NCBI GenBank assembly: GCA_951406725.2
Contig: OX597827.1
Location: forward strand, 44,020,001-44,084,000
DNA: 64,000 nucleotides
Direction of reading: 5' to 3'
Origin: Octopus vulgaris
Taxonomy: Eukaryota
Part shown: piece by piece, positions 1 to 64,000 of the stretch
Layout of the letters: every line of letters starts with the position of its first letter
Numbering within the stretch: position 1 is the stretch's first letter
The notes under the pieces: model-generated
The model's database searches: none
Seen by the model: the letters and a program-made list of their open reading frames with translations, nothing else
What the model was told of the DNA's origin: nothing
Program-made: the position numbers and the translations under genes

Positions 1-21
1 ACAGCAAAAAACATAAAATAA

Positions 22-90
<69 letters not shown>

Positions 91-588
91 TTGAGTTGGC
101 TAAAATGAAAGAAAAGAAAATTGAATATAAAAATCCTTCCTCAAAAAGGAGAAAACTGCTTATGTCGAAATGTAAGTAGGTGTGTAAATACATACATACA
201 CACGCACATACATACATAAATACAAATACATACATACATACATACATACATACATACATACATACATACATACAAGGAATAAATAAAGATATATATATAT
301 ATATATATATGCGCACATACTGATATAAGCTATATATGCATGTAGTAATACGCGTGTAAGTGTGCGTATATCTGTGTATTATATGTATTGAATAAATGAG
401 AAAGTTAGAGAGAAAAATACAGGAACCTAGCGAGAGGGAGGGAGGGAGAAAGAGCTAGAGAAATATATATAGGCAATACTGAGGGAACATAAGCTGTAAA
501 ATGAAGGAGCATAAATAACAGAGAAACAATTTAAAGAAAATCTTTGAAGAAAACGCTAAATGAAGTATATGACAGTGACTAGAACGAT

Positions 589-756
<168 letters not shown>

Positions 757-1051
757 CGGTGAAGAGAAAGGGAAGAGTGCAAAAGTTGTGGGGGTGTTAG
801 GAGGATACATTAGCAGACGTTGGTGACGTTGAAGAAGGAAGACAACAGCGAGAAATAAAACTTTTTTTCAGAAGAAAATAAAGTAAAAATGAATTAAAAA
901 TTACTGATACTAAGAGAAAAAATTATGAGCGAATGAAAAAGAAAGAAACAAAGAAAGAGGGTAAGGAAAAAAGAAAGGAAGAAAGGGAAAAGAAAAAAGA
1001 AAGAAAAAGGGGTGAGAAGGAAACAGAAGTAAAGAAAATGTGAATAGAAAT

Positions 1052-1403
<352 letters not shown>

Positions 1404-1588
1404 GAATGGTTGATCAACTAGAGCAGGGAACTGTTTCTGGTAGTAACAATACCTATAAATGTAGACGGTCACGCAATGCCTTCACCAACCTGTATACTTA
1501 TAATTATTCACAAGAGACAACGAACAACGATAACGCTTTCTGATTTAGGCGTAACGCCAGCATTTTTGATGAGAAAACCCATAGGTAT

Positions 1589-2035
1589 TATGATCTCTTC
1601 AATACCCCAAATATTATGGTCAGATAGGTACTCTTGCTGAAACACACACCTACAAACACACATCTAACACAGCCTTTTATTAACGCCTCAACCTGTAACT
1701 TTCGAAATTCTACCAATTGCCCACTAGGAGTATCCTGCCCCCAAAGTCTGTATTCTAAAGAAATATCTTCACACCATCCGATGACATCGCAAGGTACTAT
1801 ACGGACATAATAGCCAACCAATGATTTTATGGGAATGTAAACACAGCACATATATTCCTTCAGGTCCAGCGATAGGGAAAATCTACTCCTCTGTCCAGCA
1901 TCTTCTGGAGAATCCGCAACCATCGGAATGCCTAGCAAATTTGAAATGGAATGTCCCTGTCAGGGCCCCCACTTTACTCACTCTGGGACTCAGAATTGCC
2001 AACTCTGTCTCCACGAGAGATTACAGATACTTCTT
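1589..2035 (+). pseudogene. Decayed Penelope-like retroelement ORF remnant (end of RT thumb plus GIY-YIG endonuclease)
   Basis: Manual translation across frameshifts gives YDLFNTPNIMV, TCNFRNSTNCPLGVSCPQS, QHIYSFR, STPLSSIFWRIR, LKWNVPVRAP, CQLCLHERLQIL. This follows the order of recalled PLE motifs FNxxxVKVSY, CNCxxxxxCPLxGxC, HxxSF, STxLSxxIW, IxWxIL, CxLCLxEK. Confidence 0.75.
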
Positions 2036-2244
2036 TATCTTGTTGATAAATTTCAAACTACTGGTAGATGATAATGCGATTATACCGCCCGAGGCCTGGC
2101 TGTCTCTCCCGAGTGTTCGTTAAACTAATACACCTTCTTGTTTTTCCGTCACCTGTCTTCGTATTTTGTTTTCTGTAATCTTGAACTTATACACACACAC
2201 AGACATATATATATATATAAATAACATATACAGACATATATATG

Positions 2245-2305
<61 letters not shown>

Positions 2306-2494
2306 TAGATATATAGATTCCCAGAAAGAGGTTATGAATCAACCAACTAAGGGATAATATATATCCAATATACTGCTGGTAGAATACCCAATTATTAATC
2401 CACAAGTGTTTTTTCATTGCATGACAATTACATTACCGAGTGTAATAAATGGGTGAGAGTAAAGAGTTATTTTACCATTAATTTATAGAGCAAT

Positions 2495-3600
<1,106 letters not shown>

Positions 3601-3611
3601 TTTGCTCTATA

Positions 3612-4027
3612 TGTTAGTTAGTTAGTTAGTTAATTTTTGGCTCAAAAAGCAAAATGCAAGGCCATGTAGGGGGACATGGGGTTATGTACAGGGTGGTGTT
3701 CATGTAAAGAGTTCAGGCCACTTGTGGTCAAGGGAGACTTTGAAACGAGCGGTCGTCGGCATCTTCACCATCTCGTCCGGCAGCTTATTCCACGGATCCG
3801 CAACCCGGACGGAGAAAGCCCCTCTCCTTCGATTGAGATGAAATCGTCGCAGATAGAGCTTTTCGGAGTGACCCCGCAGCCGACGCTCTGGAGCAGGAGT
3901 GAAGAACAGCTCTTTCGAGAGGTTACACTTTCCGCTTATGATGTTGTGAGCAAGAATGAGATCACCACAGTGTCGTCGTTTTACTAGAGAATAAAGGTCG
4001 AGCGTCTTCAGCCTTTCTTCATAAGAC
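3612..4027 (-). mobile_element. 5'-truncated CR1-clade LINE (ORF2 C-terminus, short 3' UTR, (TAAC)n tail)
   Basis: ORF 3700-4029: [37 protein letters not shown], typical of CR1 ORF2 C-termini; tail repeat at 3612-3632. Confidence 0.85.
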
Positions 4028-4029
4028 AA

Positions 4030-4090
<61 letters not shown>

Positions 4091-4483
4091 TGCGTGCGCG
4101 TGTGTGTGTGTGTGTGCGTGTGTGTGTGTGTGTGTGTGTATGCATATATGGGTATAGGAAATACTTGGATATACTTGAAGAGATGATTGTATCCAAAAAG
4201 ACATTGGTTCTATACGTTATGTCTTCGGGAAATAAAATTTCCCTAAATCAAGAAAATGGAGTGTTAGTGGTTAATATTTATTTATTAATAAATTGGTTAT
4301 CATTTCTTCCTACAGCCGTTTACATTCGTACTCATTCAATAAATTTAAGCATTAAAATTCCATTTATAAATTATGTACACTACCACAAAATACCTGAAAT
4401 ATAAAAGGATAAGAGATAAAATAAATCACTCAGCTGCGACAACCGATGCAGACTTTGTGTCCGAGGAGACAAATATACGGTGG

Positions 4484-4615
4484 AGGTGCGTAGCCTAGTG
4501 GTTAGCAGGCTACATTCCCGACCGTAAGATCGTAGTTTCGATTCATTGACTGTGCGTTGTTTTCTTGAGTAAATCATTTCATTTCACGCTGCTTTAGTCT
4601 GCTCATCTGTAAACG
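4484..4615 (+). mobile_element. tRNA-headed SINE, family 4, decayed fragment
   Basis: A-box-like tagcctagtgg, B-box-like gtttcgattc, body similar to 39471 copy. Confidence 0.6.
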
Positions 4616-4644
4616 AATTCCAACAATAGATCGGAAATTAAACC

Positions 4645-4688
<44 letters not shown>

Positions 4689-4697
4689 GGTTTAATA

Positions 4698-4787
4698 GGG
4701 CAAGTGTCTTCTACTATAGCCTCGGGCCAACCAAAGCCTTGTGAGTGGATTTGGTAGACGGAAACTATAAGAAGCCCGTCGTACATA

Positions 4788-4853
<66 letters not shown>

Positions 4854-5055
4854 TGTGTTTGTCTGTATTTGTTCTCCCAACATCGCTTGACAACTGATGC
4901 TGGTGTATTTACGCCCCCGTAAATTAGCGGTTCGGCAAAAGATACCAATAGAATAAGTAGTAGGCTTACAAAGAATATGTCCTGGAGTCGATGTGCTCGA
5001 CTAAAGGCGGTTCCCCAACGTGGCCACAGTCCAATGACTGAAACAAGTAAAAGAG
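4698..5055 (+). mobile_element. SINE family 1 (internal microsatellite), 5'-truncated
   Basis: Matches 13707-14155 and other copies in window. Confidence 0.85.
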
Positions 5056-5228
5056 TATAGATAACTTTCTTTTATTAGCCACACAGGGCTGAATACAGAG
5101 GGGACAAATACAAATGCAGAGCTTTTCTTTTCGAGGGTGGAAAAAAGAAAATAAATGTAAGATTGCGATCAAAAGGGATCGAGAGGAGGAAAAGAAATCG
5201 TGTATCACAGAAATAATGATAAAAGAGT

Positions 5229-5385
<157 letters not shown>

Positions 5386-5529
5386 GTTATATACGCGAAC
5401 GTAAGATGTGTTAAAATATGTTTGGGACACATTTCAACGTCTAAAGGCAAATCAACAGCAGTTACGGCAGAGAAAAACATTTCTGCTTATGGCAAAAACT
5501 TTAAAAACATCATATCAACCAACACATAT

Positions 5530-5672
5530 GTGTGTGATAAGAAGCTTAGTTCCCTACCACGGATTCAGTTCCACTGCGTAGCACCTTGGGTAGCTGTGTC
5601 TTCTACTATAGCCTCAGGCCGACCAAAGCCTTGTGAGTGGATTTGGTAGACGGAAACTGAAAGAAGCCCGTC

Positions 5673-5673
<1 letters not shown>
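5530..5673 (+). mobile_element. SINE family 1, 5' half
   Basis: ccttgtgagtggatttggtagacggaaactgaaagaagcccgtcg followed by (TA)n. Confidence 0.8.
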
Positions 5674-5721
<48 letters not shown>

Positions 5722-5726
<5 letters not shown>

Positions 5727-5842
5727 AAAGTTTACGAAAAAAACAAAAGACGAAGATAGGTGGTGTACAAAAGAAACAGACGTATTAGTATAACGCTCAG
5801 GAATAGAAAAAGTCTTTTATGTTTCGAGCCTACGCTCTTCTT
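5722..5842 (-). mobile_element. HHR mini-element family B, 5'-truncated within the ribozyme
   Basis: Minus: GAA-GAGC-GTAG-GCTC-GAAAC-ATA-AAAGA plus tail homologous to 17200-17297, ending at (TA)n. Confidence 0.7.
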
Positions 5843-5853
5843 CTCTCTCTCTC

Positions 5854-5894
<41 letters not shown>

Positions 5895-5960
5895 ATATAT
5901 ATATATATATATATGAAATTATTCATTCAAATTATTTATTAATTGTCATAATGTGAATAT

Positions 5961-6325
5961 CTAATATTTAGTAGACATGCCCTTTGAATTTTTCAGTGCA
6001 AGGACATGTTACACATGTTACTGATCAGTTGACGAATATTCTCTCTTGCCAAGTTTCATGCAGTAATCTCAAAAGATCTGGCTTTGAAGATGCTTTCTTG
6101 TTCTTTTTATGAAGTGTCCTGTCCATTATGTCCCAGAGGTGCTCAATAGGGTTCATATCAGGTAACTGGCTAGGCCATTGAACCTTTTGAATGTCATTGT
6201 CATCCAACAAATTTTGGGTCATTTTAGCCGTGTGACAAGGAGCCCCGTCTTCCATAAATAAAGAGTTTTCTTTAATCATTTCACTACTGGAGAAGATTGG
6301 AAGAAATCCTTTCTGCAATATGGAT
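5961..6325 (-). pseudogene. Tc1-family DD34E transposase fragment (C-terminal part)
   Basis: FMEDGAPCH...WPSQLPDMNPIEHLW with 34 residues between D and E; out-of-frame C-terminus VLALKNSKGMSTKY*. Confidence 0.9.
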
Positions 6326-6673
6326 ACATCTATCTGAGTTTATGTTTCCCTTGTGAATCGGTGATCGCGTCTACGAGTGATGGCGTGCACGAGTCTAATG
6401 CGAGTGAAAGTGATTCAGAAAACGATTATAATATTTTTCCTATTATAAATGATCTTGACATTCTTTTTACTGTACATAAAATATTCCTTGCATTCCACTG
6501 TTGTTTTATTGCCTGTCGTTTACGAGTATTATAAATTTTATAGGTAAACTTTTTTCTGGGAATGAATTACGATTTATAACATTGCTACTATGGGAAATTA
6601 TTGCTCTGCTTTACGAGTTTTCACATTACGAGAGGTCTCCAGGAACTAATTAACTCTATATCGTGGGCTTACT

Positions 6674-6686
6674 GTATGTATGTATG

Positions 6687-6719
<33 letters not shown>

Positions 6720-7330
6720 TTGTATGTATGCAAGTATGTATGCATGCATGCATGTATGTGTGTATGCATGTATACATGTATATATGTATTATGCATGTAT
6801 GTATATATGCAAGTATGCATGTATGTATGCATGTATGTATGCATGCATATATGTAAGCTTGCATGTATGTTTACATGTATATATGTATGCATATATTATG
6901 TATGTATGCATGCATGCATGTATGTATGTATTATGCATGCATGCATATATGTATGTATGTATGTATGTATTTATGTATGCATGTATGCATGCATGTAAGC
7001 TTGTATGTATGCATGTATGTATCATGTATGTATGCATGCATAAATGTATATATGTGTGTATGCATGTATGTATGTATATATGTATGTATGCATGCATATA
7101 TGTATATATGTATGCATGTATGTGTGCATGTATGCATATATGTATGCATGTATGTATGTATGCATGTATGTATGCATACATCCATGTTTGTATACATGTA
7201 TGTATGTATGCATACATGTATATATGCATGTATGTATGCATGCATGTATGTAGGTATGTATCTATGCATGCTTGTATGTATACATGTACGCATCTATGCA
7301 TGTATATGTGTATATATGTATGTATAAATA
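6674..7330. repeat. Degenerate (TATG/CATG)n alternating purine-pyrimidine tract
   Basis: Seen directly. Confidence 0.9.
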
Positions 7331-7585
7331 TATATCATATCATATATACTAATTCACGTGCTTTCAAACACGGTCGGAACAGCTGTAGTGTGAGTTGTAT
7401 GCATAGAAGGATATTATCTCGACGTTTGCTTTATACTGCTTTAGATGTTTAATTCTTCATTTTACTCTCTTATTAACGAAGAAAATAGGAAATATATGCG
7501 CGTGATAAGCGCGCGCGTGTGTGTACATATATATACAGTTGTATCGATGGGTATATTTGTGTTATCTATCTCTCTCTTCTTCTCC

Positions 7586-7666
<81 letters not shown>

Positions 7667-7812
7667 TATACATATATACATATATATGTATACATATATA
7701 TATATATACACATATATATATATACATGTATATATATATATATACATATATACATACATATATATACACACATATATATATATAAATATATCTATACATT
7801 TATATGCATATG

Positions 7813-7859
<47 letters not shown>

Positions 7860-8389
7860 GTGTAAACAAATACATATAAACACAGATCACACACAAATAC
7901 ATGTGTGTGTGTGTGTGTTTGTGTGTGCGTGTGTGTCTGTGTGTGTGTGTTCGCGCGTATACACATGTATATGTATGTACGCATGTGCGTATTAAACAGG
8001 TATGTGTGTATTATGTTTTTATTATGTATGATGTAAGTGTATGTGTCTGGCTGAGTATCTTTGTGCGTGCTTGCTTGTGTGTGTGTATGTGTGTTTTGCG
8101 TGTGTGTGTGTGTGTGTGCGTGCGTACACAGCTTTGTGCGTAAATATGTGCGTGCTCTCGGGAGTGTATTTAAGATATTACATTCTGTAATGTACACAAA
8201 CATACATTGTCACGTTATCTATGTCAATTTGTCGCCAAAGGTTTCCTTCTTATGAATCTGCTAATATAATGCATAATTAACGGAAGATGGCGGAAACTGA
8301 ATTTATAAGACTTATGATAGTGACGTGTTTATTTGGTTTGTTTGCTTGTTTGCTTGTTTGTTTATTTGTTTGTGGTGGGTTGAACTGAG

Positions 8390-9547
8390 TGGGAGAGAGA
8401 AAGAAGGAGAGAGAGGAAGAGAGATAAAGACTACGTGGGTGATATGGAGTGGGTATGAGTCGAGAACGTGAGAATAGGGGGAAACTAGTGGGTGATTGAA
8501 AAGAGAGTTATATACAGTTGAGAGTAAATATATAAAACAGAGAGAGAGAGAGGAAGAGATAGTAATAACAGGGAGGGGGTGGGAGGAAGAGAACGGGAGA
8601 TAGAGACAATTAGAGGAATGGAAGAGAGAGAGAGGGAGGAGGAATAAGAAAGAAGGAAAGAGAAAATAGGGCGAGAACAGTAGAGAGAAAATAGATGGTA
8701 TGTGAGAAAGAAGGGAGTATAGGAGAGAAATGAAATTGAGAGTATAGGAGTGAGAGGGGAGAGAGAGGAGAGAGAGAGAAGAAATAGGAGAGAAGGAAAG
8801 AGAAAATAGAGAGGATATGGTAGAGAGAAAATAGATGGTGTGTGAGAAAGAGAGGGTGATAAGAGAGAGGCAAAATAGAGAGAATAAGAGAAAGAGAGAA
8901 AGAGAGAGAAACAAAATAGAGAGAATAGGAGAAAGAGAGAAATAAAGAGAGAAAGAGATTAGAGGAAAGAAGGTGGGGAAGAGAAATGGATTGTATTTGT
9001 GAGAGAAAACGTAATAGTTGTGGGGGAGAGAAAAATCTGAGAGAATAAGAAAGAGAAAGAGAAAGAATAGAGGGAATAGGGAAAAGAGAGAAAGAGAGAG
9101 ATATCAGAGGAAAGAAGGTGGGGGAGAAAAATAGATTGTTCTTGTGAGAGACAGAGAGAGAAAGACACAATATCTTAGGAGTGAGGGAGAGATAAAAAAG
9201 AAAGAATAGGAAAAAGAGAAAGAGAGAGAATGGAGGGAATAGAGGAGAGAGAGCAAAAAGACTGAATAAGAGAGAAAGACAAAGCGGAAGAGGCTGAGAA
9301 AAGAGAGGGAATAACTGAGAGAGAGAGAGAGAGAGAGAGAGAAATAAAATGGATGGAATATGAGGGGGAAAACAATATAGAGAACTAAAGGGTATAAGAG
9401 AGAGGGTGGGTGAACATGGGAGAGAGAGAAAATAGAGGGAACAGGAAACGGAAAGAGAAAGAGAGAGGAAATAGAGAGATCGAGAGAGAAGAGGAAAAGA
9501 AAGTGAAAAAGATACACGGAGAGAATGTGTGTATGTGTGTGTATGTA

Positions 9548-9613
<66 letters not shown>

Positions 9614-9990
9614 CGTGTGTGTGTGTGTGTGAGAGATAGTGAAAAAGACTGAGAATATGAATTAAAATATATTACAAAGAGAGGGGAGGGAGGGAATGAG
9701 AGAGAAAGAGAAAGGGGAAGTGAGAGAGAAAGAGAGGAAGAGAGAAGGAGAGAAATGTGACGGAAAATCAGAGTGGGTGGATGAGATCTAGAAATAGTTG
9801 GAGTGATAGGGAGAGGAGATATTCGTAAGAGAGAAGTATGAATTAAAGTAAGTATTACTCAGAGACAGAAAGCAAAAGAAAAAGAGAGGAGGTAAAGAAA
9901 GAGGAGAGAGAGGAGAGATAGGCAAATGAAGAGATAGACAAATGATAGAGAGTGGGTGAAATAGAAGGAGAAATACGGTGAGTGAGTAAA
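8390..9990. repeat. Long GA-rich low-complexity tract with internal repeats, interrupted by (TG)n
   Basis: Purine-skewed + strand; recurring gagaaaatagatggt(a/g)tgtgagaaag units. Confidence 0.85.
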
Positions 9991-10204
9991 GGAATTCATT
10001 ATCTGATCGCTGTTGCCTCAGTGAATCACACTTGTTAGGAAGGTGTTCTCTGCTGGCGAAAACAACAGCGATCAGTTATGCACATTCGAAGAAGCCAGAA
10101 TGTATTAAGAATGAATTGAAATATAAAGCTTCCTAGAAAAAGTAAGCAACGAGATTAGAAGAGAGGGAGAATGGAAGTGAAGCTGGTAGTTTGTAGTTGG
10201 TGAA

Positions 10205-10515
10205 GGCGTGTAGTTACGGTATTCGGCTCAAGAACGTAAAGTCGTAAGTTCGATCCCCGCGGGTGCATTGTGTTCTTAAGCAAGACACTTTCTTTCACGT
10301 TGCTCTATTCCACTCAGCTGGTGAAAATGAGTTATACCTGTAATTCAAAGGGCCAACCTTGTGCCATTCTGTATCATGCTGAATCCCCCTGAGAAATGCA
10401 TTAATGGTGTGCATTGTCTGTGGGAGTGCTCAGCCACTTGCACGCTAATTTCCCGAGCAGGCTGTTCCGTTGATCGGATCAACTTGAACCCTCGTCGCCG
10501 CAACCGATGAAGTGC
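10205..10515 (+). mobile_element. SINE family 4
   Basis: B-box gttcgatccc, then tgtgttcttaagcaagacactt central domain; 3' part shared with 26080-26236. Confidence 0.8.
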
Positions 10516-10554
10516 CATTTTATAGTTGCGAAAGAGATAGAGCGACAAACAGAT

Positions 10555-10635
<81 letters not shown>

Positions 10636-10644
10636 GACAGAGAA

Positions 10645-11062
10645 GGCGGCGAGCTGGCAGAAACGTTAGCACTCCGGGCGAAATGCTTAGCGGTATTTCG
10701 TCTGCCGCTACGTTCTGAGTTCAAATTCCGCCGAGGTCGACTTTGCCTTTCATCCTTTCGGGGTCGATTAAATAAGTACCAGTTACGCACTAGGGTCGAT
10801 ATAGTCGATTTAATCCGTTTATCTGTCCTTGTTTGTCCCTTCTGTGTTTAGCCCGTATGCGGGTAGTAAAGAAATAGGTATTTCGTCTGCCGCTACGTTC
10901 TGAGTTCAAATTCCGCCGAGGTCGACTTTGCCTTTCATCCTTTCGGGGTCGATTAAATAAGTACCAGTTACGCACTAGGGTCGATATAATCGACTTAATC
11001 CGTTTGTCTGTCCTTGTTCGTCTCCTCTATGTTTAGCCCCTTGTGGGCAATAAAGAAGTAAG
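10645..11062 (+). mobile_element. SINE family 2 (Nin/Deu-like central domain), tandem dimer
   Basis: A-box tggcagaa, B-box gagttcaaattcc, core gcctttcatcctttcggggtcgattaaataagtaccag; second unit starts ~10878. Confidence 0.85.
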
Positions 11063-11460
11063 ACAAGAGACAGAGCTGACTAGAGAAGCTGTTAGAGAAT
11101 GAGGTGAAAGAAAGAAAAGAGATTGTCATAGAGAGAGAGACATAAAGAAAAGAGGTGGAGTAGTAAGAGATAACGCAGCAGAGAAAGGACAAAAGCGTAA
11201 GCTATATCAGAAGAGAGAAGCGGCAGTGGGAGTAAATTTGAAGTTTCAGAGAAAGGGAGAGGGTGAGGGAAGGATAATAAGAAATGGAGAGAAAGAGAGA
11301 AAGAAAGAAAGAAAGAAAGAGAGAGTCGGACAAAGAATCGACATGTAAATGCGAATTAACAAATTTAGACAGGAAAACAGAAGGAGAGAATGAAGAATGA
11401 GAGCATGGCAAAACTTTTACAGCAACTCATTCACCTAGGATCCGCTAAGGACTAGGCTTC

Positions 11461-11950
11461 ATCATCATCATCATCATTGTTCGACCGTGGTCGAGACAAT
11501 GGAATTTACTATGTTACGCCAGACTTCACGGTCCATCATAGCATTACGGATGTCCTGTTGCTGGATGCCTGTATCCCTGGAGATTACATCAGGGTAGGAG
11601 AGTGTGCGCCCTCTGGTATTGCGAGTAGATGGCTTCCAGAGGAGAAGAGTAGAAATTACTTCTTTTTCAGCTCTACAACAATGTCCAGCAAACTGGACTT
11701 TCTTACCTTTCACAAGAGATGACACAGGTGGTAGTTTCCCATATATTTGCATTTTGGTTGGATGGCGCTTCCACGAGAGATTTTGAGCTCTCATAAGGAG
11801 GCGAGTGTAGGTTCCATCCAACCGCCTCTCAAGCTTCTTTGATAACGTCCAGGTTTCTGAGCCATATAGTAGAATTGGTTCGACTGTGGCTTTGAATATT
11901 TCAAGTTTGAAGTCTCTACTTAGATTTGATGACCAGATCTTATGCATGTC
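11461..11950 (-). mobile_element. 5'-truncated RTE-type LINE (RT C-terminus and (TGA)n tail)
   Basis: KIWSSNLS..KLEIFKATVEPILLYGSETWTL..QFAGHC..MMDREVWR; uninterrupted frame to stop at 11474, then TGA repeats. Confidence 0.9.
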
Positions 11951-11951
11951 A

Positions 11952-11987
11952 CTGAAGAGGTCTAACATGACCGAAACAAGTCCAAAG
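11952..11987 (+). ncRNA. Minimal hammerhead motif (family E), stem I disrupted
   Basis: CTGAAGA-GGTC-TAACAT-GACC-GAAAC-AA-GTC. Confidence 0.6.
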
Positions 11988-12547
11988 TTGTTACCCATTA
12001 CTTGATTCACATTTATTGTTTAATGAATTTTGGTTTCAGAGTAATGTCACCTGAATGTCTTCACAAGAATTAAATAATTACGACTAATGAATTTCCTTTC
12101 ACTTCACTACCGGCGAAATATTAATTAACTGATTAACTAAAAGTTTTTGGTGATCTCATTACAAGATGTACATTAGGTTCTATGTAACTAAATGTTCTTC
12201 ATGCACACAGACTCTCCGAAGAAATCTCTCCAAGTTATATTTTTATCACCTGCCAAATCACTTAATGGCCTTTACTCAATTTTTCTTGATAAAAATATAA
12301 CTTGGAGAGATTTCTTCGGAGCGTCTGCGTGCATGAAGAACATAGAGTTAAACAGAGACTAATGTATATCTTGTAATGAGATCGCCAAAAACTTTTAGTT
12401 AATCAGTTAATTAATAATTCGCCGGTAGTGAAGTGAAAGGAAATTCATTAGTCGTAATTATTTAATTCTTATGAAGACATTCATTTGACATTACTCTGAA
12501 GCCAAACTTCATCAAACAATAAATGTGAAGCAAGTAAGGGGTAACAA

Positions 12548-12588
12548 CTTTCGACTTGTTTCGGTCATATTAGACCTCTTCAGCGAAG
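12548..12588 (-). ncRNA. Minimal hammerhead motif (family E), mirror copy
   Basis: Minus: CTTCG-CTGAAGA-GGTC-TAATAT-GACC-GAAAC-AA-GTC-GAAAG; stem I imperfect. Confidence 0.6.
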
Positions 12589-12953
12589 CCTAGTCCTTAG
12601 CGGATCGTAAGTAAATGAGTTGATATAAAAGTTTTGGGTGACCGTATGCCAGTCCTTGATGTCTATCTGTCCGCTTCTCACGCCATGCTCTCTTTCTTCA
12701 TTCTCTTCCTTTGTTTTCCTTTTTAAGTTTGTTAATTCGCATTTACATGTCGATTCTCTGTCCGACTCTCTCTTTCTTTCTCTCTTTCTCTCCGTCTCTT
12801 ATTATCCTTCCCTCGCTCTCTCCCTTTCTCTGTATGTGACTCGAAATTTAGTCCCGCTGCCACTTCTCTCTTCTGATATAGCTTACGCTTTTGTCCTTCT
12901 TTCTCTACAGCGTTATCTCTCACTACTCCCCCCTCTTTTCTTTATGTCTCGCA

Positions 12954-13182
12954 GGCGCAGGAGTGTCTGTGTGGTAAGTAGCTTGCTTACCAACCACATG
13001 GTTCCGGGTTCAGTGCCACTGTGTTGCACCTTCGGCAAGTGTCTTCTACTATAGCCTCTGACCGACCAAAGCCTTGTGAGCGGATTTGGTAGACGGAAAC
13101 TGAAAGAAGCACGTCGTATATATATATATGTGTGTGTGTGTGTTTTCCCCCACCCCCCACCCCCACCCAACAACGCTTGACA
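12954..13182 (+). mobile_element. SINE family 1, 5' part
   Basis: ggcgcaggagtgtctgtgtggtaag head. Confidence 0.85.
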
Positions 13183-13706
13183 GACAAATGACTGGAAAAT
13201 GATGAACTAACCCCATACTAGCTTTCTCTCCGTAACTTACAAAGCCGTTCGCGTTTATTTACAAATATTATATGTAATATTAGACAGTTTAAGTATATAT
13301 TAACTAAATTTGGCTGCAATTGATGTGTGAACGTTAGGCCCAACCGGAGGCGCAAGGAGTCGTGTTAGCGTTGATTTGTGGGTTCGATTCTGGCTGGGTT
13401 TAGCTCAATATTTTTCAGTCATTTGTTTTTATTTAAAAATTGTCGCTTCAAATCAGAGAATAAAATATTATTATGATATATGATTATGCAGGTATTATAA
13501 TATTATGATATATTATTATACAGTTATTCCAAAATAGCTTTCTCTCCGTAACTTACAAAGCCTTTCGCGTTCGTTTACAAATATTATATGTTATATATGT
13601 ATATGATATGATATGATGGTAGCCTGTCGTAGTTCGCGAAAGACAGTTCTACAATTTCTTACAGAGCAGCCTGCGAAAACAATTTGTTTACAATGATAAA
13701 TGTATA

Positions 13707-13917
13707 TACTCTTTACTCTTTTACTTATTTCAGTCATTTGACTGTGGCCATGCTGGAGCACCGCCTTTAGTCTAAAAAAATCGACTCCAGGACTTATTCT
13801 TTTTAAGCCTATTACTTATTCTATCGGTCTCTTTTGCCGAACCGCTACGTTACAGGGACGTAAACACACCAGCATCGGTTGTCAAGCGATGTTGGGGTGA
13901 CAAACACAAACGTATAA

Positions 13918-13949
<32 letters not shown>

Positions 13950-13950
13950 G

Positions 13951-13987
<37 letters not shown>

Positions 13988-14155
13988 TATATACACGGGT
14001 TTCTTTCCGTTTCCGTCTACCAAATCCACTCACAAGGCTTTGGTCGGCCCGAGGCTATAGTAGAGGACATCTGCCCAAGGTGCCATGCAGTGGGACTGAA
14101 CCCGGAACCATGTGGTTGGTAAGCAAGCTACTTACCACACAGCCACTCCTGCGCC
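13707..14155 (-). mobile_element. SINE family 1, full length
   Basis: Head GGCGCAGGAGTGGCTGTGTGGTAAG..GGTTCAGTCCC, internal (TA)n(TG)n, (AAAGAGT)n-like tail. Confidence 0.9.
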
Positions 14156-14164
14156 GAAAATTAG

Positions 14165-14348
14165 TTTACTCCCTCTATCAAATCGACGTTGCCTGAATAG
14201 GTGCACCGTGTACTACATATGAGGTGTTGGAAGGATCGCAGGGCAACGTGAGAGGAAGTGTTTTGCTGAAGAGCACGACTCACCACCTGGTTCCACGATT
14301 TTACGTTCGCGAATACAACACCCTAACCTCTGGGCCATGTCCCTTCGC
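14165..14348 (-). mobile_element. SINE family 4, decayed
   Basis: Reverse complement of tRNA head and central domain. Confidence 0.55.
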
Positions 14349-14903
14349 GCGTGCAAGTACTTCTTGTATATACTTCTTGCGGAAGTCGACTTGATCCATT
14401 GTGAATATATTTCATCTCAGCAAGATATATCAACAATGAACCTTCATTTAAACGAGCTTTCACAACATGAAAGAAAGAAAGAATGAAAAAAGAAAAAAAG
14501 AAAGGAAGAAAGAAAGGAAGTGAGACAGTGAGATAAGAAAAGGTGAAGCAATATCTCAAAATATTTCTTTCTTATCAAACTGACATTTTTCATTTCATTT
14601 GAAAAAAAAAGACAAAGAGTGAAGGTTTCTCAATATAAAGCAAGCTTGGTTATTGCCAATATATGTTCCTCATTATAAACATCGAAACATCAACAAGTTC
14701 TCAAATATTAGATAGCGGTATTTGTTGTTGATGTTGTTGCTGCTGTTGTTATGGTGGTGGTAGTGGTGGTGATGTGTTCCGGTTATTGTCCTTCATAAAT
14801 ACCTCATTTCTGCGCTAATATATAGGAAACTAGTAAAAACAGAAAAAGAAAAGCCTCTTTTATGAATGATTTACACACCACACACACACACAACGCACAC
14901 ACA

Positions 14904-14940
<37 letters not shown>

Positions 14941-16938
14941 CATGCATGCATACTTGTTTATGTGTGTGTGAATATATATGTGTGTGTGTGTATATATAAT
15001 TATATACACACACACATACATGTACACACATACATGTACACACAGACACACACGCATATATATATAAATACATAGATACCTACATATAAATGTACATATA
15101 TATGTGTATGTGTGTTTAGATATATATGTATGTATATATATATATTATGTATGTATATATATATGTATGTATGTATATGTGTGTGTGTGTGAGCGTGTGT
15201 TTATATATATATCCATATATATAAATACATACACCCACACATTTACATTTATGTATGTATGTGTGTATGTATGTATGTATGTATGTATGTATGTATGTAT
15301 GTATGTATGTATGTATATGTATATGAGCAAAAACAAAATTGCTTTTTGAATTACTTTTAAATTATGCGAAAGAAATGCTAGAAAAAATGTAAATAAAGCA
15401 AAAAAAAAATGGAAGAAAGACTTACATATACACAAATATCAAGAAATATCCAGTACGACTTAACAATTGAAAAGATTCTAAAATTTACATATCAGAAAGA
15501 AAAATCTGCCCTATTTAGAAGTTTATTCTCCCTTGCAGCTGCCTTTAAGACATCAAAATACGACAATTTAATATATCAAATGTAAATGTCATTAACCGAT
15601 TTTTATTTAACAAATTATCTGTATGTTTAATGCGCAATACGGCTCTATTTGATATATCACAGAGTGTGAGAGATATGGCTTAAATGATAAATGATATCTG
15701 TTACTCGAAAACGAAATTCCGTGGAAATTATAGCTGGATGCATATATATTGTAACTTGAGATGCAGAATTGATTCTTTTGAGATAGGAATGTGTTGGCTT
15801 TTACAATAGATATGTTGAAATTCATGTCAGTGCAGAAATTTAGAAAAAAAAGAAAGTCAAGGAGAAAACGGGAGTAGGATATGTTTGTCGCGCGTGCGGA
15901 GGTGGTTGAATTTTCACTAAGCTGCGGGATAATCTGCTACTGATGGAATTTTTCCACTAATAGAGCAGATACTTATCAAAATGAGGGCATCTTGTGAAGA
16001 AATCTGCTTCGATGTTTAAACAGTTTGTAGAGAATTTTTTCTTCGACTTGTTAGATATGTTTTTTTTGTGTTTTTTTTTCTCTCTTTTTAATTAAGCACT
16101 ACATGTCCCCATTAGCATATAATCTCCTATCCTTTAGAACTTTCTATTTGATACTGTATCAACGATTGAACGTAGAACGTAAAGACTTGGAATAAATATT
16201 GCAAAGCCTGTTTTCCAACCTACAAGCAATACTGCCGCCAGCTCATGGTATTTGAGGTTTTATAGAATAAAATTATATAATATTATATTATACTATATTA
16301 TATTATAATATATATATTGAATTATACACAAAACGCTAAGTGCGCAAGCAATTCTTGTCGTTTCGAACCAACAAAACCTCCATCTTCGATAATGTCCCTC
16401 CTATAACCCTCAAATTATGTGCCCTGTTCAGGCTAGCCCCTTTTCTTTAACAGCTCTTTAATCCCTTTCTCTCTCTCCCCCTCTCTCTCTCTCTCTCTCT
16501 CCCTCTCTCTCTCTCTCTCTTTTCCTCTCTCTCTCTCCTTCTCTATCTATCTATCTATCTCCATCCCTCTTTTCTACTTTTTTCTTCTTTCTTTCTCTCT
16601 CGCTTTGTAGATCTTAAGAAGCATATTACAGTATTTTTTCTATCACATGAAATACAACATCTCTGAACCCTGCCAATATCGACCCGACGCTTTTTTCTAG
16701 CAACATCTCAAATTTAATGGCGGCAGACGTTGACAATCATCCAATCTGTGAATTACAATAAACTGTCGTAAAAGTATTAAAGTAGATGAAAACGGCAAAG
16801 AATCTGATGAGATGCTTCTAAATTATTCATGCAAATAAACTGCCTGATTAAATCAGCAAATTTGTCTTATTTTTCACAATGGATCGATAAAATTCATAAA
16901 ATAAAATTATAATAAATAAATATAATAAATATAATATA

Positions 16939-17295
16939 GACGCAGAAGTGGCTGTGTGGTAAGTAGCTTGCTTACCAACCACATGGTTCCGGGTTCATTT
17001 CCACTGCGTGGCACCTTGTGAGTGGATTTGGTAGACGGAAACTGAAAGAAAACCTTTGTATATATGTATAAATATATATAATATATAATATATACAGAAC
17101 GTCATGTTGGATCGTTAGCTCCTACACTCATTTTTTTCTCTCCTTGTTTCTTTTCTGTGTATCTTTCTGTCGAAGAGAGTAGGATCGAAACGTAAAAGAA
17201 TTGTTTTATTTCTATTCCTGAGCGCCATACTAATACAATTGTTTGTTTGTACTCCACCTGCCTTCGTCTTTTGTTTGTTTTCGTGAACCTTCCCG

Positions 17296-17349
<54 letters not shown>

Positions 17350-17585
17350 GTATGTATATATGTATGTATGTGTGTATATGTTTGTGCGTGTGTGTTTGTC
17401 CTACAACATCGCTTGACAACCGATGCTAGTGTGTTTACGTCCCCGTCACTTAGCGGTTCGGCCAAAGAGACCGATAGAATAAGTACTTACAAAGAATAAG
17501 TCCTGGGGTCGATTTGCACGACTAAAGGCGGTGCTCCAGCATGGCCACAGTCAAATGACTGAAACAAGTAAAAGAGTAAAAGAGT
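16939..17585 (+). mobile_element. SINE family 1 with nested HHR mini-element in its internal (TA)n
   Basis: 5' half 16939-17058, 3' half ~17390-17585. Confidence 0.85.
17100..17297 (+). mobile_element. HHR mini-element family B (ribozyme-like motif 17162-17199)
   Basis: TCTTT-CTGTCGA-A-GAGAGTAGGATC-GAAAC-GTA-AAAGA; 5-bp stem I, weak stem II; flanked by (TA)n. Confidence 0.7.
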
Positions 17586-18401
17586 GAATTAATAATATAA
17601 AAATATCAAAACAAATGCTTATATTCATATATCACCTTATTTAATACTTTGCCTACCATGGCAGCCACCACTGGTTCTACATGTTATATTCTTAATATGG
17701 CGCAAAATGGGCTCAGAAGGCAAAATGTTAAAAGCACGTTAAATGATATTTAACTGCTTAAGAGGTAGTGGAGCGCGGGTTAAATTCACCAGTGGCCCGA
17801 ATTCAGGACCTGGTTCTAATTCCAGTTTTTGCCCATCTTGTCTTGCAAACTTAACTTCATTTATGCAATTGATAGTGACAACGATATAATACAGTTACTC
17901 CGAGTCCATTATGATAGTGATAGAGGAAAACAGGGTCTCCGCTGGTTTGGTACAAGCCTGCAAGAGGTTTATATCAGTTTGGAAAACTTGCAGCTGTCGT
18001 CTCTACACGCTATTGCTGTTTGTTCCAATGAAATGCTGCGCCTTAAAGCTGACACAGCTTGACATAGCTTGGCATAGGCATTGCTGTTAGGCATCAAAGA
18101 ACTGTAGCAGATATCGCAAGCCGTCTTGCCCGACTGCCAAACAGTCCGCCAATCTACCACTGTGGTAGATTAAAGCCATTAAAGCCAAAACCCTCAAATT
18201 ATATTCTAGTCTTTTTCAGAAGCAGGCCACATGAGACATAGCTGATCATCAGACGGGCCACACTACTAAAAATTTTTCGTGAGGCATGCCATTCAGAAAA
18301 TACGGGCTACATATGTTTCATAACGAGTGGAACCTCAGAAGTGGTAAAATTCAAGTGAGGTGTATACCGTCGACTACGCTTCAGGCCAAGGATATCTTGG
18401 A

Positions 18402-18440
<39 letters not shown>

Positions 18441-18902
18441 TGCACAAAACACGACGATGGGGCACATTAGTTGTCTCTCTGTTTCTTTCTCTTTCATTTT
18501 TCTCTTATTCTCTCCCGCCTTCTCTTCATTTTCTCTCTCACTTTCTTTCCCTTATCCCCCACTCTCTCTCTCTCTCACTTTGCTTTTTAAAAGCCTGATC
18601 TAGAAGAAGAGTGTACCCCTAACCTTTATAGGTTTTCTGAGACCAGTGTGATCGACGATGTGAATGTTCTTTTTGTTGAGCGGAAACGTAATTGTTGCAT
18701 GATAAAAGAAGGGAATTCTAGAGCGGTGGCGTTCGGAGAATGAGGAACAAGAAATAGTCTTTAGTTTGAGACGTAGACCAAACTTGGTTCTATCCACCAA
18801 GTTACGAACGCAGGAGAGACGATTTAGAATTAGATGGGCAAGATTAGAGGTGACAACGATATAATACAGCCGCTTCGAAACCATTATCGTACTGATAGAC
18901 GC

Positions 18903-18948
<46 letters not shown>

Positions 18949-19137
18949 ACAAGATGGCTGTAAACGAGAGGATGGAGTGTGTTCATGGATAACTTCATGC
19001 CAGTCAGTTGTGCATCCTTTCTTGGAATGCGATCTAAGGTACTTGTATGTAAATTAGAAACACTCCAAGATTTAGGAGCAGTATTCCTGTATTGGTCGTT
19101 TGGGATTTGTGCAGAGTTAATATATGTTGTAGCTAAT

Positions 19138-19918
19138 GCGGCGAGTTGGCAGAAACATTAGCACGCCGGGTGAAATGCTTAGCGGTATTTCGTCTGTCTT
19201 TATGTTCTGAGTTCAAATTCCGCCGAGGTCGACTTTGCCTTTCATCCTTTCGGGGTCGATTAAATAAGTACCAGTTACGCACTGGGGTCGATGTAATCGA
19301 CTTAATCCGTTTGTCTGTCCTTGTTTGTCCTCCCTGTGTTTAGCCCCTTGTGGGTAGTAAAGAAATAGGTATTTCGTCTGTCTTTACGTTCTGAGTTCAA
19401 ATTCCGCCGAGGTCGACTTTGCCTTTCATCCTTTAGGGGTCGATAAATTATGTACTAGTTACGCACTGGGATTAATCGACTTAATCCCTTTGTCTGTCCT
19501 TGTTTGTCCCCTCTAGGTTTAGCCCCTTGCGGTCAATAAAGAGATAAGAAACGTTAGCACGCCGGGCGAAATGCTTAGCGGTATTTCGTCTGCCGTTACG
19601 TTCTGAGTTCAAATTCCGCCGGGTCGACTTTACCGTTCATCCTTTCGGGGTCGATAACATAAGTACTAGTTACGCACCGGGGTCGATGTAATCGATTTAA
19701 TCCGTTTGTCTGTCCTTGTTTTTCCCCTCTGTGTTTAGCTCCTTGTGGGTAGTAAAGAAATAGGTATTTCGTCTGTCTTTACGTTCTGAGTTCAAATTCC
19801 GCCTAGGTTGACTTTGCCCTTCATCCTTTCGGATGGGGTCGGATGCGTACTGGGATCGACCTAATCGACTGGCCCCCTCCCTAAAAATTTCGGACCTTGT
19901 GCCTAGAGTAGAAAAGAA
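19138..19918 (+). mobile_element. SINE family 2, tandem array of about four units
   Basis: Repeated ggtatttcgtctg..gagttcaaattccgcc..gcctttcatcc units. Confidence 0.9.
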
Positions 19919-20396
19919 CATGTGTTGTAGCTATAATGTAACAAACTGGTACTTGTAGCTTTAACGTCACGTCTGTTTACAGAAAGAGGCAAAAACTTAT
20001 TGTAGTATTTGTTAAATATCCTGATTTATAGATATAATATGGTGCTGGGAACTGGATACAGATTATTAATCCGTTAATCGATATCGATTTGATTATCTGC
20101 AACTCAAATATGGCATACGTCAAAACGGAGAAAATAGATATCTAAAGTATGTGTGGGTGTATACATATATATGTGCATGTGTGTATATATGTAAGTGCGT
20201 ACGTGTGTGTCCGTACGTGTGTGTATGGGTGTGTGTCTGTGTATGTATCTGTATGTGCGTGTTCCTGTGTCTGTGTGTGAGTGTGTGTGTGTGTATGTGT
20301 AAGGCGTACTTGGTGATCGGGGCGAGAGTAACAGAATTTAAACTTCCGAATAGAAATAGATAAATCATAACATTTGTTTTCCGAAATTTAGGCGAT

Positions 20397-20752
20397 GGCG
20401 TAGCAGTATGTTAAGAAGCGTGCTTCCCTATCACATCCTTCCGGGTTCAGTCCCACTGTGTGTTACCTTGGGCAAGTGTTTTCTACTGTAGTCTCGGGTT
20501 TATTAAAACCTTGTGAGTGGATTTGGTAGACGAAATAGAAAGAAGTACGTCTTATATATATATATATATATATTTCTTTATTGCCACAAGTGGCTAAACA
20601 TAGAGGGGACAAACAAGGACAGACAAAGGGATTAAGTCGATTACATCGATCCCAGTGCGTAACTTGAACTCAGAACGTAGCAGCAGACGAAATACCGCTA
20701 AGCATTTCGCCCGGCGGACTAACGATTCTGCCAGCTCGCCGCCCTGTGTGTA

Positions 20753-20823
<71 letters not shown>

Positions 20824-21033
20824 GTGTGCATGTCTTTGTGTCTGTGTTTGTACTTCCATCACCTCTTGTTGGTGTGTCTACGTCCCTGTAACTTAGCGGT
20901 TCGACAAAAGAGGTCGATAGAATAAATACTAAGTTTTAACAAAAATATGTACTGAATTCGAATCATTGACTAAAAATTCTTCAATGCGGTGCCCCAGCAT
21001 CACCACAGTTTAATAAACAAGTAAAAGATAAAA
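20397..21033 (+). mobile_element. SINE family 1 interrupted by an antisense family-2 SINE (20573-20743)
   Basis: Family-1 halves flank a reverse-complement family-2 copy placed in the internal microsatellite. Confidence 0.8.
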
Positions 21034-21342
21034 TATGAACCACTATATTTTCGGTTGATCACTAGGTTTCACTCGATCTTCGAAATATAGAAGCCAAAAC
21101 CCTCTCAAATTAGACCACCTTCATTTTTTCATAAAGAGTGAGAAACACATAGATGATGTCATCTTAAACATGCAATGCTAAACTGGAGAACGGCGTTTTC
21201 ATGATTGGTGCATTATTTGATAACGAATCTGCTTAATTAAGGCTAACCTAGGCTAAAAATAAGCAGTAGCTATAACAATAACAACTTATACTAAATGCTG
21301 GGGAAAACGTTCCCTAATACGATATCCATTCACGGTATTAAT

Positions 21343-21562
21343 GCGGCGAGCTGGCAGAAACGTTAGCACACCGGGCGAAATGCTTAGCGGTATTTCGTCT
21401 GCCGCTACGTTCTGAGTTCTAATTCCGCCAAGGTCGACTTTACTTTTCATCCTTTCGGAGTCGATTAGATAAGTACCAGTCGATGTAATCGACTTAATCC
21501 GTGTGTCTGTCCTTGTTTGTCCTCTCTGTGTTTAGCCCCTTGTGGGTAGTAAAGAAATAGGT
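21343..21562 (+). mobile_element. SINE family 2, single copy
   Basis: Near-identical to 10645 unit; ggtattaa occurs on both sides (possible TSD). Confidence 0.9.
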
Positions 21563-21934
21563 ATTAAAGCGATAGAAGGAATAAAGGTCGCGGTATTACA
21601 TTTATTACTCAGTTACGTTCGTTTCGATAACTAGTGGAATTGTTACATCTTAAACATGCTGGAATACGCATGAAAAATTATAAAAGTTACAGACAGAATT
21701 TATTAATCCATGCAATATTAAATGAAAAGACCATTAATCATGCATTCACAGTAATAGATATTTCATAACAGTTAACACGCTACTACCTCTACATCACTTC
21801 TCTGATGTAATATATGCGTATTTAATGAAAACATGACGTTATTTTAATCATTGTATGATGAGTACAATAAAGAGTTGAGCTTCTTGGTTTATTGCTAAAG
21901 TTAGGTCTCGTATTTTGTCTAAAAAAAAGAGGTA

Positions 21935-22160
21935 AACGTCTTTCCCGAGTTACATAGGATCGTAGGACCGATTTCCCAGTTTCTGTGACGTACATATTCC
22001 CCACCTCTACAGGAGGCCATCCGTCGAAGGATTATTCATTTTTGCCAGTTGAGTGGACTGGAGAAACATGAAATGAAGTGTTTTTTGCTCAAGAACACGA
22101 CGCGTCGCCCGGTCCAGGAATCGATACCACAATTTCACGATCACCCTAACACCCTAACCG
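21935..22160 (-). mobile_element. SINE family 4-related copy
   Basis: ttgctcaagaacac..ccggtccaggaatcga..caccctaac; similar to 28628-28850. Confidence 0.7.
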
Positions 22161-22568
22161 GTTGCCTTGCGATGTTTCTTCCGTGTCTTTGTGTTTGGAG
22201 TTCAAATCTTTGCCTTCCATGGCCTGTTTAGGTGTTAGACTAAATCCGTTCCTCGCTTCAACATCGCTACCACGAACCTGGGAAGCCTTTACTGGAGTCC
22301 GGTCTGTTACAAGCACTTGTGCAAGGTCTCCGACTTGAGGAAAATTGCAGATTCTGCCACAAATACAACATGAGGAAACAATGTAATTATTTTGGTTTCT
22401 AGTACTGATATACATTTGCTAAAAATGGTTTATCCATTATGTTGGAAATCTATATTGTTTTCTCCAAATGAGGAGAGCAGTTTCTTTCAAATGATTTAAT
22501 ATTTTCATTGATCGATTAGGTGGAGCCGCTTGAAACGGCCGTAATGCATTGATACCTGGACATCCTTG

Positions 22569-22616
<48 letters not shown>

Positions 22617-22619
<3 letters not shown>

Positions 22620-22810
22620 AAAGTAAGCACGTAAATGTGAAACAACGTGGGAAAAAATAGTACTCGAATACCGGAGGTAGGATAATATGCTTTATTATTA
22701 TTACAGCTGAAAAAAAAAAACTCACAAAAATATCAGAAAAAGCGTTCTCCTTCGTCGGACAACTGTCTGACGAAAACTCTGAGTAGCAGTTTTTCTGATA
22801 ATTTTGTGAT
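22617..22810 (-). mobile_element. HHR mini-element family A, rearranged (collapsed HHR at 22761-22791 on +)
   Basis: Tail homologous to 30185-30288 and 56909-57012; AACTGT-CTGACGA-AAAC-TCTGA-GTA-GCAGTT lacks stem II. Confidence 0.65.
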
Positions 22811-22821
22811 GTTTTTGCAGC

Positions 22822-22891
<70 letters not shown>

Positions 22892-22922
22892 ACATGCAAA
22901 TACACACCCATACACGCACACA

Positions 22923-23028
<106 letters not shown>

Positions 23029-23315
23029 CATGTGTGTGTGTATATAGCTAAATTGGATGCACGCATAGCCAGATAGAGACAGACAGACAAAGTAAGCAAG
23101 CAAACAAGCAAGCAGGTTGGTTGCAGGTAGATAGGTGTGCGTATCTTTGCGTTTATCCCCACACTGCTTCTCAACCGGTACTGGTTTGTTTACGTCCCAG
23201 TCGATTAGCTGTTCGGCAAAGTCCGATAGAATAAGTGTCAAGATTCAAAAAGAAAAGTGGAGTCGGTTTTCTCGGTTAAAACTCATTCAAAACAAAGCCC
23301 CAGTCTGGCTGCAAT

Positions 23316-23346
<31 letters not shown>

Positions 23347-23587
23347 GCAGCAGCAGCAGCAGCAACGACAGAAACTACCAGAGCAATTACAGCACTACAG
23401 CAACAGCAACATCAACCTCTGTAACAATAACAGCAGCAGCAACATCGTCAACAGCAGCAACAACAACATGAAAACAAGCACGCCCCATGAGCACAAGGAA
23501 AGATCAAAGCGATAAGACGAGAGAGAGAGAGAGGCATCAGCTCTTTGAATTTGAGACAAACAACATGAAAAGCAGCAGCAGCAAGGG

Positions 23588-23965
23588 GGCGCAATGGCCC
23601 AGTGGTTAGGACAGCGGACTCGCGGTCGGAGGATCGCGGTTTCGATTCCCAGAGCGGGCGCTGTGTGTGTTTATTGAGCGAAAACACCTAAAGCTCCACG
23701 AGGCTCGGCAGGGGGTGGTGGCGACCCCTGTTGTACTCTTTTGCTGCAACTTTCTCTCACTCTTTCTTCCTGTTTCTTGTCCCCCGACTTCCTACGCCAC
23801 CGCTGAGCCTGGATGCGCATTCATCCAGCCGTCGATGCTCTCGGTGTCGGGGGTTGACCTGCTTTCTCTTCCGCGGGTCTTACGAATAGCAAAGGACCAC
23901 GTTTCGGACTTCTTCCCCTACAGCTTGCGAGCTCTGGGACGAAGACCGCATCGCTCAACAAACAA
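23588..23965 (+). mobile_element. tRNA-headed SINE family 3
   Basis: GGCGCAATGGCCCAGTGGTTAGG..GGTTTCGATTCCC head; AAC-rich tail. Confidence 0.85.
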
Positions 23966-24179
23966 ACATCAACAGAAACAAGAACAACATCAACAACAAC
24001 AACAGCAGCAGCAATATCGCCAATCAGCAGCAGCAGCAACAACATGAAAACAAGCACGACCCATGAGCAGAAGGAAAGATCAAAACGATAAGACGAGATA
24101 GAGAGAGAGAGGCATCAGCTCTTTGAATTTGAGACAAACAACATGAACAGCAGCAGCAGCACCAGTAGTAGCAGCACCA

Positions 24180-25260
<1,081 letters not shown>

Positions 25261-25897
25261 TACCGGTGCTGGTTGCTGGTACTAGTGTTTAGCCCCAGGT
25301 CAGTCCTGACGCCAAAAAAGGACCCGTGGCGAAAGTCGTACCACCCTTTATCATCCTTCTCTTTTCTTTTCTTTTGTTTTCTTTTTTTTTTTTTGTCTTA
25401 TCTAGCACTATGTTATCTGAGACTTCATTACTCAACATCGTCATACTTATTCCCCTGAATACACTAAAACGCGATTTGAAAGAAAAAATTTAACGTTTTT
25501 TTAGCTGTTATTTCTAACATGTCGATCGAGATGCACGTAGTGATAATCAGATTAGTTCGTCGGTTTTGCCGCTCTGTGAAATCTATGTACTTTTTCGCCG
25601 CGAGGAGAATTCATAGCTAAAGAACTGGCTCCAAAAGAACTGTGAAACTATCTCGACTTCATTAAATCTTCATATCACAACAACATCGCTCGATCTGCGG
25701 TGTTAATAAATTAAAACACTTCAGCTGTAGTCTAAAGACAGAATTACGAAAAAGAGACAGTAAGGTGCCGATGAATAGACGGAGAAAGAGGGGGATAAAA
25801 AGAGAAAAAAATGTGATACGGGTGGTACTGGAAGAGGTGAATTGTCCGACTGAGGCTGTTCTTAGTATGTATGTGATTATATACAAATGTGTGTGGA

Positions 25898-26236
25898 GGC
25901 TCAATGGCCCAGTGGTTAGGGCAAGCGGACTCGCGGTTTCGATTTCCAGACAGGGCGTTGTGAGTGTTTATTGAGCGAAAACACCTAAAGCTCCACGAGG
26001 CTCCGGCGGAGGGTGGTGGTAAACTCGGTTGTGTTCTTTCACCACAACTTTCTCTCACTCTTTCTTCCTGTTTCTGTCGTATCTGTATTTCAAAGGGCCA
26101 GCCTTTCCGAGAACTACATCAAGGGTACACGTGTCTGTGGAGTGCTCAGCCACTAGCACGTTAATTTTCACGAGCAGGCTGTTCTGATGATAGGATCAAC
26201 TGAACCCTCGTCGTCGTAACCGACGGAGTGCCACGA
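25898..26236 (+). mobile_element. Chimeric SINE: family-3 head with the 3' part of the 10205 family-4 copy
   Basis: 25898-26075 matches 23588 copy; 26085-26236 matches 10340-10515. Confidence 0.75.
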
Positions 26237-26281
26237 CATATATGTGTATATATTCATGTATATATATTCATATATATATTT

Positions 26282-26361
<80 letters not shown>

Positions 26362-26839
26362 TATTATTCAGGGCTCTCAGTATGGTAAAGATAAATGGTT
26401 ATTTTTTAACTAAAGCAGAGATTTACAGTAAATACGAGATTAAAATGGTAAACGAATTTTATCAAACGCAATATTTTTAATCTAGTCTCACAACAACCAA
26501 AAGCAAGCGAATCCTGACGATGGATTTAAAGAAATTCGGAACTAATCGCTTGATCGAATACATCTCACACCCCCAGATGAATGTATGTATGTATGTATGT
26601 ATGTATGTATGTATGTATGTATGTATGTATGTATGTATGTATGTATGTATGTACGTACTCACTCCAACTCACCGGGACCAAGAACATAAAGTACGATAGT
26701 GGGTGACATGGTGACACAGTCACATCGTTTTACCCCGTGACGTCAGTCTGTGAAAGCATTGCTATTATCGTCATCTTCATCATTCACTGTGGTCGTCGTC
26801 GTCGTCGTTGGCGTCCTTATCATCTGAAGCATTATTATC

Positions 26840-26843
26840 AATG

Positions 26844-26876
<33 letters not shown>

Positions 26877-27155
26877 CATCCTTTTCGTCGTCGTCGTCGT
26901 CGTCGTTATCGTCGTGGTTTTCATCGTTGTCATATTCATCATAATCGTCATCGTCAATGTCGTTTGTTCGCAGACCTCTTCTCCTCCTCCTCCTCCTCCT
27001 CCTCCTCATCATCATCATCATCATCATCATCATCACATCCTCTTCTTCGTCGTCGTCGTCGTCGTCGTCGTTATCGTCGTGGTTTTCATCGTTGTCATAT
27101 TCATCATAATCGTCATCGTCATTGTCGTTTGTTCGTAGACCTCTCCTCCTCCTCC

Positions 27156-27186
<31 letters not shown>

Positions 27187-27190
27187 CGTC
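26840..27190. repeat. Tandem duplication (~180 bp unit) of a compound CAT/CGT/CCT tract
   Basis: cacatcct..ttatcgtcgtggttttcatcgttgtcatattcatcataatcg..gtttgttcg.agacctct occurs twice. Confidence 0.9.
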
Positions 27191-27985
27191 ATCGTCCTCG
27201 TCGTCGTCATCGCCCTCATCATTCATCACCGCCACCTTCCGTAATACCACCACCACCACAAACACATCAACATAATTCTCATCATCATCATCATCATAGT
27301 CTCAAATCACCTCCACCACCACCACCACCATCATATGTTAATTTGTACTCCGCAGAAAGCAATTACATCAAAACCACAGAGCTCTTCTCCATACACATCC
27401 CTTCCACCAACAACACCAACAACACCACCAACACCAACACCACCAACACCAACACCACCAACGCCGCTACCACTACGACCAGTACAGCCACCAGCACCAC
27501 CAGCCACCCGCTTCGTCTAATCCATTAATTCCACTTAAGATCACCTTCACCCGCTTTCTTCAATAAGTATTTCATATCACGTTATCGCATTTTTCATTCT
27601 TTCGTTGGAACGATATCATTATCGCGTCTTTCCTTTACTGGCAGTTGTTTATCTCATGCGGTGCCATGACAATCTCATACTCCCAATCCTGATAAATTCT
27701 ACAAAATGCTTGATTCAGTAGCCTCTTATCTTGATTGCTGCTTTATTCCCTACACTTGCTTTCATTATTGCTAAATATATCAGTGTTGACAATCTCCGAG
27801 AAAGTAGCAGAGAAGAGTGATTCTTATGCTCTGAAATTCATTTGATTTTCTGGCGTAAATAAAATATGCAGTGAAACCATGTGATATGTGAATGGTCTAC
27901 GACAACACATAGTACAGCAAAAGAGTTCGAAACGAGGAGTAAACTATTAAATTAGTAAACTGTTGTACTGTGAGGAAGAAGAGAA

Positions 27986-28021
27986 GTGTAACGTTTCGGA
28001 GCTTTTGCGTTCATCAGAAAA
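27986..28021 (-). ncRNA. Decayed minimal hammerhead motif
   Basis: Minus: CTGATGA-ACGCAAAAGCTCC-GAAAC-GTT; stems weak. Confidence 0.4.
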
Positions 28022-28366
28022 TCATAAATTATTTGTTAATTTTTAATAGAATATGATGAAGGAGAAAGAAGTGAGATAAACAAGAGTAACCAAGTACTAC
28101 ATTGTCATACTCACAAGGTTTTGGCTGATCCGAGGCAATAGTAGAAGGTGCCACGCAGTGGGACTGAAGACAGAACCATGTGGTTGGGAAACTAGCTTCT
28201 TACCACAGTTACGCCTGCGCCAGAGAGACAGAGATTGAGAGAAGAGAGAACTGCATATGTATGTATACCTACATGTGTATAGCTATGTGTATATATAAAT
28301 ACATACATATATATATGTATGTATCTCACACATCTTTCTCTCTCTCCCTTTCTCTCTCTCTCCCTT

Positions 28367-28397
<31 letters not shown>

Positions 28398-28505
28398 CAT
28401 GTGTGTGTGTGTGTATCCGTGGCGACTCCGACACTCGGGCTGTTCGGGCTTAAATTCTGTATGTGAAATCTGTAATGAACTGGAGTCGCCTTTGATACAT
28501 GTGTG

Positions 28506-28553
<48 letters not shown>

Positions 28554-28627
28554 ATAGAGAAATAGAAACAGAGAGAAGGTACATATGCATATATGTAACT
28601 ATAAATCTATACATCTACAGGGTTAAA

Positions 28628-29165
28628 GGCCCTTCCCGAACCATAGGAACTTGGTTCTTTTTGCCCGATTCTGTTGCGTGTATATATTCTCCTCTGGGTC
28701 TGTCTCAGGGTTACTCATTTGTGCCAGCTGAGTGGGCTAGATCAACTTGAAATGAAGAATTTTGCTCAAGAATACAACGTATCACTCGGTCTAGGAATCG
28801 AAACCATAGTCATATAAGTGCGGCACCCCATCTACTGAGCTACACATCTCCACACACACACACACACACACACATAGCCACTAGGCGCATGGCCTTCTGG
28901 TTAGGGTGTTGGGCTCATGATTGTTAGATCCAGGTTTCAGTTCCTAGACCGGGTGGCGCGTTCTGTTCTTGAGCATTTCATCTCATGTTGCTATGCTATC
29001 ACTTCGAGACCTGACTTGTGGCATACAGTGAAGCTGTTCAAGCAACGTCGATTTGATGGAGAGAATGAGCTGATCTGAGACACAAATATTTGATCACTAT
29101 AAACAAACCATTTCTGCAGGTCATTCTGCAAAAGCAAAACGTTAATACGTTGTCTTCGACGGGAG
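28628..29165. mobile_element. Two divergent family-4-related SINEs (28628-28850 minus; 28884-29165 plus)
   Basis: tRNA-like heads pointing away from a (CA)n spacer. Confidence 0.65.
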
Positions 29166-29309
29166 AATCCAATATATATATGTGTATATATGTGTGTGAG
29201 AAATTGTTCCAATACACCACGACGTTTGAACCTTTTGAACTTTTCTAAACTTTTTGTACTTTCTGCTTTTTCCTATTGTCGTTTCTCTCAATTCGCACTT
29301 GAGCCACTA

Positions 29310-29482
29310 AACTCTTTTTCTATGTTCTCTCCCTGTCTATTTCTGTGTTCCTTTCTGTCGAAGTGCGTAGGCTCGAAACGTAAAAGACTTTCTCACTTCC
29401 AGAGCGTTAAACTAATACAACTGTTTGTTGTTTACACACCAGTCATCGTCTTTTGTTTTTGTTTTTTTTTGTAAATTCACAC
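29310..29482 (+). mobile_element. HHR mini-element family B (motif 29351-29386)
   Basis: CTTT-CTGTCGA-A-GTGC-GTAG-GCTC-GAAAC-GTA-AAAG, ~95-nt tail, then (TA)n. Confidence 0.7.
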
Positions 29483-29633
29483 TATATATATACACACACA
29501 TGTTTATATACTCGTGTATGTGTATATGTAGACATATATACATATACATATATATATATAAAAAATGAATGGAGACAAGAAGTGGAACGAACCGACAAAT
29601 CGAAACGAACCTGATGCGGGGCGCTGTCAGACA

Positions 29634-29988
29634 ATAATGTGATAATTAAAAATATATGCATACAAACATATATGTACGTACCTACATCTACATGTATATA
29701 TACATGCATATATAAATAAATATACGTAAGTACAGGACGCCACAACAAGACGTAGAAACGGGAAAAGCAAAAATTTAACGACAAGTACAGGACAGGCTAC
29801 ACAAGGAAAAATCCAAAAATTTTTTACAAGAAAACAAGTGCAGGACAAGCTGTTTTTCCCGTTTCTACGTCTTGTTGTGGCGTCCTGTACTTACGTATAT
29901 TTATTTATATATGCTTGTATATATACATGTAGATGTAGCTACGTACATATATGTTTGTATGTATGCATATATTTTTAATTATCACATT

Positions 29989-29990
<2 letters not shown>
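29634..29990. repeat. Near-perfect inverted repeat, arms ~29634-29766 and ~29854-29990
   Basis: ..aagtacaggacgccacaacaagacgtagaaacgggaaaa mirrored by ttttcccgtttctacgtcttgttgtggcgtcctgtactt.. Confidence 0.95.
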
Positions 29991-30028
<38 letters not shown>

Positions 30029-30030
30029 AC

Positions 30031-30403
<373 letters not shown>

Positions 30404-30992
30404 ATAAGAACGTTAATTTAATTATCGATCTTATCAAGTGGCCAGCATGGGAATATAAACCTTCAAAGGTAATAATTATTATTTAAATTATAATTTAGGG
30501 TATCTAAGAGATACATCCACGCTGGAAATCGCAGCCAAAATTTAATGTTCTTTTAGAGTCAGGTTTTGGCTGCTATTTCCAGCGTGAATATATCTCTTAA
30601 ATACCCTAAATTATAATTTTATAGATAGATAGATATTTATATGCATACATAGGCATACAAATGTATACACACATACTCACTCACACATAAAGACAAACAT
30701 CTTCATACATATTAAATTCGCACGCACACACACACACACACTCACACACACGCGCGCACACACACATATATGCACACACACAAAATATGCAGAAGCTTGT
30801 CAAAGTTTTGTGCCGTTTATTGCATGACAATGCCAATGATTGTTGTGTGAATCGATAAAGATTTTAAGCCGTGTTGGATTAAATAAGCCGACTGCTTCAT
30901 AACTCTCAAAATCGTTCGTTCCGATTCGCTAATCTTCTGGCAATAAAAGACACTTTTACTTGTCATGCTGGAACAAAGTAGCGACGGATAAG

Positions 30993-31043
<51 letters not shown>

Positions 31044-31190
31044 TTGTGTGTGTTTGCTTGTGTCTGAGTGTGTATGTCTCAGTGAGTCCGACAGACAGAC
31101 AGATAAATAGATTCATAGGCAGATAGATAGACAGACAGACAGGCAGACAGACACAGAGAGATAGAGACACAGACGGACAGACAGATAGAT

Positions 31191-31307
<117 letters not shown>

Positions 31308-31329
31308 TATAGATAGATAAATATATATA

Positions 31330-31876
31330 TCTCTTATTATAAAAGGCAGATTTTATCTGCCTCCCTTTGTAACTTATAGAAATCTACAATATAGGATTTC
31401 TTCAATTACAATTTACCTAGCATTTTTAAGAGTAGAATGCATCGGGTCATGCCAGGTCCAGTTTTTAAAATTTAAACTCCAATTAAGCAAAATTTACAGA
31501 AAACTCACATTCTGGTGTGTATGTCAAATGCTTTTCTTAATGTGGTTTACACCACACGCACACGCGCACACACAGTGTGCAACGAATAAAATGAAAGTAA
31601 ATAGCGACAGAGTGATTTGAGGAAGACTAAACTGAAAGTATTTAAACCACTACTCAAAAAATAAAAAAACACAGCAAACAGAAACAAATAAATACATAAC
31701 GATTTACTCCTCATACAATTTCTTCAATTAGAGTTTACCTAAGATTTTTCAAAGTACTCCATTCGGTCATGCCATAATATATTTCTTTCAATTTCACCCC
31801 CAATTAAGACAAAATTCGAGAAAACTCAATATTTTAACATTTCACTCCGAAAGCATTGATGTACATGTGTGCGTGC

Positions 31877-31935
<59 letters not shown>

Positions 31936-33021
31936 ATGGGTTGTGCGACAAAGAAAGTGTGGTGTGTAAGTGAAGTGCTTTTGTTAGTGTGTGTAAAGAG
32001 ACAGACAGAGTGAAAGACAGAAATAACTGAACTTTTTTATTCACTTTTTGTAGTGAGTGACTGAGAGAGAAAAGAGAGAGAGAGGTTATGTATGTATATA
32101 TGTATGTATGGCTTCAGTGACACACACACACAAAAACACATACCTACGTACACCTAAAGCACGCACACACACACACACAAGCGGAGCGCGAACTTCAAAA
32201 TTTTGGTAGTATTAATTTGCGAGCGTACTTCTAAGCGCGCGTAATTGAAAGTTTTCACTATGATATCATCACGTGCGAAAAAATTCGAAGGGTTTTGAAC
32301 AATTGAGATACACATGTCACGCCTGTATTGAAACCATTGCTAAGCTGCCGTAATTGCTTAATTAAGACTTTGTTTAAATTGAAAGGGGCAAATATGTGAC
32401 GAGGTTGAAAAAAAATACCCCAGAAAAAAAAATGTACTGCTGGTATTTATATAATTCACTACTATTTTGCTACAATGTCATGAAAAAGAAAAAATTTAGG
32501 TATGTAAATCGAATTCGCCACCCCCTTTTCCCCGTTCGCGTTTGTGTAAAAAAAATTATTATTTAAGTTTAAAAAATTATTTACTTTGTTCAAAAAATAT
32601 TAATATTAATTAATTTTCAAGAATTATTTAATTTTATTCTGTAAAATAGTAATTAATTCATTTATCTGTAAATCCGCGAGGTTGTTACTCAGGCACCTAG
32701 AATGGTAACCTTCAACTAACACTATCTCCTCCGAGACCCTGCGGCGCAAGTTGACCAAAATTGAGAGTATGGTAGAAGAAGGGTTGCTCTTCCTTCCGTA
32801 GAACATAAAATTCAAATCGGACCATGTTAACACCAAAAATTATTTACATCAAAAAGATGCTTTTTTCTATGAAAATCCCTATTTTTTACGATTTTTTCAC
32901 TGCTGTGTCGCCACTTTTCGGTGTATTTCGACCAGAAAAATGTTCACAAAATTTTTACTTTTCAAAATTACAATTCCAGCGGGTCGAAACAAACCCGAGC
33001 AACGCCGGGCGATACTGCTAG
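31330..33021 (+). mobile_element. Non-autonomous Helitron
   Basis: 5' A|TC(TCTTATTATAAAA); 3' hairpin CCCG-AGCAACGC-CGGG (32994-33009) then CTAG|T; no TSD; sits within (TAGA)n; internal ~110-bp subrepeat at ~31395 and ~31718. Confidence 0.85.
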
Positions 33022-33024
33022 TAT

Positions 33025-33111
<87 letters not shown>

Positions 33112-33358
33112 CAAACACACACACAGACACACACAGACACACACAGACAGGTAGGTAGGTCGGTAGGTAGGTAGGTCGGTAGGTAGGTAGGTAGGTAGGT
33201 AGGTAGGTAGGTAGGTAGACATACATATATACATACATACACCTACATATTTATAATTGTACGCTTTTGTATACATGAAGGTGTTAGTTCATACATGCAT
33301 GCCTACATTTCAGGGTATATATGTATGTATATGTTTGTGTGCCTGCGTAAGAAGATGC

Positions 33359-33424
<66 letters not shown>

Positions 33425-33604
33425 TAAATAATTAGGGTTCAGCAACGATTTGCCTCACCACACACCGAATTTAGAAATAGCAGTCAAAAAGTCTTGGCTA
33501 TTCCTTCTACTTTAAAGGGAGATCCCAGTAAAACCAAAGCACTCAAGAACAAACCACGCAGGTAAAAGAGAAAGAAATGACGAAAATCATTCTATATTAA
33601 GTTG

Positions 33605-33695
33605 CCTACGGACGCGCGTTTCGGAATTAAGCCAGTATAGAGCATAAAAAATAAATAATTATACCTTACCCGACTATTTTCCTCATCAGCGTAGG
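33605..33695 (-). ncRNA. Type-I minimal hammerhead ribozyme, fully canonical core
   Basis: Minus: CCTACG-CTGATGA-GGAA..52 nt..TTCC-GAAAC-GCGC-GTC-CGTAGG; 6-bp stem I, 4-bp stem II base, palindromic loop 3, GUC triplet. Confidence 0.9.
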
Positions 33696-34139
33696 ATTCT
33701 TCAATTATAAATAATTGCCTCTCAATTATTAATAATTGTGTATTAAATTTAAAGGCACTAGAAAATATCACTTCACCTCACGGTATCAGAGAGAACGTAT
33801 ACCTTGCTAGTACCGCCAAATTCAAAACGTGAATGAGAGTAAGTCACTCTCCCCTGTCCACCAGCGTGTTGCTAAAGTAAGATGCTACAGTTTTTTTCTG
33901 GGAGGAAATACCATTATCAATAATAACAAAATGTATATGCATTCATTAACTCACAGATCTTCAGCATACACACACACAAATACTCACATATATTTCTATA
34001 TATCTATCCATCTATCTATTTGTGTGTGTGTCCGTGAGTGTGTGTGTGTATGTGTGTATGTATTTATGGCGTGCGTATGTGAGTTAATTATATTCTGTAA
34101 CATGAGTTGTTAGATGTACGTTTATTACTAAACACCAAA

Positions 34140-34449
34140 TGATCACCGTGATCGCCGTGGCCGACCACGCTATCAGATGTTGCTACACATCGCCGGTCAA
34201 GATGCGCTTCGCATTGTTTTAGCCTTCAAATGACGCCACCCCGCTGGCTAAGAGAGCAGGCCAACAGAAGAAAGAGTAAGAGAAAGTTGTGGCGAAATAG
34301 TACCGCAGGGATCGCAACCACCCCTTGTTGGAGCCTCGTGGAGCTCTAGGTGTTTTCGCTCAATAAATACTCACAAGGCTTGGTCTGGGAATCGAAACCG
34401 CAATCCTACAACCGCGAGTCCGCTGCCCTAACCACTGGGCCATTGCGCC
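34140..34449 (-). mobile_element. SINE family 3
   Basis: Reverse complement of the 23588 head and body. Confidence 0.85.
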
Positions 34450-34628
34450 TCCAAACACCAAAGTAAAGTTACTAATAGCATTCTTTCACTGACTCTTTAA
34501 AGTGTACTACTCAAACACTTATAAGCAAGCACGCACACAGACATATCCATATGCGTATATATACACGCTTACATGCATACGCAGGCATACAAACGCTTAC
34601 ATATACATATATATACACACACACACAC

Positions 34629-34690
<62 letters not shown>

Positions 34691-34692
34691 GC

Positions 34693-34723
<31 letters not shown>

Positions 34724-34757
34724 TAGACAGATGTATCTAGAAACGAAGGCAAATATG

Positions 34758-34790
<33 letters not shown>

Positions 34791-35204
34791 GTGTATATAT
34801 ATGAATGTATGTATGTATATATACATTTATATATGTACAATACATATGAATATTTGTGTATATATATATACATATATATATTACGGAGATGTACTTGCAT
34901 AGCAAGTGATTTGATCTGAGATCGTGTGCTGGAACGAAAATAATTGCAGCGTGGAAGGTGTTTGTAAGCCATTTAAGAAACACACAAAAGCCGTTCGATT
35001 CACTTAAACTTAAATGTTGAAGTGAATCGAACGGCTTTTTGTGTGTTTCTTAAATGGCTTACAAACACATTCCACGCTGCAATTGTTTATATATATATAA
35101 ATAATCAGAATATGGAGAAATATTTTGATTAACAACCAAATTAGACCACATCGGTAGATTATTTTACAATACAAAACATGACATAACATTTCTATGGCAT
35201 AACA

Positions 35205-35320
35205 TTTCTTACGGCCGTTTCCGCTTCCAATATTAATCGGAGCTTACGAAATAATTTCGAAATAATTTTCGTCATCTTCATAGCACATTCGATCTAGTAC
35301 ATGGAGCTTCGTCAGAGTGA
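35205..35320 (-). ncRNA. Hammerhead motif with long stem II (mirror of 35451-35560)
   Basis: Minus: CTGACGA-AGCTCC...GGAAGCG-GAAAC-GGCC-GTA. Confidence 0.6.
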
Positions 35321-35450
35321 ATACATATGCGTACAATGATATAGGTATATATGTGCGTTTGTGTGACTGTGTTTGCATGTGAACGTGCATTTATACGCAT
35401 ATGGATATGTCTGTGTGTGTGCTTATAAGTGTTCGAGTATGCGTGTGCAT

Positions 35451-35560
35451 TCACTCTGACGAAGCTCCATGTACTATATCGAATGTGCTATGAAGATGAC
35501 GAATATTCATTTTCTGTCGTAAGCACCGACTAATATTGGAAGCGGAAACGGCCGTAAGAA
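35451..35560 (+). ncRNA. Hammerhead motif with long stem II
   Basis: CTGACGA (35456)-AGCTCC...GGAAGCG-GAAAC (35545)-GGCC-GTA; stem I only 2 bp (CT/AG). Confidence 0.6.
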
Positions 35561-35827
35561 ATGTTGTCATGATTTGTATTAAAAAAATAATCTACAGATG
35601 TGCTCTAATTTGTTTGTTTGTTGATCAAAAGTTTACTCCATTTTCTGTTTACTTAAATTTGATTCCTGATAAACTTTTGTTTATTTTGTTGTTACTTGTA
35701 CCCTATGAGCATAGTGTGCCTGCATACCCATGTCCAGGGATAGCACAGGTAACTGATACCGATAGTAAATACGGATATTTCTATCCCTTAGTCGGTTACT
35801 ATAACTGCTAACTCTGCTTACCTATAG

Positions 35828-35869
<42 letters not shown>

Positions 35870-36072
35870 TATATATATATATATATATATAAATATGCAG
35901 CACAGAATTTTATCAGTGAACAGGTCGCGGTCCCAAAGAGAAGAAAATATTTTGGCAAATTAAATTTTAATGTTGAAGTGAATCTAACGGTTTTTGTGTG
36001 TTTCTTAAATGGTTTATGAACACCTTCCACGCTGCAATTGTTTTCGTTCCAGCGCACGATCTCAGACTAGTC

Positions 36073-36624
36073 ATGGCTGTGTTGTAGAGTTGTTTACTTC
36101 CTAATCTCATGGTTCCGTGTTCAGTCTCCATACGTGGCACCTTGGGCAAGTGTCTTCTACTATAGCCTTGGGCCGACCAAAGCCTCGTCAGTGGATTTGG
36201 TAGTCGGAAACTGAAAGAATCCTATTGTGTGCGAGAAGGGGTGTATGGCAAAGTGTGACTGTGAGGTAAGATGTTTGCTTCCCAACCACATGGTTCCGGG
36301 TTCAGTTCCACTGCATGGCACCCCGGGCCAACCAAAGCCTTGTGAGTGGATTTGATATGCCGAAAAAATGCTGTTGTGAGTATGTGTGTGTGTCTTTGTG
36401 TTTTGTGTCTGCATTCCATACCACTGCTTGACAACCGGTGTTGGTGTGTTTACATCCCTGTAACTTAGCGGTTCGGCAAAATGGATCGATTGAGCAATAG
36501 GATACATACTAAAAAGCTTAAAAGAAATTTAGGCGCTGGGGTCGATTCGTTCGACTAAAATTCCTCAAGGCTAAGCCCCAGCATAGCTGCAACCTAATGA
36601 CTGCAATGAATAAAAGATAAAAGA
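36073..36624 (+). mobile_element. SINE family 1, two tandem 5' halves plus 3' half
   Basis: Homology to 13707-14155. Confidence 0.8.
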
Positions 36625-36674
36625 GGGAGAGAGACAGAGTGTGTGTGCGTGTGTGTGGGTGTGTGTATGTGTGT

Positions 36675-36719
<45 letters not shown>

Positions 36720-36917
36720 AGTGTGTGTGTGAATTATATAAAGAAAATGAACTCTTCCAAGCACGTTCTTAATTGTAGATTAAACTTAAAATTTACAAGG
36801 AGAGTAAAAATACATATAATATCTTAGCGCATGATAATGTAATAAAAATGTATGTAAAATATTCCCCCCGGTGACACAAATATACAACCTGAACAAATGC
36901 AGACCAAACTCAACATA

Positions 36918-37094
36918 CGCTGGAGTGACTGTGTGGTAAGTAGCTTACTTACCAGCCACATGGTTCCGGGTTTAGTCCCACTGCATGGCACCTTGGGCAA
37001 GTGTCTTCTACTATAGCCCCGGGCCGACCAAAGCCTTGTGAGTGGATTTGGTAGTCGGAAACTGAAAAAAGCCCGTCGTGTGTGTGTGTGTGTA

Positions 37095-37127
<33 letters not shown>

Positions 37128-37325
37128 GTGCGTTTATGTTTGTGTGTCTGTGTTTGTCCCCCTAACATCGCTTGACAACTGATGCTGGTGTGTTTGCGTC
37201 CCCGTCAGAATAAGTACTAGGCTTACAAAGAATAAGTCCTGGGGTCGATTTGCTCGACTAAAGGTGGTGCTCCAGCATGGCCTCAGTCAAATAACTGAAA
37301 CAAATAAAAGAATAAAAAATAAAAA
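36918..37325 (+). mobile_element. SINE family 1, near full length
   Basis: Homology to 13707-14155. Confidence 0.9.
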
Positions 37326-37966
37326 GCAGATCTACGAAAAATGCATACGTTACACTCAAAGACCACAATGACAACTTCAACACCGAAATTAATCTTACAT
37401 GAAACGCAGTAATTCGGACCAACAAGAATGTACGATACTGAATACTCACTATGCAAAGTCTTCGACGAAGCCAAATATGTAAATATTCACCAGTTTTAGA
37501 ACATGTGAATATAGAGATCGATGCACACTCATCCAATTTGACATCATCGAATGTTATCCATTAATCACTAAATTCCGTTTTCATAAAGCCATGCAGATCA
37601 CATCTAAATCCACAACCATAACATCAAATGAGCTTAAAGCTTTAATACATTCTAGACGTTCTTTCTTGTTTTAAAAAAAAACGATGCTGGGCAAACAACA
37701 TGAAGAAGCATTCCAGTGTGAATGAATATATTAACATCATCATCATCATCATCATCACTTAACGTTCGCTATCCATGTGGGCATGAGTTGGACGGTTTAC
37801 CCAGATTGGCAAACTGTGGAGCTCTGTCAGATTCCCGTCTGATTCAACTTGGTTTTCTACGGCTGGATGCTCTTCCTAGCGCCAACCACTTTACCGAGTA
37901 TGCTGGGTGCTTATACGTGGCACCACACGAACGCTTTTACGTGCCGTTTTCAAAGCTTTACAGAAA

Positions 37967-38052
37967 ATATACGCGTTTCACCAAAATGCCGTGATAATTA
38001 CACAACAGTGATAGAAGCATTGTGCAATCTTAGACTTCAGCTCATCAATGTA
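37967..38052 (-). ncRNA. Decayed hammerhead motif (C3U)
   Basis: Minus: TACA-TTGATGA-GCTGA...TTGGT-GAAAC-GC-GTA-TAT. Confidence 0.45.
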
Positions 38053-38091
38053 GTACAACAAACACAGCACTGCATAATGTTTGTACAACTG

Positions 38092-39105
<1,014 letters not shown>

Positions 39106-39470
39106 GGATTGTTTAAGGATGTTGAACGAAACAACCATGTTTCCAGAGGTGAATTATTCAAACCCCAAACAATCCCTCTCAACACATGGCTATGATGCTC
39201 CCCAACTACTTCTGCTCGTGATCAGAGATGCACATATCGTCAGCCACTAAGGGACATGGTTAACTGGTTAAGGTCAAACAACTGACAAGCAAATCTGTGG
39301 TATAGAGCAGAATATTTGCTGTAGCCTATCTTTTATACCAAGACAAAACAATGTACATGATAACACTTCCAATCAATTAAGATCAGGAACCATGAGAGCC
39401 ACTGCTTGGTACTACATCAGGGCATTATTTTTATTATTATTATTACTATGTGTGTAAGTATATACATGAA

Positions 39471-39807
39471 GGCGCATGGCTCAGAGGTTAGAGCGTCGAG
39501 CTTACGATCGTGAGGTTGTGAGCTCGAATCCCGGACCGGGCTGCGTGTTGTGTTCTTGAGCAAGGCACTTTATTTCACGTTGCTCCAGTTCACTCAGCTG
39601 TAGAAATGAGTTGCAACGTCACTGGTGCCAAGCTGTATCGACCTTTGTCTTTCCTTGGATAACACTGGTGGCGTGGAGAGGGGAGGCTGGTATGCATTGG
39701 CGACTGCTGGTCTTCCATAAACAAAATCGCCTGGACTTGTGTCTAGGAGGGTAACTTTCTAGGTGCCATCCCATGGTCTGCGTCGTGACCGAAGGGGGTC
39801 GCCGAAG
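39471..39807 (+). mobile_element. SINE family 4, best-preserved copy
   Basis: GGCGCATGGCTCAGAGGTTAGAGCG..CTCGAATCCC head; gtgttcttgagcaaggcactttatttcacgttgctcc domain. Confidence 0.85.
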
Positions 39808-39854
39808 TATATACATACATACATACATACATATACACATACATACATATATAT

Positions 39855-39944
<90 letters not shown>

Positions 39945-40391
39945 TCCCTCCATCTGCCAAAAATTATTAACCAAATACTTATATACTATAGCGAGTAAAC
40001 TTCAAATCAGTCGTTTTCCAACGAAAATCCTTTCACAGCTATGCGGGCAAGCATAACGAAGCACCTGGCCATAGCAACTTCACAAAAAAAAAACGCAACC
40101 ACACATAAGTCACCCAGCATAAGGAACGGTGAGATTGTACTTAAACGAAAAAGACGAACTAGTTCAATCTGCCGTTTGGCATGATTATTACAACCGAAGT
40201 GGCAAAGCAATTTCTACTCTTTAGACAGCAATCAGTTCTTAAATTTCCATAAATATTTAATAACTTCAGCAAAATTATTAAATATTTCTTTTCATATGTA
40301 TTAGTATGGATTATAGTATGCATATATATAGATAAGAATACATAGACAAGCACTGACACATCTACGTACATATATATATATATATATATAT

Positions 40392-40506
<115 letters not shown>

Positions 40507-40592
40507 TATTGTGTATGGCTGTATATGTCTACATATATATAAATATATGTATGTATATATTTCACTGTTTCCTATATACATGTATATATGTA

Positions 40593-40629
<37 letters not shown>

Positions 40630-41104
40630 ATATATATTAATGCATATGGTATCTACATATATATTTATTTATATATGCACGGTAATATACATGTGTATAT
40701 TAATATATAATATATATACGTAAACATATATATATACATGCATATATACGCATATATAAACATATATATATATATATATATATATAACAGGAAAATACGT
40801 ATATATAGATATATATACATACATAAATATATATATGTATGTATGTATATATATATATATATACACACACATACATACATACACAGGTAGTGTAAATTGA
40901 AAGGAGCTATTCTTTCAAGCATGCCGTGTTGAAAACGTGACTAAAGTAATTTTTGCAAAGATAAAAACTTTCTGAAAAGCTCCTCCAGTTCATGGATTGG
41001 ATTTTATTCATCTATTTTGTTTGTTTTTTGTATATCACTTATATACAATCGCACATGGTCTCACATACATACTTGTACACATGTTTGATCACACAAATGG
41101 ATGC

Positions 41105-41173
<69 letters not shown>

Positions 41174-41253
41174 TATATATACCAACATGTATACACATAT
41201 ACATATCTGAACTTACATACATGCATATATATATATATATATGTACATATATA

Positions 41254-41334
<81 letters not shown>

Positions 41335-41525
41335 GTATGTATGTGTGCATGTGTGTATTATGTATATTATATATATGTATATATTACGCTATGTGTTATA
41401 TTATTAAATATATATTATATATATTTAATATACACACAGGGACACGCAAATGCACACACACACATATATATTACATATATATTTTATATATATATATGTG
41501 TGTGTGTGTATATATAATTATTATA

Positions 41526-41563
<38 letters not shown>

Positions 41564-42155
41564 TTCTTTATGTGTGCTTATATATATATATGTGTGTGTG
41601 TATGTGTGTACGATATCACACACGGCAATTGATATTATAAAAGTCAGGTAGGTGTGGCATTTTATAGCGATGAATGTTCTACATCACTGAATATTTGTAT
41701 ATACATCAATCATACGAAAGCTACGTGTGATGGTATTCATATATTTCTACATGATAATATCATTCTCTCACCGCCACTCCCGTGCCCTCCGCCTTCCTCT
41801 CTACTTGACTCTCACTCTATCGTGATATATCTTCATGCGTTTCTATCACTCACAACCTGTCCCTCTTCCCACCACCTCTACATTCACACAGACACAAACA
41901 CAAATACACACACACCACCACCACCACTATCATACACACACACACACACTTCTTGATACTTGTATTTATGGGTTGATTTCAACGTGTGTGTATGTATGCA
42001 GGTGTGTTTTCGAATATGCGTAACAGATTCTTCGGGGTATGTGTTCTTCGTCTATGTATTTGCGAAGAGCGCGTGAGTATTATCTGTATTTGTAAACACA
42101 CTTATATGCACACACATACATACACACATTCACACACTCACTCACACACACATTC

Positions 42156-42193
<38 letters not shown>

Positions 42194-42267
42194 ACATGTA
42201 TATAAATATATGTATATATTTATATATATGTATATATATATATATGTATCTATAAATACGTATATAT

Positions 42268-42299
<32 letters not shown>

Positions 42300-42302
<3 letters not shown>

Positions 42303-42490
42303 TAATCCAAACGGGAAACAAAAAAACAACAACAATGGAACAATTACAGTATTATTATTAATAGGCGCTCAGGAAATGGAAGCAGGGAGGTATGACGTTT
42401 CGAGCGGAGCTCTTCGTCGGAAACATAAAGAAGGAAGAGAGAGGAAAGAAAGATCCCGGAGCGGGCAACGGAGATAGAGAAAAAAACGGC
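42300..42490 (-). mobile_element. HHR mini-element family C (HHR 42390-42424)
   Basis: Minus: TTT-CCGACGA-A-GAGC-TCC-GCTC-GAAAC-GTC; tail homologous to 38520-38626, ends at (TA)n. Confidence 0.7.
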
Positions 42491-43149
42491 TGGTGTTAGG
42501 AGTAGCACATGGTGAAAGGCGGATGTTTACGATAACAAGAGCAAAGTGGGTTTTTAAAGGCAAAAGAGTGGAGACAAGGTTGGTAACGCAACAGATGTGT
42601 GTGTATGTGTGAGTGTGTGCGTGTGCGTGTGTGTATGTGTGTGTGTGAGGCGAGGTAAAAAAACAAAAAATATATGTATGTGTTAGTGTGTGCGTCTGTG
42701 TGTAGGCGTGTGAGGTAGGGCGAGACGGTGGTCAGCATAGCAGCAGCATAGCAGACAAAGGTCAGTAGTGAGAAAAGGGAGGAAGGAGGAAGGGAGGGGA
42801 AGGGGTGGGGGCGTATGTAGCGTGCCAGCGTGTGTTGAGTAGTAGTGTGTGTGTGTGTCCAGTGTCGTGGTAGTATTAGTGGCGAGTAGATTGAATGTGT
42901 GTAAGAGTGATGTATATGTTTAAGCAATGTGTGTATATGTGTGCGCGTGTGTGTAACGAAAAAAAAAAAAAAAAAAAAGGGGGGGGGGGGTTAGGAAAAG
43001 GACTCCAGCGGAGGGGAAGATGGAAGAGTGGTCCCGCGGAGACGGGCGTGGGAAAACCCAACGACAAGCGACATCCCAGGAACGGGCGGGAGGTCTCGTC
43101 GGGTCCAAGGGCGAGGTGCATGCGGGGCGCATGCGTGCGCGAACCGGCG

Positions 43150-44390
43150 CAAACGCGTGTGTGCGCGAGCCTGCGAGTGTGCGCGTACGTATGTGTGCGT
43201 GTGGATGTGTGAGTGTGTCTGTGTGTATGTCTGGGTGGCAGTGTGTCCGATGAATGTATGTGAGTATGTGTGTATATATGTGTGTGCATAGATGTATGTC
43301 CGTGTGTGTGTGTGTGTGTGTATGTGTGTATGAGTGTGTATGTATGTACGTGTGGGTGTGGGGAAGTGTGTGTATGTGCATGTGTGTGCGCGAACATACA
43401 GGTGTGTGAGTGAGTGCGTGTGTGTGTATGTATGTGTGAGTGTGTATGTATGTGTGTGTAGGATGCATGTATGTGTATGGGTGTATGTATGCGTGTGTGT
43501 ATGTATGTATGTGTACGTGCGTGTGTGTGTGTGTATGCGTGTAGGTGTGCGCGTGTGCATGCGTGCATGTATGTGCGTATGTGTGTGTGTGTGCATGTGT
43601 GTGGGTATATATGTGTGTGCGTATATGTGTGTGTATGTGCGTACATGTGTGTGTGTGTGCATGTGTGTGTGTAGGTGTGTAGGCGTGTGTGTATAGGTGT
43701 ATGTATGTAAGTATGTATGGGTGTGTCCGTGTATGTGTGTATGTATGTGTGTGTATGTAGCTGTGTGGGCGTGTGTATATGTGTGTGTATGTAGGTGTGT
43801 AGGCGTGTGTATATAGGTGTATGTATGTATGTCTGGGTGTGTCCGTGCATGTTTGTGTGTGTGTGTGTATGCATGTGTATGTAGGTGTGTGTGTACGTGT
43901 GTAATGTATGTGTGTATGCGTGTGTATGCGTGCGTGTGTGTATGTAGGTGCGTGTGTATGTGTGTGGGAGTGTAGGTGTGTGTGTGCGTGTGCGTGTTTA
44001 TGTTGGTGTGTGCGTATGTGAGTGTGAGTGTATGAGTGTTTGTCATGCATGTGTGTGCGCGTGCAGGTGAGTGTGTGTGTAAGTATGTGTGTGTGTATGT
44101 TTGTGTGAGTGTGTATGTGTGTATGTCTGTGTGTATGTATGTGCGTATAGGAGTATGTAGGTATGTGTGTGTGTATGTATATGGGTGTATGTATGTATGT
44201 GTGTGTGTGTGCATGTGTATAAGTATATGCGTGTGTGCGTATGTGTGTGTATGTGTATGTGTGTGTGTTTATGTATGTGTGTATGTATGTGTGTAGGCGT
44301 GAGTGTGTAGATGTATGTATGTATGGGTGTGTGTCAGTGTGTGTTTGTGTGTGTGTAGGTAGATGTGTGTGTCTGAGTGAGGGTATGGCT
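43150..44390. repeat. 1.2-kb degenerate (TG)n/RY tract
   Basis: Seen directly; source of the 300-500 aa His/Thr ORFs. Confidence 0.9.
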
Positions 44391-44456
44391 GTGTAATATA
44401 TATATATATGTGTGTGTGTGTGTATACGCATTTATAGAAACATATATATGTACATG

Positions 44457-44494
<38 letters not shown>

Positions 44495-44588
44495 AATATA
44501 TTTATATATATGCATATATATATATATATATATGTATCTATAAATACGTATATATACACAAGTATATATATAATATATATGTATATGT

Positions 44589-44631
<43 letters not shown>

Positions 44632-44645
44632 ACATGATGTATTTG

Positions 44646-44710
<65 letters not shown>

Positions 44711-44769
44711 GACCGATTAAATATAACAGAATGCGTATGGATAGACGTAATGCTACACGTGTACCCATG

Positions 44770-44814
<45 letters not shown>

Positions 44815-45000
44815 GCGTGTGTGATTATTTATGTTTTGCGCTTACTCTGCCTGCTTGCACGTGTTTTTGCGTGAGTAGATATATATGGCGTCCAAACTAC
44901 ATAGCGACATGCCTGAGCGGAGTTCTTTATATAAGATATGTTTATCTGTACAAAATATGAGCGAGAATACGATGCAGGTGTAAATACACTAAATTCACGA

Positions 45001-45050
<50 letters not shown>

Positions 45051-45466
45051 GTACATCCATACATACATACGTACATACGTACGTACAAGCACGTGCACGA
45101 ATTCTTCAGTGTACTTTAAAGGTAGTACACAATATTGAATGTAGAGTTATGAGGTGGACTGGAAGCTGGAAACTTCGAAAGCCATTAAAAATTCATGACC
45201 ACTTGTGAAGCTTTCAACCGCCAATAAAACCTGCGTGTCAGTGCAATGGGGTGTTTGTGTCTGTGTTTGTACGTGTGTGTGTGTGTGTGTGTAAAGAAGC
45301 ACCGTCTCGTCTTTGCTTCGGCCTTTGGTTTATGATCGAAAAATTGTAGATTCGATTCCTACCCTCGTTACTCCGGTTTATTCAGCTGTAATAAGTACCA
45401 TCTCAGAGCTGGTTCGACCATCCTTCCCTCTCTCCAGCTGTCACACCTAAGATCCTATATTTTGTT

Positions 45467-45555
45467 AACACTGATGAGGTTAGTGTATAATATTATATAT
45501 TTCAACATACTATTATAAAATCCTGGCAGTTAATTTGCCGAAACGTGTGTCTGTT
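45467..45555 (+). ncRNA. Type-I minimal hammerhead ribozyme, canonical core
   Basis: AACA-CTGATGA-GG..58 nt..CC-GAAAC-GTGT-GTC-TGTT; 4-bp stem I, GUC triplet. Confidence 0.8.
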
Positions 45556-45811
45556 TTATAAAGCATAAACTATCATATATATTTTCTGTAGTCTATTAAT
45601 ATATATACATGTATATATCTTTAAATTTGTTTACAGGAAACGTTTTGAATATGCAAATAAAGTTCCTGTTCCCTTATGACGGCCAGTCTAATTAATGGTG
45701 CTGACTGGTGAACCGGTGTTTGGGGTTGCATCGAGCTGTACTGGTATAATGTAGGAGGAATATAGTAATAACAACAATAATCCTCGGATGGAATTTATAA
45801 GCATTTAATGC

Positions 45812-45945
45812 ATCGCTACGCGCGTTTCCACAAATCTCATGTCTCTTAAAATCACAGTCCGTATTCCTAGGATCATTACAGTGTAGTGCGTAGAATCCGT
45901 GGGCATCCAGTAGTTCATCTTCGTGGATTCATTTCTACAGACGAT
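45812..45945 (-). ncRNA. Decayed hammerhead motif (altered core)
   Basis: Minus: ATCGT-CTG(TAGAA)ATGA-ATCCAC...GTG-GAAAC-GCGC-GTA-GCGAT; stem I and palindromic loop 3 retained. Confidence 0.45.
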
Positions 45946-46149
45946 ATAGCATTACTGGATGTTCAATGGATAATCCGAATATTGAGAAATTCTCCAAAAC
46001 TGACATGCCATAAAGGAAAAGGACATGCTTGGCTCAGTAGTCTTCGTCAGCAATATAAATAGCCGATCTTGTCTCCTGTATCTAAAATACTTACACATAT
46101 TGAACACGAAGGAAACGGTTATGGTCTTGGTTGTGCGTATTGTTCTATT

Positions 46150-46404
46150 CTTTTATTCTTTTACACTTTTCAGTCATTTTACTGCGGCCATGCTAGAGCA
46201 TCGCCTTAAAGGGATTTTTAGTCGGACAAATCGACTCCCAGGACTTCTTCTTCTTTGTAAGCCTAGTACTTATTCTATCGGCCTCTTTTGCCGAACCGCT
46301 AAGTTGCCGGTACATAAACACACCAACATTGGTTGTCAAGCGATGGTGGCGGGGTAAAGCCACAGATACAAAGACACACACACACATACACACACACACA
46401 CACA

Positions 46405-46440
<36 letters not shown>

Positions 46441-46584
46441 ATATATACATATATATTCGCTATGTCGAACCGCTGAAATCGACAAGTTTTATTCATTTTT
46501 CTTGAGCGTGAAACTAATACATTTACTTGTGGTTCATACACCTGTATTCGTTTTCTTGTTTCCTATAAATTTCAACTATATATA

Positions 46585-46617
<33 letters not shown>

Positions 46618-46781
46618 ATACACACGACGTGTTTCTTTCAGTTTCCGTCTACCAAATCCACTCACAAGCATTGGTCGGCCTGAGGCTATACTAAAAGACA
46701 CTTGACCAAGGTGCCATGCAGTAAGACTGAACCCGAAACCATATGGTTGGGAAGCACGCTTCTTACCACACAACCGCACCT
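46150..46781 (-). mobile_element. SINE family 1 with nested decayed family-B element (~46455-46578, +)
   Basis: SINE halves flank ttcttgagcgtgaaactaataca..cacctgtattcg tail. Confidence 0.8.
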
Positions 46782-47793
46782 GTAAATGCGTACGTATATG
46801 TGTGAGCATGCTTATGTGCGTGAATGTATGTGGTTAGGGTCTGTAGTTAAGTTCTTCACTTCGCAACTACTTGGCTCTAGCTTCAGTTTCAATGCATGGC
46901 ACCTTAGGCAAGTATCTTCTTTAATAGCTCCAGGCCGAAGAATACGGACATCTATATTAGCGTGTGTATGGTGGTGGTGGGGGGTTAGTGATCTCGTTCG
47001 AATTTTTATATATCGCAAGATGCATTTTAGTCTTTCACCATTGTCAAGTATTGTATTTCTGCTCGACAGAGAGAAGTAATTTGTCACTAATTTTGAACAT
47101 ATTTAAGCGAATTTGAAAGATTATTTTACTCTTTGATCATTCACTCGACGCCAAAAAACTCAAGTAATAACTGACATCTTTCTTTCCACAGACATTAAGA
47201 AAATCTAGAACACAGAACACAGAACAGAATTTGCTCTCTCAAATCCCGATACACCTTAACCTGAATGAGATATCAATCAGCGATCTCTACTTCGAATAAA
47301 TTTAAAATACGTGCTTCTGTTATCTTCTTCTTCTTCTACGTACGACACTCAAACGAAACTTTAACAAGAAAATCATTCAATTTAAGCTAATATCTACACC
47401 AACAAGTTATTATTGTTCTGTTAATACGGCTATATCTAGTCTCGCAACAAGACAAGATATATACAAATATAGCACAAAAAACTTTCAATTTTTTTCTAGT
47501 CTAACTATATCAATCTTGTTTGTTTTTGCTTCTTTTTCTTTTCCTACAACTCAAATTACCCAATAATTTTTCTAAAACACTTCTATATATTTACATAATA
47601 TATTTATGCACACTTTGCTTCCATTGATGTTGCAAATTAAAACCTGTTATCTTCTATGCTTCAATAACTGTCCTATTTCAAAGGTGTATTTACAAACCAA
47701 GCGCTCTTATCTAGCTGTTGCTGAATTAGCGTACAAATAAAACCGTTTCAGATCTGTTTTCTTTTGGTATGTGAAAAATAAAGGATAATTGCA

Positions 47794-47867
<74 letters not shown>

Positions 47868-48355
47868 CACACGCGTATAAATTCATACATATATATATAT
47901 ATACAAAAATATACATATATATATACAAACATATATATATATATATATATGTATACTTATATATATATACATACATGCATACATATATATACATGCATAT
48001 ATTTATAGAAACATACATACATATATAGATATACACATGCATGCAGATATATATATATACATACATACAAACATGCATATATATATATATATATATATGA
48101 ATGAAGGGATTCAGTAACTCAAACGTATCTCACATAGCTAACAAGAATGACCATTGTAAAGGGTTAGGGTAAACCTTAGCGGCGTCACGAAAACCTGGGA
48201 GGTACAATAGTTGAGAATATATATATATAAGTAGATCAGATAAGAGAAGCGATATAATATGTGTATGTGTGCGTATACACATACATACACACACATTTAT
48301 ATATATATATATATATCCATGTATTCATATACATATATATGTGTATGTATGTGAA

Positions 48356-48413
<58 letters not shown>

Positions 48414-48427
48414 TATATATATATACG

Positions 48428-48532
<105 letters not shown>

Positions 48533-49522
48533 ATAGTTTACTGTTCCATCAACATGTGGTGAGAGATAAATATTATTTAATAAACACTATTTAGTAGCTC
48601 ATAAAAATATTTATTGTGTTTATTGAATAATATATATATATATATATTAAATTAAAGATTGTGGTTTCTGAATTCCTTAATTTTCTACACACACCCCATT
48701 ATGCACCCCCCACCCACACATACATTTACACATATGCATATATCCACACACGTACACACAAAAACACCTACACATACACAGACATATGGTCGATCACCGT
48801 CGCTCGACGACGAGAATTCAATTCTTTGATCATTTGATCAACTGAATTATCTAAATTAACGTGTTGCTGACTTAGCTTTCTACAGATATATGCACTCTTA
48901 ATGTAATTTTCATGTAGAATCTCTACCTTAAGGACCACAGGTACCTCCATCCGAACTGTTTTTATCCAGAAAAATCTATGCCGATCTTCATTTAAATTTA
49001 GCCCCTGAGTCTTCTGTGTTTACATTTTCACTAAGCCAACCAGTTTGCAGAAACGCAGCGTGACCCAGCAATATCCTTTATCTTTTAGTTCTTTCAATCA
49101 TTAGACTGTGGCCATGCTGCTGCACCGCCTTGAAGGATTCTTAGCCGAATGACTCGTCACCTGTATTTATTTCCTTTTCAAGCCTAATATTTATTCTTAC
49201 GGTGTCTTTTCCTGGAATTCTGATTTACGAAGACGTAAACACACTAACACCGGTTGTCAAGCGGTGGTGGCAAACAAACACAAAGACAAAGACACACGCA
49301 TATGTGTGTGTGTATCTGCTAGCTAGGAAACATATCTAGCCTGGATTTTTCCTGCTCCATTCCCTTGATTTGGATAGATATATATGTATATATAAATCAA
49401 TTTATATGTATATATAAATCAATTCCATCAAAGGGATATAAAACATCCAATTTGCTGGGATTGTGTATATGAATATAAGGGTGTGTATATGAATATATGT
49501 GGTTTTTAAGGAATTGTTATGT

Positions 49523-49750
49523 TACTCTATTTTACTTGGTTCAGTCATTTGACTGTGACCATGCTGGAGCACCGCCTTTAGTCGAGCAAATCGACCCCCA
49601 GGACTTATTCTTTGTAAGCCTAGTACTTATTCTATCGGTCTCTTATGCCGAACCGCTAAGTTACGGGGACGTAAACGCACCGGCATCGGTTGTCAAGCGA
49701 TGTTGGGGAGGGGACAAACACAGACACACAAACATATACACACACATCCA

Positions 49751-49789
<39 letters not shown>

Positions 49790-49912
49790 ACGACAGGCTT
49801 CTTTCAGTTTCCGTCTACTCACAAGGCTTTGGTCGGCCCGAGGTTATAGTAGAAGACACTTGCACAAGATGCCAAGCAGTGGGACTGAACCTGGAACCAT
49901 GTGGTTCGTAAA
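49523..49912 (-). mobile_element. SINE family 1 (another 3' half at ~49076-49290)
   Basis: Homology to 13707-14155. Confidence 0.85.
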
Positions 49913-50815
49913 TAAATTTTTAGCTTGTCAATTGCATTTCTCTACTAGACTACTCGTGACCCGTTGGGTCATCGGGAAACTCTGAGTTTCCAGTAACGGA
50001 AATTTGCTTAGTTGTTTTTTTTCTTTTCCAGGTTATTTCGTATGCTTTCAACGAATGTGACATCGGAATCACGTCTAAACGGCCCCTTTTCCCAGCAAAG
50101 GAAATATGTGGCTGCTATTTCTTGCACGCCCTACTCCCAGGTAGCAGGTATTTCGGGTCCTTTATCGCAAATAGCTGTTAGGTGATAGAAGTGTGTGCTA
50201 GAAATAGCAGCTAAATCTTTGGAGGTGAGATACGTTGAATACACTTGAAAAAACTATGGAAAGAAAACTATTTCACACTGAGGTTACGAACGGGTCTTTC
50301 ACGAAATATTTACCGTATTTTTAAAGTCATTTTCACTTTAGAATATTTTTTAGATATGCCAAAAGAATTTTGTAATTGTATTTCTACATGATTAAAATAT
50401 TATGTTTAACAAAAGCGAAAATAGAAACATTTACTGTAAAACAAAATATATTTTTTCGTTGTCAGTTCACCATGTTAATTATTAACTGGGCATATCTTCT
50501 TAAACAAATTTCTTTGGAGGTGAGATACGTTGAATACACTTGAAAAAACTATGGAAAAAAAACTAGTTTCTTCCTTTCAGGATGAAGATTATTTTCGGAG
50601 CATTTTCTCATTATGCGCCGTTTTGGGTATACCCCGAAAACCTCTATCTCGAAAACTACTTTACCGATTTAAGCGAAACTTGTTTCATTCCGTTCGTATT
50701 AACATTTCAAGGTAAACTTAATTCGTAGTATTTTCCCATTATGCGCCAGTTTGGCAAGCAAAATTCAAACTGACTTTAAATTGTATACAGATTTCATTTA
50801 ATATATGTTTGTATG

Positions 50816-50864
<49 letters not shown>

Positions 50865-51021
50865 GAAGGGAGGGACGTCACTAAAGCAACTAAGGGTAGT
50901 AGTTAGCACCAGTATTGCTAGAAATAAGAGTCAAAACAACTCTTAGCTACGAGAAAGCACTTGTCTTAGTGACGTCTATAGTTCTGCCTTTCGGTTTTAA
51001 ATTGCGAATAAGCCAGCTCTC

Positions 51022-51111
<90 letters not shown>

Positions 51112-51114
51112 CGT

Positions 51115-51268
51115 AGGCTTCTTTCAGTTATCGCTTACCAAATTCACTCACACGGTTTTGTTCGGCCAGAGGCTATAGTAGAAGAGATTTGGCCAATGTA
51201 CCACGCAGTGGGACTGAACTCGTAACTCTGAAGTTGGTAAGCAAGCTTCTTACCACACAACCATGCCT
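51115..51268 (-). mobile_element. SINE family 1, 5' half
   Basis: Homology to other copies. Confidence 0.75.
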
Positions 51269-51829
51269 TGTGCCTACGTTTGTTTGATAAATCTTTGCCT
51301 GTAACTATGGGAAACAGTGACAAAATTAAATCAAAGGAATACCGCTGTGTTTGATTAGGACTTAATGTGTGGAGAAGAGATTTGATACTATTGTGTACAG
51401 GGACACCCCCCTACACACACACGCACTCTAAGAGCCTCACAAACACACATGTATATTCATGCATACATGGATACACATACACAAACATACTTACACATAC
51501 GGGCACACATTGACACAAATGCCCGCGCGCACACACAAACACACACACATATATATATATATATACATATGCATGTCTGTATGAATGTATGTATGATTAT
51601 ATTTAATAATTATTGTCGAGGTAATTAATTATTAATGTCCATATCACTTCATCTATTTTCTTTTATAACCTGTATTTCAATATATATATCTATACGTGTA
51701 TGCAATTAAATATTCATGATTTTTAAATGATTCTGTCTCATCTGTCCATCGTCCCTCTCCTCATTTTCTTCCTCTCTATATCTCTCTCTCTCTGAATATG
51801 TGTGAGTGGTCGGTGTGTGTGTATATACC

Positions 51830-51889
<60 letters not shown>

Positions 51890-51930
51890 GCATATAAATA
51901 TATATATGTTTCTGTGTGTATGTGTATCAT

Positions 51931-52267
51931 AGGCGTGGCTGTGTGGTAAGAAGCTTGCTTCCCAACCACGTGGACACGGGTTCAGTCCCACTGCGTGGGA
52001 CTGAACTCGTAATTCTATGCCATCAGGTCTACCGAAGCCTTGTGAATGGTTTTGGTAGACGGAGGCTGAAAGGATTTTGTCGTGTCGTACATATGTATAT
52101 GTGTGTGTGTGTGTCTATGTGTGTGTGTCTATGTGTGCGTGTCTGCGTCTGTGTTTATCCCCCATCAGCGTTTGACAACTTAGCGGTTAAGTACAATACT
52201 TAAAAAAGTAATAAGTTCTGGCATTGATGGTGCTCCAGCATGGCCGCAGTCAAATGGCTGAAACAAA
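51931..52267 (+). mobile_element. SINE family 1, internally deleted
   Basis: Homology to other copies. Confidence 0.75.
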
Positions 52268-52271
52268 CAAT

Positions 52272-52340
<69 letters not shown>

Positions 52341-52397
52341 GTGAGTGTGTTTATATATATATTAATATATAATATATATACATATAACATATACATA

Positions 52398-52448
<51 letters not shown>

Positions 52449-53362
52449 AAGCTATACACCCCGAAAGTTTTTGCTCTTATCTTAAATAACAGTAATTCGC
52501 GGACTAAATTCTTTCTAAGCTTTTCTCCTGAAGATGTTTCATCAAAAATGTAAACATCTTTTATCTTTTACCTGTTTCTGTCATTAGACAGCAGCCATGA
52601 TGAATCAACACCTAGAATTGGTTAGACGAAGAAATAGTTTCCAGGGCTTTTCGCTAAGTCTGGTTGTTATTCTAACAGCCTTCCTGCGGACCCGTAAACT
52701 ATGAGGATATAAACACGCAAACACTGAGTGTCTAGAAGTGATGAATAGACAAACACAAAAGAAAGACATTCACACGTAAAACATACTCTCACACACACAC
52801 ACACGTGTATGTATATATAAAAATATGTATCTGTATATGAATACACATACACGCGTATGTGTGTTTATGTGTGTGTGTGTGTATAAGGTAATTTTTATAC
52901 AGAAATCAACATGGTCGTCTTGTTAAAACTAACGAATACTGTGTTATTATCCTTGGGAGACCCTCTTATATATGCGCTTGGTGCATAAAAGCACACATGT
53001 AGATCGTAGAAGACAAAATTCGTCTCCCACGGATACCGGCATTCGCATTTCACGTGATTTCAGTCTATCGGACATAATCAGTGGAAGGCACTGGTAATCG
53101 CATGATAGGCAAATCTTGCTGATAAGTTATATAAAATTTCAGCATTGTTTCAGATACTGATGTCGCAAATAGCCAGCGGTCTTATTACAAATTAATTATT
53201 AGCGATGGAAGCCGTATTAACAAAGAAAAGGTAATCATTATATATTCAATTTAACGTGGATGCCTTGCGTTATTAGCCGAATATTGCGTTATTAACATTG
53301 AGAGGTGTGCGTAATGAGCACACACATTCACGTAGCTGACGAAATTCATCTGCCATGGGCAC

Positions 53363-53812
53363 TGATGTTGATGATGATGATGACGACGACGACGACAACG
53401 ATGACGTCGCGATGATGATGGCGATGACAATGACAATAATGATGATGATGAAGACGACAACGACGACGATGATGTTGACGATGATGGTGACGATGATGAT
53501 GATGATAATGATAATGGTGATGACGACGACAACGACGATGATGACGATAATGATGATGACGACGACGACGATGAGGATGACGATGACAATGACAATGACG
53601 ATGATGATGAGAATGACGATGACGATGATGATAATAATGATCATGATCATGAGGACAACAGCGACGACGACGACGACAATGACGATGATGATGGTGACGG
53701 CAACGACGACGAGGAGGATGACAATGACAATGACGATGATGATGAGAATGATCATGATCATGAGGACGACAGCGACGACGACGACGACGATGACGATGAT
53801 GATGACAATGAC

Positions 53813-53844
<32 letters not shown>

Positions 53845-54122
53845 CGACGACAACGATGACGATGACAATGACGATTATGATGATAATGACTACTACGATG
53901 ACGATGACAATGACGATGATGATGACGACGACGACGATGACGATGACAATGACAATGACGATGATGATGATGATGATGATGATGACGACGACGACGACCA
54001 CAACGACGATGACGATGACAATGACGATGATGATGATAATAACGACGACAACGACGACGATGAGGTTGACGATGACAATGACGATGATGACGACGACGAT
54101 GATGATCATTATAATGATGACA
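53363..54122. repeat. Compound (GAT/GAC/AAT)n trinucleotide tract
   Basis: Seen directly. Confidence 0.95.
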
Positions 54123-54512
54123 GTAGCTACTTTCGCATCATATCCACGTGCTGGTGGCCAGAAATTTGAACATGGCAATTTTCAGTCGATTTCTCTGTAG
54201 TTGTTGAACTAAAAAAAAAAAAAGATGTCTCGTGTAAAAGATCTGAGAACAGGTCTGCGCCTTTTGCTTCGACAACTTCTTCCACGAAATCCGGAAAATA
54301 TTCACTGCATCCAAATCTCGAGTTACAAGAGAGAGACCATGTTCAGGAAGTAGCTACAGGCACCAAATATACATAATACAAAACTTTATCTTGTTATTTA
54401 GTCTGTGTCATTGTAGTGCAGAGTATGTGGACACATATACACACATACATACATACATACTTACATACATACATACATACATATATACATACATACATAT
54501 ACACACATACAT

Positions 54513-54547
<35 letters not shown>

Positions 54548-54619
54548 CATATATATATACATATATATATGCATATATCTATATATATATGTGCATATAT
54601 ACATATGCATATATATGGA

Positions 54620-54652
<33 letters not shown>

Positions 54653-54705
54653 TTATATATATATATGTGTATATATATATATATATGCATATATACATAT
54701 ATATA

Positions 54706-54755
<50 letters not shown>

Positions 54756-54783
54756 CATGCATACATGCATATATATATATATT

Positions 54784-54816
<33 letters not shown>

Positions 54817-55283
54817 TATACACACGTGTATATATGTATATGTACATATTCACACATATGTATATGCATATATATATATATATATATACATATGTAGGTA
54901 TATATGTATGTGTATATGTACATACACACACACACACTCACACACACATATATGTATATATAAACATGTCTATAATTTCTGTACGTATATGCGTATGTGT
55001 GCATGCATACATGGGTGTGTGTCTGTCTGTCTGTCTGTTGATTTGCTTTCAACGTATTGTCCTTGTGACTGGGTTACACCCACAGACACAGGTGCGTGGA
55101 CATTCACAAACACATACACATATACACACATACACACACGCACAGACGCGCGCGTGCATACGCTTATCCTGTATACGTCAAAGCGTCGTTGAACCTCTCT
55201 CAATATGCAAACACTCAAACACAGGTTCACACAGCCATGTATATGTGTGTCTGTGAGTATGTGTGTGTATGTATGTATGTATG

Positions 55284-55335
<52 letters not shown>

Positions 55336-55339
55336 GTAT

Positions 55340-55415
<76 letters not shown>

Positions 55416-55633
55416 ATATGTATGTATGTATGTAAGTAGGCATGTGTATATATGTGTCTGTTAGTATGTGTGTGCGTATGCATGTAAGTAGGTATGTGTA
55501 TATGTGTGTCTGTGAGTATGTATGTGTAGAAACGTATAGATGTCTGTATATACATATATATGTATCTATGCACATATATATATATATACTTACAAACATA
55601 CATACACGTATACATTCTACTATACACCCCCCC

Positions 55634-55702
<69 letters not shown>

Positions 55703-55824
55703 GCATACTCATTTTGTGTCCATTACACGCATGAACACTCCAGACACTGCCATAAACCCACACACACACATTTTGAAACCCATGCATATATATTCGTAAT
55801 ATGATATATGTTTATGCGTATATT

Positions 55825-55886
<62 letters not shown>

Positions 55887-56001
55887 TGTGCGTGTAACTC
55901 TGCAATCTGTTTATGTCAATGTATATACTGATATACAAGCCCAAAGCAAATACACCACACATACACACAGAAGCGTAACTATAAATATGAAGATGTGTGC
56001 T

Positions 56002-56056
<55 letters not shown>

Positions 56057-56154
56057 GTGATTGGATGGTCGTGGTGATAGTGGACTGGTGCGGTGATTTG
56101 GTGAAGACGAGTGAACAGATATAGTCAGAAGCGACACCTACTGGGTCTGACTAC

Positions 56155-56197
56155 GCTGCATTGACAAAGGGCAAATACCCTGAAACGCGTCTGTAGC
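56155..56197 (+). ncRNA. Minimal hammerhead with U3:A8 variant core
   Basis: GCTGCA-TTGACAA-AGGG-CAAATA-CCCT-GAAAC-GC-GTC-TGTAGC; 6-bp stem I, 4-bp stem II. Confidence 0.7.
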
Positions 56198-56357
56198 TGT
56201 CGGTCAAGTAGTGTGGAGCGACTGACCTCCCTTGTTGGAAGGTTATATGGATACAGTTTGTGTATCGAATAGCTAACTTAAGGCGATAGCCTCATGGAGC
56301 TAAGCGGACAGCTTTTTTCTTATTTTTATAAGAATGCCATATTAGTATGGCGATAAC

Positions 56358-56394
<37 letters not shown>

Positions 56395-56859
56395 CGACGG
56401 GCTTCTTTCAGTTTCCGTCTACCAAACCACTCACATGGCTTAATCGTTCCGAAGCTATACATATATATATACAAAAAAATCAATAAAAGCGCCTCTTTCT
56501 GGTCTCTCGTTTTATTGGAAATAATAGCCAAACCTCACTCAAATCACACCACATGCTTTCAAAACTAAAGTAAATGGCATGCTGGTTAAATCACGCTGGG
56601 TTTCATTCACGCCAAGTTAAATGAAGGTTGGTTATGGCTGCAGAATTTTTGAACATAGGTACTCTTGCTCAGAGCTGATCCAAAGGTAAGCATCATCACA
56701 CATACACACGCAACACACACTTGCATACACACACGCGCACACACACATATATATGTTGATATATATGTTATTGTATATATATATGATACATAAATAATAA
56801 TAAAATAACATATGATGTATATATAATTTATATAGGAATTTTTTGCGTAATGAAATAAG

Positions 56860-57011
56860 AAAAACCCAACTGTCCGACGAACGGGAACGTGAAACTTCGA
56901 GTAACAGCTTTTGTTAAATTTCTGCTGCTTTTAAATAAAGCATATTAGACTACCTCTGGTATTTGAGTACTCTTTTTTCCACCTTGTTTCACATTTATGT
57001 GTTTACTCCGG

Positions 57012-57012
<1 letters not shown>
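56860..57012 (+). mobile_element. HHR mini-element family A (HHR 56870-56907)
   Basis: CTGT-CCGACGA-ACG-GGAA-CGT-GAAAC-TTCGA-GTA-ACAG; tail nearly identical to 30185-30288; ends in (TA)n. Confidence 0.75.
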
Positions 57013-57064
<52 letters not shown>

Positions 57065-57283
57065 ACAATTGAGGGTAAAATTAATTAGTTATTAATCAAT
57101 TTCATCAAGTATTCAGTATGTAAAAGGACCATTTAAGGCGAATTCAAAATATTACATTATATAATTAGGGCTTAGTAAAATAAATTACTTTGCCACATAC
57201 TGAACTTGCTAGAAATAGCAGCCCAAAAAGTTTTTTTGCCATTTCCACTACTTAAAGAAAATTTCTCTCAGATAATGTTTAAA

Positions 57284-57366
<83 letters not shown>

Positions 57367-57554
57367 CATATATATATACACATATATTTATATACAAATA
57401 TTTGTATTTATACACAATATATATACATACATAGTTATCCATGTATATGTGTTTACGCATGCGTGCGTAAATATAAGTGTGTGTATCTATGCATATATGT
57501 ATTGAGTGTGCATCTAAATATGCATTCATGTATATATCTATGCATTTACCTATC

Positions 57555-57629
<75 letters not shown>

Positions 57630-57948
57630 ATGCATTTAATTGTGTGGGATCAGTCCATCGAAGCGATCACCAATCATTGGACTTTGTGTGTAATGAAAGC
57701 AATGCAGCTATTGTTATGTGTTCCGTGCATTTGTTTGATAGCTGTTGGCATGTCGTTACATGTCTGCCTTATACATCTTTCAGTGTGGGTTGTTTAATGT
57801 CAGCCTCGCTTGCTATTCACTTGTTCACTTGTTACATTTCGCTTGGTATTTCTTGCCCAGCAAATGCTCATTGATGTAAGCACGTCCAAACAAATAAAGA
57901 TGTATGTGTGTGTATGTAGATAGATAGATAGATAGATAGATAGATATA

Positions 57949-57980
<32 letters not shown>

Positions 57981-58098
57981 GAGATAGATAGACACGTTGA
58001 TAGAAGTAGATGTATGTATATGTAAGTTAGCAGATATACGTGTGTACATTTATGCGTGTGTATATATATACATGTGTGTGTGTGTGTGTATGTGTGGA

Positions 58099-58355
58099 GG
58101 CGCAATGGCCCAGTGGTTAAGGCAACGGACTCGCGGTGGGAGGATCGCGGTTTTCATTCCCAGACCGGGCGTTGTGTGTGTTCATTGAGTGAAAACACCA
58201 CGAAGCTCCGGCAAGGGGTGATGGTGACCCCTGTCATACTCTTTCGCCCCAACTTTCCCTCACTCTCTCTTCATGTTTCCTGAGTAACGCTGCGATGGAC
58301 TGGCGTCCCGTCTGGCTATGGAGAACACATACGCCACAGAAAACGCGAACGTCCC
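58099..58355 (+). mobile_element. SINE family 3
   Basis: Homology to 23588 copy. Confidence 0.85.
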
Positions 58356-58359
58356 GTGG

Positions 58360-59120
58360 ATGGGTACTTCCTGGAAAGATGCGAGCATTTGGGCACTTTC
58401 TGGAAAGTTCAGACGATGGGACTTCCTACAGAGCTCCAAAGATATCATGGATTTGGTTCTTCCTGGAAAGTTCCGAGAATTTACTGGAAAGCACCCAGAA
58501 TGGGTACTTCCTGTTAAGTTCCGATTATTTCGTGGGAAGTTCCGAGGATTTGGGCATTCTCTGGAAAGTTCCGAGGATGTGAGTTCCCGGAAAGTTCCGA
58601 GCATGGGACATCCTTGGAAAATCCGAAGTTGTGTACTTCATGAAAACCTTCGAGAATTTTCGGCAAAGTTCCGAGGATTTGGGTACTTCCTGGAATGTTC
58701 CGAGGAAATATTACTTCCTGGGAGGAGGATGAATTACTTTCTGGGAAGTTCCGAGGGAAAATTACTTCCTCGCAAGTTCCGAGCGAAAATTACTTCCTGG
58801 AGAGTTCCGAGGAAACATTACTTCCTGGGAAGTTCCGAGGGACAATTACTTCCTGGAACGTTCCTGCGAGTAGGGATGAATTGCTTCCTGGAAAGTTCCG
58901 AGGATGGTGAGGAGCTGATTATTATTTCCTGGAAAATTCCTTGGAGTGTCTGAATTACTTTTGGAAAGTTCCGAAGATATGGATTAATTTGTTCCTGAAA
59001 AGTTCCGAGGAATGTGAGGAGTTGGATGAATTATTTCCTGGAATGTTCTAGGGAGAGGGGATGAATGAGTGTTATTATTTCCTGTAAAATATCCAGTGGT
59101 GGAGGAATTATTTCATGAAA
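58360..59120 (+). repeat. Minisatellite, core TTCCTGGAAAGTTCCGAGG, ~25 units, ~27-35 bp period
   Basis: Counted by eye. Confidence 0.9.
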
Positions 59121-59596
59121 CCGCACGTAAATATGGTGCTTGGGCTTGTGTTTCTAAGTTACATTGAAATACCTAATTGATACCTCACTGATTTTATAAC
59201 ATGGTCAGGCCTGACCAGAAGACTTCGTGACATTGGATTAAACCATATATTGGGAAATTAATATAATATGCAGAAGTTCTTTTAAAGGTGAGGAGCTCAG
59301 AAGTGAGTATCAGATAAGAGAATGATAAAAATGGCAATATATTAGGTATTTTAAAGGCTGATGTACGAAATGGAGTAAATATTGGCAAAGGGAAGAGATG
59401 AAAACCTCGCGGCTCATGATGCAACATCTCAAAAATAAAAAATTAAGGTATTATTTTTTACACTAATTTAAATATTTCCACGCTTAGGAAAAGTAGAATC
59501 TGCCGTTTCCGGGCAAAACACAATTATATATTGTTCGAAAAGAAACACGCTCGCACACATATATACACATACACAGCTATACGCTCACACACACAC

Positions 59597-59664
<68 letters not shown>

Positions 59665-59742
59665 TGACACACATATATAAATATATGTATGTATATATAC
59701 ATATATATTATATATGTATGTATATATATATGTATGTATATA

Positions 59743-59803
<61 letters not shown>

Positions 59804-59960
59804 ATTAAGGATAACTTCTTAATAAGGAATCTTAACAAGAAATTATCAGGTAGTTAGCGTGAAAAACCTCATAAGAGAAAAATTCGAAAATAATTTTTTC
59901 TTTTGAACATATTAATTTATATTGTATAGAGGCATTTATGTGTAATAATGCCCTCTATAT

Positions 59961-60027
<67 letters not shown>

Positions 60028-60409
60028 TGGGAAATCAATTCAAAGTAGGCGAATGGGCGGAAGTGCTTTAAAAGATGAGGACCTCAGCAGAGAGTATTAG
60101 ATGAAAATGTCAATATGTGAGGAAGCTTAAAGACTGATGTACAAAATGGCGTAGAGTATGAGAGAGGGGAAAGAAAACCTTGCGGCGGCTGATGATACAA
60201 AATCTCAAATATTAAAAATTAAAGGGCTTTTCTTACCTTAATTTACATATTTCCATGCTTAGGAAATATATATATGTATGTATATATGTGTGTATGTACA
60301 TACACACACACACATATATATTTATGTATGTATATATATATTAAAAGCATGAAGGCATACATATAAAGATGTGTGTGCGTTAGTGTGTAAGCTTGCATGT
60401 ATGTATTCC

Positions 60410-60570
60410 TCCCCTACCTCCTCTTCCTCCGTTCCTCGGAGCTTTCCAGAAGCCCCCCACTCCTTCCTCAGAATTTCCAGGAAGTATCCTTCTATCTCTC
60501 TCCCTCCTCTGAACTTTCTAGGAAATCGCTCCTTTCCTCGGAGATTTCCAGGAAGTCATTCCTCCCCTCC
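60410..60570 (-). repeat. Same minisatellite, opposite orientation, ~5 units
   Basis: cctcggagctttccagaag / gaatttccaggaag units. Confidence 0.85.
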
Positions 60571-60618
60571 ATACACACACATAAACAAAAGCATATATAA
60601 ATATTATATATATTATGT

Positions 60619-60697
<79 letters not shown>

Positions 60698-60968
60698 CCT
60701 TTTTCTAAAACATCAGTGTTTATTATATACAGACGGAAAATGACCATAATAATGAAAATATAATATGGTGTGTGAATATTTACCCAGTGGGCTCTTAAAT
60801 ATTTATTCCTAAATACTCACAAATTCTCTTTGAGTAGAAAAACAAGAAATACTCCAAATTTTAAGCGTATTCTTCACTGCTCAATCTTAATTTCCACATC
60901 ACTAAACGAGAAATAAACGCTGAAATGTGATCAGATGTTTGTGTGCGAATGTACAATAGTATATATTC

Positions 60969-61007
<39 letters not shown>

Positions 61008-61111
61008 GTGTGTGTGCACCCGCGCGCGTGTGTGTGAGTGTGAATGTGTAATGCATATATATAAATATATATATATATATACACATATATATACATGTAT
61101 ATATATATGTG

Positions 61112-61163
<52 letters not shown>

Positions 61164-61344
61164 CATATATAAAGAGAAACATGAGTAATACTTCAAACGT
61201 GCCTACACTGCTGTATCTTGTACATGCTTATATACACAGTATATATATTTATACATATATATATATATATATATGTACATAAATACACACACATATATAT
61301 ATCATTTATATTCGAATATGAATATGCATACACATATATGCATT

Positions 61345-61393
<49 letters not shown>

Positions 61394-61426
61394 CTATATA
61401 AGTATGTATGTATGTATATGTATATA

Positions 61427-61479
<53 letters not shown>

Positions 61480-61966
61480 ATATATATATATATGTCTGTG
61501 CGTATATGTATGCATTCGCACACGGACACATATATGAAATTTAAAAGCCTTCCACTCCATAAACTAGAGATCAACGCATAAATAATAGACACGTGACTAG
61601 TCAGTAGAGAAATGTTTTTATCTCTTTCTCTTTCTCCGTCTACCCTCTCATTCCCCTGTTACTCTCTTTTTACTATTTTGTTAACATAGCTTCAATTTAT
61701 TTAACTACAAACTTTCTTGGTTCATTTTTTTTTTTTTAGTTTGTTATTGAAGATAGGAATGGCGGCGTAGTAGAAGTGATGGTTGTGGAAGGTAGTGTTG
61801 GTATTTTCGGAAGAGTAGCTGCTGTCATGGGGCAAAATATGGCGGATATTTTTACGCGATGGACATTGTTGTTCAGCATTTGAAGTAGTTGCGTTTTATT
61901 TCATTTCACTTCGGAATTTTATACTTTCACACAAACACATATATGTATATGCATACATATATATGC

Positions 61967-62031
<65 letters not shown>

Positions 62032-62088
62032 TACATATATATGCATATATATATTATATATATATGATATACATATATATATATATCA

Positions 62089-62128
<40 letters not shown>

Positions 62129-62143
62129 TATATATAAATGCAT

Positions 62144-62220
<77 letters not shown>

Positions 62221-62345
62221 AACACTCATACAAAATGCACACACTTGTGTCTTTAAGAACAAATACACGCGCACACATGTAGATATAAATATACATATGT
62301 AGACATACATGCACACAAGCATACACATAGACATACACACACACA

Positions 62346-62390
<45 letters not shown>

Positions 62391-62770
62391 ACACACACAC
62401 ACGGTCTTACGTGTCCGAATCCTACTTCTTTGCCTGCTTTGTTTGTCAGCTCATTTATATTTTCTTTTTCTTTTCCTTTTTTGCTTTTTATCTCTCTTTA
62501 TCTGGTGACATTAGAAATAAAATATATTTCCGCTGCGTGCGTGACAAACGCTGCACAGTTTCACACCTTTCTTTGTATCATGTGTTTAAAATCGACTGTT
62601 TTATTACCGTGTTATTCCTACTGTCCTCTGTTGTAGCTCGAATGGGATTCCATAAATCAGCTGCTGTTTCACCTTCTCCTGTGTGTGTTTTGTATCCACC
62701 TGCTTTTCAATACATTTTCCTTCATTTAAATTGTGAGTTGTTCTTCTCTGGTTATTTCTTCATTTTGAAT

Positions 62771-62893
62771 TTGGCTGAATCATTAGCGCACCGGGCAAAA
62801 TGCTTAACGGCAATTCGTCACTCTTTACGTTCTGAGTTCAAATTTTCGAGGTCGGAAAATGAAATACCAGTGAAACACAGGGGTCGATATCTT
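62771..62893 (+). mobile_element. SINE family 2, deleted copy
   Basis: ttagcgcaccgggcaaaatgctta..cgttctgagttcaaatt. Confidence 0.75.
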
Positions 62894-63630
62894 CGAAACT
62901 TTCCAGGAAGTCCTTCTTCCTCCCTTGAAAATGCCAGGATTTCTCTCCTCTCTCTTCCTCCTCTTCCTTCGCTACTCGGAACTTTCCACCCCTTCTTGGA
63001 ACTTTCCAGAAAGTCCTTCTTCCCCTTTCTCTCCCGCCTCGCAACTTTCCAGGAAGTCATTCCTCCCCTTCATGGAACTTTCCAGAAAGTCCTTCTACCC
63101 CTTTCTCCCCCGCCTCGCAACTTTCCAGGAAGTCTTTCTTCCCCTTCCTTCCCTTCTCGGAACTTTCCGGGAAGACCTTACTCGCCTTCTTTGAACTTTC
63201 CAGGATGTTCTTCCTCCCCATCCTCAGAACTTTCCAGGGAGTCAATCTCCCCTGCCTCTCCCTCACCGGAACTTTCCAGGAAGTCCTTCCTTTACATCAT
63301 CGGAACTTTCCAGGAAGTCTCTTCCTCTCATCGAAACTTTCTTGGAAATCTTTCCGCCGGAAGTCCTTCAACCTCGGAACTTTCCAGGTAATCTTTCCTC
63401 CGGTCTTCCCCTCCTCGGAACTTTCCAAGAAGTCACTGCGCCTTTCCAGGAAGTTATTCCTCCCCTTCCTCAGAACCCTCCATGAAGTCTTTTTACCCCT
63501 CCTCTCCTTCCTATGAACTTGTCAGGAAGTCCTCCTCCCCCGCTCTTCGGAACTTTCAGGAAGTACCTCCCCTCTCCTCCCCTTCCTCTCCTCGTCGGAA
63601 CTTTCCAGGAAGTCTTTCCTCCCCTTCCTC
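62890..63630 (-). repeat. Same minisatellite, opposite orientation, ~20 units with pyrimidine-rich spacers
   Basis: Repeated ggaactttccaggaagt. Confidence 0.9.
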
Positions 63631-63887
63631 AGCTCTTTATTGATGTTAACTCCACGTATTTTTGTAATTTTTTGTGCTGTAACTCGTGCTTCGATATTAT
63701 CCCCCGTGTCTTGTGCCCTTGTGGCCAATCAAAGAAATCATCATTATTAGTATTAATATTATTATTACTATTATTATTTTATTGTTTTTGCACAGCTTCT
63801 AACGCTGGAGATGTACTACGTTATCAGCTGTTCTAGGCAGTGCTATTTTCTGCAAGTGCTCCACAGTGCTATTTGTTCCACGTACTG

Positions 63888-63957
<70 letters not shown>

Positions 63958-63960
63958 GTT

Positions 63961-63991
<31 letters not shown>

Positions 63992-64000
63992 TTATTATTA

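What the first reader, a model, noticed from the sequence alone, without database searches (positions are those of the whole stretch)
1589..2190. PLE GIY-YIG remnant joined to the family-B tail: candidate autonomous partner
The decayed PLE thumb/GIY-YIG coding segment is followed at ~2105-2188 by cgttaaactaatacacc..cacctgtcttcgtattttgttttctgtaa, which matches the tail that follows the HHR in family-B elements (e.g. 29400-29482), and then a microsatellite. This links the short HHR elements to a protein-coding Penelope-like element. The CxLCxxE motif suggests the Naiad-type group (recalled, uncertain).
Basis: partly seen in the sequence, partly recalled or inferred. Interest (0 to 1): 0.7.

Follow-up and report, generated by a model that had tools for sequence, protein, structure and literature searches.

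The report
Hydra Penelope fossil, spliced-on tail
This is a dead fragment of a Penelope-like jumping gene of the Hydra type (not Naiad) that ends in the tail of a very abundant short repeat, but the repeat's ribozyme motif is missing at the join, so the join is likely a later splice and does not show that this gene is the repeat's partner.

Summary
Window ~1572-2040 (+) is a decayed C-terminal GIY-YIG end of a Penelope-like element (frameshift-aware score 150 against 35±5 for shuffles). Its motifs fit the Hydra clade, not Naiad. The tail at 2118-2187 is family B's (76-80% to four window copies), a repeat laid at roughly 600-1,700 times single-copy depth. The join is old: a contig from another organism bridges it.

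The partner claim is unproven. The fragment has no hammerhead and matches nothing upstream of B's tail; at least ~190 nt needed for an intact B-type end are missing. None of 46 hammerheads behind Hydra ORFs was of B's minimal type. I could not find what lies upstream of long B copies (no genome held; edge masked).

Best reading: a Hydra fragment secondarily joined to a 5'-truncated B end (0.5); partnership in some form about 0.4. Even if true, Penelope-derived hammerhead elements are in print, and unchecked scan notes report similar Hydra-type ends elsewhere in this and other genomes.

The parts
1572..2040 (+). Decayed, 5'-truncated Hydra-type PLE coding end: thumb end (HRYYDLFN, 1580-1603), linker, GIY-YIG domain; 4-5 frameshifts, several stops. 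May reach back to ~1457 (weak).
1694..1738 (+). CxCX5C-type linker (second Cys now Phe) followed by CPLGVSC
   Evidence: motif defined in PMC8557442 section 11
1997..2017 (+). CxxCxxE motif (CQLCLHE), best-scoring place in the whole window for the Hydra block
2041..2104 (+). Junction zone of uncertain origin: not significant as the LN..CxH end of the ORF (p 0.2-0.3) nor clearly a decayed B hammerhead (p 0.04, 0.41, 0.49 for three copies); no contigs beyond the locus itself at 2047-2104
2103..2187 (+). Family-B 3' tail without hammerhead; 4-nt insertion at 2114-2117; clear match from 2118
2188..2318 (.). AC/TA microsatellite, likely the insertion target
1530..1569 (+). Short piece of an unrelated high-copy repeat at the 5' edge (other copies run on differently behind 1569)
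   Evidence: tables 2 and 7
29208..29482 (+). Longest family-B copy: T-rich upstream part, minimal type I hammerhead motif 29351-29386 (CUGUCGA core, palindromic stem III), tail
17136..17293 (+). Family-B copy with hammerhead motif at 17167
5728..5840 (-). Family-B copy truncated inside the hammerhead motif
46480..46577 (+). Family-B tail copy; possible hammerhead traces just upstream (by eye)

Best explanation
A dead, 5'-truncated endonuclease-coding end of a Hydra-type Penelope-like retrotransposon sits directly against the last ~85 bases of a family-B repeat, and the two were likely joined secondarily from separate elements. Inferred route: both kinds insert into TA microsatellites by target-primed reverse transcription. 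Either a B end landed in the TA tract behind the Hydra copy and a deletion later removed the Hydra 3' UTR, its hammerhead and the front of B, or the reverse transcriptase switched from B RNA to Hydra RNA during one insertion. Shown: the Hydra-type coding decay, the B tail, the missing hammerhead, the age of the join. Inferred: separate origin and route. The locus is now inert (inferred from stops and frameshifts).
For: From the CxxC (1997) to the tail anchor (2118) is 121 nt. An intact B-type end would need about 87 nt to CxH, at least 30 nt to the stop (65 of 79 Hydra loci), at least 147 nt of B upstream sequence and 50 nt of hammerhead: 314 nt or more. In 46 of those 65 loci a hammerhead lies 31-515 nt behind the stop; none is of the minimal type (several loci are near-duplicates). 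The 26 Hydra rows of File S2 all have a stem III of 3-4 pairs around a loop, and the Hydra-1_Obim end is unlike B by eye; four B motifs had no exact hit in that supplement. The best-supported loose ends before 2118 are the hammerhead side of B in all 4 runs (24 of 358 rows shown). B tails are common: 5 in 64 kb, all ending at TA tracts, with variable 5' truncation. Summed depth over single copy: tail 627-1,722x, endonuclease patches 7-12x.
Against: Both parts have the same orientation and the order of a real PLE end (ORF, then tail, then TA). No microsatellite lies at the join, so a plain nested insertion is not enough and a deletion or template switch must be added. An internal deletion in a single element explains the same picture with one event fewer. 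The depth gradient (tail 627-1,722x, B upstream ~160-200x in two runs, endonuclease 7-12x) also fits a steeply 5'-truncated family or a rare partner; these depths are no copy numbers. B's T-rich upstream part looks like a PLE 3' UTR. The Hydra hammerheads I compared are not from octopus except Hydra-1_Obim.
Confidence: 0.5

Rival explanations
1. The fragment is one element: family B is the 3' end (pseudo-LTR) of this Hydra family, or a non-autonomous derivative of it, and this copy lost about 190 nt or more (ORF end, UTR, hammerhead) by internal deletion.
For: Right order and orientation. Same TA-flanked 3' end as B copies. Hydra elements prefer (TA)n and carry 3' hammerheads. Variable 5' truncation of B fits PLE ends. 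The copy may have other internal losses (about 13 codons near 1612-1620 against P0002).
Against: B's minimal U6 hammerhead differs from all 26 published Hydra rows and all 46 found here. Very few contigs match the endonuclease part compared with the tail. No match between remnant and B upstream sequence.
Confidence: 0.3
2. The join is natural: this Hydra family ends without a recognisable hammerhead, its ORF running into a tail that B shares, as SINEs share tails with LINEs. B would use this family's enzyme through the shared tail.
For: Frame +1 is open from 2071 to a stop at 2176-2178, 32 codons from the putative CxH, within the 10-46 seen. Tails of two other hammerhead families weakly resemble B tails (4 of 10 pairs p 0.001-0.014).
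Against: Hammerheads are reported as universal in Hydra. No contig other than the locus covers 2047-2104 in 4 runs (weak, since paralog cover is patchy). The 4-nt insertion at 2114-2117 makes the open frame doubtful. The remnant tail itself shows no likeness to those two other tails (p 0.51, 0.68).
Confidence: 0.12
3. The join is an assembly error, or the tail match is chance between T-rich sequences.
For: Microsatellite-rich surroundings.
Against: Contigs bridge the join in X3 (1380-2178, possibly the source sample), X14 (another organism, 1393-2167, 76 other letters) and X8 (another organism, 1941-2144). Tail scores exceed all 500 shuffles in each pair.
Confidence: 0.02

Closest known systems
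Hydra clade of C-terminal EN+ Penelope-like elements, incl. Hydra-1_Obim (Craig et al. 2021, PMC8557442; passages, sections 6 and 11, supplement parts 2, 52, 53 and searches)
   Same: Thumb end, then CxCX5C-type linker, GIY-YIG without CCHH, CxxC before the conserved E; 3' end at a TA tract.
   Different: A different family from Hydra-1_Obim by eye. Dead fragment, no RT core, no 3' UTR, no hammerhead; its tail belongs to a repeat with a minimal hammerhead.
Minimal type I hammerheads in PLE pseudo-LTRs (described in PMC6155905 and PMC7229834, passages; the 2014 source paper was not read)
   Same: Family B carries a minimal motif with palindromic stem III near its 3' end and is variably 5'-truncated.
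   Different: B has U at core position 6 in the two window copies that keep that position; cutting untested; the parent element is not identified.
Non-LTR retrozymes as non-autonomous PLE derivatives (bioRxiv 10.64898/2026.07.22.740005, text parts 1-3 of 5; PMC7229834, passages)
   Same: The idea that short hammerhead elements derive from PLE terminal repeats and use PLE enzymes.
   Different: B copies here are dispersed single truncated ends, not tandem units with canonical hammerheads.
Naiad clade (PMC8557442 section 6)
   Same: PLE GIY-YIG endonuclease, TA preference, no canonical hammerhead.
   Different: Naiad endonuclease is N-terminal, with CCHH and CX2-5CxxC motifs; none of this fits.

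Membership tests
Hydra-clade PLE | GIY-YIG endonuclease C-terminal to RT/thumb | tested here: met
   Thumb-end block at 1568 precedes linker and endonuclease
Hydra-clade PLE | CxCX5C linker | tested here: met
   C-N-F-X5-C at 1694-1720 aligns to CNC-X5-C of P0001 and P0002; second Cys decayed
Hydra-clade PLE | No CCHH motif; CxxC before the conserved E | tested here: met
   CQLCLHE at 1997; no Cys inside the GIY-YIG core in the alignment
Hydra-clade PLE | CxH after the conserved N | tested here: inconclusive
   In-register candidate at 2053-2091 scores p 0.2-0.3
Hydra-clade PLE | RWK and DKT motifs, no IFD in RT | not testable with these tools
   RT core absent from the fragment; full-length relatives P0004 and P0006 have RWK and DK[TS]
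Hydra-clade PLE | Hammerhead in the 3' end | tested here: not met
   None in this copy. Hence filed as a Hydra-type fragment, not as an intact member
Hydra-clade PLE | Insertion into (TA)n | tested here: met
   3' end abuts an AC/TA tract, but this end may belong to B
Naiad PLE | N-terminal endonuclease | tested here: not met
   Order is thumb, linker, endonuclease
Naiad PLE | CX2-5CxxC and CCHH motifs | tested here: not met
   Linker is CxCX5C-type, no CCHH
Non-LTR retrozyme (for family B) | Tandem units each with a type I hammerhead | tested here: not met
   Five dispersed single copies in the window; rest of genome not examined
Autonomous partner of family B | Intact copies end in the B hammerhead and tail | not testable with these tools
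   No genome held; 5' edge masked; pattern scans empty

The most novel reading that the evidence does not exclude
An octopus Hydra-clade family supplies the enzyme for a very abundant short element and shares only its 3' tail with it, SINE/LINE-style, while the short element carries a minimal hammerhead with U at the normally fixed position 6. That would name the tail as the recognition signal of a Penelope reverse transcriptase.
Probability: 0.12. Interest if true: 0.55.

Novelty: new member of a known kind. Interest (0 to 1): 0.2.

Why it matters
As it stands it is ordinary retrotransposon debris: a second octopus-type Hydra family besides Hydra-1_Obim, in a dead copy. If the partnership held, it would give the parent of one of the genome's most abundant hammerhead repeats and a way to test which sequence the Penelope enzyme recognises. 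The general link between hammerhead elements and PLE ends is already published.

Tried and rejected
Whole genome not held. Rfam scan of the window at E≤1: the 150 of 457 rows shown were all small-RNA models (miRNA, one snoRNA) below their gathering scores, largely on microsatellites; no hammerhead family among them. Pfam: 0 families in 3 frames of the remnant; two hits below cut-off for P0001. Word-based protein search with the broken frame: none of 46 candidates. Protein search with a translation of B, to catch what lies upstream: 1 candidate, no hit. Exact 22-nt B hammerhead pattern: 0 in metagenome, viral and prokaryote collections. P0001 in viral contigs: none. B and the remnant against 79 Hydra loci by blastn: nothing below E 0.02. 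Laying contigs on B's 5' edge: all long pieces start at 29206-29208 next to a masked repeat, so a fixed 5' end cannot be told from truncation of this copy. No RNA holder listed; 27 contigs of a possibly-RNA run laid on B upstream are not evidence of expression. Folding five tails and two hammerhead stretches: no z-score below -0.65, so no tail structure is shown. Reading 2061-2105 as a decayed hammerhead: 1 of 3 comparisons at p 0.04, not accepted. Extension of the ORF to ~1457: weak, left open. Paper searches for an octopus hammerhead/Penelope link and for A6 variants (listing only) found no description of family B; subscription papers, Dfam/Repbase, the unread supplement of PMC13282606 (passages read; supplement only listed) and the closed bioRxiv supplements may hold it.

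Full report
Setting. The window is a 36% GC, microsatellite-rich animal sequence. It looks like an octopus; that label is recalled and echoed by unchecked scan notes, not established by a call.

The coding remnant is real and Hydra-type. Reading 1574-2074 with stops as X found 1 protein among 1.84 billion representatives (P0001, E 3.5e-7). P0001 retrieved 11 longer relatives with the marks of the Hydra clade: CxxCxxE and LN..CxH in 11 of 11, CxCX5C in 5 of 11, RWK and DK[TS] in two full-length ones. A frameshift-aware alignment gave 49 of 104 identities to P0001 over 1634-1955 and a score of 150 to P0002, against 35±5 in 12 shuffles. The order is thumb end (1568), linker (1694-1720, second Cys decayed), GIY-YIG core, CQLCLHE (1997). 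Craig et al. 2021 (PMC8557442) define Hydra by a C-terminal endonuclease, a CxCX5C linker, no CCHH, and CxxC/CxH motifs. Naiad has an N-terminal endonuclease with CCHH. The Naiad label is therefore wrong. By eye the fragment is a different family from the published Hydra-1_Obim. A piece of another high-copy repeat lies at 1530-1569.

The tail is real and is family B's. 2118-2187 matches four window copies at 76-80%, above all shuffles, and ends at the same point before a TA-type tract. In four public runs the tail is laid at 627-1,722 times the depth of the single locus, and the best-supported loose ends before 2118 are the hammerhead side of B in every run (24 of 358 loose-end rows shown; depth is no copy number). 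The five window copies keep about 275, 160-185, 113, 100 and 85 nt: one 3' end, variable 5' truncation, as expected for target-primed insertion.

The join is old but not an intact end. Contigs of two other organisms bridge it (X14, 1393-2167, 76 other letters; X8, 1941-2144), so it is no assembly error. There is no hammerhead in the copy, and neither 1572-2104 nor 2300-2484 resembles B's upstream part. I fetched 79 Hydra-type loci. In 65 the ORF end could be read: 10-46 codons from CxH to the stop, median 15. In 46 of these 65 a hammerhead lay 31-515 nt further on (some loci are near-duplicates, and the other 19 include short or diverged flanks). With B's upstream part of at least 147 nt, an intact B-type end needs 314 nt or more from the CxxC to the tail anchor; the remnant has 121. 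The zone 2041-2104 is not significant as ORF end (p 0.2-0.3) nor clearly a decayed hammerhead (p 0.04, 0.41, 0.49).

Whose tail is it? For a foreign origin: B's hammerhead is minimal with U at core position 6, while all 26 Hydra rows of the paper's File S2 and all 46 found here have a longer stem III; endonuclease paralogs are few (7-12x against 600x and more); B ends occur about every 13 kb and share the TA target. For an own end with a deletion: order and orientation are right, no microsatellite lies at the join, and one event fewer is needed; the depth gradient (B upstream about 160-200x in two runs) also fits a steeply truncated family. Only one of the compared Hydra hammerheads is from an octopus. 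My attempts to find B's parent failed: the 5' edge was masked, and pattern and protein searches were empty. I give a secondary join of separate elements 0.5, own end with deletion 0.3, a natural shared tail 0.12.

Comparison with what is known. Minimal hammerheads in PLE ends (PMC6155905 and PMC7229834, passages) and short hammerhead elements derived from PLE terminal repeats (bioRxiv 10.64898/2026.07.22.740005, parts 1-3 of 5) are in print. Octopus vulgaris has at least 31 recently active Penelope-like families (PMC13282606, passages). I found no paper on family B, but repeat libraries and unread supplements may hold it. Unchecked scan notes report truncated Hydra-type ends, a shared tail hairpin and an abundant altered-core family in this and other genomes; I used them as leads only. 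My tests gave weak tail likeness across families and no stable tail fold.

Verdict. A real, dead Hydra-type fragment joined to a real B tail; Naiad wrong; partnership possible (about 0.4) but unshown. New member of a known kind, interest 0.2.

Noticed in passing
window 37310-37719 (+): Second decayed Hydra-type PLE piece, RT region (profile iE 5.5e-12; tblastn E 2e-6), cut by a microsatellite.
   Followed up: partly
window 38492 (+) and 28017 (-): Two other minimal hammerhead motifs with canonical cores; their tails weakly resemble B tails (4 of 10 pairs p≤0.014).
   Followed up: partly
window 17167, 29355: Family-B hammerhead core reads CUGUCGA (U at position 6) in both copies that keep it; an unchecked scan note describes an abundant altered-core family that may be the same.
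   Followed up: no
window 2063-2086: Small bulged inverted repeat in the junction zone (seen by eye, not tested).
   Followed up: no
window 2484-2709 and 3388-3611: Inverted pair of ~226 bp, 89.6% alike.
   Followed up: no
window 3700-4209 (-), 11474-12019 (-), 6025-6339 (-): Open frames that look like LINE RT ends and a Tc1/mariner transposase piece (labels recalled, not tested).
   Followed up: no
window 40019-40261 (+): Faint hit to the Hydra thumb region (iE 0.024).
   Followed up: no
L051:967 (+): Minimal-type hammerhead candidate about 1.5 kb upstream of the endonuclease match, the only one in 79 loci.
   Followed up: no

Follow-up and report, generated by a model that had tools for sequence, protein, structure and literature searches.

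An intact hammerhead in a 5′-truncated, probably Penelope-like repeat copy of Octopus vulgaris

A hammerhead motif found intact at a single genomic locus raises two questions, namely whether RNA from that locus cleaves itself and what the motif is part of. The case considered here lies in a 64,000-nt stretch of Octopus vulgaris DNA (in the following, the window), where an intact type I hammerhead occupies positions 33695-33605 of the minus strand. It has the CUGANGA ... GAAA ... UH core in a three-way junction with an open stem I. The original prediction, drawn from the bare sequence, had described a minus-strand stem I, CUGAUGA, a GGAA/UUCC base of stem II, GAAA and a palindrome before GUC, with a cut between 33611 and 33610; all of these parts are in place, and the position of the predicted cut is correct. 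It had left unmentioned the length of stem II, the C at position 1.7 and the fact that the element end it had seen is one of two 3′ ends of the family. The individual features are:

33702..33738, minus strand: AT-rich hairpin immediately upstream of the hammerhead (predicted fold; self-complementary BLAST match)
33690..33695, minus strand: 5′ strand of stem I, read from the sequence, with covariation across the family
33683..33689, minus strand: catalytic core C3-A9, CUGAUGA (G5 = 33687, G8 = 33684)
33623..33682, minus strand: long stem II of 60 nt, with a 4-bp base, a 3x3 internal loop and a covarying extension
33682-33679 with 33626-33623, minus strand: stem II base, GGAA pairing with UUCC
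33619..33622, minus strand: core G12-A15.1, GAAA
33612..33619, minus strand: 8-nt palindrome ACGCGCGU, which in two copies is predicted to pair as an intermolecular helix III
33610..33611, minus strand: predicted cleavage site, with C17 at 33611 and the cut between 33611 and 33610
33605..33610, minus strand: 3′ strand of stem I
33604, minus strand: position 1.7, C in the window copy and U in 50 of 72 family copies

The hammerhead in the window is not a chance match. A strict hammerhead descriptor found it as its only match on both strands of the window and had no match in 150 dinucleotide shuffles; genome-wide, the exact core plus palindrome occurs at 147 sites, compared with 1 for the control. 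The full-length Rfam model (RF00163, Hammerhead_1) matches 33605-33695 of the minus strand with 24 bits (E=0.0028), which is below its gathering score of 34, and an Rfam scan of the window at the gathering level returned 0 matches; the long stem II is probably the reason. While this low score would suit a chance resemblance or a decayed fossil, such a reading is refuted by the shuffles, the genome-wide counts, the covariation of the fold described below and the existence of nearly identical copies, and its probability is negligible.

The hammerhead is also not specific to this locus, but belongs to a dispersed, non-coding repeat of ~600 bp. A search of the 2.8-Gb genome with positions 33424-33860 yielded 54 matches with 88-98% identity, which come from 40 scored of 2041 first-look candidates and thus represent the best-scored loci, not a copy number; the closest copies are 96-98% identical to that in the window. 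Likewise, a 25-nt end motif has 144 exact genomic matches and a subfamily-specific hammerhead pattern 14, compared with 0 for the control in each case. In the flanks of these loci, head-to-tail units measure 591-604 nt with a GC content of 34-36%. The longest stop-to-stop frames in four natural tandems span 45-68 aa, no reverse transcriptase (RT) or GIY-YIG frame was found in these four, and a tblastn search of the window gave no match. Family copies stop either at an end (a) or at an end (b), which lies 102-107 nt further on; we refer to the segment between them as the tail. The window copy is 96% identical to the natural unit at locus L004, and its homology stops at 33930 and 33424:

33424..33930, minus strand: 5′-truncated solo copy of the repeat, 507 bp, corresponding to positions 92-592 of the unit in L004
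33915..33930, minus strand: last ~15 nt of a tail segment at the 5′ junction (the copy starts at unit position 92, and the tail ends at 102-107)
33424..33437, minus strand: 3′ end of type (a), the upstream one of the two family ends and likely a reverse-transcription start site, as inferred from PMC11167929
33362..33423, no strand: (TA)31 microsatellite, the likely insertion target, TA-rich flanks being common at family ends
~57054-57281, minus strand: piece of the younger sister family C, comprising end (a) and a 102-nt tail

The window copy carries a single hammerhead and lacks a tail downstream. The claim that the element ends about 180 nt downstream of the cut and is followed by (TA)n held up, with CCCTAATTATTTAG at 33437-33424, 187 nt past the cut, and then (TA)31. 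Beside the closest relatives of the window copy (family A), there is a subfamily B with 71% identity over the unit, and a sister family C, which has a 564-nt unit and shares mainly the end region. The copies of family C are mostly 96-100% identical to each other, its search gave 1927 first-look candidates, and its hammerhead has a 10-nt palindrome and a shorter stem II (loci L172-L201).

Conservation of the ribozyme was assessed on 72 distinct hammerhead sites, which include two truncated rows and one misparsed row and, being taken from the best-scoring loci with anchors of at most 5 mismatches, are biased to intact copies. The core is intact in 57 of them. At N7, which is free in the core motif, 24 of the 72 copies deviate, and at every other core position 0-6. 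Eighteen sites, including the window copy, are without a flaw in the core, the palindrome, stem I or the stem II base. The window copy had been singled out as the best candidate for an active ribozyme; the equally perfect copies and the 147 genomic sites that carry the exact core and palindrome speak against this. For covariation, 68 aligned sites were used (of the 72, three truncated and one misparsed were dropped), in which 95.2% of the cells are paired, compared with 15-38% in controls with a slid structure. Pairs switch in stem I (CG:34/UA:30 and UA:48/CG:15), in the stem II extension (AU:36/GC:28) and at the palindrome centre (CG:40, UG:16, UA:5), so that changes on both sides are seen for two pairs of stem I, two of the stem II extension and one of the palindrome centre, while the 4-bp base of stem II is nearly invariant. 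These cell counts multiply a few inherited events, and the number of pairs with double-sided changes is 5 compared with 5.7 in a column shuffle, with 433 of 500 shuffles reaching 5. Read with this in mind, the covariation of stem I, the long stem II and the palindrome between subfamilies points to selection on the fold.

Two positions outside the core bear on a possible tertiary contact. The A adjoining the 3′ strand of stem II is kept in 69 of the 72 copies. U1.7 is found in 50 of them, i.e. in all 32 of subfamily B and in 18 of 40 of family A, and is replaced by C in the sub-branch of the window copy; in the DNA-like sequencing run X18, the U allele at 33604 accounts for a depth of 21342 of 22154. 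As summarized in PMC11875169, this U has been proposed as the Hoogsteen partner of a loop-2 A; one of the section titles of that paper states that the U is not essential in the construct used there. We infer that the window copy, with its C, may be without a rate-enhancing contact.

Can such a hammerhead work on its own? In the predicted monomer, helix III has a pairing probability of 0.00, and in the minimum-energy fold the palindrome is base-paired to the core. What had been called a textbook-intact ribozyme is a genuine type I hammerhead with a covarying fold, the sole strict match in the window, yet its helix III amounts to 2 bp and a palindromic tetraloop, and U1.7 is absent; neither 'textbook' nor 'best candidate' is supported. 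For two copies, by contrast, the unconstrained minimum-energy fold is a double hammerhead (-60.3 kcal/mol, compared with -48.6 kcal/mol for two monomers), which fits the dimer form that the original prediction had allowed for. Five natural tandems carry two hammerhead sites 565-600 nt apart, and the double hammerhead is predicted in four of them, with an inter-copy helix III probability of 0.88 in L018, 0.96 in L093, 0.79 in L117 and 0.95 in L176; the exception is L013 (0.0), which has G-U palindromes. Of the two hammerheads, the upstream one is damaged in L018, L093 and L117, whereas L176, a tandem of family C, has two complete hammerheads. On a larger scale, the minus strand is structured (-144 compared with -117±7 in 15 shuffles) and the plus strand is not (-92 compared with -92±5), and cut-to-cut units folded as circles reach -140 to -170 kcal/mol, compared with about -120 to -125 in 12 shuffles each. 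Given that strong structure is confined to the hammerhead strand of the unit and that the tandems fold as described, the working context is likely a tandem transcript.

The alternative that the window hammerhead is a self-sufficient monomer, which would cut any minus-strand transcript of the locus helped by a tertiary interaction of the flank of stem I with the 3x3 internal loop of stem II, appears improbable to us. Its core and stems are perfect, the fold predicted for the whole element contains stems I and II (pairing 0.55-0.98 and 0.86-1.0, respectively), the A beside stem II is conserved, and, according to Cervera & de la Pena 2020 (PMC7229834), retrozyme hammerheads from coral (~0.8/min) and mussel (~0.1/min) with a 2-bp helix III cleave as monomers. 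However, helix III and the partner at position 1.7 are lacking in the predicted monomer, and compensatory changes maintain a palindrome for which a monomer has no need. Furthermore, 8 of 9 Xenopus retrozyme dimers remained uncleaved in vitro and 1 of 9 was cleaved (Li, Clavereau & Pollet 2026, bioRxiv 10.64898/2026.07.22.740005). We hold it more likely than not that the window copy cleaves in vitro as a dimer in 10 mM Mg2+, consider efficient cleavage as a monomer unlikely, and see little prospect of meaningful cleavage in vivo of RNA from this locus. With one hammerhead, no tail and a C at 1.7, it is less promising as an active ribozyme than the tandem copies; as its transcript would carry a single hammerhead, cleavage would depend on another RNA acting in trans or on a protein. 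The choice of transcript matters as well: the one originally proposed, from 33760 to 33560, is predicted to misfold, with a stem I pairing of 0.15-0.26, compared with 0.55-0.98 for 33700-33600 or the whole copy.

How such copies reached their places can be read from the anatomy of their insertions. Clustering the matches fetched at the A and B loci gave 102 distinct insertions. TA-rich sequence follows 63 of the 76 ends of type (a) and 59 of the 67 of type (b), and 52 of the 102 are head-to-head inversions with 3′ ends at both outer edges. Among these 52, 43 combine an end (a) with an end (b), 0 combine (a) with (a), 0 combine (b) with (b), and 9 are unclassifiable. The mixed combination is likewise seen in 30 of the 37 inverted insertions at loci that were found without the tail in the query, and in 17/17 inverted insertions of family C, for which the query contained the tail. 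A partial tandem overlap is present in 17 of the 102 insertions, and no array of more than ~2 units was found among 102 + 28 insertions. Repeated flanks of at least 10 nt occur in 14 of 77 spans and in 47 of 609 mismatched controls, a comparison confounded by TA repeats; some of the 77 spans, moreover, are hairpin artefacts or come repeatedly from one locus. Clear target-site duplications are seen in few cases overall, e.g. at L009 (15 nt), L043 (13 nt) and L130 (14 nt), and none was found at the window copy.

These observations bear on a further alternative, i.e. a classical tandem-array retrozyme or satellite, spread via circular RNA or unequal crossing-over and independent of priming of the Penelope type. 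The head-to-tail arrangement of non-coding units of low GC content would suit it, as would the stable predicted circles, which resemble the retrozyme circles described in PMC7229834. We nevertheless give it only a slight probability: arrays beyond ~2 units are missing from all insertions analyzed, and the fixed ends (a) and (b) and the head-to-head inversions are marks of Penelope-like elements (PLEs) that crossing-over leaves unexplained.

The hammerhead lies near the 3′ end of this pLTR-like repeat, with the cut site 187 nt upstream of end (a), and one may ask whether cleavage leaves its mark on the insertions. 5′ ends do not accumulate there: of 137, 1 lies within 3 nt of the cut (~1.3 expected), and of 43 in family C also 1 (~0.8 expected). 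An intact cut site is traversed by 66 of 137 arms, whose sequence continues upstream of it. We thus found no genomic trace of cleaved templates, and both uncut and religated templates fit. It is conceivable, though we hold it only tentatively, that the hammerhead stays uncut until a PLE protein binds and that cleavage is not needed for insertion. This would agree with the arms that run through the cut site and the missing pile-up, and also with work on an Anolis PLE (PMC11167929), whose hammerhead was cleaved only with protein, whose core mutants left insertion in vitro unaffected, and for which no RNA-seq ends were found at the cut site. On the other hand, strong double-hammerhead folds are predicted without any protein, and read-through of the cut site also fits a circular template that was religated. 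Protein assistance is compatible with the explanation that we favor, and both may hold.

That explanation is, very probably, an intact hammerhead in a lone, 5′-truncated and likely non-autonomous Penelope-like copy of the retrozyme type, which is predicted to cleave only as a two-copy double hammerhead and is likely a rarely cutting passenger. Its sequence-based part comprises the dispersed family, the unit length, the two fixed 3′ ends, inversions and partial tandems, the TA targets, the lack of an ORF and the covariation, and its folding-based part the missing helix III of the monomer and the double hammerhead in dimers and natural tandems. The attribution 'PLE-derived' is based on insertion anatomy, not on homology. 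Mechanistically, tandem source loci would be transcribed, and a natural tandem unit is predicted to fold back on itself, so that two successive hammerheads meet. The double hammerhead in such transcripts could then release the ~600-nt unit, possibly in circularized form. A PLE protein with RT and GIY-YIG activity, acting in trans, would nick both strands of a (TA)n target, and reverse transcription would be primed at end (a) on one strand and at end (b) on the other. Priming at both ends would yield head-to-head insertions with one tailed arm, and the window copy would be a single arm primed at (a).

In another predicted helix, the sequence upstream of end (a) pairs with the tail, which places end (a) inside a multibranch loop. 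All three families, A, B and C, retain this helix (L004 1392-1560, minus strand; L138 1800-1975; L176), and we regard it, as a modeled structure, as a candidate domain for recognition by the reverse transcriptase; its tail half is absent from the window copy. In a bolder version, which we regard as speculative, the three subfamilies would form one lineage of ~560-600-nt RNAs, in which paired hammerheads excise a circle and a borrowed Penelope protein copies it into (TA)n, always with (a) and (b) starts ~105 nt apart. If this were true, the absence of (a)+(a) and (b)+(b) among 60 classified insertions would reflect a rule by which the two strands are primed asymmetrically in vivo, and the recognition element that fixes this asymmetry would be the conserved RNA domain of the long tail.

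Is there a partner that could provide the protein? The genome carries intact 781-aa ORFs with RT and GIY-YIG domains, and the ends of these elements abut (TA)n at two positions ~40 nt apart. They form a young autonomous PLE family with many open frames of this length (L105-L108, L067, L072) and have a hammerhead-like motif of their own with the core UUGAUAA; L108 also has a 479-aa frame upstream. This core corresponds to the U3-A8 variant that PMC4209133 reports for Schistosoma PLEs. We found no DNA similarity of the unit to four full-length 781-aa elements, all of one family. Similarly, 30 GIY-YIG loci (of 148 matches from 6136 candidates) showed no similarity to the unit, except for family copies inserted at L068. 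RT and endonuclease fragments occur near family copies at L047/L048, L133, L152/L153 and L178. We considered the adjoining pieces at L047, L152 and L178 as remnants of a partner and rejected them, as TA repeats or other DNA lie between them and the family copy, and they look like separate insertions. An autonomous partner was thus not found in the GIY-YIG search, the four full-length elements or a tblastn search of family flanks. In the 3-kb flanks of several loci (L068, L069, L174, L208, L215, L217, L221, L225, L226), we came by chance upon unrelated hammerhead motifs of the same build, with 40-77 nt from the core to GAAA and 8-nt palindromes of differing sequence. A hammerhead architecture with a long stem II and an 8-nt palindrome seems to be common in this genome.

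As to its kind, the repeat is a known one, namely a hammerhead-bearing non-autonomous PLE derivative or non-LTR retrozyme. The hammerheads in the pseudo-LTRs of metazoan PLEs (Cervera & de la Pena 2014, PMC4209133; review PMC6765202) share with the present family the type I topology, a short palindromic helix III and G10.1-C11.1, and also predicted dimer activity, mostly single copies, compensatory changes between families and some pairs on opposite strands 100-700 bp apart. With 6 bp in helix I and 4 bp at the base of helix II, the present hammerhead fits the 'canonical' and not the 'minimal' class of PMC4209133. It differs in stem II, which measures 51-62 nt in families A and B compared with the 7-8 bp given in both sources, and in that A9 and G10.1 of the window copy adjoin each other directly, in contrast to PMC4209133 (L025 and L030 have a 2-nt insert there). 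The same two sources report no or weak monomer activity and weak dimer activity.

Animal non-LTR retrozymes (PMC7229834) are likewise non-coding, with a GC content below 45%, one type I hammerhead per unit and a stable predicted circle. Li, Clavereau & Pollet 2026 regard retrozymes as non-autonomous PLE derivatives, and the present unit is within their length range of 51-972 bp. It is longer than the 170-400-nt retrozyme circles shown experimentally, and differs further in that long arrays were not seen and most insertions are inverted or truncated. At the level of the family, units with one type I hammerhead each follow one another head to tail; this is not the case in the window copy, which by the two-hammerhead rule of Li, Clavereau & Pollet is a 'monomer' and not active. 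Tailed insertions of endonuclease-positive PLEs (Arkhipova 2013 PMC3846280; Craig 2021 PMC8557442; Frangieh 2024 PMC11167929) resemble the present ones in their partial tandems, two 3′ ends and AT-rich or (TA)n targets, and in having an inverted 5′-truncated arm and a tail that is confined to one end. The present tail of 102-107 nt is about three times as long as the 30-40 bp given there, and no ORF follows it. Two start sites of reverse transcription explain the PLE layout in vitro for the Anolis element (PMC11167929). The departures from published cases are quantitative, i.e. the ~105-nt tail, the stem II of 51-62 nt and the strict (a)+(b) pairing.

We found no description of this family in literature searches on octopus hammerheads and octopus Penelope elements, though supplements of these papers, Repbase or Dfam may contain one; an annotation of octopus repeats (PMC13282606) lists Penelope-like families, with 0 occurrences of hammerhead, ribozyme or retrozyme in its main text. 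By its own account, the preprint of Li, Clavereau & Pollet did not test the link between retrozymes and Penelope outside vertebrates. The single locus is of little significance, being one of many passenger copies, while the family, as a clean case of a retrozyme from Penelope in an invertebrate-type genome, is of modest significance. Its long tail separates the two start sites in the genome, which makes the two-site model derived from Anolis in vitro countable on real insertions, and the natural tandems are ready constructs for the question of whether PLE hammerheads cut without protein.

Contigs of three presumed-RNA runs (X1-X3) contain family-like pieces, none of which spans the whole stretch. 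Their depth is 0 at 33937-33955, the unique flank adjoining the window copy, although such a hole in contigs proves nothing. Contig stops at 33602-33605 were considered as a cleavage signal and dismissed, since X18, a DNA-like run, likewise has contigs that end at 33599-33604, beside the variant at 33604. No host exon was recognized in the window by Pfam in 137 unmasked frames of at least 55 aa, a length that short exons would escape; the scan gave one piece of a DDE transposase and two weak DUF matches.

About one third of the window consists of simple repeats. The transposase fragment (DDE_3, E=2.3e-9) lies at 6028-6339 on the minus strand. At 11949-12586, there is a 300-nt inverted pair, 93% complementary with a 38-nt spacer, which has a hammerhead-like core and a 4-bp stem II at each outer end (11952, plus strand; 12583, minus strand) and a poor stem I; an ORF piece with a weak DUF6451 match (11480-12019, minus strand) adjoins it. 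Degenerate hammerhead-like pieces, consisting of a core or of GAAA plus palindrome, are scattered at 22468, 35456, 38492, 45471 and 56182 on the plus strand and at 35315, 28017, 37979 and 45828 on the minus strand, and none of these nine passes the strict descriptor. A 185-bp repeat, which we take to be SINE-like, forms two tandem copies at 10692-11057. Finally, short, degenerate repeats rich in GGAA/TTCC remain free of stops over several hundred bases at 58190-58950, 60350-60760 and 62300-63840.
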